Shown here one piece after another: positions 1 to 64,000 of a stretch of 64,000 bases of DNA. Positions within the stretch are counted from its first letter, which is position 1; every line of letters begins with the position of its first letter. The position numbers were made by a program, and so were the translations under genes. The stretch is from positions 682,001 through 746,000 of the forward strand of contig AP026140.1 in assembly GCA_030295235.1 (NCBI GenBank), read 5' to 3'. This DNA comes from Fistulifera solaris (taxonomy: Eukaryota). A model generated the notes under the pieces. That model was not told the DNA's origin. It saw only the letters and a list, made by a program, of their open reading frames with translations, and made no database searches.

Positions 1-439
1 TTCAACGAAGCACAAAGCATATCAAATTCCGTATCTTCTTTCTTTCAGTCCCCACCTGAAATCAAAATATATCATCGCATTTAACAACCTACAAATTAGG
101 TGAAAGCGAAGACCTTGGACGTTACATCTCTTTCGTTAAAAATTCGGGGAAACTTGGCCGTCCAATTCATTGCGACGTGAGAAACGAGAGAAAATTTTAT
201 TTTGCTAATACAACTGCTCAATGGGATGGAAGTGCTTTCACAATGTTGTTACCAAGGATAACTACCTTCTGATGCATAGAGTGATAAGGAACTATGAGAA
301 TGCTATATCGTGGATACTTTTCTACCCGAAAAGATTATCTGTTTGCATTTTGAATTCACTTGTCTCCATAGCAAGCAAAGTCTTAACATCACTAGTCTTT
401 ATGAGACATTATCAACATTCTTGCTTTAGAGATTATGAT

Positions 440-920
440 AATTGATCTCACTGGACCAGCTTCTAGGATGAAACGATAATGCTGCATAGTCTAGCTTAAA
501 TAACGAAATGATAGAAGAATTTACTTTACAACCTTTATAAGAATAATGACCTAGATCACCGAAAACATAGGTTTTTGTGCAGAAAGGATATAAGCGGTGT
601 TTTCAGCAATTAATATCTCGGTGATACAAGCACGTTGGCATGGCGAAGATTATCTATTTAAAATATTGGGCTCTGAATCACCCACAAAATATGTTTTTGT
701 GCTCGAAGGAAATATGCGCTGTTTGCAGTTAATGATATCTCGGTTATTCAACCACGTTCGCATGTTTTATAAAATTATCGCACTGGATCAGAACTAAATA
801 TGGTTATGTTCTCAGAGAATGTAAGTAATGTTTTGAGCAATTGATATCTCGGTATGGTAAAAATGTTGGCCTATCTTTTTACATTATCTCAACCATATTA
901 AATTCACCAATATGATTATA
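440..920. repeat. Degenerate AT-rich tandem repeat, period ~110-120 bp
   Basis: ATATCTCGGT core with similar flanks at ~613, ~735 and ~844; CACTGGA(C/T)CAG at ~450 and ~781. Confidence 0.5.
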
Positions 921-2124
921 TCCCGCTCATTTATATGAGGCTAGTCATTTTGATTTAATTGAGCCAGGAAAGATGTCCAGTATTGTTGCCAGTGCGCCAT
1001 ACCCAAGTTGCTTGCATAAGGACGGTTCAATGATTAGTGAATAGTCACAATGAAAGCATATGCTACTAGCATACATATGATCATAACAGCCCACACTCGA
1101 TGCTTTAACACACCGCGCTATAATGATACAGAATGAAATCGACGTCAACATGAATAACTAAAAACGGCAAAGATCTTCGCAGCCCCAGCCAGCGTTGCAG
1201 TCACAGCAGATATGAAAAAGCATGTAATTTTTCTGCAACGCCATCTTTCACCTACGCGACGAAGCCTGACGCAAACTTTCTGAAGTAGAAGCATTATCGA
1301 CTTAAAACACCGCCAGTACGACCTCACGGCGGCCACATTAATACCTAAAGACAAATCTCGCCAACATCAACCAATCCAAGCGTTCCTCGCGACGGCCATG
1401 CCAGATTGTACTGGTAGAGCATGGGTTCTCACCGTTAAGATTGCAAAGGAAGCCCACGAACAGGACCGGTTCGATAAGGATGAACAGGACCTTTAGACCT
1501 AATACCACGCTTTTCCAATGAATCTCGGACGCATCTACGGTGCAATATACACCTATCAACCTTGAGTTGGTACAACGTAGTTAACACTTTCGGGTCTCTC
1601 ACATCAAGCTTTAGAGTCGGTATAGTTAATAACTATATAAATCCTTGTAATATAGTAGTAATTATGATTAAATTGAACACAACGTCGAGTTTCTCTGGGA
1701 CTGGGGGCACTGCTGCGAAAAGAAACGCCAAAGAATATATTGGAGCAAAGCAGAATCATTCGTTAGCTGCTATTATTGGTAACAGGTTTATGGATCTTAG
1801 TTTTACATGAAAGGGGAAAGATACTTTGCTCGAATTCCAGGCTTTACAAACATTCGAATAGCAGCATGTTCTTTTTATTCAACTGATGGTTGTTTGTTGG
1901 AACTCAATTGGCTTTCCAAGTTCTGCCAAGAGACTAGCAATGCAGCAAAGAAGCTTTTAACCGTACGCTCGATACCGCTATCGTTCGGCCAATTCGCGCC
2001 ATTCGCTATGTTTCGTCGTCTATGCTGCTCTCAAGATGACAGACGACACTCCTCTAAAGTATGACGTTATACGTAGCTTAGCTATCAAATGCATAATAAA
2101 GTTTATAGATGATTAGAAGTTGTC

Positions 2125-3038
2125 TTACAAGAGCTCATTGGTTACAATATTGTCAACAGAGAACGGGGTAGTCTCCAAACCTTTTCCAAAAGCCACTTCA
2201 GGTACGCCTCCACTTTCTCTTCATCCATATGCCCCCACGAGCCTGTTTTTGGTGAGAGATAATGATCTCCTGTTGCTTTTTGCGCTGCCTCGAGCATAGT
2301 TATATCCTTATCGGCTTCGGGCACCCATTCCAATAGAATTTTCGCCATATCGCCTGCATTGCTTGCAGCCCAGGCAAAGCCCTTGGCAGTGGCCGCGAGA
2401 AAGTTGCGCAACGCGCTAGCATGTTCTGTGATGAATGCCTCGCTACAGGCGAGCACCGGAGAATATCCGTAGGGAATGCCGTAATCGGCCATTTTAAAAT
2501 GACGCAAAGCAACACCGCCTAACTTCGCTTGGACGCCCTCCCAGTTGGCAAAAATCCAGGTTGAATCCGCCTGCTGTTCGAGAAGGATGTTCCAAATACC
2601 CAACCGTTCGGGGTATTGCAGAACCAAATCTCCCTTTCCGCCGTCGTTACGAACCAAGGATGCGACAATGGCATCTTCGTACTTCGCTTTGTAGGATGCG
2701 TACGTTTTACCATCCAACTGAGCGGGGCGCTCGATGCCGCTGCTTTCGAGCACCGCGATGCTACTCAAGTCGTTTTGCAAGACGGCTGCAATTGCTTTGA
2801 GAGGAAAGGGTTTTTCTTTCGTGCGATAACTCAACAAGCTTTCCATCGGACAAAGTGCCAAGTCGACGAGACCCAATTCGACTTTTTTGGCGGGGCTTTG
2901 CGTATAGTTGTCATTACCTGGGTGTTGAATATCAACATCAATGCCTGCTTCTTTGTACCATCCGTGGTGCAAAGCAGCGATGAATCCACTATGATTTACG
3001 TTGGGTGTCCAGTCGAGAGAGATACGAATGCGCTGCAT
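2125..3038 (-). CDS. NMT1/THI5-like (SsuA/THI5 family) substrate-binding-fold protein
   Basis: LDWTPNVNHSGF N-terminal motif, LDGKTYASY, WEGV and YGYSPVL; a 1-nt shift near 2180 restores the family-type C-terminus KGLETTPFSVDNIVTNELL* (stop 2125-2127); no intron. Confidence 0.85.
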
Positions 3039-3642
3039 GATGATAAACGATGCTGCTATATAAATGATCTAAACCGGTGATTGATTGGCAGAGGTTGTGT
3101 CTATCGCTTGACAACCATCTGTATCTTTTTGTTTGCTGGAAGTCCAAGTGCAAGAGGCGAGCGTGCCAGACATCCGGCACCATAACGGACCATAATATCG
3201 ATCATACTGGATAACAATTGAGACACGCGTTCAATTTGATAATGTGGGTCTGAGAAACCAAACGTATTTCGGATTTGATGTGAAAAATGAGAGGACGATG
3301 GAAAAGATACACCGTCCGGTCCGTTGGCTAAATACGGCAGATGGCAGACGTTAATCCTCTTTCCTATTGCAGAATGCAGAATAAAGCTTTGATTTTTTCC
3401 CTCGCATTTCGCACACCGCGCCCTCGCATGGGCAGGGTTTATTGCGAAAAATGGGTTACAAGAAAAATCCAGTACACTTTTCTACGTAAGTCTACGTCCC
3501 GCGATAGCCCGTGTTAAACTCGGTGTTTTCCGGGTTATTTCTCCAGTTTTTCGTGTTATCATCCATTCCGCTGACACAACACTGACCTAATGAATCAATC
3601 AATTATCATTAGAACTTTTCTTTTTTTTATATCGAATTACTA

Positions 3643-4660
3643 TTATTTAATGACCCTGTCATACATAAAATTGGCTTGGAAGCTCCATGCAAGCCATGCA
3701 TTGTCCAGGTTTTCCATGGACCCATTCGTTCCAAGCCCCCGTTTCAGCAAGCCCGATCGTTTGCAAACATTCACTGCTCGTTCATTTCCACCGCGATCCG
3801 TTGCAATTGCCGCTGAAGAAAGTAACTGATTTGTTGTGAATTGTCTATCACTTTTTGCGAAGGTTGGTTGCAAGATGTATTGCCCTCCCATTCTCCATGC
3901 CGCCACGTTGCATCGAAAGCCCTTATCAAGAATGTTCGTGAACGGCTCATTGCTGCTTTTGTCGTTTTCTGCGAATTCCTTTTGCATTTTCAAAATCCCA
4001 CTATTCGTAAGGTAAGCCGAGTCTGATACAGCGCCCGTCCAGAGGTTCCATACTCCCAGCCAGCCACATAGCTGCAAAATACTCCTCCTTTCCCGACATT
4101 TCCTCAGGTTCGTCGATTCAATGAAGCATCACTTGGTGTCGGTATATTGATATTTGTGTCGTCCCAGAACACCACGCGCTTCCCAGGATACCTTTCGTTC
4201 CACCTTTCATCACGCAATAGCACGTCTTCCTCGTGCGTCGCAAAAAATGGCCAGCTCTTCCTCGCTTTCAAAACTAGTTTCCTCTTTTCCTTTATTGCAC
4301 GTTGCGCTGTTGCGTCGTCAATATTGTATCGAGCTTTACAATCAGCAAACCTTGTCAGTGATCGACCCCATGTCCATTCAAAATACAGGTACCACTCCTC
4401 GAGCCATTCATCGACGTAACATTTTTTGTTGCAACAGAAATGTCGCCATTGCACACAATCATTACAAAGCGTAGCAACGCAAACATATCCTGAAAACCAG
4501 TATTCAATTTGACTATTGCTGCCTTTTCGTCTTTGTAGATTGTCGGATCAAAGTGCCATGGTCTATCTTTCGGCGTCGAAGTGTCTTCGTACTTTGGCGG
4601 CCTAATCAACTTTTTGACTTCGGGAGGAAAGAGCGCTCTCTTTCTCAAGGTCGAATTCAT
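3643..4660 (-). pseudogene. Fragmented DDE_Tnp_4 (Harbinger/ISL2EU) transposase
   Basis: Motifs VFWDDTNI, QLCGWLG..LWTGAVSD, ILDKGF and IATDRGGNERAV across three frameshifted ORFs. Confidence 0.8.
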
Positions 4661-4664
4661 TTCA

Positions 4665-4990
4665 GGCAAGGAGTCCTTCAGCGCGTCGGCCTCTGGCTCG
4701 TTTCGTGTCATCGCGCATGCCGAAAGGAGGGTCCAAGACACACGTTACGTCATTCCGTTTGAGGCCCAAGCGTGGAGAAAAGCAGCAAGCTCCTTTACAA
4801 CCCCAGCTTTGAGGTGTGCGTGCTGATAGATGAAGATACTAGCATCGACATCTATTGTTGGATTGCCGGGGCATTTCCATTTGTCATGAACGTGACGAAC
4901 GATGGTTGCGACGTCAGAGCTCGTCAAATTCTTTTTCGAGCTAATATGGTAGTCGGTTTTGGCCCGGCCACCAATCTGATCGCGACCCAT
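4665..4990 (-). pseudogene. N-terminal fragment of a FEN1/XPG-like PIN nuclease inside the transposon
   Basis: MG start, IDVDASIFIYQ, and after a frameshift DVTCVLDPP..RDDTKRA; resembles the XPG-N motifs xDAS.wlYq and vfDG..p..K. Confidence 0.45.
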
Positions 4991-5524
4991 CTTCTCAAGA
5001 AAGCGAAAGCGGATGACAAGGATAAAGTTCGTATTGATGGCTATGAAAATAAGTTTGAAAGCAATGCAACAAAAAAATGCCGACAAAACCGTTGTTCGAA
5101 AAAACGATCGTTGCAGATTTGAATCTAACAGTGAGCTAATCAGTAGCTAAATAAATTTACTACGAAGGTATCGCGTGCGTAAAATTTGTACCGGACTTCT
5201 ACGGTGTAACCCAGTTTTCGCACATGAAGCCTGTCACTTCTTCTTATTATTACCCTCTCTATTTGCACGCTACAATGACCATCTGTAATTGGTGTTGCTA
5301 ACAAGAACTAAAATCTAATTCCTGTGGGCGTGGATTACAGAAGTTTTTTTCATGCCTAGAGGATACTCAATTCAAAGTAATGGATATCGCATTTCTACAG
5401 TCATCGATTTTTTAATCGGTAGGAGCTTCGACCTGAAGGAGCCTGTCAACCGACTTCAAGCGCAAATACAGGCTGACAACAACACGCAAAAGAATTGACG
5501 TGTTTTTATCAATATTGTAATATT

Positions 5525-7026
5525 ATGAGAGGTACAACGCGTAAGCGCATGAGATGGAAACTATTACTGCTGGTTGCGGGTGTGCTAATGTACATTATAT
5601 TGACCGCAGCAATCAGCTGCTTTCTGTATGCGAAGAATCAAAGAGATAAACTTATTCCTCTCTCGCTATCTCCTCATCACGGGTCCGATGCAGTCACTGA
5701 AAGGCGTCGAGACAAACAGAATAGCAATAAACTCGACTCTCTGAGTGATAGCCAAAAATGAAGCTTCTTCTCCAGACAAACGATCCCATCATTAAGCAGC
5801 TCACACGCACTGGTGAACCTCCATTGACAAAAGTCCGGATAATTTTATTTGATCATAAGAGTCGACCTATTCGCTTTCGTGAAGGACCGACATGGGCTAT
5901 TGGTGACGAGGTATTAAATATCTGCATGGATGGTTTTGAGCGCTCTCCGTATTTTGAAATTGTCGGGACGTCGCTCATCCCAGACTTTAATGTCGACCCA
6001 AGCTTTGTGCTTGAAGAAAACGAAGACGTGGTTTGGGTTGTCGACATGAGACGAATAGTTCTCAGACAGTCCTACAGTATTCATCGCCAGCTCGTGATAC
6101 TTGCTAATGCTACCATCCGCGATCAAGAGGAGAAAGTAGTGTCAGGAAAACTCGTTCGACGGCCTCGACTTACTATAGTTTTAATGGATTTTCGAGATCG
6201 GTTCAGCGCAAATACACTCTGTACTAAGGCCATCCGTGAATTGATCAGTCTCGTGGGTGACAATGGCAGCGTGCGAAACGTCGTGCAACCTGTTGTAAGG
6301 GGAAGAAAGTGGAGTGATCAGCGGAATTTTATAGTCCCTGGCGAGGTTTGGGATTGTCGTCCAGACAACGAATGTTTCGGGTCAAGCACACTGCATGTAT
6401 CGTACACCGTACGATCTGACTACGCAGAGGCTGTGATGAAAAGTTTTCCTCAATATCAACCAATATCCAGTCAAGCCATCACAGCTGAACAAAACGCCGC
6501 AGATACAGAGAGGCATATCGATGTAGCCCATTTCTGGCCGCACGAGAGGGATAAGCCTTCCGAAGCACATGCCAAACTTCGTGATGCTGTGACCGATGTC
6601 ATAAAAGAAACGAGCGATAGTAAAGGATTCAATGTGATCGTTGACTTCGTATCCGCGGCGGCCAAGCAAGGGAGATCACAGGTGTCGCCCAAGTACGTGG
6701 AAGCACTTTTGACCACAAAGATTGTCGTTGTAGCTCAACGAGACGATTGGGAAGATCATTACCGTCTTTTTGAAGCTATTATTGGCGGCGCGTTAGTCAT
6801 GACCGATACAATGTTGAGTCTTCCTGAAGGTCTAGCTCACAAAGAAAGTATTGTGGTTTATAATAGTTTGGCTGAATTGCGTGAGCTTCTTTCCTACTAT
6901 CTGGATCCTAGAAACGAAGCGGAACGATTGTCGATTGCGCGAGCAGGGTGGAAGGTCGCAATAAGTCTCCATCGCACTTACCATTGGATGGAGCGAATAT
7001 TCTTTGGTAGGATCATCACCATGTAA
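5525..7026 (+). CDS. Type II membrane glycosyltransferase-like protein (Glyco_trans_1_2-like C-terminus); frameshift ~5755
   Basis: N-terminal TM anchor in ORF 5495-5761; WEDHYRLFEA..GALV and IARAG..H motifs in ORF 5758-7026. Confidence 0.65.
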
Positions 7027-7229
7027 ATTGAGACAGAAATAAGCTAAGTCACCTCGCAAAATTGTAAGAATCGTCGCCCCACCTAGCTGGTACACTGTAC
7101 AATACATGCGTATAGTAAAGTATAAAAGGAGGGGACGCATTATTTTTGTTGCGAATCCATTACATAGTTTAGTTTCATCAGAGCAAGAGCATGACGGGTG
7201 TACATTAATAACAATAACATGATGTAATA

Positions 7230-8627
7230 ATGGAGATATCTCAAAGTATCGGATGTTGGTGGCGGGGCCTGCAGTTGTGGTACAATGATCAAGATTATAT
7301 GCAGGCAATCGATGCTTGGGAGGAGGCGATGAGCTTCATTTCTTGGGCAAACGATGAGCTCTTTGTAGACATGTCGCTGAAGAATTCTGCCATTCAGGAA
7401 CGTAAATACTTGACCTTGGATGGCGACGCCGCACTTTTATCAGAATTAAGTCCGCTTCTACTCTTTCTCGCCGGATGCTATTTGGATGCTCAAGAATATC
7501 AAAAAGCTCGCGTGACATTGCGGCGATGTTTGGCGCTAACATCTTTCGATGCCGAGCGTGATAGCACTACAAACAAAAGAGATTTATTCCATCGAACCGT
7601 TCGCGAATGCATCTTTTGCGTGGAAGAAGATCCAGAGTGCCTAGAACCGTGGGTTGAAGCCCGGGAACTGGTCCAATATGCAATTGAAGTCAATCAGCAA
7701 TTGGAGCAAGAGCGACTAGGTGAAATAAGCGAGGCGAACTCGGTACCTTGGAGTGATCCGTGGCAGCGTCCAGGCTTCCTATACCCCATCAAAAACCAAG
7801 ACAGCGTCTACGATAGGTTAAGGCATCCTTCTTGGTGTCGTTTATTAGAAGAAAAATGGGGCGACATTCGAAATGAGTTCGATCGACTAATTCATAGACC
7901 TGGTGGGGCGAGAACTTTGTCGACCTCCCCAAGACACTGGCCCGCAGTTGGCAGTGGAGAACATCGAGGTGGTGCCGGAGCTCACGATGGATCAGTTGTA
8001 GCCCCTGGAGGTGACTGGCGCGAAGTCGTCATATTTGGTTCTGGTGAGAATCCACGACTGGCTCCGTGCACATCTGAGCTACTAGAGCAAACGTGCCCCG
8101 ATGCTGTGTCTTTGGCACGCCAGGGTGGAGGAGAAATTGTTTTTAGTGTTTTGGCTTCAGGAACACACATCCGGCCGCATTGTGGGAGTACCAATTTGAG
8201 ACTGACTGCCCATTTAGGATTAGTCATCCCTGAGAACGATGAGGACCACAAGCGGTGCAGTATACGCGTCGCAGATCAGTGGCTCGACTGGGAAGAGGGA
8301 AAAATAATAGTGTTTGATGACTCTTTTGAACACGAGGTTATAAACGAAAGGTCAACCCTTCGCGGCGTCCTACTCCTAAGGTTCTGGCACCCGAACTTAC
8401 CAAAAGAAGAGAGAGGCATTGCTTTGCAAAAGGCCTTGGATGCAAAGTCAGATGATGAACTGCAACGATACTCTCCGCCATCACCTTCTAATGATGGCGT
8501 AATGATGTTACGGGCTATGGAGAAAAGCAGATGCATTTCATGTTCGAGACACGGATATAGCTCAATTAGGCTGAATACACGATCTCTAACATTTGAATGT
8601 CAATGTGGACAGTCAATTGACTCGTAA
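7230..8627 (+). CDS. Aspartyl/asparaginyl beta-hydroxylase family dioxygenase with TPR-like N-terminus
   Basis: FSVLASGTHIRPHCGSTNLRLTAHLGL, WEEGK..FDDSFEHEV and FWHP motifs. Confidence 0.9.
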   Translation: MEISQSIGCWWRGLQLWYNDQDYMQAIDAWEEAMSFISWANDELFVDMSLKNSAIQERKYLTLDGDAALLSELSPLLLFLAGCYLDAQEYQKARVTLRRCLALTSFDAERDSTTNKRDLFHRTVRECIFCVEEDPECLEPWVEARELVQYAIEVNQQLEQERLGEISEANSVPWSDPWQRPGFLYPIKNQDSVYDRLRHPSWCRLLEEKWGDIRNEFDRLIHRPGGARTLSTSPRHWPAVGSGEHRGGAGAHDGSVVAPGGDWREVVIFGSGENPRLAPCTSELLEQTCPDAVSLARQGGGEIVFSVLASGTHIRPHCGSTNLRLTAHLGLVIPENDEDHKRCSIRVADQWLDWEEGKIIVFDDSFEHEVINERSTLRGVLLLRFWHPNLPKEERGIALQKALDAKSDDELQRYSPPSPSNDGVMMLRAMEKSRCISCSRHGYSSIRLNTRSLTFECQCGQSIDS

Positions 8628-8663
8628 TACGATGCCGATAAACAGCTAGGGCTCCTTTATAAG

Positions 8664-10038
8664 TTATAAGTTATTTGTACTTCGTAATGAGCTGACGAAT
8701 TGCGCAATAGAGCTGAGTCTTTTCGCTTCGTCAATCTTTTCTAGCAGTATCAGCATATGGTGCAAGTTGTGGTTGAAAAGTAAAATCTCCGCAAGCAGTT
8801 CCTTCGCACAAACCATGTGGTACACATATGAGCGGGTATGCAGTTGGCAAGTGAGGCATTTACATCCATGAACAAGAGGACGCCTATCGCGGAACCAGGG
8901 ATGCTTGGAAGCTTCTTTGTTGTCTGCCGCCCCATTCAAATCGAAACATCCATTTGCGTCCAAAATCATTGAATCTTTAACCATTCTTGGCTTTTTCATA
9001 GGGGACTCATTTTCTGCTGAATCGTCGGGTGTACTGTCTCCTGACAAGTTCAAAACAAAAGCTTTATTCAACAAAGCCCATTGTCCTGGTAGATTAGTAC
9101 CAACGACAACTTTTAACCCAGCAGCACCAACAACAACTTCGAAAAGCTGCTCAAGCGAGAGCACGTTCAGCACAACAAGCGACATACTACCTAGTTTGCT
9201 TTCCGAAACTAAATGCCTTGTAACCTCCCCTCATTACACATTCACGGTCATGGACCTGAAGTATCCTGTGCCAACCCAGCAAAACAACTCCAGCAATTCC
9301 TTTATCGCGATCCAATTCAGTCATCCACTCTATTTGCTCTTTGAGCGCACCGTAGTCGTCAAGCGAAATACCTTCTGCGAGGACAGGGACCCATATTTCT
9401 TTCCAGATCGTCGACAAAAAGTCCTCAGTAAAGCGCTGGGTTTGCTTGATCGCCGCCCAAAGCTTTCTTTGCTGCCGCTTCCTGTCAGCCACTGTACTTT
9501 CGCCCGAGTCCTGTGCCTCTAGTACAAGACAATCAAAGAGAGGGACTTGTATTTGAGAGTTCAAGCTCTCGCACGCTTGACGATATTGCTCCGTTTTCAA
9601 TGATGTTCGTCCATTCGCCGTCCAAAGTTGGACCTGTTTATCCGTTACATGGACCAGTTTTGATACTGACTCCATTCCGGAATATTCCATCGCTCGTTCT
9701 GCGTCCTGAAGCATATCAAATGTGCAGACCGTCACTCGATGATAGGGAAGGAGCCAAGGATCTGGTTTTGTGGTTGTCGAGAAGGTATAGCCACGGACTC
9801 GTTTCTCGTTGCCCTTTGCTTCGGTATACATCGGCGCAATGCACGTATCACGCACTGCAAGTCCTAGCGATAAGACATTACCGAACCGATGCGCGGGAAA
9901 ATACTTTTCTAAGAGATGGGGCGTCATATAGGGAACGGTGCCGTCCACACAATGGAGTAGCAGGCGCAGCGAAGATGCTTCACTCGCCTGGTTCGAGGCC
10001 TGAGAAGACACTGGATCAACAGGTGATACTTCTTCCAT
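8664..10038 (-). CDS. QTRT2: Queuine tRNA-ribosyltransferase accessory subunit-like protein; frameshift ~9190-9240
   Basis: Zinc site [27 protein letters not shown]-terminal GTVPYMT; no catalytic DSGG motif seen. Confidence 0.75.
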
Positions 10039-10369
10039 GGTTTCAAGTGAAATGTATTGGCGACCAATTCGCTATTATTAGGTTGTATATAATGCGCAGA
10101 ATGCTGCGTCTCTTTTCGCGGACGAGTTTTCTTTTACAAACAATGGGATATAATGACAGACGAAAGGGTCATGGAGTACCGCTTCTAACCCGACGCGCGC
10201 GTGTTACTGTAGTTGTAAGAAACACGGTTAACGGCACCGAAACGTTTTTCGCATCTTGAAAACAAGCTCTTTACTTGCAAATTTGAAGGTCCCAACGCAT
10301 CGCTTCGCGCAGTGATGCGGTCTTTATTGTTCTTTGAGGCACATCAAAATCCCATTGTGTTGTCAAGCA

Positions 10370-11865
10370 ATGATGATACGCCTTCCTACAAGCATGAACA
10401 ACAGTATATCGGGTAATCCGGAAGAAACCACAGTCAGTCCCAAAGTTCGGAAAGTCGTTAGCTCGCTGAAGTCGGGTTTTCTGTTGACTGTCAACAATGC
10501 ACCAAAACTCCTGGAGGAAACCGGGGATGTCATTCGGACAAGTGAAAAGCATAAGACGGAATTCGGCGTCGGTCAGGGGGATCCCTAAGCTCATTTCTAT
10601 CATGAACAAGTTCGAAGATGATCCTGGGATCCAACTTCAGTGTAGCAAACTGGTTCAGGAGCTCTCAATGATCGATGACAACTTGGGAATGATTGCTGAT
10701 AGCAACGGAATCACTGCTATTCTGGTTGCCATGCTGAAACACGTGGATACGGATATGCAAGAAATTGGTTGTTTATGTTTAGCGAGTCTTTGCCGGCGTA
10801 ATGAAAACAAACAGATCATCGTGGATACGAGCGGCATTGAAGTTGTGCTGACTGCTATGGTGGCTTACCCAGAAAACACTGTCATACAAGCACAGGGCTG
10901 TCGATTCCTAGGTCTTCTTGCGGAAGGGGAATCCTTCCAACAGCTCTACAATAGCTGCCGTTGGTGGTGTAAGAGCCATTATGACCGGTATCAAGCTTCA
11001 CTCCAATGATCTGGATGTACAGCTTTACGGATGCAGTGCGATCGCTCACCTTACTGCTACGAACGATCCGAATCGTGGTGCAATAGCGTCCGCCGGTGGA
11101 ATTGAAACGACGCTGGCCGCCATGAAACAATTTCAATCAAGCGCGGAGTTACTGCAACAAACATGCGCTGCGCTGTGGAACTTGACGATCGATTACAAAT
11201 TCAATGCCACCACAATTATTAAGAGTAAGGGCTTACAGACCGTACTTCGGGTCATGAATCAGCATGAATTCGATGTAAAGATTCAAGAATCCGGCTGTGG
11301 TATTCTTCGCTATTTGACGGACGACGATAGAAACGGTGTCATTGTTGGAGCGGAAGGAGGAATAGCCGCTTTATTGTCGGCTATGCGGTCGTTTGAGGGC
11401 AACAGTATTATACAAAGTCAAGGGTGCGCTGCAGTTTCGAATTTGGCCGCGATTTCTGAAAATTTTGGCCCACTCACCAAGGCCGGTGCGATAGGGGTGA
11501 TCGTATCTGCCATGAGGCAAGTTTCAGATAGTGCAGAAGTTCAAAAGAATGGTTGCCGGGCTTTAAAAAGTTTGGGAACGACGGATCAGAATAAAACATC
11601 AATAGTAGCGAGCGGCGGCATGAAGCAAATGCTCGCAGCTATGCGTCGTTTTGAAGATAATCCTGGTTTACAAGGACTCGCTATACGAACTCTGGAAGAC
11701 TTGGCCTTCAACAATCAAATCAAGAAGCAAATGAAGTCAAGCCAAGTAGTCGAAGCCATTGAGCTCGCCAGAAAGTCAAACCCCTCCAATGTATTGATAC
11801 AAAAAGTCGGGAAAAAGCTCTTGGCGGCAATCGATCCTGAGAATTTCAGCGACTCCGAGAACTGA
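10370..11865 (+). CDS. Armadillo-repeat protein; two apparent frameshifts (~10510, ~10930)
   Basis: Recurring ~42-aa ARM units such as GGIETTLAAM..VQ..GC.AL..L across three overlapping ORFs; start uncertain. Confidence 0.85.
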
Positions 11866-11985
11866 TCGTAAACACTTGTTGCGTTTCAGGTGTACAAAGC
11901 GAAAAAGCCATTTTTAAAATCAATGCGTTGCTTCCTTCAATTATAAAGAATAATCTGCATGGCCATTTGAGCGTTTTTCGTCCCG

Positions 11986-12739
11986 TCATTCGTAGTTGAC
12001 TTCTGTCTCGTTGATGTCGGCCAACCAGAAATTGGGTTGCGAGTCCGCAGCAGCCACAAATTCTTTTCAATAGGGGACCATTCCATCGCATCTTCTCCAA
12101 GCCTTTGTTTCATTTCACGGAGGAACTCCTCACGTTGGACTCGATCGGATTGAGCAAAAACCCACACAGCCTTTTCCTTCCTCAAAAGTTCCTCGCATAT
12201 CCGTGCTGCTCCCCGAGCCACAGCCGCCGACTCGAATACGTCGGAAAGAACATACCAGTCGCAGTCGGGTAAATTGTTGTTTGTCAATAGAAGATCCACA
12301 GTACGAGTTTTCACCACCAAGCCTTGTTCTTCCGCGGCAGCCCGTACTAGCGCCAAGGCAAATTCATCAATATCGGTTGCCCACACGTGGGGTATGCCAA
12401 TCTTGGCGGCCGCGATGGATGGTAGACCGGGCCCACAACCCAGTTCACAAAACGATTGTGCATGAGGAGCATGCTGTTCGATTTGAGAAGCGGCGACGCG
12501 TGCCGAGGGCCACACTTGCGTCGCCAAAAAGTTGACACGAGCGTAATGATTATCATCGCCCATCAGATCCATGGCCGAGGAAAGCACGAAAGAGTAGGCA
12601 CTAGTGGGGTCTTTGGTGCGAAGAGACGCTTTGTCGACCCGCAAGCCTTCGACTTTTAGTGAGAATGCAGAAACAATTCGATTTTCACCCAGCTGCAGGG
12701 TTGCAGCCGCCAAGAAAAAAGAACCAGTGGGTCCGACAT
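11986..12739 (-). CDS. Class I SAM-dependent methyltransferase (Methyltransf_16/METTL21-like)
   Basis: QVWPSA, ELGCGPGLPS, ATD and SDVF motifs; the C-terminus FWLADINETEVNYE* is reached through a frameshift; ends approximate. Confidence 0.8.
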
Positions 12740-13105
12740 GACTTCATCATCGGTCCTCAAACAGTTTGTCGCCAGCGATTGGATCAAAGCCTGGAGAGAA
12801 AGAGGTGCAACAATAATCTGCACTTTATAAATGAACAATTTTATTACTCCGTATGTGCTTTTTCGAGCGGTACCTGGTATGGGAAGAGTAAAACTTTGAC
12901 GAGGTCGCCATAGTCCTACGACGCTTTACATAGACTCCCTATACTGCGCTCCCAAATTTATAACGCCTTAAAAAATTCGGTCGTGACTCATGGATGAGCT
13001 CATGACTGTTTTCATCATTTATTTTCTTATCTTCAATCTTCATACGCAATAATACCAAAGATATAATATTATTATCTTCCTTCCGAGACTTCCTTCTCAA
13101 AGAGA

Positions 13106-15110
13106 ATGACAGAACAAGATCAAACGAGTCTGGGAAATCCCCAGGAAATACGCGTAACTCATCTCGAATGGAGCGTCAATGTGGATTTCGAGGCGACGAT
13201 ATTTCGTGCGACGGCCACGTACCAAATGGAACGAGTGAACGCGAAAGCTAACGTTTTAAACCTCGATACGTCGCATTTGATGATTGAAAGTGTCAGCAAT
13301 CCGGAGGATGGGTCGGCTTTGCAATACAAACTAGTCAAGAATGAGAAAGAACATTTGGGAACGCAACTTTCGATTCTACTTCCGCCCGGAGCGAAGCGAG
13401 TTGCTATCGCATACCGTACGACCACCGCTTCCTCGGCGATTCAGTGGCTTCCTCCGTCACAAACAGCTGGAAAGCGACATCCGTATCTGTTTACTCAATG
13501 TCAAGCCATTCATGCTAGGTCCATGTTGCCATGTCAAGATCAACCGGGTGTCAAGATGACATTTGATGCGCACGTAACCGTTCCTTCTTGGGCCGTTTCC
13601 GTCATGTCGGGTGTCTTGGTTCGTAAAGACGAAGCTGCCGATGTCTCCGTCTTCCATTGGACGCAGAAAGTACCCGTGTCTTCTTACCTTATTGCCATGG
13701 CGGTCGGAGAGATCACCAAGAAGGATATCTCGGATCGTTGTGCGATTTGGTCGGAACCCGCCTTGGTAGACGTCGCCGCCGACGAATTCGCGCAATCGGA
13801 AGAATTCCTACAAATCGCTGAAACGATCGCCGGAACGCCCTATGTATGGGGTCGCTATGATCTGCTGTGTTTGCCTCCGTCGTTCCCGTACGGGGGGATG
13901 GAAAATCCCTGCCTCACCTTTGTGACACCGACGCTGCTCGCGCGGGATCGGAGTCTCGCGGATGTGGTAGCCCACGAGATTGCGCATAGTTGGACCGGTA
14001 ATTTGGTGACCAACGCGACGTGGGATCATTTTTGGCTCAATGAAGGGTGGACGACGTGGTTTCAGAGGAAGATCATGGCACGAATTCACAACGATGACCG
14101 TTTTCTGGATTTCGACGCCATTGGAGGCTACAAGACACTTCAAGACACCATGAAAGAGATGCCGACACAGTATCAAAGCCTAGTCCTCCCTATTGGTGAC
14201 AACGATCCCGACGATGCGTACTCTTCCGTGGCCTATGAAAAAGGATTCAATTTCTTGTATTCGCTCGAAAAACGTGTGGGCAAAGCATCGTTCGAGTCGT
14301 TCTTCCAAGCATATGTAAAGTCATTTGCAAGTAAGACTCTTACCTCGGAGGACTTCAAAGACTTTTTCTTAGAGCACTTCAAGGGAAACAGCGCTGTTGC
14401 TGGAATTCAATGGGACAAATGGTTCTATGAACCTGGTATGCCTCCAGAAGTACCAACATTCGATCGAACGTTGTCCGAAGCCTCCGAAAAGCTTGCCGAG
14501 GAATGGGTTGATGTAGATCAAAAATTTGCGCCAGAGCCCAAAACGGACATTAAAGGCTGGACGTCGCCGCAAATAACCTGCTTTTTGGATTCTTTGCAAG
14601 CGAGAACGGCATCGAAGCCTCTCAAATTAAGCACATTGAAAGCGATGGATGATCAATACAATTTTTCGCAAAGCCAAAACGCTGAAATTTTGTTTCGCTT
14701 CTGCGAGGTACGTCTGTGCAAATACCTGCTTGCTATAATACGAATCTATTTGAATAATAAATCTAACACTGTTTCTGTTCAAGATTTCAATCGCATCGGA
14801 AGATCAAAGCATGCTAATGGTGATTGTTTATTTCATCACGTCGCAAGGTAGAATGAAGTTCGTGCGCCCGCTCTACAGAGCACTTCACGAATCTGAGATG
14901 GGAAGGGATCTGGCAGTGGACGCATTTTTGAAAAACAAAGACTTCTACCACCCTATCTGTGCTAAGATGATTGCGTCGGATCTGAAACTGACAGTCGCCA
15001 AGCCAAACGACGATGTAGTTGACAGCAGCTCTGACAGTTACTGGAAAATGGCGGTACTAGTCGGGGCAGTTGCTGTGGCTGCTACTTTCATTTTCTCCAG
15101 AAGGAAGTAA
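13106..15110 (+). CDS. LTA4H: Leukotriene A4 hydrolase-like M1 aminopeptidase with one intron (~14708-14783)
   Basis: FTQCQAIHARS, GGMEN, HEIAH-x18-E, YEKG and QGRMKFVRPLY; GTACGT...CAAG intron; C-terminal TM tail. Confidence 0.93.
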
Positions 15111-15145
15111 TGCCTTTACTGAGGTTTTATTACGTATTTAATGAA

Positions 15146-15359
15146 CTTAGCTTTCTCTATACTGGCACGCATGCGTCAAGCGTTATGCTGTAGTCGAAGG
15201 TTTTATCTGTCAGGAACACTGCAGAAGGAGGGGTCGAGTCGACTTTTGATTTCTTAGCTTTCTCTATACTGGCACGCATGCGTCAAGCGTTATGCTGTAG
15301 TCGAAGGTTTTATCTGTCAGGAACACTGCAGAAGGAGGGGTCGAGTCGACTTTTGATTT
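15146..15359. repeat. Perfect 107-bp tandem duplication covering the ctpA stop codon and 3' UTR
   Basis: The unit CTTAGCTTTCTC...GACTTTTGATTT starts at 15146 and again at 15253. Confidence 0.95.
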
Positions 15360-16814
15360 CCTTGAAATCAACCTTAGATGTATCCGAAACGACTCCGGGG
15401 AGAAAAAGAGAAACGCCATCGGTGAGGTCAGGCTTTATTCCAGTGCCTTGAATGTCCGTTCCATTGGGTGTGACATAACGCGCCACTGTCAGAACTAATC
15501 CGGCGCCGTTCTTCAGTCCGTACACTGCCTGTATAAGACCCTTTCCAAAGCTTGTGCTTCCCATAAGCACTGCTCGGCAGTTATCATGGAGCGATCCTGC
15601 TAGAACTTCCGATGCCGAAGCGGTCCTACCATCAATCCAAACCACTAATGGATCGGTTTTGTCGATGGCTAGCTTGTCAGCTGCAGTGCGGAAAGGTAGT
15701 TTCACATCCGCATTATCCACGACGTATGTAGCAACACGATCACTCATAAAAAGGCTCGATATTTCGACTGCAGATTGAAAAGCACCGCCTGTGTTCTGCC
15801 TCAAATCAAGAACGTATGCATTGGCTCCAGCTACCTCTAGCTCTCGAAGAGCCTCTTCCAGTTTGGCTTTCACTAGCCCGTTAAACTCGGTTATTTTGAT
15901 GTAAGCTACAACTGTTCCATCTTGACGCCGTTCTGATATCTTGTAACGGATTGGGTTTTTGACTTCGGCAAACTGGCGAGGAAGGATAAGGTCTTCACTC
16001 GATTTACTCCCCTTTCTCTGCACAGTCATTGTGACCGTTGGTGCTTCTGGTTTTTCCGATATTTGATCAATGATATCAAATGCATTGCGACCCTTATTTG
16101 AGACTCCGTTGATCGCAAGGACGGTATCTCCAACCTGCAGACCGGCACGTGCGGCAGCCGAGCCCGGAATCGGAGGTGCACCCACGACAATGTCCTTGTT
16201 CTCGTTCGGCATCAACGTAGCTCCGACACCAATCAAATCATACTTTTGTATCGCCGAGTATGCAGCAGGGTCCAAAACACGGCTGTATTTGTCTTTGAGA
16301 CTATCTACCATGGAGGATATAAGCTTAATCACTTGCGTTTCGTCGTTTCCGGCCTTTGCTACGGATTTCAGATACTTTTTGCGTACTTGATCCCAATCCT
16401 GTCCGCCGAAAGTTCTATCAATGTAGTACTTATTGACAAGATCCCATGTTTCTTCGACAGTCGCTGTGCCGGATACTTGAGTGGACTCCTTTCTGGGAGA
16501 CTGAAGAATCGAAATTTCGTCGGCAAAAGCCGGTAAAATTAATCTTTCTGAGCAATAAATTTTGGGAGGAAAAGAACCAAGCTCCCTGTCAGCAGTGCCC
16601 CCGTCAGCTGCTTTCCAACGCATTGGATTAGCTCGTTCTGGCTTTGTTTGCGGACGCGCGGTTCAGCATCAGGCAAGTAGCCGATCTTTCCGAGTCGCCG
16701 TGAAGTTATTAGTGGCGCGAGTGTTGCTGGCCGTCCGACGGAATGCTGGGTCACCCAAGAAGAACCTGGTTGCAAGGCCAAGTGAAGAATTATAATTTTC
16801 AAACTGGACTTCAT
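15310..16814 (-). CDS. ctpA: Plastid C-terminal processing peptidase (S41, CtpA-like); frameshift ~16600
   Basis: PDZ domain, LDLRQNTGG, TASASEVLAG and SFGKGLIQ motifs; signal peptide ending SSW in ORF 16539-16814. Confidence 0.88.
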
Positions 16815-17152
16815 AGCTTACTGAGGAGGTAGCCTGTATTGTTGTTGTCGGCCATTGGCTTTTGGTATTGCGGCTATATTGATTGGCATAATATCCAGAA
16901 AATCGACGGACGCCAAACACTGCGCTATTTCCAGTCCGTCTTGTGTACGAACGTATAAATAGAATAGTAATGATAGACACCGTTAAGACATTATGGCTAT
17001 TGTGATTGCGACTTCTTTGGTCACTTTTTGATCGCGAGAGAAAATTCCCGCACAGTTCCCAAAATTCAGAGCATACGAACAATGATGGTGCTTGAGCAAC
17101 CTCTTCGGTAGGTCCTTTTATTGTAGACTCAAATGATGTCATCGAAGAAGCA

Positions 17153-17665
17153 ATGACATATCCAATGAATCGATTTGTAACTTATTTGTCGCTGTGCAGC
17201 TCTGTCGTTAATGCCTTTGTACCACCTCGTCCACTTTTGGCTGCTTCCTCTCCTGTATGGGCTGCCACATTGCCATGCTTGATGGAAAGCCATGTGCCTC
17301 TGAACTGTGTGGCCGAACGCGTCTCGACGCTATGCATTTCGGAAGGTATGAATACAGCAGGATCCGTACCCCATGTCTTGGTCGCTGCTACGATTGCTGT
17401 CCCTATACTCGCTATTGCAAAGTTCATGTATTCTTCTTACATTATACCCGAAGCGGCGAAGCAACTCGAGTCGGAAACGAAGGAGTTGGCACCCAAACTG
17501 TGGAGGGAGATGAAAGACGAGTTGGAAGATGGAGAAATACTAGAGCAGCGGCCTGATCTGATGGAGCAACTGTTTACGAAGATACAGCCGTATCTTCTGA
17601 AGGAAATCGCAGAGCAAATGCAAGAAGAGTCGGAAGCCGAAGAGCCAGAGCCGCCCCAAACGTGA
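17153..17665 (+). CDS. Hypothetical plastid-targeted single-TM protein
   Basis: Signal peptide with VNAFVP motif, one TM segment and an acidic tail. Confidence 0.7.
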   Translation: MTYPMNRFVTYLSLCSSVVNAFVPPRPLLAASSPVWAATLPCLMESHVPLNCVAERVSTLCISEGMNTAGSVPHVLVAATIAVPILAIAKFMYSSYIIPEAAKQLESETKELAPKLWREMKDELEDGEILEQRPDLMEQLFTKIQPYLLKEIAEQMQEESEAEEPEPPQT

Positions 17666-17948
17666 TTTCAGCAATAGTGGTACTAGACGGAAAACTGTGG
17701 CGAGTCGAGGTGTCGGTAGAGACGTTGACGCCGAATGTTAGCTTAAAGCTAAACCAATCTTTTGCTTTTTGTTGGTGACAAAAGCACTTTGGAATACCGT
17801 GTTCTCAGCACTATAAACTTTCATAACGGACATCACAAATCAATTCGATCACATAGTTCGTTCTAATCGACACCACAGTCGAATGGAAAAATCTCTAAAA
17901 CAAGTCAACTGTGGGCATTTAGCATATTATCTCCACTCATTTCGTCTC

Positions 17949-18473
17949 CTACTTGTTAAGAGTCCACCAGTTAGTCTTCTTCTCCGGCTCAGGTTCAGGT
18001 TCTGGTTTCTTTTTATTAAACATGCTGAATAGCCCTCCACCTTTCTTCAAATCGGAGTCATCCGGAGCTCCACCAGGTCGCTGCATGTAGGGTATATCCT
18101 TGGGATCTTTTACCTTAGTCGGATCGACGGGGAACAAGTTTTGCCGCCCGATTTCTGCCAATCTGCGAAGGACCTACTCTTGAAGGTGGTGATGCCAACT
18201 TTTCCGAGGTTCTTTCCTTTGTTCGCTTCCCTCTCTTTTGCCTTAATCTTATTCCATTGTTCCTTCGACATTCCAGAAGCTGCAGAGAACAACGCAAAAT
18301 GAGAGTACGAGTAGACAAATGGATGAGACATCGACAAAATACCTACGGATGTACTCCATCGATAACGAGCTTTCGTTCGATGTTGCTCCCACCGCCGAGC
18401 CCGTAAAGGACGACGACGGGGAGAAAGCGTGAGCACCAACAACTAGGGCGGAAAGAAGGAATGTGGTCTTCAT
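17949..18473 (-). CDS. Small plastid-targeted hypothetical protein with one intron (~18282-18345) and a probable frameshift
   Basis: MKTTFLLSALVVGAHAFSP presequence; exons reassemble to MEYIP..GMSKEQW..FKSRSF..LFPVDP..IPYMQR..NWW. Confidence 0.7.
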
Positions 18474-19169
18474 GGTTTACACCGAATCAGTAGATTACAA
18501 GGGTTCAATTCAAAATAAACGAATTTTGTTGCTGGGGGTTCTGTTTTTGTTTTGTTCGATGACGCCGCTTTGAACTTAGAAATCTTCTTACTTTTTTTCT
18601 TTATAGTGGCTTACTACTCTGGCATATGATGAGGTTTTTGCTGACTCCTCACTGCTTAGCTGGTAAGTGACGTATCGGTATTGAGCCCGGCCGATTGACG
18701 CCATCAAACGCACTAGGGTTGACGTTCATTAACTAGCACGCTGCCTAAACCATCCGAAAAGTTTTACTTTCGCTGTGACAAGGGGGGGTGTGGGGGTGGG
18801 ATTTTTGAGAATCCATGGACTTATTTTGGACTTTACTTTGGTCGAATGTATGTTAAATGACTCGCCACAGGTCATTGATACTACTATTATAGGTTATTGT
18901 TGCAAAAATTTCAAAATATCAATGAAGTACTAAGATGTATGAAAAATCATTTGTTTTTGTCGAAAGAAAGCATGCAGTATCACTTATAAAGTCAAGTGAG
19001 CTTATTTATTCCGTTGGAGTCAAATGGACGGCCGGCTTCTTGACCGTTTGTTCCTACAAAAAAAGCCTTATTCCTCTAGCCAATTTTGGCGAATAAATAT
19101 CCGTTGTTAAAGCGTGACTTGACCCACCAAAATTGTGACCCGTGGGCTAATATATTTGTTGCTGGTAAC

Positions 19170-19440
19170 ACCTGTCTATGAACAAGTGGTGTTCATTGTT
19201 CAAGAATCAAGTCTTTCAGAACAAGCTTGTAGATAAATCTTGGAAATTCAATTAATGCTAGACTGTAGACTGTCTGAGAACAAGTGGTCTTTTATGACAA
19301 GCTTGAATGTTCACTGTTCACTACGCACGGAGAATTTATTGGCTGTTAGTAGAGACTGTCTATGAACAAATAATGGTGTTCATTACTTCAGAATAAATTC
19401 TTAGCGTCTGTTCTGCGAACAATGAATGTTCACTACAAAC
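19170..19440. repeat. Short dispersed repeats CTGTCTATGAACAAGTGGTGTTCA (3-4 copies) flanking the satellite
   Basis: Copies at ~19172, ~19270, ~19356 and ~19410; internal GAACA..TGTTC dyad. Confidence 0.65.
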
Positions 19441-19450
19441 AATACAACCA

Positions 19451-22367
19451 TTCCAGAATTTCTGGAACGGGCACAGAATTTATGTATGATCCAAACAACT
19501 GATTCCAGATATCTGGAACGACTACAGAATCTCTGTTTGACCCAAAACACCCATTTCAGAATTTTCGGAACAACCACAGAGTCTCTATTCGACCCAAATA
19601 ACCATTTCCAGAATTTCTGGAACGACCACCGAATCTCTGTTTGTGCCAAAATATAGATTCCAGAATTTCTGGAACGTGCACAGAATCTAGTCTATGTTTG
19701 ATACAAATCAGCGATTCCAGAATATTTGGAACGACCAAAGAATCTCTGTATGTCGCAAAACAACGATTCCACAATATCTGGAACCCAATACAACCATTCC
19801 AGAATTTCTGGAACGAGCACAGAATCTATATACAATCCAAAAAAGTGATTCCAGATATTTGGAACGACTACAGAATCTCTGTTTGACCCAAATTACCGAT
19901 TCCAGAATTTCTGGGACGACCACAAAACCTCTGTTTGTCCCAAAATACAGATTCCAGAAATTCTAGAACGATGACAGAAACTCTGTTTGACCCAATACAA
20001 CAGTTCCCGAATATCTGGAACGGGCACAGAATCTCTGTTTGACCCAAAACAATTATTCCTGAATTTCTGGAACGACCACAGAATCGCTGTTTGACTCGAA
20101 GCTTCAATCCCAGAATTTCTTGAACGACCACTGAATCTCTGTTTGTTCCAAAACACACTTTCCGGAATTTCTGGAACGGGCATAGAGTCTCTGCTCGACC
20201 CAAAAACACCCATTCCAGAATTTCTGGAACAACCACCGCATCTCTGTTTGGTCAAAAATATATAGGTCTAGATTCTATTATTTCTGAAACGACCACAGAA
20301 TCTCTGTTTCACTCAAATTACCGATTCCAGAACTTCTGGAACGACTACAGAATTTCTTTTGGACCCAATACAACATTTCCCGAATTTCTGGAACGAGAGA
20401 ATTGTCTGTTTGATCCAAAACACACTTTCCAGAATTTCTGGAATGACAAAAGAATTTCTGTTTGTTCCAAATCACCGATCCCAGAATTTCTGGAACGACC
20501 ACTGAACCTCTGTTTGTTCCAAAAGACACTTTCCAGAATTTCTGGGACGACCAAAAATTCTGTTTGATCCAAGTTACCAATTCCAGAATCCCGGAACAAC
20601 CACAAACTTTTGTACGACGGAATACAACAATTCCTGATTTCTGGAACAGTCACAGAATCTCTGTTTGACCCAAAACAACATTCCTGAAATTCTGGAACGA
20701 CCAATGAATCTCTGTTTGTTCCAAAACACACTTACCAGAATTTCTGGGACGACCAAACAAATTATGTTTGATACAAGTTACCAATTCCAGAATTTCTGGA
20801 ACGACCACAGAATCAATGTTTAACCCATTTACCGATTCCACAATTTCTGGAACGACCACAAACTTTCGTATGATCCAAATTACATATTCTAGAATTTCTG
20901 GAACCACCGAATCTCTGATCGTCCCAAAACACAATTTCCAGACTGTCTGGAACGACCAAAGAAATTCTGTTTGATCCAAATCACCGATTCCTGAACTTCC
21001 GGAACGGGCACAGAATCTATATTTGACCCAAAACAGCGATTCCTGAATTTCTGGAACCTCCACAGACTTTCGTATGACCCAAATTACCGATTCCAGAATT
21101 TCTGGAATGACCACAGAATCTCTGTATTACTCAAAACAACTAGTCCAGAATTTCTGGAACGACCACAGCTCTGTTTGATCCAAATTAATTACCGATTCTA
21201 GAATTTCTGGAACGATTACCGAATCTCTGATCGTTACAAAACACAATTTCCAGACTGTCTGGAACGACCAAAGAAATTCTGTTTGAGCCAAATCACCGAT
21301 TCCCGAACTTCCGGAACGGGCACAGAATCTATGTTTGACCAAAAACAACGATCCTGAATTTCTGGAACCTCCAAGGACTTTCGTATGACCCAGATTACTG
21401 ATTCCAGAATTTCTGGAACGACCACAGAATCTCTGTATTACTCAAAACAACTAGTCCAGAATTTCTGGAATGATTCCAGAATTTCTGGAACGACTACAGA
21501 ATCTCTGTTTGACTCGAAGCTTCAATCCCAGAATTTCTGGAACGACCACAGAATCTCTGTATTACTCAAAACAACTAGTCCAGAATTTCTGGAATGACCA
21601 CAGAATCTCTGTTTGATCCAAATTACCGATTATTCCAAAATTTCTGGAACAACTACAGAATCTCTGTTTGACCCAAAGGACCGATTCCAGAAATTCTGGA
21701 ACGACCACAGAATCTCTTTTGACCAAAACAACTAGTCAAGAATTTCTGGAACGGCCACAGAATCTCTGTTTTATGCAAATTACCTATTCCAGAATTTCTG
21801 GAACGACCACAGACTTTCGTATGACTCAATTACCGATTCCAGAATTTCTGGAACGACCACAGAGTTTCTGTACTACTCAAAACAACTAGTCCAGAATTTC
21901 TGGAACGACCACAGAATGTCTGTTTGATCCAAATTACCGATTATTCCAGAATTTCTGGAACGACTACAGAATCTCTGTTTGACCAAAAACACTGATTCCA
22001 GAATTTCTGGAACGACCAAAGAATGTATGTTTGACCCACAACAACTAGTCCAGAATTTCTGGAACGACCACAGAATCTCTGTTTTATCCAAATTACCGAT
22101 TTGAGAATTTCTGGAACGACCACATTCTTTCGTATGACCCAAATTGCCGATTCCAGAATTTCTGGAACGACCACAGAATCTCTGTATTACTCAAAACAAC
22201 TAGACCAGAATTTCTTGATCGAACACAGAATCTCTGTTTGATCCAAATCACCGATTCCAGAATTTCTGGAACGACAACAGAGGAGTCTTTGTTTGACCGC
22301 AAACAATTTTTAAAATCCATACAGAATCTCTGTTAAGCTTATGTCGTTAGACACTGATTCCAGAATT
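19451..22367. repeat. Tandem satellite array, ~52-bp monomer, roughly 55 copies
   Basis: Monomer TTCCAGAATTTCTGGAACGACCACAGAATCTCTGTTTGA plus a ~13-nt variable segment; contains the dyads TTCCAGAA-T-TTCTGGAA and ACAGA-ATC-TCTGT. Confidence 0.97.
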
Positions 22368-22847
22368 CTTTCATTTTTTAGGGCTACTCCGGAGTCACGT
22401 AGTATTCTTTCTCATGTCCTTAACCTTAACTTTTCCGCCTCTCACGGGCGCCTGCCACAATCTCTTTTTTGGGATTATTCTGCGCTGGTAGTCTAGACAA
22501 GTCTATCAAGAGTGCATAAAAATCAAGATTTCATTAGAAGTCCTTCATTAAATCAACAGCCATGGGGCTCAATGATGGACACGACACCTGGTATTATACC
22601 AGAAACTGATTCAACGTGCCTCACCCCGTGGATTCATTCGCATGTTGCATGCTACGATGAAAAAGCGTAAGACGAACTTGCCAGTTCTGGTGTAACCGAT
22701 TATGCTTCATGCCCTGCAGTGCTGCTGCGTCGTATACTATAAGACCCAACCGAAATGATCATATTCCATCTGATTGATCCCCACTGTGGGCTGGGCCCCT
22801 TGCCTTGAAGAGCAACACCAAAGCAAAAAATAAGCCCTATTCAGTCG

Positions 22848-24422
22848 TTACGACATTTCTTCAATTTCGTCTGGGCTTTGACTTTTGAACTCAACTAATT
22901 TAACATGCTCGTTGTCAAAAACAAAGACCCTCTCAAGAATATCTCGTTTCCTCTGTTTGGAACTGGCGGGGAGACCATCCAACCATTTTACCCCTCGTCT
23001 CGATGAAGATCGAGCGGGCTCCACGATCTCGTTGGGCTTTTTTCATTTCGCGAAGCTTCTTCAAGAGTTCCAGCTTCTCCTGACGTGCCTTTTCCAGATC
23101 TTTTCTCATCATATGATGCCGCTCGTTTTCGCGCTCCTTTCGAGCTTTCTCTTCTGCAGTTGTGTTTCTTGATCGTACCTGCGAGTTTGTCTCTGTAAGC
23201 TGAGCATCTTTTCCTTCCTCTCGCTCAACTTCAACAAGCCACGTCGGTTTGTCAATTTTACCCGATTCTACCTTTTGCAGATCGCCCAGTCTCTCTTTCA
23301 GTAAATTAATCAAACGTCTGACGGAGTCTCCAAAGTAGCGTTAGTATGAGTATCTTTGCCATTTTCTTTTGCTTTACTTTCCCAGCTCAATTTAATTTTG
23401 TTCAGTGCAGATTGGACCGCAATGACGGGCAGCCCACCAGTGTCGACGTGCGTCCACTTCTCCAGCTTGACCCGTCCTTTCGTTTGCGCACCGCTTACTA
23501 AGGAATCGACATGTTTACTGAGATTCTTGATCACTTTGTTGATTTTGGATTGTATAATTGCCTGTTTGTTGAATGGAATATTCTCAAGAAACTCGAGCAG
23601 CGGCAAAAGCAATAACCCTGTTGGTGAGGGCCGAACTTCCGATCTTACTTCTTTAGTTCCGTTCGTAGGTACGTCTCGAATAACAGGCTCAGAAGCCTCT
23701 AACACCCATCGACTCAAGATCTGAAGACCCTTTGCTGCTAAAATTAACATAAGCCTCCGTGGCGGTGCAGGTTTAGGACTCACGACGACAGGAGAATCTT
23801 GGAGAGTAGTCGACGTATCATCTTCAGATATCCTAGGTCTTTTCGTAGGAGGAAGCTTTTCTTCTGTTTCCGAAGCATCCATTGATTGAGATGCCAGTGC
23901 TATTCTGGTTGTTTCAAAGTTCTCTTGTATCCTTTCATCTAACTGATGAGTTCGTTCCAAAATAGCAAGAACCAGAGATCGGCTCTTCAAGTCCTGGCAA
24001 CGCATAGCCATCAGCCCAATAAATTCCAGTATTTTCGTCTCACGAAGAGCTCCAGCAATCCAAGTGTCCTCCTCTACATCAATTTCTGCTTCCCAATCCG
24101 CACCCGTCGGAGATTCCCCTATCGTACAACATGAAACTAAAGCCTTTTCTAATGATGAAGCGCCAGACCAGAGATCGTCTTTCGAATCCGACTCTGTGCC
24201 CGACTCCTTAGTAGCTTTCTTCCCATCTACAGCATGTTTCGTCGCTTCTTGTTCCTTCAACTGACAAAGGACATTCAAAGCTTCTTGTCGACGGGAAAGA
24301 TAATCTCTCTCTACTCTCCGATTGAGCTGGTTCCCTTTGCTTGTTTCTCTTTCATGTGTGCCATTTGCCATCAACTGATGGTAGGGGATTTGCTTGGTCT
24401 CCTCAGTCGGTACGCACTCCAT
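22848..24422 (-). CDS. TFIIS-N domain protein with an RVxW motif (PNUTS/PPP1R10-like); two apparent frameshifts
   Basis: LLEFLENIPFNKQAIIQSKINKVIKNL (TFIIS-N); the shifted frame near 22990 reads RRGVKWLDG..ILERVFVF, a PP1-docking-like motif; stop at 22848. Confidence 0.65.
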
Positions 24423-24957
24423 TGTCAATTGTGGGACAAGCAGCCCGAAACCTCTAAAGGGTAATATAATAAGGTAGCGTGTCAACAGTGACTTGCAAAT
24501 TAGATGATCGAACGAAAATGTGCTTGCATAGAATCACCGTCTGCGGTTAAAGTGCGGAATGAAAATTGACAGCTCAGAAGGAGCAACGGGCATTTTATTC
24601 ACAAAATTAAAAAAAAAACACTTTTACTTTTACAGCGTTTGATAGACATCAGTTTGATGATAATCAATGAAGTTGCATCGTCGCGATGTTTTTATTAGTT
24701 GTCGAGTGGAGGCGAACGCGAAACTACCGAGTAGCGTATCGGTACTAACTTCTTAGGCTAACGGTGCTCGCTTTCTTGCTACCATTAGATCTGAAACGTG
24801 TTACTTTGTACTTTTTCGCGAGGCCGCAATAAACGCGAAACGCAAAAAGCGTGCGGAGAGATCTATATCGCGTGCGCGGAGATCATAAAATTTTACCAGC
24901 ATACCTTGTAATTCAATATTGACACTATCATCCTTCTTCTGCATCAATCTAAATTCA

Positions 24958-27867
24958 ATGGATACAGATGAGGCATTAAATGAGAAAATCAGGACGTTGT
25001 TTATCAAGTACGAACAGTATGTCCGCTCAATTCCGGCCAGCGAGCCACCTTCATTTTCTGCAAAGAAAGCTTCTTCGTCATCACGGAATGTGCAAAATGT
25101 CGAGGTACCTCACAGTCCCAAACAGTTTTTAAACGATTTTCGTTGTGGACTCAGAGAAGTTTACAAGCTATATGACCGCCAGGGCCGGCCGGTCAAGTTT
25201 CGTGATCTTGTGGGCTCCTTGGAACAAATTAGTGTCGATCTTTCGTCGGAATGTAGAGCGACTTCCGAAGTGTTTCGCACTGAAAGCGGAGAAGACCCCG
25301 GGTCAACAGTTCGGAGTCGAGTTGCAGGTGCGAAAAATGTTGATAGAAGCCCTACAGCTGCAAGTCGACAAGAGGACTCGGACTCCGATGAGGAAGAGAT
25401 TGTGCGATACTACAAATCCCCACAGCTCCTTCGAACGCCGCAATCGAATCGAACAGCTGCTTCTGCGACTCGCAATTTCGTTGACCTCACAGCGGCAAAG
25501 CAACGTATGCAAAACGGGCTTGAGATTATTTCACTCTTAGACTCTAGTGAAAGTGACGACAGCAGTCATTCTCCCAGACGGCGAAAGAAACTCAAAAGCC
25601 CAACGAGGTCAACTTTTAAAACCACACCACCGCTACGCAATTCCGCAATGAGTGCTAGCAAAGCACTAAGAGAGAGCATAAACATGTTATACGCGAGATG
25701 TCGTAAGTTTAGTCGAACACTTCCAGCGGGACATCCATTCCGGACAATTTATGATTCACTCGAGAAAACTGTGCCCGATTATGATTGTGCCAGTCTGGAG
25801 ATCCAGATTCCTGCTGACCCTACATATTTCTTGAATGATTTGCGCAGTCGCTTTGATGAAGTGTATGGATTATGTGAACGAATGGGGCGACCTGCTGATT
25901 TATCCGAGCGCTTGGACTCGTTAAAGCAACTCGTTTCGATGAATTCTGTCGATTCACGCCCTAGATCGAGTTTTGCAGCCAACAGAGATGAACCACCGTT
26001 GCTTTCAAAGAATAGAAGCTCGGATCCCGTTGCGCGTCTAAAAGACGATTCGAAATATGTTAATGACGAACTAAGTGACGAGAATATAACACTACAATCT
26101 ACGCGGCGATCAGTGCAAGAAAATTATCCGTGCATGAACAAAGCTGTAGTCCTCAAAGTGGACGGCCTCTACGAAAACATTGTGTATGCACGGTCTTCGG
26201 CCTTGGGTGTCGATGACGATGATAGTGTTTACAATAACAGCACAGAAACAGAAATTGAACAGAGAATTAATCGCGTCCACGATGCTAATCTAGCTTGCAC
26301 CATGAAAAGAGAGCCAAAACAGTCTTCTTGTCCAAGCACACCTAGTGCAATTGAAAAGCCAACAACATCTTCTCCGCTTGCAAGTATCTCAGTCAAAGAA
26401 CCCACGACATCGCCTTACAATGCTAAACAAACTTGCACCATGAAGCGACCGCCGGAACAGGCATCTCATCCAAGCACACTCACTGCAATTAAAGAGCCAA
26501 CAACCTTTCCTCCATGTTTACGTATCTCAGCCAATGAGCCCACATCGCGCGAAAAGGCAATATTATTACCCGAGCCTGGTGACGAGGAAGACAACCTATC
26601 TGGTTTTGACGTCCCTAAGGTTTTGTTGAATCTAGATCCATCACTTCCTCCTCATTCATTACCATCATCAATAAAACGGAAAATGAGCGGACATGCCAAA
26701 GAATCGCACGGAGAACCCGTCTACTGTGTCAGTTGGTCAAAGGATTTCAGTCAATCATGCGCTAAAGCAGAAACGCAATCAGTTTCTCGGTATCTGTCAA
26801 CATGTGGGTCGAACCTTGTCACTGTGTACAGGATAGTCTTCGACAGCTGCCACGGGCGCCGAGTCAAAAGCAAACACTTCGATATGACCCAGTCATATAT
26901 AGTTGACGATAAAACAGAATCCTTTTATGCCTGTACCTTCGCGGGGAGGTCAAGAGGAGAGGAGAGAGATCGTAGCATGTCCCATACTACAAATATGCCT
27001 GAATTGCTCTGCGTTGGCGGTGCGAAAAGAGTGATTTATGTGATCGATATTGTTACAAAGAAAAGAATTTTGACGTTACACGGACACGGAGAATCCGTTT
27101 TAAGCTTGAAACCATGCCCCACTGACGAGTGGATCTTGCTAAGCTCTTCGGAAGATGAAAGTATCCGATTATGGAACTTGCGCTCAGGAGCTCCTGTGGC
27201 GGTCCTGAAGGGCAGAGAAGGGCACATAGACTCCGTTATCAGCGCTGCTTGGAACCCAAGTGCGACGCTTATCATAAGTGGCGGAATGGACACTACAATC
27301 AAGATTTGGGATGCTCGAGAGGGTTCACAGCTTCGGCAAGCAATCGCTAGGAGTCACGAAGTTGTTGATTTATGGCAAAGTGAACGAGTTACAGTTGATG
27401 AAAATCCAATTTTGGTGAAGAGACCTATCTTTTCAACGCAAAAGGTCCATGTCCATTGCGTGGACTGCGTGCAATTCATTCAGAACGGATTGGTCCTTTC
27501 CAAGTCCGTAGATTCTCGTATCGAGCTGTGGGAGCCGATTCTTGAGGGATCGGACAGCGTGACTTTGAGGATGAAGAATCAAAGCTGTGTTGAGCATCTT
27601 CATACTTTTGAGTACAATAAGGGAGAAGTTTGGTACATGAACTTCGCCACCGACCCGCTGTTTAAACTGCTTGTCGTTGGAGATTGTGATGGGTCTTTGT
27701 ATGTTTGGAATATCGGCCAGAAGACATCAGCACCTGCTTACGTACTTCAAACACACGGTAACATCAGTGTGCCAGTTCGAGGAGTGGCGTTCTCTCCTTG
27801 TGGCAATACTCTGGTAGCTTACAGAGACGACGGAAGCTTTTACAAGTGGGATTTGAAGTTCAATTAA
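24958..27867 (+). CDS. EED: Polycomb EED/ESC/FIE-like WD40 protein with a ~570-aa N-terminal extension
   Basis: HGEPVY, ESFYAC, GHGESV..P...ILLSSSEDESIRLWN, GMDTTIKIW, PIFSTQKVH..VDCV, VLSKSVD and VWYMNF: characteristic EED motifs. Confidence 0.85.
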   Translation: MDTDEALNEKIRTLFIKYEQYVRSIPASEPPSFSAKKASSSSRNVQNVEVPHSPKQFLNDFRCGLREVYKLYDRQGRPVKFRDLVGSLEQISVDLSSECRATSEVFRTESGEDPGSTVRSRVAGAKNVDRSPTAASRQEDSDSDEEEIVRYYKSPQLLRTPQSNRTAASATRNFVDLTAAKQRMQNGLEIISLLDSSESDDSSHSPRRRKKLKSPTRSTFKTTPPLRNSAMSASKALRESINMLYARCRKFSRTLPAGHPFRTIYDSLEKTVPDYDCASLEIQIPADPTYFLNDLRSRFDEVYGLCERMGRPADLSERLDSLKQLVSMNSVDSRPRSSFAANRDEPPLLSKNRSSDPVARLKDDSKYVNDELSDENITLQSTRRSVQENYPCMNKAVVLKVDGLYENIVYARSSALGVDDDDSVYNNSTETEIEQRINRVHDANLACTMKREPKQSSCPSTPSAIEKPTTSSPLASISVKEPTTSPYNAKQTCTMKRPPEQASHPSTLTAIKEPTTFPPCLRISANEPTSREKAILLPEPGDEEDNLSGFDVPKVLLNLDPSLPPHSLPSSIKRKMSGHAKESHGEPVYCVSWSKDFSQSCAKAETQSVSRYLSTCGSNLVTVYRIVFDSCHGRRVKSKHFDMTQSYIVDDKTESFYACTFAGRSRGEERDRSMSHTTNMPELLCVGGAKRVIYVIDIVTKKRILTLHGHGESVLSLKPCPTDEWILLSSSEDESIRLWNLRSGAPVAVLKGREGHIDSVISAAWNPSATLIISGGMDTTIKIWDAREGSQLRQAIARSHEVVDLWQSERVTVDENPILVKRPIFSTQKVHVHCVDCVQFIQNGLVLSKSVDSRIELWEPILEGSDSVTLRMKNQSCVEHLHTFEYNKGEVWYMNFATDPLFKLLVVGDCDGSLYVWNIGQKTSAPAYVLQTHGNISVPVRGVAFSPCGNTLVAYRDDGSFYKWDLKFN

Positions 27868-28026
27868 ATTTGTTGATCGTAGTGCACGCTTTTTGAGATT
27901 GCTGAGCCTGTAATAGACTACTGTATAAAAGCTAGAGGATGGCGCTATTAATTTTGTTGATCGTATGGCACGCTTTTTGAGATTGCTGAGCCTGTAATAG
28001 ACTATCAAAGCTAGAGGATGGCGCTT
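27864..28026. repeat. Two imperfect ~83-bp tandem copies between the convergent EED and NECAP 3' ends
   Basis: TTGTTGATCGTA..GCACGCTTTTTGAGATTGCTGAGCCTGTAATAGACTA..AAAGCTAGAGGATGGCGC occurs twice. Confidence 0.9.
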
Positions 28027-28066
28027 ATAAAAATTTATAAAGAAGGCACAGTGCTTCATGATTCAG

Positions 28067-28705
28067 TCAAATTATCCTGTTGTCCTCCGTGGAGTGTCTT
28101 TCGAGGAAGGCTTCAAAAACCCGCCGCTTTTCGTTCCAGTCTCCGCTTTTTTTCTTCGTAAGTCGAGTAACAGACGTTTTCCCCACAGAAATGTGAATTT
28201 TCTCTCCCTCTTTTATGCTGTAGTCTTTCGGTTCACCAATATCTAGCTTCGCCATATTCTGCTCTACTTCCTTCTCCCGGCGGGCGTCTTCCAAAGCCGT
28301 ATTAAAATCAAAAGCATCATTCCTCTCATTAAATGCCATACCCACAAACAGATGCTTTCCATCCGCATTTTCAACTTTTAGCACGAAATATCGACTGCTA
28401 TCCACACAACGATCCACGGCTCCATCGCTCACCGGGCACACGGCAAATATGGAATTCTTCTTTGGATCGACGAGTAATATTACAGTCAGATCACCGCGTT
28501 CTACGACTTTTAGAGTTCCCTGCCAGACCTCTTTATCCCAGTCGGCACCACGCCAGCCTCCCGCGGTCGGTCGAGGCGGAAGCTTGAAAATATGAGCATC
28601 TGGAATGGTGCAGCGAACGCGTTCGATGACTTCCAGATCTTTCAGCGACTCGAGATACGCCGCAGCAACATTCGGGACTCCAATTTGCTCTGCTGTCTTC
28701 GGCAT
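28067..28705 (-). CDS. NECAP: NECAP / adaptin ear-binding coat-associated protein (DUF1681)
   Basis: FKLPPR...GWRGADW, DSSRYFVL, GMAFNERNDAFDFN and DYSIKEGEKI motifs. Confidence 0.9.
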   Translation of the reverse strand: MPKTAEQIGVPNVAAAYLESLKDLEVIERVRCTIPDAHIFKLPPRPTAGGWRGADWDKEVWQGTLKVVERGDLTVILLVDPKKNSIFAVCPVSDGAVDRCVDSSRYFVLKVENADGKHLFVGMAFNERNDAFDFNTALEDARREKEVEQNMAKLDIGEPKDYSIKEGEKIHISVGKTSVTRLTKKKSGDWNEKRRVFEAFLERHSTEDNRII

Positions 28706-29003
28706 TGTTGCTGAAGTTACAGGACTATAGTTGTTTTGTTTGCAAAAACAAGAAAACGATATTACAAGAAAGTTATTATTACTCGCACTGTTGTCATTTT
28801 CATGCAAAAAAAACGCAGTGCGCGCGGCGTTATTTTTTTTGCGGCGATCGAAATCTACCAGTACCGTTGCGTCAATCGACCAGCATATCAGAAAACGAAA
28901 TACGTAGTAAGAACTAAGGTACGGTACTCTCGCATCATGATTATTTCTCGCCACTCCAAACTACTCCGAAACAACATTGCAAGCCACTGCTTGGAACAAA
29001 AGC

Positions 29004-30018
29004 TTAAAGTCTAGATTTCTGATGGATTTGGCGTATATGTTTCTCACAAAAGTCTAACGCAGCCTCTATTTGCTTGTCATCAACGACAAAATCGTGCCGT
29101 AATCGCGGATCGTACTCCCACTCGACAGTTTCTGGGATCAACTTGCCTTCTTTCAAACGTTGCAAATCATCCAGGTGATGTTCCGGTGCCCATTGATCGT
29201 TCCCTGCGAACAACAAGGCCGTCGGACATTGTCGTAGCGGTGCCGCATTTACCGTTTCCGGCAAATCTCGTATTTCTTCCAACCCCAACGAAAAGAAGCT
29301 TTTCACAAAATGATACTGACAAGCCAAGTCAATCGCAACGGATCTAGCAGTCAAATCGGGTATAGAAGAACTCATGATACGATCCACCCACGATCGGGGC
29401 AGTTTCGATAACGCTAAGGACAGTAATTCATGAATTCGTATGGTAGCAGCCTGGTATGCCGCCAATGTATCCATCAAGATTTGTTGCTTCCATGGAGCAT
29501 TCATGCGAATAAATGGCATTAACCCAATCAACAATTCCGTCCGCGCCAGGATATCCGCACGTCGCATGAGAAGTTGTTGCGTGAAAAAGGTCCCCACGGA
29601 ATGACACACAAAAATGAGTTTGGGTTGCCGTGCAAGCCTCCGTTTTGCGCCACCTCGCGAAATTCTTTCAGGACGTGATCTACGTACGCCGCCTTGTGCA
29701 TCGATTGGCCTTCTACCGTCCACGCTACTGTGGTCGAGCGAGATCCGGGCGCTATGCGTTCCGGATGCAACGAATGTCCCGCATGAGCGATTCCGCGGGC
29801 CGCAAAACCCGGTCCTAATCTTTGAAGTAATTGTTGAAAGAACGAAAGGTACCATTCAATGAGGCCTGGATTTCCCGGAACAAACACGAGTACAGTATGG
29901 GGAACGTCGATCCTAACGTCGTCGTGAAAGGGAACGTAATAATCGATAGAAAAGGTATCCGAGGGCCATCCGCAGCGAGGAGTAGTCCCTCTTGCAATCG
30001 AGGCAAGGAGGCTGTCAT
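29004..30018 (-). CDS. LDAH: Lipid droplet-associated hydrolase-like alpha/beta hydrolase; frameshifted
   Basis: FVPGNPGLIEWY, HAGH, CHSVG nucleophile elbow, DQWAP and HDFVV. Confidence 0.8.
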
Positions 30019-30290
30019 TTTGTAGTAAGTTAGTTGCAATAGGATGATTATGAGTGAAGTAGAAAGCCTGCTGCTTTTCACGCGATCTTTTTCGTCAAAA
30101 TGCAAATAATAACCGGACGATGTGAGCACGTTCTGCAATTAATAAAACTTTGGGAGAACAAAAAATGATGGGAACGCAGCAATAATTCATCACAATCACA
30201 GTACCTGGTAACAAAAATCATCAGCAATTACAGCCGCGAAAACAGAACTAAACTTTGAGACGAACATATCCCTTGGCGCTTTTTTCTTGA

Positions 30291-31444
30291 ATGAATCGCC
30301 ACAACCTCTCCAAAGATGAGCCCATTCCGTTTCGATGGTTTGCTCTCACTGTGCTATGGCTTCTCTGTCACACTGACGTGTCGACCTGTTTTCAGCCGCC
30401 AACAAGAATGATTCGGCATCGTGCCTCCTCCACACTATATTACGCGTTTTCTTTGACTTCTGCTTTGGAGTCATGTATCGGCGATAAGGATATTCTACCA
30501 TGGATCAACACGACCGACAACACCGATGTGGACGACGATATCGACTCCTCTCATTGTCGTACGGTTCCACTGTATCCACTGGCTGCTTGCTATCTTCCCA
30601 CGGGTCAACATCAATTACGCAATATCGAGCCTCGGAATCTAAAAATGGCGAATGACCTTGGTATCAATGGACGTTTCTGCGTCGTATGCTCCGCTGTCGA
30701 TACGGGACGAATCGCTGCGGTCGGTACCATGTTTCGCATTCTGCACATGGATCCCCAAACCGATCCCGTCTCGGGACAGTTACTTCGAATCTTGCTGACG
30801 TGTGAAGCGGAAGATCTGGTGAATATACGAGCTATTCAGAATCCGAAAGCAGCCAAGTGGGAAAATCGTCTACAGCATTCGGAAGAATATCTCATGGCCA
30901 CTGTTTGTTCTCGACCCAATACGACCAGCAACCCGCAGAATAATATCCAACAACTCAATCAAGCCATACTGGAAGATTATAATCGAGTCTCTCATATGTA
31001 CAGAGATGGTACGGGCGCCGAAACTTTGCCGCCCTTTACCAGAGAACGCTTGAGTTTGTCCTGCCGACACGGTCTGCAATGGACGATAATGAAGCATCCT
31101 TCTGGCAAATGGCACAAGATTGGCAAACCCTTTGTTACACCGTCCGTGAAGGACACCAAATCAGGTTGATGAGTGATCGAAATGAATTGTTAATTGACGC
31201 GGCGATTGCGAAAGGTGGACCTTTGAATCTGCCGGTCCATGTAGAAGATTTGTTGTTGGAGGATCGACAAAAAGTACAAGAGTTGGAAGTCGTGGCACAA
31301 CAGCAGTGGTTGTCGTTGCAATTGGATCCGACGATGGACTTTCAAGTACTGTTGTCCCTCGAAACGTACGAAGAGCGATTGCAGTACTTTGCGAATATGG
31401 TTCATCGAGAACGAAACAGACCAAAACGGAAAGAAAGATGTTGA
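30291..31444 (+). CDS. LON substrate-binding (N-terminal) domain-like protein, probably plastid-targeted; frameshift ~31060
   Basis: VPLYPL..YLP...LRNIEPRNLKM and GRIAAVGT; C-terminal ERLQY; signal peptide ending TCFQP. Confidence 0.65.
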
Positions 31445-31533
31445 CAAGAAAACGGAGAAGGTCCCAAACAAGGGAGCGTGGTTTGATGATAGCGCATGGT
31501 CCTAAAATTCAATTCGTGCGTTAATTGAAGTGG

Positions 31534-32688
31534 CTATTCTCGATCCTGCATTCGCGAGCTGGTGGGAGGAGCCGTGGACGGTGGCACAGCAGAATTCTCA
31601 ATGATATCTAGCAAAAATTCGGCCATCTTCGTTCCGCCCTTGGCGGATGGTTCCACACGAGCTACATAGTCCGTTGTATCTTTTCCATTCAAAGCATTGT
31701 ACAAGGGGACCGGTATCACTTCCACACCTGGTATTCGAGTCATGGATGTCGCTTCATGAAATGCTTTTCGTATCAACAGTTGTATTTTTCCGGATCCTTG
31801 TCATAACCCAAAAGATTCAAAGCCCGACTCGCCCAGCCACCCGTATTCGTCTCGTCGGGGTAATAAATCATACAAATCAGAATTTTAGCCGGTTTGGTTT
31901 TGGATGTCAAAGCTGTGAATGCAGAATGTTTTGGTTAAGGAATGTTTGTGTTTGTCGAAATAACACAACCAGCCGAAGACGCACCTTCCAAATAGTACTG
32001 AACACGAATCTGAAACAAGTGACGGAAATAACCCAAGCACGGCGGACACGAACACGCGCATGACCAGCACGATGGACCGCAACCACAACAATAATCCTGG
32101 ACTGCGGGGAAAAGTGAATGAGTGAGCTGTTTTCGCTCACTCATATCCATGGATAGAATTATAGCACTTACAGGGACAATAGCCAAAAGTAAATCCTTTT
32201 TCTAGAATCTGCTTGGGCATACAAACAATAGCTCCCATCGAGGCAATCGTACAAGGACATGGCTTCATGGCGATATCGTTGCCACCAATGGAAACGATGA
32301 GTATATCATTCGCCTGTAAATTGTCCCTTATAAAATAGTCTTGCGGTCGCAGTTGAAAGGTTCGTTCGTTCAAGGTTGTCGCTTCCACTGCCGCATTGAT
32401 GGCGGCGGTTGATTTCCGATTCTTACTTTGCTGACAATGATAATTCAACCAATAAGTGACATCCTGAATGGATCGAGGTGGTTGCAACACATCCTTGTAA
32501 GCTCCCACCGCCGTCGCTTCTTCTTCGACCCAGTATTTGTTATCGAGAGAACTGTCACCCGCCGTCCAAATCAAACGTGATGATTTTTCACGTAAGGCTA
32601 AAAGTACGGGTTCGAGATCTTTGACGCGGTGACCGTGATATTCGCCGTAATAGGCTCGGGCGGATACTTTTCCCGAGGCAGACGACAT
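31534..32688 (-). CDS. SGNH/GDSL-like hydrolase-fold hypothetical protein; intron ~32100-32170 and frameshifts
   Basis: AGDSSLDNKYW, SIGGND and DYVARVEPSAKGG motifs. Confidence 0.65.
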
Positions 32689-33427
32689 GATAGGATGCAA
32701 CGAATTGCGCCAAAACAATTCGGAATGATAGAACTGAGCGGCCGGGCCTGTGACGTAGTGATTGTTGACAACTACTTGGTATTGCTGTTGCACTAAGAAG
32801 TGGTTTAAATGGTTCATATCATCCAACACAGCCAAACCGGCGCATCCAACACAGCCAAAGCGGCGCATCTTTCTGTGAAATACCGTGTTGCCTCGCGGCG
32901 ACGAGAAAAACCCAGATAATGGACACCCCCAACTTCTTGACCACGAAATTCAAACATTTTCATCTTATACTGCGAAAAACACGACACTAAAAGAGTAAAA
33001 GTCTGCCTACTTGCTAATGCTATAGATGGCGGGAAAAACGAGGAAAAATCTGGGTTTTTCTATACACCCTCAACTTATTGACCACACAAAAATGAACCTC
33101 ATCTAAGCGTCACGATATTTCGGAGCATTGATAGTCTCTATTTCCTGACCTATTTTCATTTTCCCTTGTAATTCATCTCAATTACTTGCTTGAATCTATG
33201 GGAAGTTTAATCGAGAAAAGAAACACGTCGCGATTAAGCAATCTTTTTGAAAAAATTATAGGTCCGTCTAGTCGTTCCAAGGTCTTGGCTAAGGGTGCGA
33301 TACGCGCGATCCATTTCAAATTGAATAAATCATTTCAATGATCTTGACCTAGTAACTATTAACAAATGTCAGATACCAGGTATGATGAACAAAACCTGAT
33401 GACTGATATATTTAGGATTCTCCTCCC

Positions 33428-34886
33428 TTAATTGCGTTCGTCATTACCAATAACATCCGATAACTCTAGTTTTGTCTGGACTGTTACCACCTGCTCTTCC
33501 GAATCGCTGGTAACTCCCGTCGCTTTTTGGTCAACGGACTCACGAGTAACTTCTTCCAAGACTTTTTTCCATTCATCTGTAGAAATGTCCCCTACATGTT
33601 CCCCCGAACTGTTCGTTGGACTAAATTTACGAGCCAACAAACATCCCCCCTGCCGGGCTACTTTTACAATTCGACGCAAATCATTCGCTGAAAAAGTCGC
33701 AGGATTGCGCATTCCTTCACTCCAGTCGGTATAGGTCACTGGTTGTAAGCAGACTTGTTCGCGTGAAGACTCGCTTTCGGCTAAAATTTGCAGTACAGCC
33801 AGGGCCGTTGGGAAATACATTTCGTCACTGGCATTGACATGCTTGAACAAATTCCACATTTGCTCATGGGGACGCATATGTTGGTCGAGATCAAGGACTG
33901 CCGCCGCGTGGGGTCGTGACAACACTATCCATTGATCGGCTTTCCAACGCATTGACTGAGGTATCATGCGATGAATATCACAGAACTGGTCACGTTCGTA
34001 CTTGTTCCGAGGCGTTCCCGGGGTATTCCGATTCCGTGCGTTGACCCAACTGACCTCCCAAGGATTAGCTCTTGTGACAGTTGCATTCGAATCATCGTTG
34101 CGAGTTTGACCTACTAATCGGCGTTCTGTAGCCGTCGCCGCAAATAAACTTTGAATGCACTCATCCAATGTTGTTACGGGTAGACACGTTTCACTGATGA
34201 AAATAAACTTGTCTACCATGGGAACTTCGGCCGGAAGACTTTCCTCAATCATATACCGGCGTCTCGTAAACCGCTCGTCCTTTTCCCGATCCGAGTTACT
34301 ATTCCGACCAATTTCCATCGCCGCTGCTAATAAATCCACCATGGCCCGCGTAATTTGTATGGATCCCCATTCGGGGCAGTGTGAATGAAAGATGGGGTCG
34401 GAAAACGAATTTCCTCGACCCATTTTGGGAGGTTCGGTAAGTAGACGTTGCCGCAGCCAGGAACTTTTTGACTTGCAGGGGAAATTTCGCGTGGCATAGC
34501 AAGCTAACTTTGTGCTGGCTCTTCGATGACGCCGCCCATTCTTTCCAAATATGTTCGTAGGGTAAGTCATCGATAGATATGGCAAGAAGGGCAATGTGTT
34601 TTGGTTTTGTGTCGCTACTGCTCGAGTGCAGTGGCAACGGTCGATACGGCGGCAAACAACGATATCCGTAATCCGCCAAAGCATCCAGTGGATTGCGGGA
34701 AGGGTAACCTCGCCCAGCATATCCTCCACGCCCTCTATTATGATTGTCGTATCGAGGTCTCTGATTCCGCCGGGGATGGCTCTCACGATGTTCCGGAGGG
34801 CGAACGCGAGGACGGTCATCATCAGTATTACGAGCAGCCCGCTGTGCTGACTTTTCAAGATTGGCTAGTGCCGCAGCAAAATCCAT
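33428..34886 (-). CDS. Core-2/I-branching GT14-like (DUF266) glycosyltransferase; frameshift ~34470
   Basis: LPYEHIW, PEWGSIQITRAM, FISETCLP, KADQWIVLSRPHA, DEMYFPT, TYTDW and LARKF. Confidence 0.82.
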
Positions 34887-35560
34887 TTTTAACAAAGCAA
34901 AGGACAACAGCTTGAATGAATAAGACAGTTAATAAGACAATGCTTTGCTTAGGGAATGAATAAAGAAAGAGATCGCAGGATAGGTCGACATCTTGTTGTT
35001 GCAATAATCCAGAGGGACGTACCGGTATCTACTGGTTAAGCGATTAGTACCGCTAAGGCAACCAATATGGATTCGTCCGTCTGACCACCGCTCGTTTCTT
35101 CGTTGTCCGCTCGTACGTGAACCGATACCAATTACCCGTTTACTAAAAAAAACTGGTGCCATTTTCCCCTCGCGCCTCCGTCGGAAGTGATCAACAGTCG
35201 ATGCCAAGCATACAAACAGTTGTTGATAACAAATAGGTGTGTATACGATGTACGGTTGATTTCATCTTTGTAGATGCTGTTATGACTTATGTCGAGAAGG
35301 GTGAATGGGTTCAATGCAACCATGAATGCGCCCGCGACAGTCTCTGGACGATGAGCCTTGCCCCGAATGCGAATGTTGAAATTCTACCTCCCCATACCCA
35401 ACAAGACAATTTCATTATTTAAAGAGCTTTCTATCCGAATATATCTTGATGCTGACTCCTATTTGATGATTCTTTGCAGAAAAGACTTCAACTCACGCAC
35501 TTCATTTCTATTTTCCTTCTTCCCAACCCTTCACAGTGTGTCTAGTATATATAATTCAAT

Positions 35561-35992
35561 ATGGGTAAGCCGAGTGGTATCCGCACGGGTCGCAAATTGC
35601 GTACCCACCGCAAAAACCAACGCTGGAGAGATTTGAAGTACAGCAAAGCCAACTCCGTCACCGCCATGAAGGCCAACCCCATGGGTGGATCCACCATGGC
35701 CAAGGGAATTGTCTTGGAGAAAATTGGTATTGAGGCCAAACAGCCCAACTCCGCTATCCGAAAATGTGTGCGTGTGCAATTGATCAAGAACGGCAAGAAA
35801 ATCGCTGCCTTCGTACCCCGTGACGGTTGCTTGAACTACGTAGATGAGAACGATGAAGTGTTGATTGCCGGTTTCGGTCGATCCGGTCACGCCGTGGGTG
35901 ATATTCCCGGTGTCCGATTTAAGGTTGTCAAGGTAGCCGGTGTGTCGCTTTGGGCCTTGTACAAGCAAAAGAAGGAAAAGCCGCGTTCTTAA
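35561..35992 (+). CDS. RPS23: 40S ribosomal protein S23 (uS12)
   Basis: [27 protein letters not shown] and GDIPGVRFK; 143 aa. Confidence 0.99.
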
Positions 35993-36109
35993 GTGTTTTT
36001 AAGAAATAATAAATACACCGCCTTTCTCTACCGTTTTACTTTTGTTTGGCTACAAGTATTCGTTTTCCGTTCAAAAGGTTCATTACAGCATAGTGTTACG
36101 CGATATTAA

Positions 36110-36808
36110 TTAAGGCAATAAAGCATCCGGGTCTTCGTGATATTCCAAAAAAAGTTGTTCTAGTGTCGGCATGACCAATTCGGATTCGTGGGGAGTCAAC
36201 ATTACACGGTTGTCGGGCGTATCTGGGCACTGCTTCCCCACCAACAAAACAGGATCGAGGATACGAACCAAATTGAACTCCTTACCCCGATGCTCAAACG
36301 ATAAGAGCACTTCCACTTCTTCTTCCTCTTCCTCTTCCTCTTCGTCCACAGAAAGCTCGTCGTCTTCTTCAAATTCTTCTTCGTCGTCATCGTCCTCCAA
36401 TTCTCCCACCAGCGTCAGTGTTTGAGGCGTGCGCTGCAATATGAGTTCCTCCCCAAACTCTTCTGCCACAATCGATTCCGCGAGCGGGAAGACATCATCC
36501 ATCAATTCGTCGTCCAGTTCGACCGGGATGAGCTGCGAATCTTCGTCCAAGTAACAGAGTGCGACCGCATAGTCGCAAGGAAAGCCGATGGTGTACTCGA
36601 CGCCATTAACTGTGGCGATCGAGTCGGCGTAGCATTCAATAAACGAATTCCCATCAATAAACGGAATTGGAACGCCTTCCAAATCGGACGGAACCGGCGA
36701 AAGGGCTGGATTGGTGTTGAAGCATCGTGTGTGGATGATGCGTGGGGAAGGAACGATCACAAAGGCGTTTGCGTACGCAAGAAGAAGGAAGAGGACAATT
36801 CGTATCAT
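36110..36808 (-). CDS. Plastid-targeted DUF3727/DUF1292-like acidic protein
   Basis: ANAFV presequence, LQRTPQTLTLVG, acidic tract and LDPVLLVG. Confidence 0.7.
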   Translation of the reverse strand: MIRIVLFLLLAYANAFVIVPSPRIIHTRCFNTNPALSPVPSDLEGVPIPFIDGNSFIECYADSIATVNGVEYTIGFPCDYAVALCYLDEDSQLIPVELDDELMDDVFPLAESIVAEEFGEELILQRTPQTLTLVGELEDDDDEEEFEEDDELSVDEEEEEEEEEVEVLLSFEHRGKEFNLVRILDPVLLVGKQCPDTPDNRVMLTPHESELVMPTLEQLFLEYHEDPDALLP

Positions 36809-37660
36809 TGTGTTTTGTTGAAAGGAAGAGAGTGCAAAGAAAGAATCGTTTTATCAACCTTGCTTTCAAGTTCTTTTGATTACGGTAGCCTTCCCACAGA
36901 ACGCCGCGTTTGTTGATGGTTTCGTCTTTTGTTATTGGCGGTTATTGGTTCCGGATCTTTATCGGTCCGCCGTCAGACGCAGTGCGAACCGATGCGACAC
37001 GAAGTACGAAAAAAATTGCTTGCTTTGCACGGGAATTAGGGAATAAAATAAAAGTATATCCTCGACCATTGCCTCTTCAACGCAAAAAGAAACAACAAAA
37101 GCGGAAGAGACAATTTAGACGGGTAATATGGCTGATTCAAGAGCCTGACAATCTTCGTTGCGCTGTTCAAAGTTCTGGTAGTCGATTGCTCGACTGGTAA
37201 AACTTTGTCTCAAGCCCAACCTGCAAAGTACAAGCTCATGCGCAACCGGAACTTTAGTCATCGCTTCATCTTTGAGTGTTTTGGCGTACATGATTGGAAA
37301 TATTTTGTTTTGAAACGGCGTGAACGAGCCGTTTCTTTCTTGCTAACTGACATGCTTCGTCGGTCGGAGTCGGAGTCGCGGTTGAGCCGGTTTTTAACGT
37401 TTCTCCATTGTAATATCTCTCGATGTGTAGCCGAACGATCCTACCGGTAATCACGGGGTTTCCATTGCAAACACGAAACGAAAACTGGTCTCGAAAACTG
37501 CTCGCGTTTTATTCGCTCGCACATCGCGACTTGCCACTTTTTCTTCTCACATTTTTCTCAACCAAAGCAATTTCACTATACTTGAGCAAGACCCTGCTAC
37601 AATCAGCAGGACAAAATAAACTAAACAAGTTCATCCTCAATCTCGCCTCCTCAAGACCAC

Positions 37661-37921
37661 ATGCGTATCCCACCCCACTGCAACCCGTTCATGCATGCGG
37701 ATGAATCGGAGCGATGGTTTTACGCGGAAATGCGACAACAAGATAAGGGAAAGCGACGCTGGCGCAAACAGAAGAAGGACTCTGAAGACTTCGAGTTCCC
37801 ATGGTTCTTCATTGCGGTAATGTCTTATTACGAATACACAGAGCGTGCTGAACTACGACGCGAGGAACGCCAGCGACGTGCCAAGCAACTGGCCTCTCAT
37901 CAGCGTCGTCAAGGACAATGA
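37661..37921 (+). CDS. Small Arg/Lys-rich hypothetical protein (paralog 1)
   Basis: MRIP..NPFM..DESE N-terminus shared with the ORF at 38887. Confidence 0.5.
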   Translation: MRIPPHCNPFMHADESERWFYAEMRQQDKGKRRWRKQKKDSEDFEFPWFFIAVMSYYEYTERAELRREERQRRAKQLASHQRRQGQ

Positions 37922-38886
37922 AGAAACGGCAAAGAAGGGAAATACCAAAGTTATAATACTCAGTGTAATGGGAAACTGTCAAATGCGATTGGACCGATAC
38001 GACTGTTGCTTTGATCACGTGAAAAGAAAATGAAGAAAAATTTCATCGAGGCGGCACATTTGTTCCATGAATACATGAAAGCACATGTAAGCGAGAATAA
38101 AATAGATAGTAAGATAGAACTATAGATATTATCACTGCGTTAATATAGGGTTAATGCATGTGAGCTTATGTATTACCTAGACTTCAGCTTTTTCATTTAC
38201 AATGGTGGGGAGGGGCAAGACTTGCAATGACGCATCGATCCGACGCATCGCATTTGTAAGATAACCGTAAAAATTTGATGTGATTAGCTGCACAATGCGA
38301 TGTCGTGAAAAAGGAAAAGGAAAGAATCTTTTTATGGTTTTGAATTCGCTGATTGAAGAGCTGTCGGTATCCCGTTTCGCGGTAATCGTCCTATATAGGC
38401 TCGTGCTTTGATCTCCAGCTCTTCAACTGAAAGGCGCGTATGAAGTCTTAGTCGTCAAACCGAAGCTCAAGTGTAGCCGATATCTCAGTATTGTCTTGAG
38501 TCTTAGGCTTTATGAGTTTGAGATTGGAAACCTCTTGTTTGGAAACGACGTGAATGAACCGTTTCTTTCTTGCCAAGACTGACTCGGTCTTTGATTGGAG
38601 TCGCGGTTGTGCCGGTTTTTAACGTTTTCACATTGTAATGTAGCTAAAGGTGTAGCCGAACGATCCTACCGGTAATCACGGCGTTTCCATTGTAAACACG
38701 AAACGAAAACTGGTCTCGAAAACTGCTCGCGTTTTATTCGCTCGCACATCAGCGACTTGCCACTTTTTTCTTCTCACATTTTTCTCAACCAAAGCAATTC
38801 ACTGCACTTGAGAAAGACCCTGCTACAATCAGCAGGACAAAATAAACTAAACAAGCTCATCCTCACTCTCGCCTCCTCAAGACACC

Positions 38887-39264
38887 ATGCGTCTCCCAGC
38901 CCGCATCAACCCGTTCATGGATGACTCGGAAAAGCGGCTCCACGCGGAAATTCGACGAAACAATCAGGAACAGCGGCGCCGGCGCAAGCTCAAGAAGAAG
39001 TACGAAAACTCCAGGCGCTCGCTGATCCTCGCCGGTCCTGGCTTATCTTATGCACAAGGAACATGCTCGAATTCGTCGGGAGCTACGCTAAGCGGGATGC
39101 CGAGCAACGAGCCTCCTATCGACGTCAGCAGAAAACCAAGAGGAGATTGCAACGAATGGAAAGGGAGAAAGCGAGAGCATATGAACCATCGGTCTGGGGT
39201 AATTTTCGTACCTATTGAGCAAGCTATCCACGGTTATTTAATGACGATTAGAAGACATGAATAG
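38887..39264 (+). CDS. Small Arg/Lys-rich hypothetical protein (paralog 2); probably frameshifted
   Basis: MRLP..NPFM.DSE N-terminus; ATG in the same position of the duplicated unit as paralog 1. Confidence 0.5.
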   Translation: MRLPARINPFMDDSEKRLHAEIRRNNQEQRRRRKLKKKYENSRRSLILAGPGLSYAQGTCSNSSGATLSGMPSNEPPIDVSRKPRGDCNEWKGRKREHMNHRSGVIFVPIEQAIHGYLMTIRRHE

Positions 39265-39653
39265 AACCTTATCGAGGCGGCATCCTTGTTCTATGAATGC
39301 ATGCGGGCATCGTAAAAAGCTAATAGATAGACAAATAATAAGATGGAAACGTAAAGCTCATCGCTTATTCAATGTAGGCCTAAATTTTGTGAACTAGCGT
39401 CTTGCATCTAGATTCGCTTAGATCGATTACTGGTAGGGCAAGAGTTCCAACGATGCCTTTGGAGCTGTCGAATCCCATTTGTTAGCGATGCAGTCAACGT
39501 TTCAAAGCCCTTCGCACTAGTTTTACATTACTAAGGTAGCCTTCCGTCTCGCCATAGTCTCTAGGAAAGACGCAAAAGGATGACAACAATATTAACTGTA
39601 ACCTTAGCGGGGATGGACATTGAACATTATTGCCCCCGTGCCGTGCGCGGCGC

Positions 39654-40110
39654 TGTCACGGATATGCGGATAGCGGGCAGACTACTAGGGACTCACCCAA
39701 TTTAGCCGCACGACCTAATGCGAACCACGACCCCCAAATCGGAAGCCTTCGGACGGAACCTCATGGGAGAGGCCCAAGGGTCTTTGTACGATTTGGATTG
39801 ATCGTGAAGGCGTGAAAAGTTTGCAAGCAACGCGATACAAGAATGTTAGAGCCACATCATTGAGCTCAGAATTTCAAGATAAAATAAGACCTAGTCCGAT
39901 GGCAGAGTGACATTCTCGGCGGAACCATCACCCAGTGAGGTTCCACCTTGATCATTTGTCGGATTTGTAAAGGCTTATAATATTGTTGTTTGGAAAACTT
40001 TGACTGTTTTATCGTCTTAGGCTACCAGATACTTCCTCTTCTGTTGTTGCTAAACGTGGCGACTTGGTTGACAGAAAATACTTCCAATTTCTGTCCGTCG
40101 ATACGTGAGA
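39654..40110 (+). repeat. 5' LTR of copia A
   Basis: TGTCACG...CGTGAGA; near-identical to 46268-46724. Confidence 0.97.
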
Positions 40111-40124
40111 GGTTACGAGCCCAG
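40111..40124 (+). promoter_or_regulatory. PBS of copia A, half-tRNA-iMet type
   Basis: GGTTACGAGCCCAG is close to the GGTTATG(A/G)GCCCAG PBS that pairs with the iMet anticodon region in Drosophila copia-type elements. Confidence 0.7.
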
Positions 40125-40213
40125 GTTTACACTATCTGGTACAGTCTTTTTGCAGTTGTTTGATACACGTGCCCTACTTACTCCCTTTTTTGTCGTCCTT
40201 CGTTATTCGCGAT

Positions 40214-43200
40214 ATGTCTTCCGAAACCGAAGCTGATGACAGGAAACCTCCTCCGGTTCTAACTGGTTCTACACTCGCGTTTTCACCGAGCGCAAAAGTC
40301 GAAACGAATGTTCAGGCCACTTTTTCCGAGCCCGTTCTCGTGCCGAAGTTCGGCCTTGTTCAAAGTTCTATCCCAGCCATTGGCGGTGCTCCGGATGCAA
40401 GCTTTACTCGCAGTGTTAACCTTGTGCCTGCGACGCCCTACTGCTTTCGAGATCCGAATCCGTATCGCGCCGAGAAAAGTTTCAAGGATCGCATCTCCGG
40501 TCTCGACCCCAAGTTCAGTCCTACTGCGAATGACTATCGCCTTGTTGAGCTTGCGGATGCAGCGTTCAACCATTGCATTACGCATGGTCTCGATACGCCG
40601 TTCTTCATGAACGATCCTGCCGATCTCAGTCGTGTTATTGATCTCTTTGTCTACCACGGCAAGTTCACCTTCGATGAAGTTGCGAAGCACCTCAAGACAT
40701 GATCAAGTCCGGTGTGTTTGATCAGTATATGATCAATTCGCTTAGCGATTCGGCTGCTTTTCTGTTTAGCTCGTTGGAGGCGCTCCTTCCAGCGCCGCGA
40801 TTCGAACTTCTTTGAGCTCTGCTCATGCGCGCCTTGGACCTTTGGTTTGGATGAAAATCACCGAAGAAGTTCTTCCAAACGCCTTTCGCCGTGTCTCCGA
40901 ACTCGAAGAGGTGTTCCGCATAAGCGCAAGTTGGTCGAAACTCCCGGAGAAAATGTTGCTGCCTGGGGCGAATGCGCAGATGGAGACTTTGCAAGAGTTG
41001 GAGGCCAATGATCAGCTCCCTCGCGATCACTTGGTCATTTTGCAGCAGCAGCTGTGCACTTGCTCGGTCGAAGGATTCCGTGTTCACTGGCACACGAAGC
41101 TCGCATCCCTCTCCGACTTTGTGCGTCTCTCTGCCGGAAAGTCGAAGGAAGTTGCTGAAACATGAAGCAAAGGATGTCTACAGCAACCTAAAAGAAGATT
41201 GGGGACCGGCTAAAGGAACTACTACTGAAGTTAGTGCTAATGCTGCGGCGATCAAGAGTCTCAAAGCCGAGTTCAAGACCCTCAAGTCGAAATTCGAGTC
41301 GAATGGCACTAAAACTGCCTCCCTCGAAGACCAAGGACAAGAAGGCGAACAAAGACAAGGCTGCTACGAAGACTGGCGGTGGTGATGGCGAAAAGAAAGG
41401 CGGCGGTTCGACCGAAACTCGTTGGACTCGCATCGCGCCGAAGGATGGAGAGCCCACCACCATGACCAAGTACGGCAAGACTTTCTATTATTGCGCCAAA
41501 TGCAAGCTGGAACCAGACCCATGGAACCGGCGAGCACAAGAGCAAGGAAGAGAAGCCCGCTGATGCCAAGCCCGCCGCTCCTGCCGCTAATGTTGCCCAA
41601 GCTTGGACGGCACCCTTGCAGTTCTGTTGGGGTTCCGACAGCGATTCGAATAGGAAATCGGCAGGGAAGGTGAACCTTCGATCGAGGTCCCTTCCTGAGC
41701 CTTTTGTCCGTCCTTATCGGTCGTTTATTGTTGGAGTTGTCGCCGAAGCATTTTATTCTTTGCTGGTTGATTGTTGAGTGTTTTTCTTGGTGGCGTCATT
41801 TCCGTGTTGCCGCGACCATTTTGAAGTGGTTGCGTGCCCAAAGTGCCGCTCATCGTCGCTCTCTTGGTCTTCGGCCGCGATTCAAACCTTTGCCCGAGCG
41901 TCTCATCTCTCTCCCGTGTCGTTTCATGGTGCTTTCTTCCGATCATGACGAGCATGTGGCGAGTGACGCTTACACTCGGAGCCCCTGGTGTTGTTTATGG
42001 AGTCAACTTGGTGCCCGCCTGGCATGGCTGCCACCAGTTTCATCCAAGTGAACGCAGCCGGCGTTTACGCCGACCTCCTGATCCTTCTTCATCATCAAAA
42101 GCTTCGAATTGTCAGCATGGTGAGGGTGGTGTTTTTCGGCCGAAAGCAAAATCGTTTTGTTGAGCCTGCGAGAAAACGTTGAGGACGACTTCGAAGTGAT
42201 TCCGCGTTGGGCCTTAGAGCTTCCGGATATGATAGATCGGAACGGTCATTTGAATACCGAAGTCGTTTGATTTGCCGTGTCCGGCCGAACGAGCATCCCA
42301 CGCCCCTGGCACCTACTAGATGACACTTCATTATTCTGTTACCCCACCGGGCATTCTCTTCCAGAGGGAGCTACTGAGACGATGTTGCTTCGAGAGGGAG
42401 ATAATAGTGTAGACAAATCTAGAGCCTACTTTGCACCGTACGCGAAGCTTCCCCCGTCTATTTATGCCCTCCCTGCTCTGCATCAAGTCCATGTCGCTGG
42501 AAAACCGACCATGGCGAATCTGTTTCCGGTTATATGGGACACTGGAGCCACAGTTGCTGTTACATTCGACCGTGATGACTTCACATCCTACACCCCTACT
42601 ACTGGCGATACAGTTTTGTCTGGCTTTGCTGCAGGTTCTTCGATTGCCGGCACAGGTACTCTTGAGTGGACTGCTACTCTGTCAAACGGCAAGGGCTTTA
42701 TTTTTCGGATTCCCGGATTACATGTGCCCGAGGGCGAATGTTCGACTCTTCAGCCCACAGTCCTATTGTCAATTGGTGAAGGCGCAACGAAACGAACCGC
42801 GTTTTTCCGGCGACTTGAGCCTCATTCATGTCGATTTGTTGGACGGCCACTTTCTTGATATTGCATACTCTCCTGAAAACAATTTGCCTACGTTGGAGAT
42901 GTTCCGAAAACAATCTGTTGCTCTCAATGCTGCGAAGATTCAAAACTGTGTTACTACAGCTGAGAATCAAAACTTGAGTGAGGCACAGAAGTTTCTTCTT
43001 CGCTTGCATTTCCGATTTGTTCACCCGAAGCATGAAAAGCATTCAAGCCTTGCTCAAAACCGGCGCTCTCGGAAATTCTGCTGAAGTCCAAGCGGCGGCG
43101 CGTTGTATGATTCCCAAGTGCGCTGCTTGCATGTATGGAAAAGGAAAGCGCAAGTCGACTGGAGCGAAATTGACCGTCGATCGCCAATCCAAAGTTCTCT

Positions 43201-46200
43201 CGAAGGATATTTTAATTCCGGGCCAGAAGGTTTCAATGGATCACTTCTCTGTTTCAACGAGAGGACGTCTTTACTCTGGTTTCGGTGGTACCAAGGATGA
43301 TGAGAAGTTCAAAGGCGGTGTGATTTTTGTCGATCATGCAAGTGGATTTGTTTATGTCGTTCATGTTTTGAATTTTACTGCTGGCGAGGCTTTGCGCGCC
43401 AAGTTGGAGTTTGAAAGTGCAATGGCGAACCACGGCATCACGGTGGTCCAATATCATACCGACAATGGCACGTTTACGGCGCAGGAGTTCGCAAAGCAAA
43501 TTGATACGAACTACCAGTCGATGACTCTCAGTGGACCTGGTGCTCACCACCAAAATGCTGTTGCTGAGCGCAATCGGAAGTATTATATCTCGCACGCACT
43601 ACGATGCTACATGCTAAATTGCGTTGGCCGAAAGCGATTTCTTCGGACTTGTGGCCTCAGGCGATTGATTATGTCGTTCAAAATTTCAACTATGGACCCG
43701 GCGAAAACAATACATCTCCGGCTGATATGATCTTCAGAACAACGACCGATCGAAAAGTGTTTGCTGATATGCATGTTTGGGGATCACCCGCGTATATTCT
43801 GAACCCGAAGTTGCAAGATGGGCACAAGATTCCGAAGTTTGAACCTCGCTCAAGACGCGGCGTTTTCTTGGGTTTGTCGGCCGGCATGCATCGAATGTTC
43901 CTGTTGTTTTGAACCTAGAAACGAACCGGATTTCCGCGCAGTTTCATGTTGTTGTCGATGATTGGTTTGCCACTGTTTGAATGTTGTCGGTGCGGATGAT
44001 TCTGTCGATCCGAAGACTTGGGCCGACATCTTCGCATCGTCTCGCTTCCAAGTATTTTTCGATGAGGATGATCCGATCGACTTGGATGACGAGTGGTTGA
44101 GTCAAGAAGAGTTGCATGTTCGAATTCAAGAGCGATCTCGCAAGATTGGCGTTCAAGACAATGCTAGCCCCCCGGTTGATTTCGACAAGGTGCACCAGCG
44201 ACTGCGAACAGATGCCGAACCTACGACTGAAAAGAGTTCAAGCGAGCCTACATTGCAGAGGGAGCAAGAGCAAAAGACAGTTACTACTCCTGTTAAACTA
44301 CCTGAGCCAAATTCAAAACCGGTTGAGCCGATTCCTGCTCCCAAGGTTGCTGTGGATGCCAAGCCTCCATCAAGTTCGCGCGGAAGAAGACACCAGCTGC
44401 TCCTACCGAACCTCGCCGATCCACTCGCGAGAGACGTGCTCCAAGAAAGTTCAATGAATTTATTACCAACGCGTTGCCCCGGTTGTTCTTGCGCCGATTC
44501 CTCGCGAAACTTTCTCCTTTATTGGCGTCGATTCATTCCGGCCTTGTTGCTTGTTGGGATTCGGAGCTCGGCGAGTTTGATTTGCGAGATCCTGTTGCTT
44601 TCGCCGCTATGCAGCGTGTAAAGAAGCCAAAGAAAGGTTCCGATCCCGACTATCCAATGTATCATCAAGCTATGTCGTCTGCTGAATATCGAGAATGGCA
44701 AGATGCGATGGTGAAAGAAATTCGAATGTTGGAGAAGATGGGGACATGGAGGAAAATTCCGCGAGCTTCTGTACCTGCAAATAAGCGCGTGATAAAGTCC
44801 ACTTGGGCGTTTCGGCTTAAGCGTTCACCGGATGGGACACCCACGAAGTACAAGGCGAGATTCTGTGTTCGTGGCGATATGGAGATAAAAGGAGTCGACT
44901 ATTTCGAGTCCTACTCTCCTGTCGTACAGTGGTCCACAGTCCGGTTGTTGTTGATTATGTCCATCGTCCATGGAATGCATACCCGCCAAGTTGATTATGT
45001 CAATGCGTTCGCTCAAGCCCCTTTGCCGCCCTACTGAAGAGTGCTACATCGAGATGCCTCAAGGATTTCACGGCGATGGCGAAGATACTGTTTTGATGCT
45101 CCAGAAGACGGCTTTATGGCAAGTCCGATAGTCCACTCCGATTCTTTAACTTGCTGAAGGACACTTTGGAGAAGCATGGTTTCAAACAGTTGGTCGATAT
45201 CGATGCTTGCCTGTTCGTGCACGAGAAAATTATTTGTTTGACTTACGTCGATGATTGCCTTTGGTTCAGTCTCGATGAAAAGTGCATGGATGAGATGATC
45301 GAAGCTATTGACAAGGTTCTGACTTTGACTGTGGAGTCGAAAGATGTTTCCCGCGTTCTTGGGAATTCAGTTTACCCGTCGTGGCGATACTATCGAGTTG
45401 ACCCAGAAAGGTCTCATTAATCGCGTCATCGAAGCTACCGACATGGCTGATTGTAATTCTTGCGACACGCCTGCTGAAAACAAACCATTGGGAAAAGATT
45501 TGGCTGGTGCTGCATTCGCCGAGTCTTGGAATTATGCTTCGGTTGTCGGAATGTTGCTCTACTTGTCGTCAAACTCTCGACCGGATATTGCATTTGCTGT
45601 CCATCAGTGCGCTCGCTTCACTCATTCGCCGAGGCAAAGTCATGCTAAAGCGATCAAGAGAATTGTCCGCTATTTGAAAGGAACGGCCGATCGTGGTTTG
45701 GTGATGCGTCCGACGAAAGAGTTGAAGATTGATTGCTTTGTTGATGCCGACTTTGCCGGTTTGTGGGGAGCTGAAGATCCTGAAGATCCGATAAGTGTGA
45801 AGTCGCGTACTGGCTACATCTTGACGCCGGCAATTGCCCCCTACTTTGGGTATCGAAGCTACAGTCTGAAATCTCTCTAAGTACAATGGAGAGTGAGTAT
45901 GTCGCATTGAGTACTGCTATGCGCGATGTTTTGCCGATGCGAAGACTTGTTACTGCTGTTGCTAAGGCTATTACTGGAGAAGATCAAGTCGAGAGCATTG
46001 CCCATTCGGATGTATTTGAAGACAACAATGGAGCGCTCACTCTTGCTACGATTCCGCGGATGACCCCTCGCTCGAAGCACTATGCAACCAAGTATCATTT
46101 CTTCCGACAACATGTTCAAAGTGGTGAATTGAAGATCAACAAGATTGACACTAAAGAACAGCTTGCGGATATCATGACGAAAGGATTGCCTAGGGAAACG

Positions 46201-46239
46201 TTTACCTATCTTCGGAGACAAGTTAATGGGTTGGAATGA
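40214..46239 (+). pseudogene. gag-pol of copia A, broken by many frameshifts
   Basis: YYCAKCK knuckle, WDTGA, CAAC..GK, TDNG..F, HQNAVAER, KARFCVRGD, YVDD, RPDIAFAV and ADIMTK. Confidence 0.9.
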
Positions 46240-46267
46240 AAGTGGTCCCTCTTCGTCTGAGAGGGAG

Positions 46268-46724
46268 TGTCACGGATATGCGGATAGCGGGCAGACTACT
46301 AGGGACTCACCCAATTTAGCCGCACGACCTAATGCGAACCACGACCCCCAAATCGGAAGCCTTCGGGACGGAACCTCATGGGAGAGGCCCAAGGGTCTTT
46401 GTACGATTTGGATTGATCGTGAAGGCGTGAAAAGTTTGCAAGCAACGCGATACAAGAATGTTAGAGCCACATACGTGAGCTCAGAATTTCAAGATAAAAT
46501 AAGACCTAGTCCGATGGCAAGTGACATTCTCGGCGGAACCATCACCCAGTGAGGTTCCACCTTGATCATTTGTCGGATTTGTAAAGGCTTATAATATTGT
46601 TGTTTGGAAAACTTTGACTGTTTTATCGTCTTAGGCTACCAGATACTTCCTCTTCTGTTGTTGCGAAACGTAGCGACTTGGTTGACAGAAAATACTTCCA
46701 ATTTCTGTCCGTCGATACGTGAGA
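46268..46724 (+). repeat. 3' LTR of copia A
   Basis: Follows the PPT, ends CGTGAGA and is followed by the TSD. Confidence 0.97.
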
Positions 46725-46811
46725 GGCGCGTCCTATTACCAGTATTTTTTCTCATTTGCTGCAATCATGGACAACAGCAATGCCGTCAATGAAGGATAGA
46801 AAACAAAAGCA

Positions 46812-48451
46812 ATGGATATCAACGATGAAAAGGATGCGCTCTGTTTAAACCTGCAAGAGCACTTGGCCCGCATTGACAAAGTACTCGCCAACTTTTCGGA
46901 AACAGCCACCCTGTTGCGTCCCGCTCGTACCGGACTCTGGAACTCCGCCACACCGCCTTCACTCGATCAAATTGTCGACGTTTACGCTCCCGTTGGAATG
47001 AAAGAATCATTTCGGCAACTCTATCGTCTTTTGCGAACTCATTTGCTACATGAGAAGAGAAACGCGGCAGCGTTCTTGCGAGGGAATCGGGGCTCGGGAA
47101 AGTCCCTCGTGTTGCGACAATGCTTGAGAGCCTTACAAGACGAATCGGAACACATCCAGGGTTCGACATCACCGCAGAAACCCATGTTACGCGTCATTTC
47201 CGTGAATGGTATTGCGGTGCCGGGACGGAATTTCAGTACTGTGATTATGGAGATTTTATTTCAACTGACCGCTGGTGAAATGGAAGATGGAGCCGTCGAC
47301 AAGAAAGAACAGAAGATTTTGGAACTGATCCGACTCAAAAAGACATCTTCGTTTCACGAACAATATGCAACTGTTAAGCGAAGCTTTAGAAATTGCCCGG
47401 GGAGACCAGATACCTTTCTTGTTTGTTTTGGATCCATTGGAAGCTTTTATTGCCACGGGTGGACACTCATTGCAACAGCCGTTAGATCAACGAAACAAGC
47501 AGAATCAAGAATTGCTTCTCTATTACATACTGGATCGAGTGGCCACTCGAGGCTCTCTGGTATCCTTCGTCGGCTTATCGCACGATGTACATTGTTTGAA
47601 GCGATTAGAGAAAACGCACTCGTAGTCGAGCGGAAAGTGCGCTGTTCATTTCTTGCGAATCGTTTCCTTCTTACGAAGAGCGGATTGAAGCTATGTTGCT
47701 AAATTTGGAGGAATATCCTGACTTGAAGCAACAATTAAGTCGTTGCTTGCGTTTTTCGGACAATATGACGACGGAACAAGAAAGCGTTGTGAAATGTCTA
47801 CAGCGAGAACATCGCATGGGTCGGGACGCGAGGTGGTTTTCTCGCGTTCTCTCATTTGCCTTAATCCATTATCGTGATCAGTGCAGTCATGGTTTGAATT
47901 CCGATGATGCTGACGGCACACTGAAACTGGAATTTTCTTTACAATATCTTATCGAAGCGATGCTGGACATGGGAGCTGCTCTGCCTCAACATCGTCCCTC
48001 GGATCTTAGGATGCAGGCGCTGGCGGATTTGTCGAGCCCTCAAACTGTACTAATCTTGGCAGCGAAACGTATCTTGACGAGGGATACACAGAGAAAGAGT
48101 GACGCTCCTACAATACGACTAACGTTGGAGCGAATTTTGAATGAATACAACACAGCCATCCAGAAAGGGTCATTGTTGTCGAATCGCTATTCCTCAGCTC
48201 AATTATGGAAAGCCTTTCAAGAGCTTGTGGGTATGGACCTATTTCGTCCTGCTGCTGATACTGGTGGAAATCTGCCGTTCCAGTATATGCATCTTGACTC
48301 ACTGTATCAGGACATGGATAGGAACACTTTTGTGACACGGATGCCATTGCACATGACTGTGGATGTACACCGCGAAGTGAAAGTGGCGTTAGAACAAAAT
48401 ATTACACAGTGCTCGACAGCTTTAAGAGAGTGGGGACTCAAAACGAACTGA
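46812..48451 (+). CDS. ORC4: Origin recognition complex subunit 4; two apparent frameshifts
   Basis: Walker A LRGNRGSGKS, VNG motif, QELLLYYILDRV (compare QTLLYNLFD), LEK and a winged-helix-like C-terminus. Confidence 0.75.
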
Positions 48452-48468
48452 TGAATTCATTTTGCTTA

Positions 48469-49137
48469 TTATCGGTCTCGCCGGATGACCATTTTGGGTA
48501 AAGAGTCTAATAAATCAAGAGCTTCCCTGTTGATCGCATCAACGACATCAAATGTTGATTGGAGAGCTTTGACGAGCCCGACGCCCTGTCCTGCGTGGAC
48601 CACACTGATATCCGGATTGCCTTGTTCAACGGCATCCTTGTATTCTCGAACAACACTACTGTCTGGGGAACGAATCGCAGCGACAAGATTTTCCGATGGC
48701 TGCAAATCCCATTGCCTCGAAAAATCGTTATGTACAGCCCCGATCGAGTCAAAGGGATAAGGCCATGGAGTGCTGCTGTAAGAATTCTGTATTGCATCAA
48801 ACACAGGGGTGCGGATGATCTCATCGCACGATTCTACTTCTACTAGCCGTTGCTTCACGGACGCTTGTCCTCTGGATTCACTCGTTGCCCATAAACGAGT
48901 TCCCAGCACGACACCGTCACATCCAAGTGCCAAGGCGGCCACGAGGCCTCGCCCCATCCATAATACCCCCGGCTGCGAGAACAGGCGTGTCGGAGTCGTA
49001 CTCACTGCGAACAATCGAAACAGCTGTGGAAGCAAATGATAATGTGCCGTTTCCTAACTCTCGACGTAAGCCGTGACCTCCGGCTTCTGAACCTTGTACA
49101 ATGATGCCATCGGCACCAGCGTCCAAGGCCATCCTTG
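48469..49137 (-). pseudogene. Nitronate monooxygenase (2-nitropropane dioxygenase), 3' part, cut off by copia B
   Basis: AGADGIIVQGSEAGGHG, VLAAGGIMDG, GVVLGTR and AGQGVGL. Confidence 0.9.
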
Positions 49138-49488
49138 TGTTGGAATCCACTTCCGGCTCGGAGCGACCTGCGGTGTTTAACTTGTAGATCTGTTAAGCTC
49201 CGAGCTTGTATAGTGAATAGGTAGAATCAATAGTCTCTTTCTTGTCTTTTCTTAGTCTTAGTTGTTACTGTCTACTGGATTCATCCGAATCAATGAGCAC
49301 ATTGATTCGGACGTGCTCTGGTCATTCCTCTTCCAGCCACTCGATCAGCCCACGTTACCGACTTACTTGACTCGCCGATACCTCTGACTGTTCGAGTACT
49401 TAGATGCTCAACGTCAACGCCCTCTGCTAGTTTCGCCTGACCGGAAGTCGCTTTTTCAGTCACGACCGGGACTGGATTTTCTCCAACA
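49138..49488 (-). repeat. 3' LTR of copia B
   Basis: Near-identical to 54487-54839; preceded on the element strand by the purine tract GAGGAGCG. Confidence 0.97.
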
Positions 49489-52400
49489 CGCTCCTCGACT
49501 TCGGTGGGCGGAATCTCGCGGAGGGTGTCCACATGCTTGTAACCTAAAATGACATCTCTGAATTTACTGAAACAAACTTCCGTTCAGCGGTTTAGTGAAG
49601 AAATCCGCCAACATCATCAACGTAGGGCAATGTTTGATATCAATGCCCAAATCTCGAGTCCTATCCTTAATCCAGAAATATCGAATGTCAATGTGTCGTG
49701 ATTTTTGTCCCGCGGACATTCTACCATTTGTCTCCATTCTGATCGCGCTTTCATTGTCTTGTTCAAAAACAATTTCCTCCATCTTGTGTCCTTGAGCTTC
49801 CATGAACATTTTGGTCCACATGGTATGTGGTAGGTAATCACTAGCTCCAACTAACTCGGCTTCCGTCCGAACTTTTCGTATTCAACTTTTGTTTCGACGA
49901 CTTGCACATCAAACCTCCATTGCCTAGCGAAGTGATTCCTCCTGTATGACTTTTCATGTCGGGATGTACAGCGAAAGCGGCATCAACCCACGAGTGAAAT
50001 CTGTTCAAACTGTCGGCTCCAAGTGTATACGTCAAATCAATACTTCCTTTGATGTACTCCAACACTCGCTTGAGTTTCGCTTGATCCTGCTTCGTACTTT
50101 TTGTCACTCTAGTACAGAGGAATGACACCGGCAATAGAATATCCATCCGTCCACGTGTGGCCACATATAGCAATTTCGCCACGACGCTACGAAAAATTTC
50201 CGATTCATCTCCAACCAAAGGTTCCGATTCCTCATCAATATCAAAGAGATTCGATCTCGCTGGTGTTGTAGCCTCTCGGGTAATGTCCAATCCCGACTTC
50301 GTCAATACTTTCTTGTAGATAATCTTTCATCTGGATCTCCACGGTTCGGTTCGAATTCAACGAAATATCCATACCGAGGAACTTGTGCTTTTTCCACGTA
50401 ATCGACATCTTTCCAAACTTTGCTTCAATATCCTTGATAACTTGTGTCACGACTTCGGGATCTACGTGGGAAACTTTCATATCATCCACGTACCACGCGA
50501 TGGTGCATTGTTTTCCATTTATTTTCTTGTTCGCGATACAACTGTCGTACGGGTTCAATTCGAAACCCATATCGACCAATGACCCGGCGAACATCTCATA
50601 CCACAAAAGCGCACTGCAAACGCATCCGTACAAAGCTTTCAGCAGTTGCACGTACAACACTCGCTTGCCTCCTTCGATGGCAACAAATTCTTCATACTTT
50701 GGGTTCATCTTACACATGATATTGACGGACTCTCCGGTGAACTTCAGTAGTGTAAAGTCCGCCATATTAGCCTTCAAATATGCTCCGACGACATCAGCAA
50801 TAGCGACATCTCTTCCTTCATGCGCATCAACGATTAATGATAACAAAAGGGCATCTGTCGAAACGGTCGGAGAAGCTGTTTGCGATTTGTCGTAAAGGTC
50901 TTTTGCACGCTTCCATCGGCCACCGTCCGTCCTTTGATCCGTCCGTCGCGTTTCTTCGTGACTAAATTGATTGCGCGGCGCAGCTCGTTTTGTTCCGCTG
51001 TCAAATCTTTTGCGTGCATCGCCATGAACACTCCCAAATCTTCCAATTGCGCAAATTCATTCATTAAAGCTTGAACAGCGTCTTCTCCGGTAAAGTTTAA
51101 TCGCTGCTTTAGCCGTCAATTGCGCAAAGACTCGCTCAAAAATAATGTTTCGGAGTTCTTCGACGTTTCTCTTTCCTTTCGGGCTCACCATCATTTTTGC
51201 TTTCGTCGGCGACATGCATGGCCGCCTGAAATAAAACCGTTTGAAACAATACGGTCGGTGTCTCGTATGCTTTACTGCTGTGGGGCTCATCCATGGCCTC
51301 GATTAATCTTGCAGGAGGCCTAATAGAGGCCCTGTTTCTCAAATGGTACGTCGCTCCTTGCTCGTTGTCAATTACCGTCTCTTCCGGGTCGGCACCCTCA
51401 TTGGTATCATTTTCCGCTCCTTGCGCTTCATCAAATATCTCATCATTTCCCGCTCCTTGCACTTCCTCAAGCACAGGTTCATCTATATTGTCCGCTCCTT
51501 GCTCTTCCTCGAGTATTGGAGCTTGTTGTTCATCGTCGTCGTTGTCAAAGTTGTCATTATTTTCGTGGTCGTTATCGCCGTCGTCGGCATTTTCGATGCC
51601 GTTTTCATTGTCATCATTCGGGAAAGTTTCATTTTCGTTTTCATTATCGGGGAAATCATGGTTTGGGATGTGGGGTTCAAAGTTTTGGGGGTCTTCTTCT
51701 GTGGGTTCGGTGTCGTCAATTTCGATGCTGGGATCTTCCGCTCCTTGATCTGTCTCTAGATCGGAGACGAGATCACCAAATTCAGCATCGGGGTCGACGG
51801 TACCACCCCATTCAACAATCAACCCGGTTTTTTTGAATAAGTGGCTGTTTGTCTTGTGTCGCGAGCAGTTCAACTTGATTGACAACTGCTTCTGTGATGC
51901 GACAGACAGTCCATTGATGTCTAACAATCAGCTCTCCAGAGGCCAGTGACATGAAATAATATCGCGCCTCCGGCGTTTCCCGTGGAATTTAGTGCAATGG
52001 CGCCGTGTGTGCGAGAGCGGGGTGTATTGGACGGTTTCGGTGCGTCGTACACTTGGGCATAGGTTCCAAACTCGAGTTTCAACTTGTTGTAATCAGGTGG
52101 CGGGCTTCCTGTCATGATGGTTTCCGGCGAGATATCTTTTGAGACGCCATATTTCCAGGGGAAAATATTCAAACAATTCACCACGTGCATCATCAGGTGT
52201 CGAATGAAAACGGTAGGAAGTTTCTTGTAGGGGAGCCCATGAATGGTGGTTCGAGCTCTCTCCTTAATTGTTCTGTTGGATCGTTCTATCTCGGGAACAT
52301 GCGTATTTGGCGCGACAATGTCAAGTACAACCGGCCCTAAATCGTCGCGCAAGCATGCAAATTCGTTGTCGCCGTGAATTGCAGTAACTGGGAGGCCCCG

Positions 52401-54345
52401 ACTGCGGTAAATATCCAGCAGTCGCCGGATTTCCTTCAACATCACTGTTTTTGATCGATCCGGGACCGGCGCAATGGTGCGCCATCCAATATTCGGGATA
52501 TTGTCACTAGAAACGGAATTTTGTTGACAAAAACATAGTCAACTGCCAGCGTCCACGTGGTCGTGGTGCAGCAAGATTGACATTGGCACAGCAAGTCGGA
52601 CTTGATCCGGTACGTGTGCTGGAGGGGGTCCTGCTGTCGTGGTTCCTTTCAGTTTTGGAACATCGGGTCCATAGATGGTAACAGCTCGTCGCGCATCATC
52701 CACGGTCACAGGGGAGTTGTGAATTCTGTTGTTCCTCAAATAATCTTCAAATGCCGCGTGGCCAGGTCGATTAAGAATCTTGTACAATCGTTGAGCTTCA
52801 TCTGCAAGCTCCACTTGCCGTTTGGTGAACAGTTTCTTTGTCTCTTCTACGGTGAGTACAAAAGAATAGGCGCTAACAGACTGATTATTGTTAGGTTTAA
52901 AAACGTACAACCCACAGTCATGTTCTTCAAATCTCATCTGTGAACCGTCAAGGCGATGCACAATAAGTGCTGGCTCCACTGATGTGTCCATTGTGATTCG
53001 GCACACCTTTCTCACATCTTTCACCGACAGGATGTTGGCGATTGAATCTTGGTTGTACCATACAGGTCCTAAGTTCGGGAAGTCGCCGATCAAATGCGAG
53101 TCTTGGTGTCCGCCATTCGTTATAGCCCGCATCACATCACCACTGTCGCGAATGTTGCTCAAATAGTCCTTGTTATTGAATACTGACACGGATGACTGTG
53201 TATCTAGAAGGATCCACGCTTTATCTATGTGTCCAACCGCCTGCTAAGCCATCACGAAACCCATCGATAGCAAAGTAGTTTCTTTCTTGTTAGGTTCATT
53301 ACAATTTCCTGAGTAGTGCCCATAACTGTTACAATTGTAGCATAGGATGTCTGGATATGTTCTTCCGTCATTCCCTGCAATTACGCACACGTCGCCTTGA
53401 ACAAAAGTGTGGTTAGTAGCAGGAGTAGACCCCTTAGCTTGTTCAGTCTTGTTTCCTCCTTGATTGTGAGTCCCGCGCTGGTGCTGATGTGACTCGTTTA
53501 GCGGAACCTCGTACAAATTCACAAGTGCAAAAGCGGACGCCAGGTCTTGCGGGTAATTATCGTTTCCTTTTGCGAAGTCATTCTTGAGTTCACCCAAAAG
53601 TCGCCCGCCGTCCGATCCAGACCCTTTAGATACGCCCGTTCGCGATAGCGCAGTCCAGCGCGTAACTTTTACGGGCCGTCTCGCCTCCGACGGACGATGG
53701 GACGTTCTTCCAATCTCCCGTCACGCTCCCTCCACAGTGTTTCACAACGTCGGCTAGCGCTTTCAGCCTTTTCATGTATTCTTCGGGTGATTCTCTTGTT
53801 CCTTGTTCGCGGGTGTAAAAAGCAACTTTCGCTTCATGCTCGGATATCATGGGGTACGATGGTCGTCAAAATTCATAATGATGGCCTTGATTTGCGTCAG
53901 CAGCCACACACAGTCGTGTTCGTCGTGTTTTTCGTCGAAATCGGCCAGCGTCTTGATCTTGCCTTGCAGTGCTGCACTTGTTTGTCCCCACATAATAGCG
54001 TGTAAAGCAACATTGTTTGTCTCCAGTTTCATCTCTCTTTTGCGCACTCTGTCAATTTTGCCGCTCGAACCGCTTTCTTGTCGTCAGAGGCATCTGCCGG
54101 TAGCGGCTCGGGGTATTTCACTTCGGGCCTCTTCATTGGGTCTTGAAAAATGGACGCCAATTCCATGTATGACTCCTTCACTGTTCCTGTTTGTGCAACT
54201 TCCTTTAGCTTGTCTTTTGTCTTGGTGAACTGAGTCGGGTCATTGGCTTCCTCCGGTAGCTCGAAAACATGCCCATCCATTTCCTTGAAAGAGCCAGCGG
54301 AACTTTTTCGTCATCCCTTGATTGACTCCGCGACCTGCTGCACCA
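49290..54345 (-). pseudogene. gag-pol of copia B, broken by frameshifts
   Basis: Consecutive minus-strand ORFs with gag, PR, IN, RT and RNaseH motifs; 5' boundary approximate. Confidence 0.88.
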
Positions 54346-54472
54346 TTTCCTCTTCCGCCTTTACCTCCGCGGTTCTTGTTGCCTCCCCCTTCCAGCCGGT
54401 GCCGGTGCTGGAGAAGGACTTGCTCCTTCAGGCACTGGAGAGGACATTGTCTGTCAACCGGTCAAAAGTCTT

Positions 54473-54486
54473 TTGATTCGGATGAA
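54473..54486 (-). promoter_or_regulatory. Non-tRNA PBS of copia B (TTCATCCGAATCAA), complementary to the element's own LTR
   Basis: Directly follows the 5' LTR; exact reverse complement of 54629-54642. Confidence 0.75.
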
Positions 54487-54839
54487 TGTTGGAATCCACT
54501 TCCGGCTCGGAGCGACCTGCGGTGTTTAACTTGTAGATCTGTTAAGCTCCGAGCTTGTATAGTGAATAGGTAGAATCAATAGTCTCTTTCTTGTCTTTTC
54601 TTAGTCTTAGTTGTTACTGTCTACTGGATTCATCCGAATCAATGAGCACATTGATTCGGACGTGCTCTGGTCATTCCTCTTCCAGCCACTCGATCAGCCC
54701 ACGTTACCGACTTACTTGACTCGCCGATACCTCTGACTGTTCGAGTACTTAGATGCTCAACGTCAACGCCCTCTGCTAGTTTAAGCCTGACCGGGAAGTC
54801 GCTTTTTCAGTCACGACCGGGACTGGATTTTCTCCAACA
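54487..54839 (-). repeat. 5' LTR of copia B
   Basis: TGTTGGAG...TCCAACA on the element strand. Confidence 0.97.
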
Positions 54840-55259
54840 CCTTGCTTCTTTCATACTGCCTACTTGACACAGTACCTTCGCGTTGTATTTATGAGCCATC
54901 TTAATGTTGGTCATATCTTTTTGCTCATCGTGCACAACAACTGCCGGAGCGAAGAATTGTACTACAGCAGGTCGGTGTTTGTCAAGTATAAATTCAAATC
55001 GTTTCCACCCTTCCTGTGAACCAAACGTAGAAAAGCAAAGGAATCCGATGCTCAGGGGATAGATATCATCCTTTCTAAATTCCTCGATGTCTTTTTCAAT
55101 TGAGGTGACTTCTTGTAGATGACCCGCCGCCAAAAAACCTAGACCTCCTGCACGACACACTTCGCAAGCATTCAAAGCATTAACATGATTCGCCATCGGG
55201 GCACCCATAATGGGAAGACGAGCAGGAAATCGTCTCGTAAAACGTGTCGACCATGTCAT
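54840..55259 (-). pseudogene. Nitronate monooxygenase, 5' part
   Basis: LPIMGAPMA..AGGLGFL..QVGS; removing copia B and one TSD rejoins KEAR|MALDAGADG in frame. Confidence 0.9.
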
Positions 55260-55549
55260 TCTACAATAGATCGACGTTAAATTTTTCGCACTGTTGCAAT
55301 CCTTGCTAAAGCTTGTTATTATTTGAATTATCGCTTAGCATTACAAAAGACGGTATGCTCAAACAGTCTTTATGAGTCTAACGTGTTTTTCTTAGAAAAA
55401 ATCTTTTTGTTTTCGTTATGTTACTATGTGCACGGGTATCGGCCAGACTGTTAAAAGTTTATAAGCATACTACCAGCGAGCTGTGGAGGATATTTAATTT
55501 GTCAATTTGCCAGGGCTTCATAAAAAGTTTAATTTATTTGAGACCTAGT

Positions 55550-58140
55550 CTAAGCGGAAGAAGAAGCTATCGCAGCGGAATTCTGTCCGTCCATAATCAT
55601 AGCTCCCCCTTCACCCGCGGAGATGGTGGGCCTGGCCGGATTCATGCGGATCACTTCCTCAACAGTTAACAACACGCTTTGCAAAGCTTCCTGGTCCACT
55701 GGTTGCCCCATCAGACGGAGAAAACTCTTCACATGCGCAATGGCCATATCTGTACTCAAGTTTATGCACGAATCATCCATAAATTGCAAGATCCATTTCG
55801 GCAATTTCGATCGTTTGTCATGCCGCGTGTACCGACTGTCAGCGAGAATCATTAGCCCATAGTCTGTCTTACTACGTATGACACGTCCTACACATTGAGA
55901 TGCTTGTCGAAGTGCGTCAAAATTCAAAAAATCCTGCTCGCGAATCTGGTAATGTGTTTGTAAATACTCGAGGCGTGCTCGAAGAACGTGCGACAACGTA
56001 TACTGAAAAGGAACCCCAAATATGATCACGGCGCGCCCATAATGGCGGTCAAAGTTTATACCTTCCGACACCTTTCCTCGTGCGACAGATAGAAATACTG
56101 CTCCTCTGCCGCAATCACAGGCTCGGCGATAGTTATCAAGAGCCAACGTTGTTTCGACCACGTCTTTGGTTTCGATAAATACTAGCTTTGATTTGGTAAG
56201 TTCACGTAAGATACCAATGGCGTCCCATTCACTGATCAAAGACTCCATGTAGCTGTAGGAAGTGAAGAAAGCAACTACCCCATCCGGTATGGTGCTGCAC
56301 AGCTCAACCAGCATCGCGCCATAATTACGAACGACCCCCATGTCTCCGCGATCTTCGTATCTAGTCGACACGGCCAATTGATCGGATCCCCGCGTTATGA
56401 CTAGAGGTCTAATGCAAGGTCGAAACGTTGACATGGAAAGTGACTCAGAAATACATGGTTCGAACTGGAGCAGCTTCGGATATAGGTCGATTGGCGAAAG
56501 AGTGCCCGAAGTGATTATAACGCTCCCGAAACGTTTGAAAAGCGGCGCTATTGCCAGAGAAGAATCAAGGCACGCAAGTTGAATCACTGGGTCTGTAACA
56601 CCGGGGATCGCAGAGCTATTGGGTTCCATAATGATCGCGAATTTCGCAACCCCCTCGCTGTAGGTTGCCAATAAACTAACAAAATCTGCAATGTCCGTCA
56701 AAGCGTTGTAATCGTCCAAATTCGACACTTGTAGTGTGCGGAGGAGAGAGGAAAGTCTCGAGTAAGCAAACTTTAACGGCTTGGTCTCTAAGCTAGTTCC
56801 ATTCGTCATACGATGCAAAAAGGCGAGCGGCGTTTCGCTCCGAACCCCGCCAGTAGGACCTGCCACGGATCGTAATCTAGTCTTCAAATGTTCTACAACT
56901 TTTCTCATGAACTGAACAAAATGCTCTGCTCGGCGAATATTACCAGGTACAGCTTCATTCAGCACATCCGGATCGAGCACATTCTAGACAATTAGTGGCA
57001 ATTGAGTGAGCACACAACTTAGCTCGCCAAAGCATGACCGTCTACACTTACACTTGCGAGAGCAGCATCATTTGCAGGAGCTTGTATCAGACCCTGGTCG
57101 ATCAAGCCATTGACCAAATTTTGATATTCTTGCTGCAATCTCTGACTATCGGACGCTTTCAGACGTGAGACTTCGGAACTCAACCTTCCCAAGGAACGCG
57201 TTGCTTGTTCTAAGCCACGATCATTGATCGTGACCGACAAAGCTTCAATGCAAACCGAGTCGATGTTGTGCGCTTCATCGAAAACAACGATACTTTCCGC
57301 GCCAAGTTCCTTGGAAACCAATTTTGCCACCTTGGGATCCAACATGTACTGATAGTTGAACACGAGAATATTAGCGTGATTGATCGCCTGTCGCGTCAAA
57401 TAATAAGGACACCAGCCACGCGACTTGCCCCATTTCTGCAATTCATCCAAATCATACACACCACTGGGCATACTGGTGCTTTCCCCGGCTGCTTGGAAGT
57501 TATCGTAATAAGCACACGTTTCCATCGACCCCGGTTTCTTCTGACTGGCTTCAATGACCCACGAGGCTGTCATACTTCGACACGCCGAATCCACCGCTTC
57601 TCGATCGCTTTCGGCCATAACTCGCTCGTGAATGCACATATTCCGTCGACTACTCAAACACAGCGCCAATACTCCACTTCCCCCGGCTCCGGCCCGACTG
57701 CTGGACGGACCCATCGGCGCCTTCCCCGATTCCTTCCGTCGGTACACTTTCCGAGCTCGTTTGCTACTTCGTTCTGTTGCTGTTCCACCAATATCTTCCA
57801 TATCTCCCGAAGGGCGTGTGATCTCTACTTCGGACGGCTCTTCGGGATGGAGCATTCTGGCCCTGTAATCAAGAACCGTCGCCAATTCTTCCATGACGTG
57901 ATTCATTTCGGGTACAGTTCGTGTGCAGTAAATCAGCTTCCCAGCTGAAGGATTGGCGTATTGATAGGATGTTATTAGTGATAACAAGCAGACTGTCTTT
58001 CCTGTACCAGTTGGCATTTCGAGTAAGCAATGGCCTCCCGCATCGAGCGATTGTTTGAGGCATCGCATGTATTGATGCTGCTCTAAATAAATCCGATCGT
58101 ACGGAAAGAAGACTTCCAAGCCATCCAAGTTGAATCTCAT
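55550..58140 (-). CDS. ERCC2: TFIIH helicase XPD/RAD3 with one intron (56984-57051)
   Basis: EMPTGTGKT, Fe-S cysteines, FDEAHNID, SGTLSP, RGKVSEG and QCVGRVIR. Confidence 0.97.
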
Positions 58141-58892
58141 TTTACAACTGGAAATAGATCAGTATCAACTGTTAAGTGCTTCAATTAATGACAAAAGAAG
58201 TGAAGAGAAGTAACGTACAAAATGCAAAAAATCTGCCGCCATTGTGATTGACACGGAAAGTGAGGGCGGAGAAAAAGGATGTGCGGTCCTTCCGTCTCAT
58301 TGCACATATTTTATTTATCGCATTATTTCGCAATTTCCATGTACTTTTCGAAGTATAGTGAACTGGTGTCCTCAGACGCCCCCACTTTGTAATCTTTCAC
58401 GTTCCACACACACTTTTTGCTTTTGCGAACCATCATCAAGCAATAGCTAGAATCAGCACTAACACCCTTTTAAAACTAATATCAATTATCTACAGCGGGT
58501 CAATTGAATCATTCCGGTTTTTTATCATTTCGTTGAGGAATGATAATGCAAAACGTCTGGAGTAAGGATTGCAATCATTTGGTTATTTAGTTGAATTTTC
58601 CATTTGCTAGTTGCCTACCGTCTCACTAAAATTGCTTCTTCTCTTGCATTTTTCCAGAGAAGACTGTGGTGAGGCGGGATCGATGGGCCGTATGTCATTC
58701 TTTGAAATCCCTTGTGGATCACCTTTTTCGTTTTGTATCAAACTAGTTTTTTTGACCAGATACTCGGATAGAGCAAAAACATTTTGCCGCAATGAAATCG
58801 GATTGATTAGAGCCAGAATGAAAAAGTCTTTTGAGATTGATTGTTAGTTGCGCGTTCGACGTTCGACCGTTACCCGTTACCCGTACTTATAT

Positions 58893-58950
58893 GTTCCACG
58901 TGGAACTGACGTTTCTCCTCGTATGTAGATTTTCTACCAGTCACTGACGT
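58893..58950. promoter_or_regulatory. Candidate bZIP/aureochrome-type motifs upstream of cpn60
   Basis: 14-bp palindrome GTTCCACGTGGAAC (G-box core) followed by TGACGT at 58907 and 58945. Confidence 0.35.
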
Positions 58951-59096
58951 ACGGAGGAGGCAGGATCTTGTTGTCGGTCCATCTCAAAGAAGACGATCCG
59001 CCAATCCACCGTCACCATCCATCAACAACTCCATTATCCTTCACCAATTGTCGTCGACTCGACCGGATACTGTTTTATTGCTTATAGAATTGCTAA

Positions 59097-60960
<1,864 letters not shown>

Positions 60961-61042
60961 GGCTTGAATATCGGCTAGTAAATAAATAGTTCTTTAGTTG
61001 TTAGAGAGTGCTACAGTTAACTAATACTAAAAAGTTCCCTAT

Positions 61043-62578
61043 CTAGTATCTGCCACCAAACTTGTCATTTAACTTTGACCTTCCACTCCCATCTTGATCT
61101 CTTGGAGGACGCCACACATCCGTCTCGCTGATCACGACAGGTTTTGCTGAGTTTATCGGGGGTACAACAGAAGGCGGTGGCATGGCAGGCCCCTTTATTA
61201 CTCTCTGTCGTTTGTCTGGGCGGTCCACCGATGGCTCAACATGTGCTGCGAATGGTGGAGGCGGCATGGTCGGTCGGGTAGACTGGGGTGGTGGTGGCAT
61301 AGATGGTTCAACACGGGGAACAGCGAGCGATGGCGGCGGCATGGATGTGATCATCTCTGTTGGTGGTGATGATGTAATGCTTTCATTTCTCTCTTCCACT
61401 CGAGCGATATCGGTTTCCGCCAAAGAACCCTTATCAATTCCGTTCATGCGATACAACTGAACACAGGGGTTGACAATTTTAAGTAGTCGCTCTAATTCTC
61501 CCAGACGTTCATTTAACTCTTTTTGCTTCATGACGAGTCGCTCTTTCTGCTCCACATTCATTTGAATATCATTTCGTACAAAGAAAAGTTCGTCTTCGTC
61601 ATTGAGTGATTCAGTACGTTGCTGCAGTTTTTCCAAATTGGTTTCAATTTGATCGATGCTTTCGGTCACACGCATCAACTCGGATTGGATTGCATTCCAC
61701 TTGATGCGCAAGGAATCTTCTGTTTCTCCCTCTGGATTCAGAGTGTTCTCATCGGCGACTTGTTTTGTGCGATCATCTACTTCATCCTCTTCCAGTATCT
61801 CCGCATTCATTTTCTTGTATGTTCCTATCCGAGTATTGTTATGATATGTTGCGATGTTCTGATCTAATTCGTTTTGCTTTTCGTCAATTTTTTCCTGCAA
61901 CTCTGTGATACGTTGTGAATTGCGTTGCAGTTGCTGTTCTTGTCCGGCTGTTAGTCCATCGTAACCTTTTTGCTGAATGCGATCCGATTCGTGCTGAATG
62001 TTGGCTAATTTCATGCGCAACGCTTGTATTTGTTCGTACCCATGCCGGAATATTTCGGGTATTTCTTCGTCTTCTTCTGAATGTTGCCTTCCTCTAACAG
62101 TGGGTTCGGCCTCGTCTCGTACGCCCATCGCATTTGGCACTCGAGTCGCCAGGTTAAGCTTTCGTTTCATTACATGATCCGCCGGCCCTTCCACACAATA
62201 CAATCGTGTCGAAGCACCAAATTGTAAAACATCCCCCGGCGAAACGACAATACCGCGAGCACCCGGCGTCGTCCGATTGCTTTCCTCTGAACCACACGCT
62301 TCGGGCGGCAATTTCCGTTTGTTGCAAAACGTCCCGTGCGTCGAACCCAAATCCCGCAACCACAATGTCCCCGAAAAATCAAAGGCCAATCGAGCATGCA
62401 GGCGCGAACAACTTTCGTGTGCCACGGGGATCTGGACCCAATCTTCGGCCCGTCCCACAAAGGTACAAGGACGACGCAAGGCGTGTTGCGCGATTGTGAC
62501 GCCTTGTTTGATTTCCGTCAAGGACCATGTCTCATCGGTGGGTGTTACGGCCCATGGTGGTGCTTGTGGATGTGGCAT
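61043..62578 (-). CDS. SLC4A1AP: Kanadaptin-like FHA-domain protein
   Basis: FHA motifs GR..HESCSRLHA..DLGSTHGT..FGASTR, coiled coils and C-terminal WRPP.DQDGSGRSKLNDKF. Confidence 0.8.
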   Translation of the reverse strand: MPHPQAPPWAVTPTDETWSLTEIKQGVTIAQHALRRPCTFVGRAEDWVQIPVAHESCSRLHARLAFDFSGTLWLRDLGSTHGTFCNKRKLPPEACGSEESNRTTPGARGIVVSPGDVLQFGASTRLYCVEGPADHVMKRKLNLATRVPNAMGVRDEAEPTVRGRQHSEEDEEIPEIFRHGYEQIQALRMKLANIQHESDRIQQKGYDGLTAGQEQQLQRNSQRITELQEKIDEKQNELDQNIATYHNNTRIGTYKKMNAEILEEDEVDDRTKQVADENTLNPEGETEDSLRIKWNAIQSELMRVTESIDQIETNLEKLQQRTESLNDEDELFFVRNDIQMNVEQKERLVMKQKELNERLGELERLLKIVNPCVQLYRMNGIDKGSLAETDIARVEERNESITSSPPTEMITSMPPPSLAVPRVEPSMPPPPQSTRPTMPPPPFAAHVEPSVDRPDKRQRVIKGPAMPPPSVVPPINSAKPVVISETDVWRPPRDQDGSGRSKLNDKFGGRY

Positions 62579-62951
62579 TTGTTGTTTCGTATTAGTTGTT
62601 GGTGATAAGAAGTGCAGTTATTGCATCGAGTTTGTTATCATATAACATTAGCATGTCGTGAAATACCAAAAGTGCTGGATAAAGACCCATTTCTCAAATC
62701 TACCAAACCAACTTCTTGACCACATGGCTTGTACTTTTCATCTCATACAGCCGAACGAAACCTACACACCAGTGGATAGTCCTTGGTACCTGGTACTGAT
62801 GCTACGCGGAAAACGGCGTCATTATTTTTTTTTTATTTTCTCCACTTTTTTTTCCTTTTGCGACGGCCGCGATGATGAATAAAGAATAAAGATCTTTCAA
62901 AAAACAGAAAACAAAGCCAAACAACACAATAAACAAGTGTAAGACGATATT

Positions 62952-64000
62952 ATGTTACCCATTTTGCCTCTACTCCTTCTTCTACTCCCTGGCAGTCATG
63001 CGTTTGTTCCGCTGCAAAAGGACGACGACACGGCCGTTGTTTGCCGCGCCAGACGACTTTGGGGGGAAACCACCAAGTAAAGCGGATATCTATTCACAGG
63101 AAGATTTGCAAGCTATTTTCGATTTACACAACAATTTGCAGGAATTTCGGGACACGTATCGGCCTGCGAACTCTGTGAATGAACTACCGAATATTCAAGA
63201 TTTAGTGCAACAATTTCTACAAGAATCATCATCGACCCTTGAAAAGGAAGAAACGATCAAATTGCAAAACATTCGTGCCATTGCTTCCGATGTCGATGGG
63301 ACTTTGTTGACGTCGAATCACACGATGCATCCTCGGACTACCGCTGCTTTGTTGCAAATTCTCCAGCAAGTCCAAGATCCGTCGTCTCCCCTCCAATACT
63401 TTTTTTCTCGCCACGGGGAAAACGCGCCCGGGAGCCTGGCATCATATGCCACCGGAATTGCAATTGCTACTACAAACATGTCCGGGTGTCTATATACAAG
63501 GCCTGTATTGTGTGGATTCGCAGCAACAAGTAGTATTTGAACAAACCCTTTCCGCTGAATCCGTACAAGCGGCCGAAGACTTTGCCGCACAACATCAATT
63601 GACCTTATTGGGGTATCAGGCGGATCAACTGTACGCAACAGAATCCTCCCATCCTCATCATGTCCAAGAAATTCATTCCAAATACGGTGAACCGGAACCC
63701 ATTTTGGTACCGACCTTTCAAGGCCGCACCTGGCATAAATTAATTTTAATGGGCAGTGACAATGAAGTCTTGCAACGTGTCTATCGGCCCTTGTGGGATG
63801 ATTTGGCCGAACGACACGGTGCCACCACAACACAGGCGGTCCCACTCATGTTGGAATTGTTGCCTGCGGGTTGTAATAAAGGCGTGGGCGTCCAACGGTT
63901 GTGTCATGAGTTGGGCATTGATCCCCAAACGGAATTGTTGGCCGTGGGAGATGGTGAGAACGATAAAGAAATGTTGGAAATGGCGGCGTGGGGTATTGCG
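62952..64000 (+). CDS. Cof-type HAD hydrolase, plastid-targeted; frameshifted and truncated by the window end
   Basis: MLPILPLLLLLLPGSHAFVP presequence; ASDVDGTLL, ATGK, NK..G and AVGDGENDKEML. Confidence 0.85.

Follow-up and report, generated by a model that had tools for sequence, protein, structure and literature searches.

A putative self-primed, tRNA-independent origin of reverse transcription in a recently mobile Ty1/copia element of a pennate diatom

The window, by which we mean the whole stretch of 64,000 nucleotides that was analyzed, carries on its minus strand an LTR retrotransposon of 5702 bp (54839 to 49138). Its features are listed below in window coordinates, in the direction of the element.

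54840 to 54844 (upstream copy) and 49133 to 49137 (downstream copy), minus strand: target-site duplication CAAGG, 5 bp, from the sequence and from read contigs
54487 to 54839, minus strand: 5' LTR, 353 bp, TGTTGG...CCAACA, from direct repeats D1 and D5 and the sequence
54631 to 54662, minus strand: hairpin at the U3/R border, in which the PBS-like copy TCCGAATCAA (54660 to 54651) pairs with the first 12 nt of the primer arm
54643 to 54645, minus strand: TCA of the initiator-like motif TCA/T(+1)T, with the predicted transcript start at 54642
54628 to 54642, minus strand: predicted self-primer TTGATTCGGATGAAT, the first 15 nt of R, exact complement of 54487 to 54473
54470 to 54642, minus strand: predicted R-U5-PBS leader RNA, whose fold is closed by the 15-bp primer/PBS helix
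54473 to 54487, minus strand: candidate primer-binding site (PBS) ATTCATCCGAATCAA, whose first base is the final LTR base and which does not start with TGG
53244 to 54446, minus strand: gag region with its ATG at 54446 and a CCHC zinc knuckle within 53244 to 53720; 1-nt indels break the window copy
51921 to 52538, minus strand: integrase-like region upstream of the reverse transcriptase, 96% identical to the Fistulifera solaris polyprotein P0001
50241 to 51056, minus strand: reverse transcriptase (RT) of the copia type (RVT_2; Pfam PF07727, E value 2.4e-15)
49489 to 49496, minus strand: polypurine-like tract GAGGAGCG, directly adjoining the 3' LTR, with the in-frame reading ..EER..
49138 to 49488, minus strand: 3' LTR, 351 bp, with second copies of the primer arm (49293 to 49279) and of the hairpin, from repeats D1, D5, I1, and I2
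49867, 51828, 51962, 52553, 53637, 54037, and 54385, window positions: one-base indels relative to the read contigs X1 and X2

The ends of the element are those expected of Ty1/copia: the LTRs run from TG to CA (TGTTGG...CCAACA), and CAAGG stands on either side. The two LTRs have the same sequence except for a small indel patch. The initial annotation had described the element as copia B, and what it had said of the sequence stood; only its LTR bounds had to be corrected slightly, to 54839 to 54487 and 49488 to 49138. Furthermore, contigs of the runs X1 and X2 connect 49132 to 54840 with 5 letters shared, and this empty-site allele, with a single CAAGG and without window positions 49133 to 54839, was seen in a wetland metagenome run and in a run labelled organism A. 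An allele without the copia element thus exists, and therefore, the insertion is recent and polymorphic. As judged from the near-identical LTRs and the empty-site allele, the element is a genuine, recently mobile insertion. At its downstream end, GAGGAGCG presumably functions as the polypurine tract, and the junction of GAGGAGCG with the TGTTG of the LTR is kept across relatives. The polyprotein frame (49290 to 49583, minus strand) continues through this tract into the 3' LTR (..EERVGENP..); given this frame and the conserved junction, the start of the LTR is also under coding constraint.

The window holds further repeats. A second LTR element (39654 to 46726, plus strand) has LTRs of ~459 bp (TGTCAC...GTGAGA) and an apparent duplication, GGCGC. 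Its 5' LTR is followed by GGTTACGAGCCCAGG, which is one base off the complement of the anticodon-arm region of the tRNA-Met of L067, a metagenome locus treated below, and its PBS, GGTTACGAGCCC, looks like one of the half-tRNA type as judged from its letters. A satellite-like array with a period of ~52 bp, at least 40 copies, and the palindromic core TTCCAGAAATTCTGGAA extends from 19366 to 22345. Two direct repeats, ~1225 bp apart and 90 to 92% identical (families D9 and D10), lie within 37372 to 38923. An exact 14-nt inverted repeat, GAGAAAAACCCAGAT and ATCTGGGTTTTTCT, was found in the region of 32904 to 32917 and 33048 to 33061, with 130 nt between the copies; it adjoins no LTR and was rejected as an LTR-linked pair.

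The coding region assigns the element to Ty1/copia. In addition to the window element, RVT_2 was found in three full-length relatives, as required of the RT of this superfamily. Searches with the RT led to copia polyproteins of diatoms, with 84% identity between the RT fragment and a protein of Fistulifera solaris; of the 120 best homologues, those that carry a name are of diatom origin without exception. The zf-CCHC match in the gag region has an E value of 8.4e-4, slightly below the Pfam cut-off. Less clear is the nature of the region between gag and RT. A Pfam search of the window element and its relatives did not find rve (integrase), and a profile search of the PDB for an integrase gave only a zinc knuckle or CCHC-like match. 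The structure model of 51921 to 52538 has a pLDDT of 54; with this low-confidence model, the top 14 ranks in Foldseek are retroviral integrases, with a best E value of 0.057 and nothing at or below 0.001. The model thus gives a weak hint that the region might be an integrase. P0001 has only ~190 residues after RVT_2, and therefore, any integrase must lie upstream of RT. Membership in the Tf1/sushi group (Ty3/gypsy chromoviruses), which calls for a gypsy-type RT and for an integrase (and chromodomain) downstream of RT-RNase H, was rejected, since the element has an RT of the RVT_2 type and its polyprotein stops ~190 residues past this domain.

The polyprotein frameshifts of the window copy coincide with the one-base indels listed above. 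The X1 contigs all differ from the window at seven of the seven sites, and the X2 contigs do so fully at five and partly at 51828 and 52553. Since the read contigs disagree with the window at the frameshift sites, the breaks in the polyprotein may be assembly errors or copy-specific; probably, the indels are an error of the assembly or a defect private to this copy. The distance from the PBS to the gag ATG is only ~26 nt in the window element. In four related loci (L022, L030, L059, and L070; first 450 nt), the PBS is soon followed by an additional short ORF with many Q, L, and E residues, upstream of the main gag ATG.

On the strand of the element, the 5' LTR ends in ...GGATTCCAACA at 54487 and is followed by TTCATCCGAATCAA (54486 to 54473). 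The initial annotation had claimed an exact complement of the PBS inside the LTR, of 14 nt or, with the terminal LTR base, 15 nt. Indeed, a repeat scan gave two arms of 15 nt (54473 to 54487 and 54628 to 54642) that are 100% complementary and 140 nt apart. The further copy that had been announced for the 3' LTR was located at 49279 to 49293, and exact copies of the 14-mer occur at these three sites only in the 64-kb window. The junction was also read correctly as one without a PBS of the TGG type: it is CA/TTCATCC, where the slash marks the end of the LTR, and lacks the TGG of a complement to a tRNA 3' end. When the LTR was shuffled 2000 times and compared to the 25 nt at the junction, the longest complement was mostly 5 to 7 nt and at most 11 nt (once in 2000), compared to the 15 nt observed. 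The neighboring LTR element (39654 to 46726), taken as the negative control, has an LTR complement of only 6 nt at its junction. According to the published criterion, self-priming is predicted from an LTR complement of at least 10 bp that begins 0 to 5 bp after the LTR (Neumann et al. 2019, in the accessible text; PMC6317226); here, 15 of 15 nt pair, starting with the last LTR base. The predicted leader RNA (54642 to 54470) folds with a minimum free energy of −48.3 kcal/mol, compared to an average of −27.5 kcal/mol for its shuffles (z = −6.25), and the helix that closes the fold consists of these 15 bp.

A profile built from 21 polyproteins led to 80 related loci on metagenome contigs. In all seven loci with unambiguous LTR pairs (the window element included), an exact complement of 14 to 15 nt starts from the last LTR base, and its partner segment lies 116 to 178 nt from the LTR end and varies in sequence from element to element. 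When the loci were scanned without bias for exact inverted repeats (at least 12 nt, with a spacing of 60 to 320 nt), 61 pairs in 52 loci emerged, compared to 9 pairs in shuffled loci. Pairing together with the junction signature was present locally in 48 of the 80 loci and, with L038 and L058, in which it was seen via the other LTR copy, in 50 of 80. In these 50 loci, it is exact, 14 to 18 nt long, and flush with the LTR end without exception. The other 30 comprise 24 loci without a 5' leader, one (L040) with a truncated 5' LTR, and 5 with a junction that end before the LTR arm; the junctions of these five likewise begin with TT, and in L059, the final 6 nt of a matching arm are still present. 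None of the 80 loci has both partners and yet no pairing, and since the 30 unpaired loci each miss one partner, there is no counterexample among them. The pairing reaches down to loci with 35 to 37% polyprotein identity to the query (L038, L047, L049, L057, L060, and L080 being the most divergent). The test for PBS/LTR complementarity in sister elements, which had been set beforehand, thus gave exact complementarity in every locus with both partners (50 of 80, with 33 distinct sequences). From these sequences, the pairing is a trait of the family. The arms are 15 nt long in most loci and 16 to 18 nt in a minority, whose share is roughly that of chance extension. Both arms have 16 nt in L048 and L053 and 14 nt in L016, so a change of length is compensated on either side.

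To the notion that the inverted repeat arose by chance or as an artefact of the assembly, we give hardly any credence. The window assembly does show 1-nt indel differences from the read contigs, but 15 nt compare to a maximum of 11 nt in 2000 shuffles, the arm is present in both LTRs, and 50 independent metagenome loci have the same arrangement; on these three grounds, the notion was rejected.

A host tRNA, half-tRNA, or tRNA fragment might bind the PBS, with an only incidental match in the LTR. Priming by a tRNA or half-tRNA is the rule in copia elements, and half-tRNA-primed members (copia of Drosophila; Osser, Bryco, and Bianca) have a conserved PBS that matches an internal part of tRNA-Met or tRNA-Ile, according to the accessible text of Neumann et al. 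2019 (PMC6317226). The diatom elements resemble these in their noncanonical PBS without a TGG start; they differ in that their PBS varies between elements and fits the LTR of its own element in each case. Indeed, we found 33 different PBS sequences, each of which matches its own LTR, and this is incompatible with a shared tRNA or tRNA fragment as the primer. Furthermore, no junction starts with TGG: in the 50 paired loci and the 5 truncated junctions, 55 of 55 begin with TT. ARAGORN predicted no tRNA in the 64-kb window and a single one, the tRNA-Met of L067, in the 15 larger loci that were scanned out of the 80, and it has at most 7 nt in common with any arm; Rfam gave nothing above its threshold and one subthreshold chance match. 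The half-tRNA-like PBS of the neighboring window element, in turn, comes without an LTR complement. Priming by a tRNA is therefore very improbable, and as far as sequences can tell, a tRNA primer is effectively excluded. As an observation in its own right, the tRNA-Met gene of L067 (4422 to 4493) lies ~800 nt downstream of the LTR primer-arm motif (arm at ~3615), and a tRNA-proximal insertion of this element is possible.

The initial annotation had proposed to look for covariation between the PBS and the LTR segment in related copia elements, and such covariation was found. The 49 tabulated loci have 32 distinct arms, which makes 33 with the window element, and these 33 leaders were aligned with MAFFT. 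In the 15 pairs (columns 7 to 21 versus columns 245 to 259 of alignment A2), 98.0% of 495 cells are paired, a cell count that is inflated by related sequences, and in 13 of the 15 pairs, both partners have changed. The score for covariation is 0.722 compared to 0.159 ± 0.020 in shuffles, none of which (0 of 500) reaches it, and pairing falls to 40 to 53% if the partner is slid by 1 to 3 columns. RNAalifold, given no hint, returned exactly these 15 pairs and no other helix. On a quick RT tree with 33 rows, whose resolution is incomplete (support is below 80% for 16 of 30 inner branches), parsimony counts 76 arm changes over the 31 in-register rows, and every one of them is matched in the PBS; the tree-free minimum of compensated arm changes is 29 to 31. 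Both G-U cells and all of the unpaired cells come from L016 (14 nt) and L048 (16 nt), the rows that are out of register, and no G-U pair was found among the in-register rows.

Conserved leader helices with other roles occur in retroelements. The arms might thus form a long-range RNA helix for packaging, dimerization, translation control, or circularization of the genome, while some host RNA acts as the primer; after all, a priming role of the pairing is read from sequence comparison. We regard this as distinctly improbable. The 3' arm begins exactly at the last LTR base in 50 of 50 loci with both partners, which is the one site for a primer of the minus strand, and no alternative PBS is apparent. 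Moreover, a helix kept for its structure alone should tolerate G-U pairs, and none is present in register, which fits the copying of one arm from the other. The purely Watson-Crick pairing would thus be better explained by templated copying than by selection on RNA structure alone.

If the LTR arm is the primer, its position relative to the transcript start becomes important. The arm is immediately preceded by GCTCA, in agreement with the initiator-like TCA that had been seen there before, and TCAH(+1)W has been proposed as a diatom initiator-like motif (Kadono et al. 2015, in the accessible text; PMC4686930). In 29 of the 32 distinct elements, TCA is followed by A, C, or T, which is the first arm base and the presumed +1, and then by A or T; in 29 of 32, the complementarity also has a sharp 5' edge right after the TCA. 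These sequences agree with an RNA that begins with the arm, as in Tf1, and has its +1 at 54642. A few metagenome contigs (L058, L059, and L080) begin in or near the arm, which is no proof of a transcript start, and the contig ends were checked for poly(A) tails, of which there were none.

Where U3 is predicted to end, immediately upstream of the LTR arm, lies a feature that is absent from the initial annotation: TCCGAATCAA is a 10-nt copy of part of the PBS. The hairpin that it forms with the arm (54662 to 54631) has 14 bp and −21.1 kcal/mol (z = −5.0). A complement of at least 7 nt to the element's own arm was found within 40 nt upstream in 19 of the 32 distinct elements and in none of 32 in the next 40 nt upstream, which served as the control. 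On average, the arm matches its own upstream region over 6.66 nt and the regions of other elements over 4.25 nt, and none of 5000 permutations reaches the observed value. The hairpin thus covaries. If transcription starts at the arm, the RNA contains the hairpin solely in its 3' LTR copy. We hypothesize that it keeps the 3' primer copy from competing for the PBS; were the 3' copy used and cut, the 3' R that is required for strand transfer would be severed. If transcription began upstream of 54662, the 5' primer copy would also be in a hairpin, and the primer would no longer be the very 5' end.

Complementarity and covariation name the sequence that pairs with the PBS and not the molecule that supplies it. 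A primer that is encoded by the element might therefore stem from another molecule, be it a copackaged second genome acting in trans, the 3' LTR copy, or a short LTR-derived RNA, with transcription starting elsewhere. Such a source has in its favor that a second copy of the arm sits in the 3' LTR and that the start at 54642 is a prediction. We nevertheless hold it to be unlikely, since the sharp 5' edge coincides with the initiator-like TCA in 29 of the 32 distinct elements, the U3/R hairpin would mask the 3' primer copy, and the primer of Tf1 is made up of the RNA's own first 11 bases (PMC7175516, in its accessible part).

In sum, our data point toward Tf1-like self-priming as the best reading of the feature, which, as judged by sequence comparison, is quite probably the tRNA-independent replication origin of a recently mobile Ty1/copia element of a pennate diatom, one that by protein identity is close to Fistulifera solaris. 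In our model of self-priming, transcription would begin at 54642, directly past the TCA of the initiator-like motif. The first 15 nt of the RNA, and thus of R, would fold back over ~140 nt onto the PBS, flush with the end of U5, to form a duplex of 15 bp. By analogy to Tf1, the RNase H of the element would nick the RNA at the 3' end of this duplex, and the resulting 3'-OH would prime minus-strand strong-stop DNA. In retroviruses, the attached tRNA primer is copied by plus-strand strong-stop DNA; in the diatom element, plus-strand strong-stop synthesis would copy the primer while it is still joined to the minus strand, and the PBS would be regenerated from the primer in every cycle. If rebuilt in this way, the arms would stay perfectly Watson-Crick complementary. 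The U3/R hairpin, being present only in the 3' LTR copy of the RNA, would mask that primer copy, with the result that only the 5' end primes.

To our knowledge, self-priming has been tested and proven only in Tf1 of fission yeast and has been predicted elsewhere for a few lineages. It is established for Tf1 and Tf2 of Schizosaccharomyces pombe and inferred for the Tf1/sushi group of Ty3/gypsy. According to a review, the first 11 bases of Tf1 anneal to the PBS, with the RNase H cut falling between bases 11 and 12 (PMC7175516). The diatom element is like Tf1 in that the PBS after the 5' LTR matches a segment inside the LTR (the transcript start as shown for Tf1 and predicted here), without complementarity to a tRNA. 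It is also like Tf1 in that the 5' end would fold back over R and U5, by ~140 nt in the diatom element, with the nick by RNase H assumed from this analogy. In contrast to Tf1, it belongs to another superfamily, with an RT of the RVT_2 type, its duplex has 15 bp (14 to 18 in relatives) compared to 11, the pairing takes in the last base of U5, and there is the additional, covarying hairpin at the U3/R border. We found no description in the literature of a masking hairpin of this kind in Tf1-type elements, and the covarying hairpin, if it masks the 3' primer copy, is possibly a new twist.

Within copia, self-priming of TAR-type elements reportedly goes back to Capy 2005, which is cited by Neumann et al. 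2019. Neumann et al. 2019 predicted it in silico for the TAR lineage of plant Ty1/copia elements, to which Houba and Osr-1 belong (accessible text; PMC6317226). The initial annotation knew of no earlier description of self-priming in a copia lineage, and in view of this prediction, that part of it has to be given up; the notion of the element as the first case of a Tf1-like mechanism in copia does not hold. Like the plant TAR elements, the diatom element is a copia element with an LTR complement of the length and position asked for by Neumann et al. (PMC6317226); unlike them, it resides in a diatom and not in a green plant. GalEa copia elements of fungi are described, in the accessible text of Donnart et al. 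2017, as having no PBS and instead a "conserved hairpin site" (PMC5445492). As in GalEa, a tRNA-type PBS is absent from the diatom copia elements, and a conserved self-complementary feature is found at the position of the PBS. As far as that text goes, the feature of GalEa is a local palindrome or hairpin after the LTR without an LTR complement, whereas the partner in diatoms lies 116 to 178 nt inside the LTR. For diatom copia elements, we searched the literature for self-priming and the PBS and found no report, with most subscription journals outside the coverage; by a term search in its accessible text, the paper on the diatom CoDi elements does not discuss priming (PMC2806351).

The pairing also bears on how such elements are found. 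A pipeline with LTRdigest that retains only LTR candidates with a recognized PBS has been applied to a diatom genome (PMC7466962, in its accessible part). If LTRdigest recognizes a PBS by its complementarity to tRNAs, such filters would drop the whole diatom family with the putative self-primer.

For this family, our comparison would add a large, active diatom clade to the cases of self-priming, with unusually clean comparative evidence in the form of dozens of independent compensated changes, and it suggests that copia elements, like gypsy elements, acquired or retained a way of priming without a tRNA. It also predicts, exactly and testably, where transcription starts (54642) and what serves as the primer in a mobile element from a group of oil-producing diatoms. 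Should the U3/R hairpin prove functional, it would add a new point of control to reverse transcription by self-priming. More tentatively, and with considerable doubt on our side, an entire, old clade of copia elements in diatoms may have abandoned tRNA priming in favor of a self-correcting pair of primer and PBS and a covarying anti-primer hairpin at the U3/R border. If this were true, the PBS would be rewritten from the 5' end of the RNA in each cycle and the hairpin would distinguish the two copies of R, in elements whose polyprotein identity goes down to ~35%.
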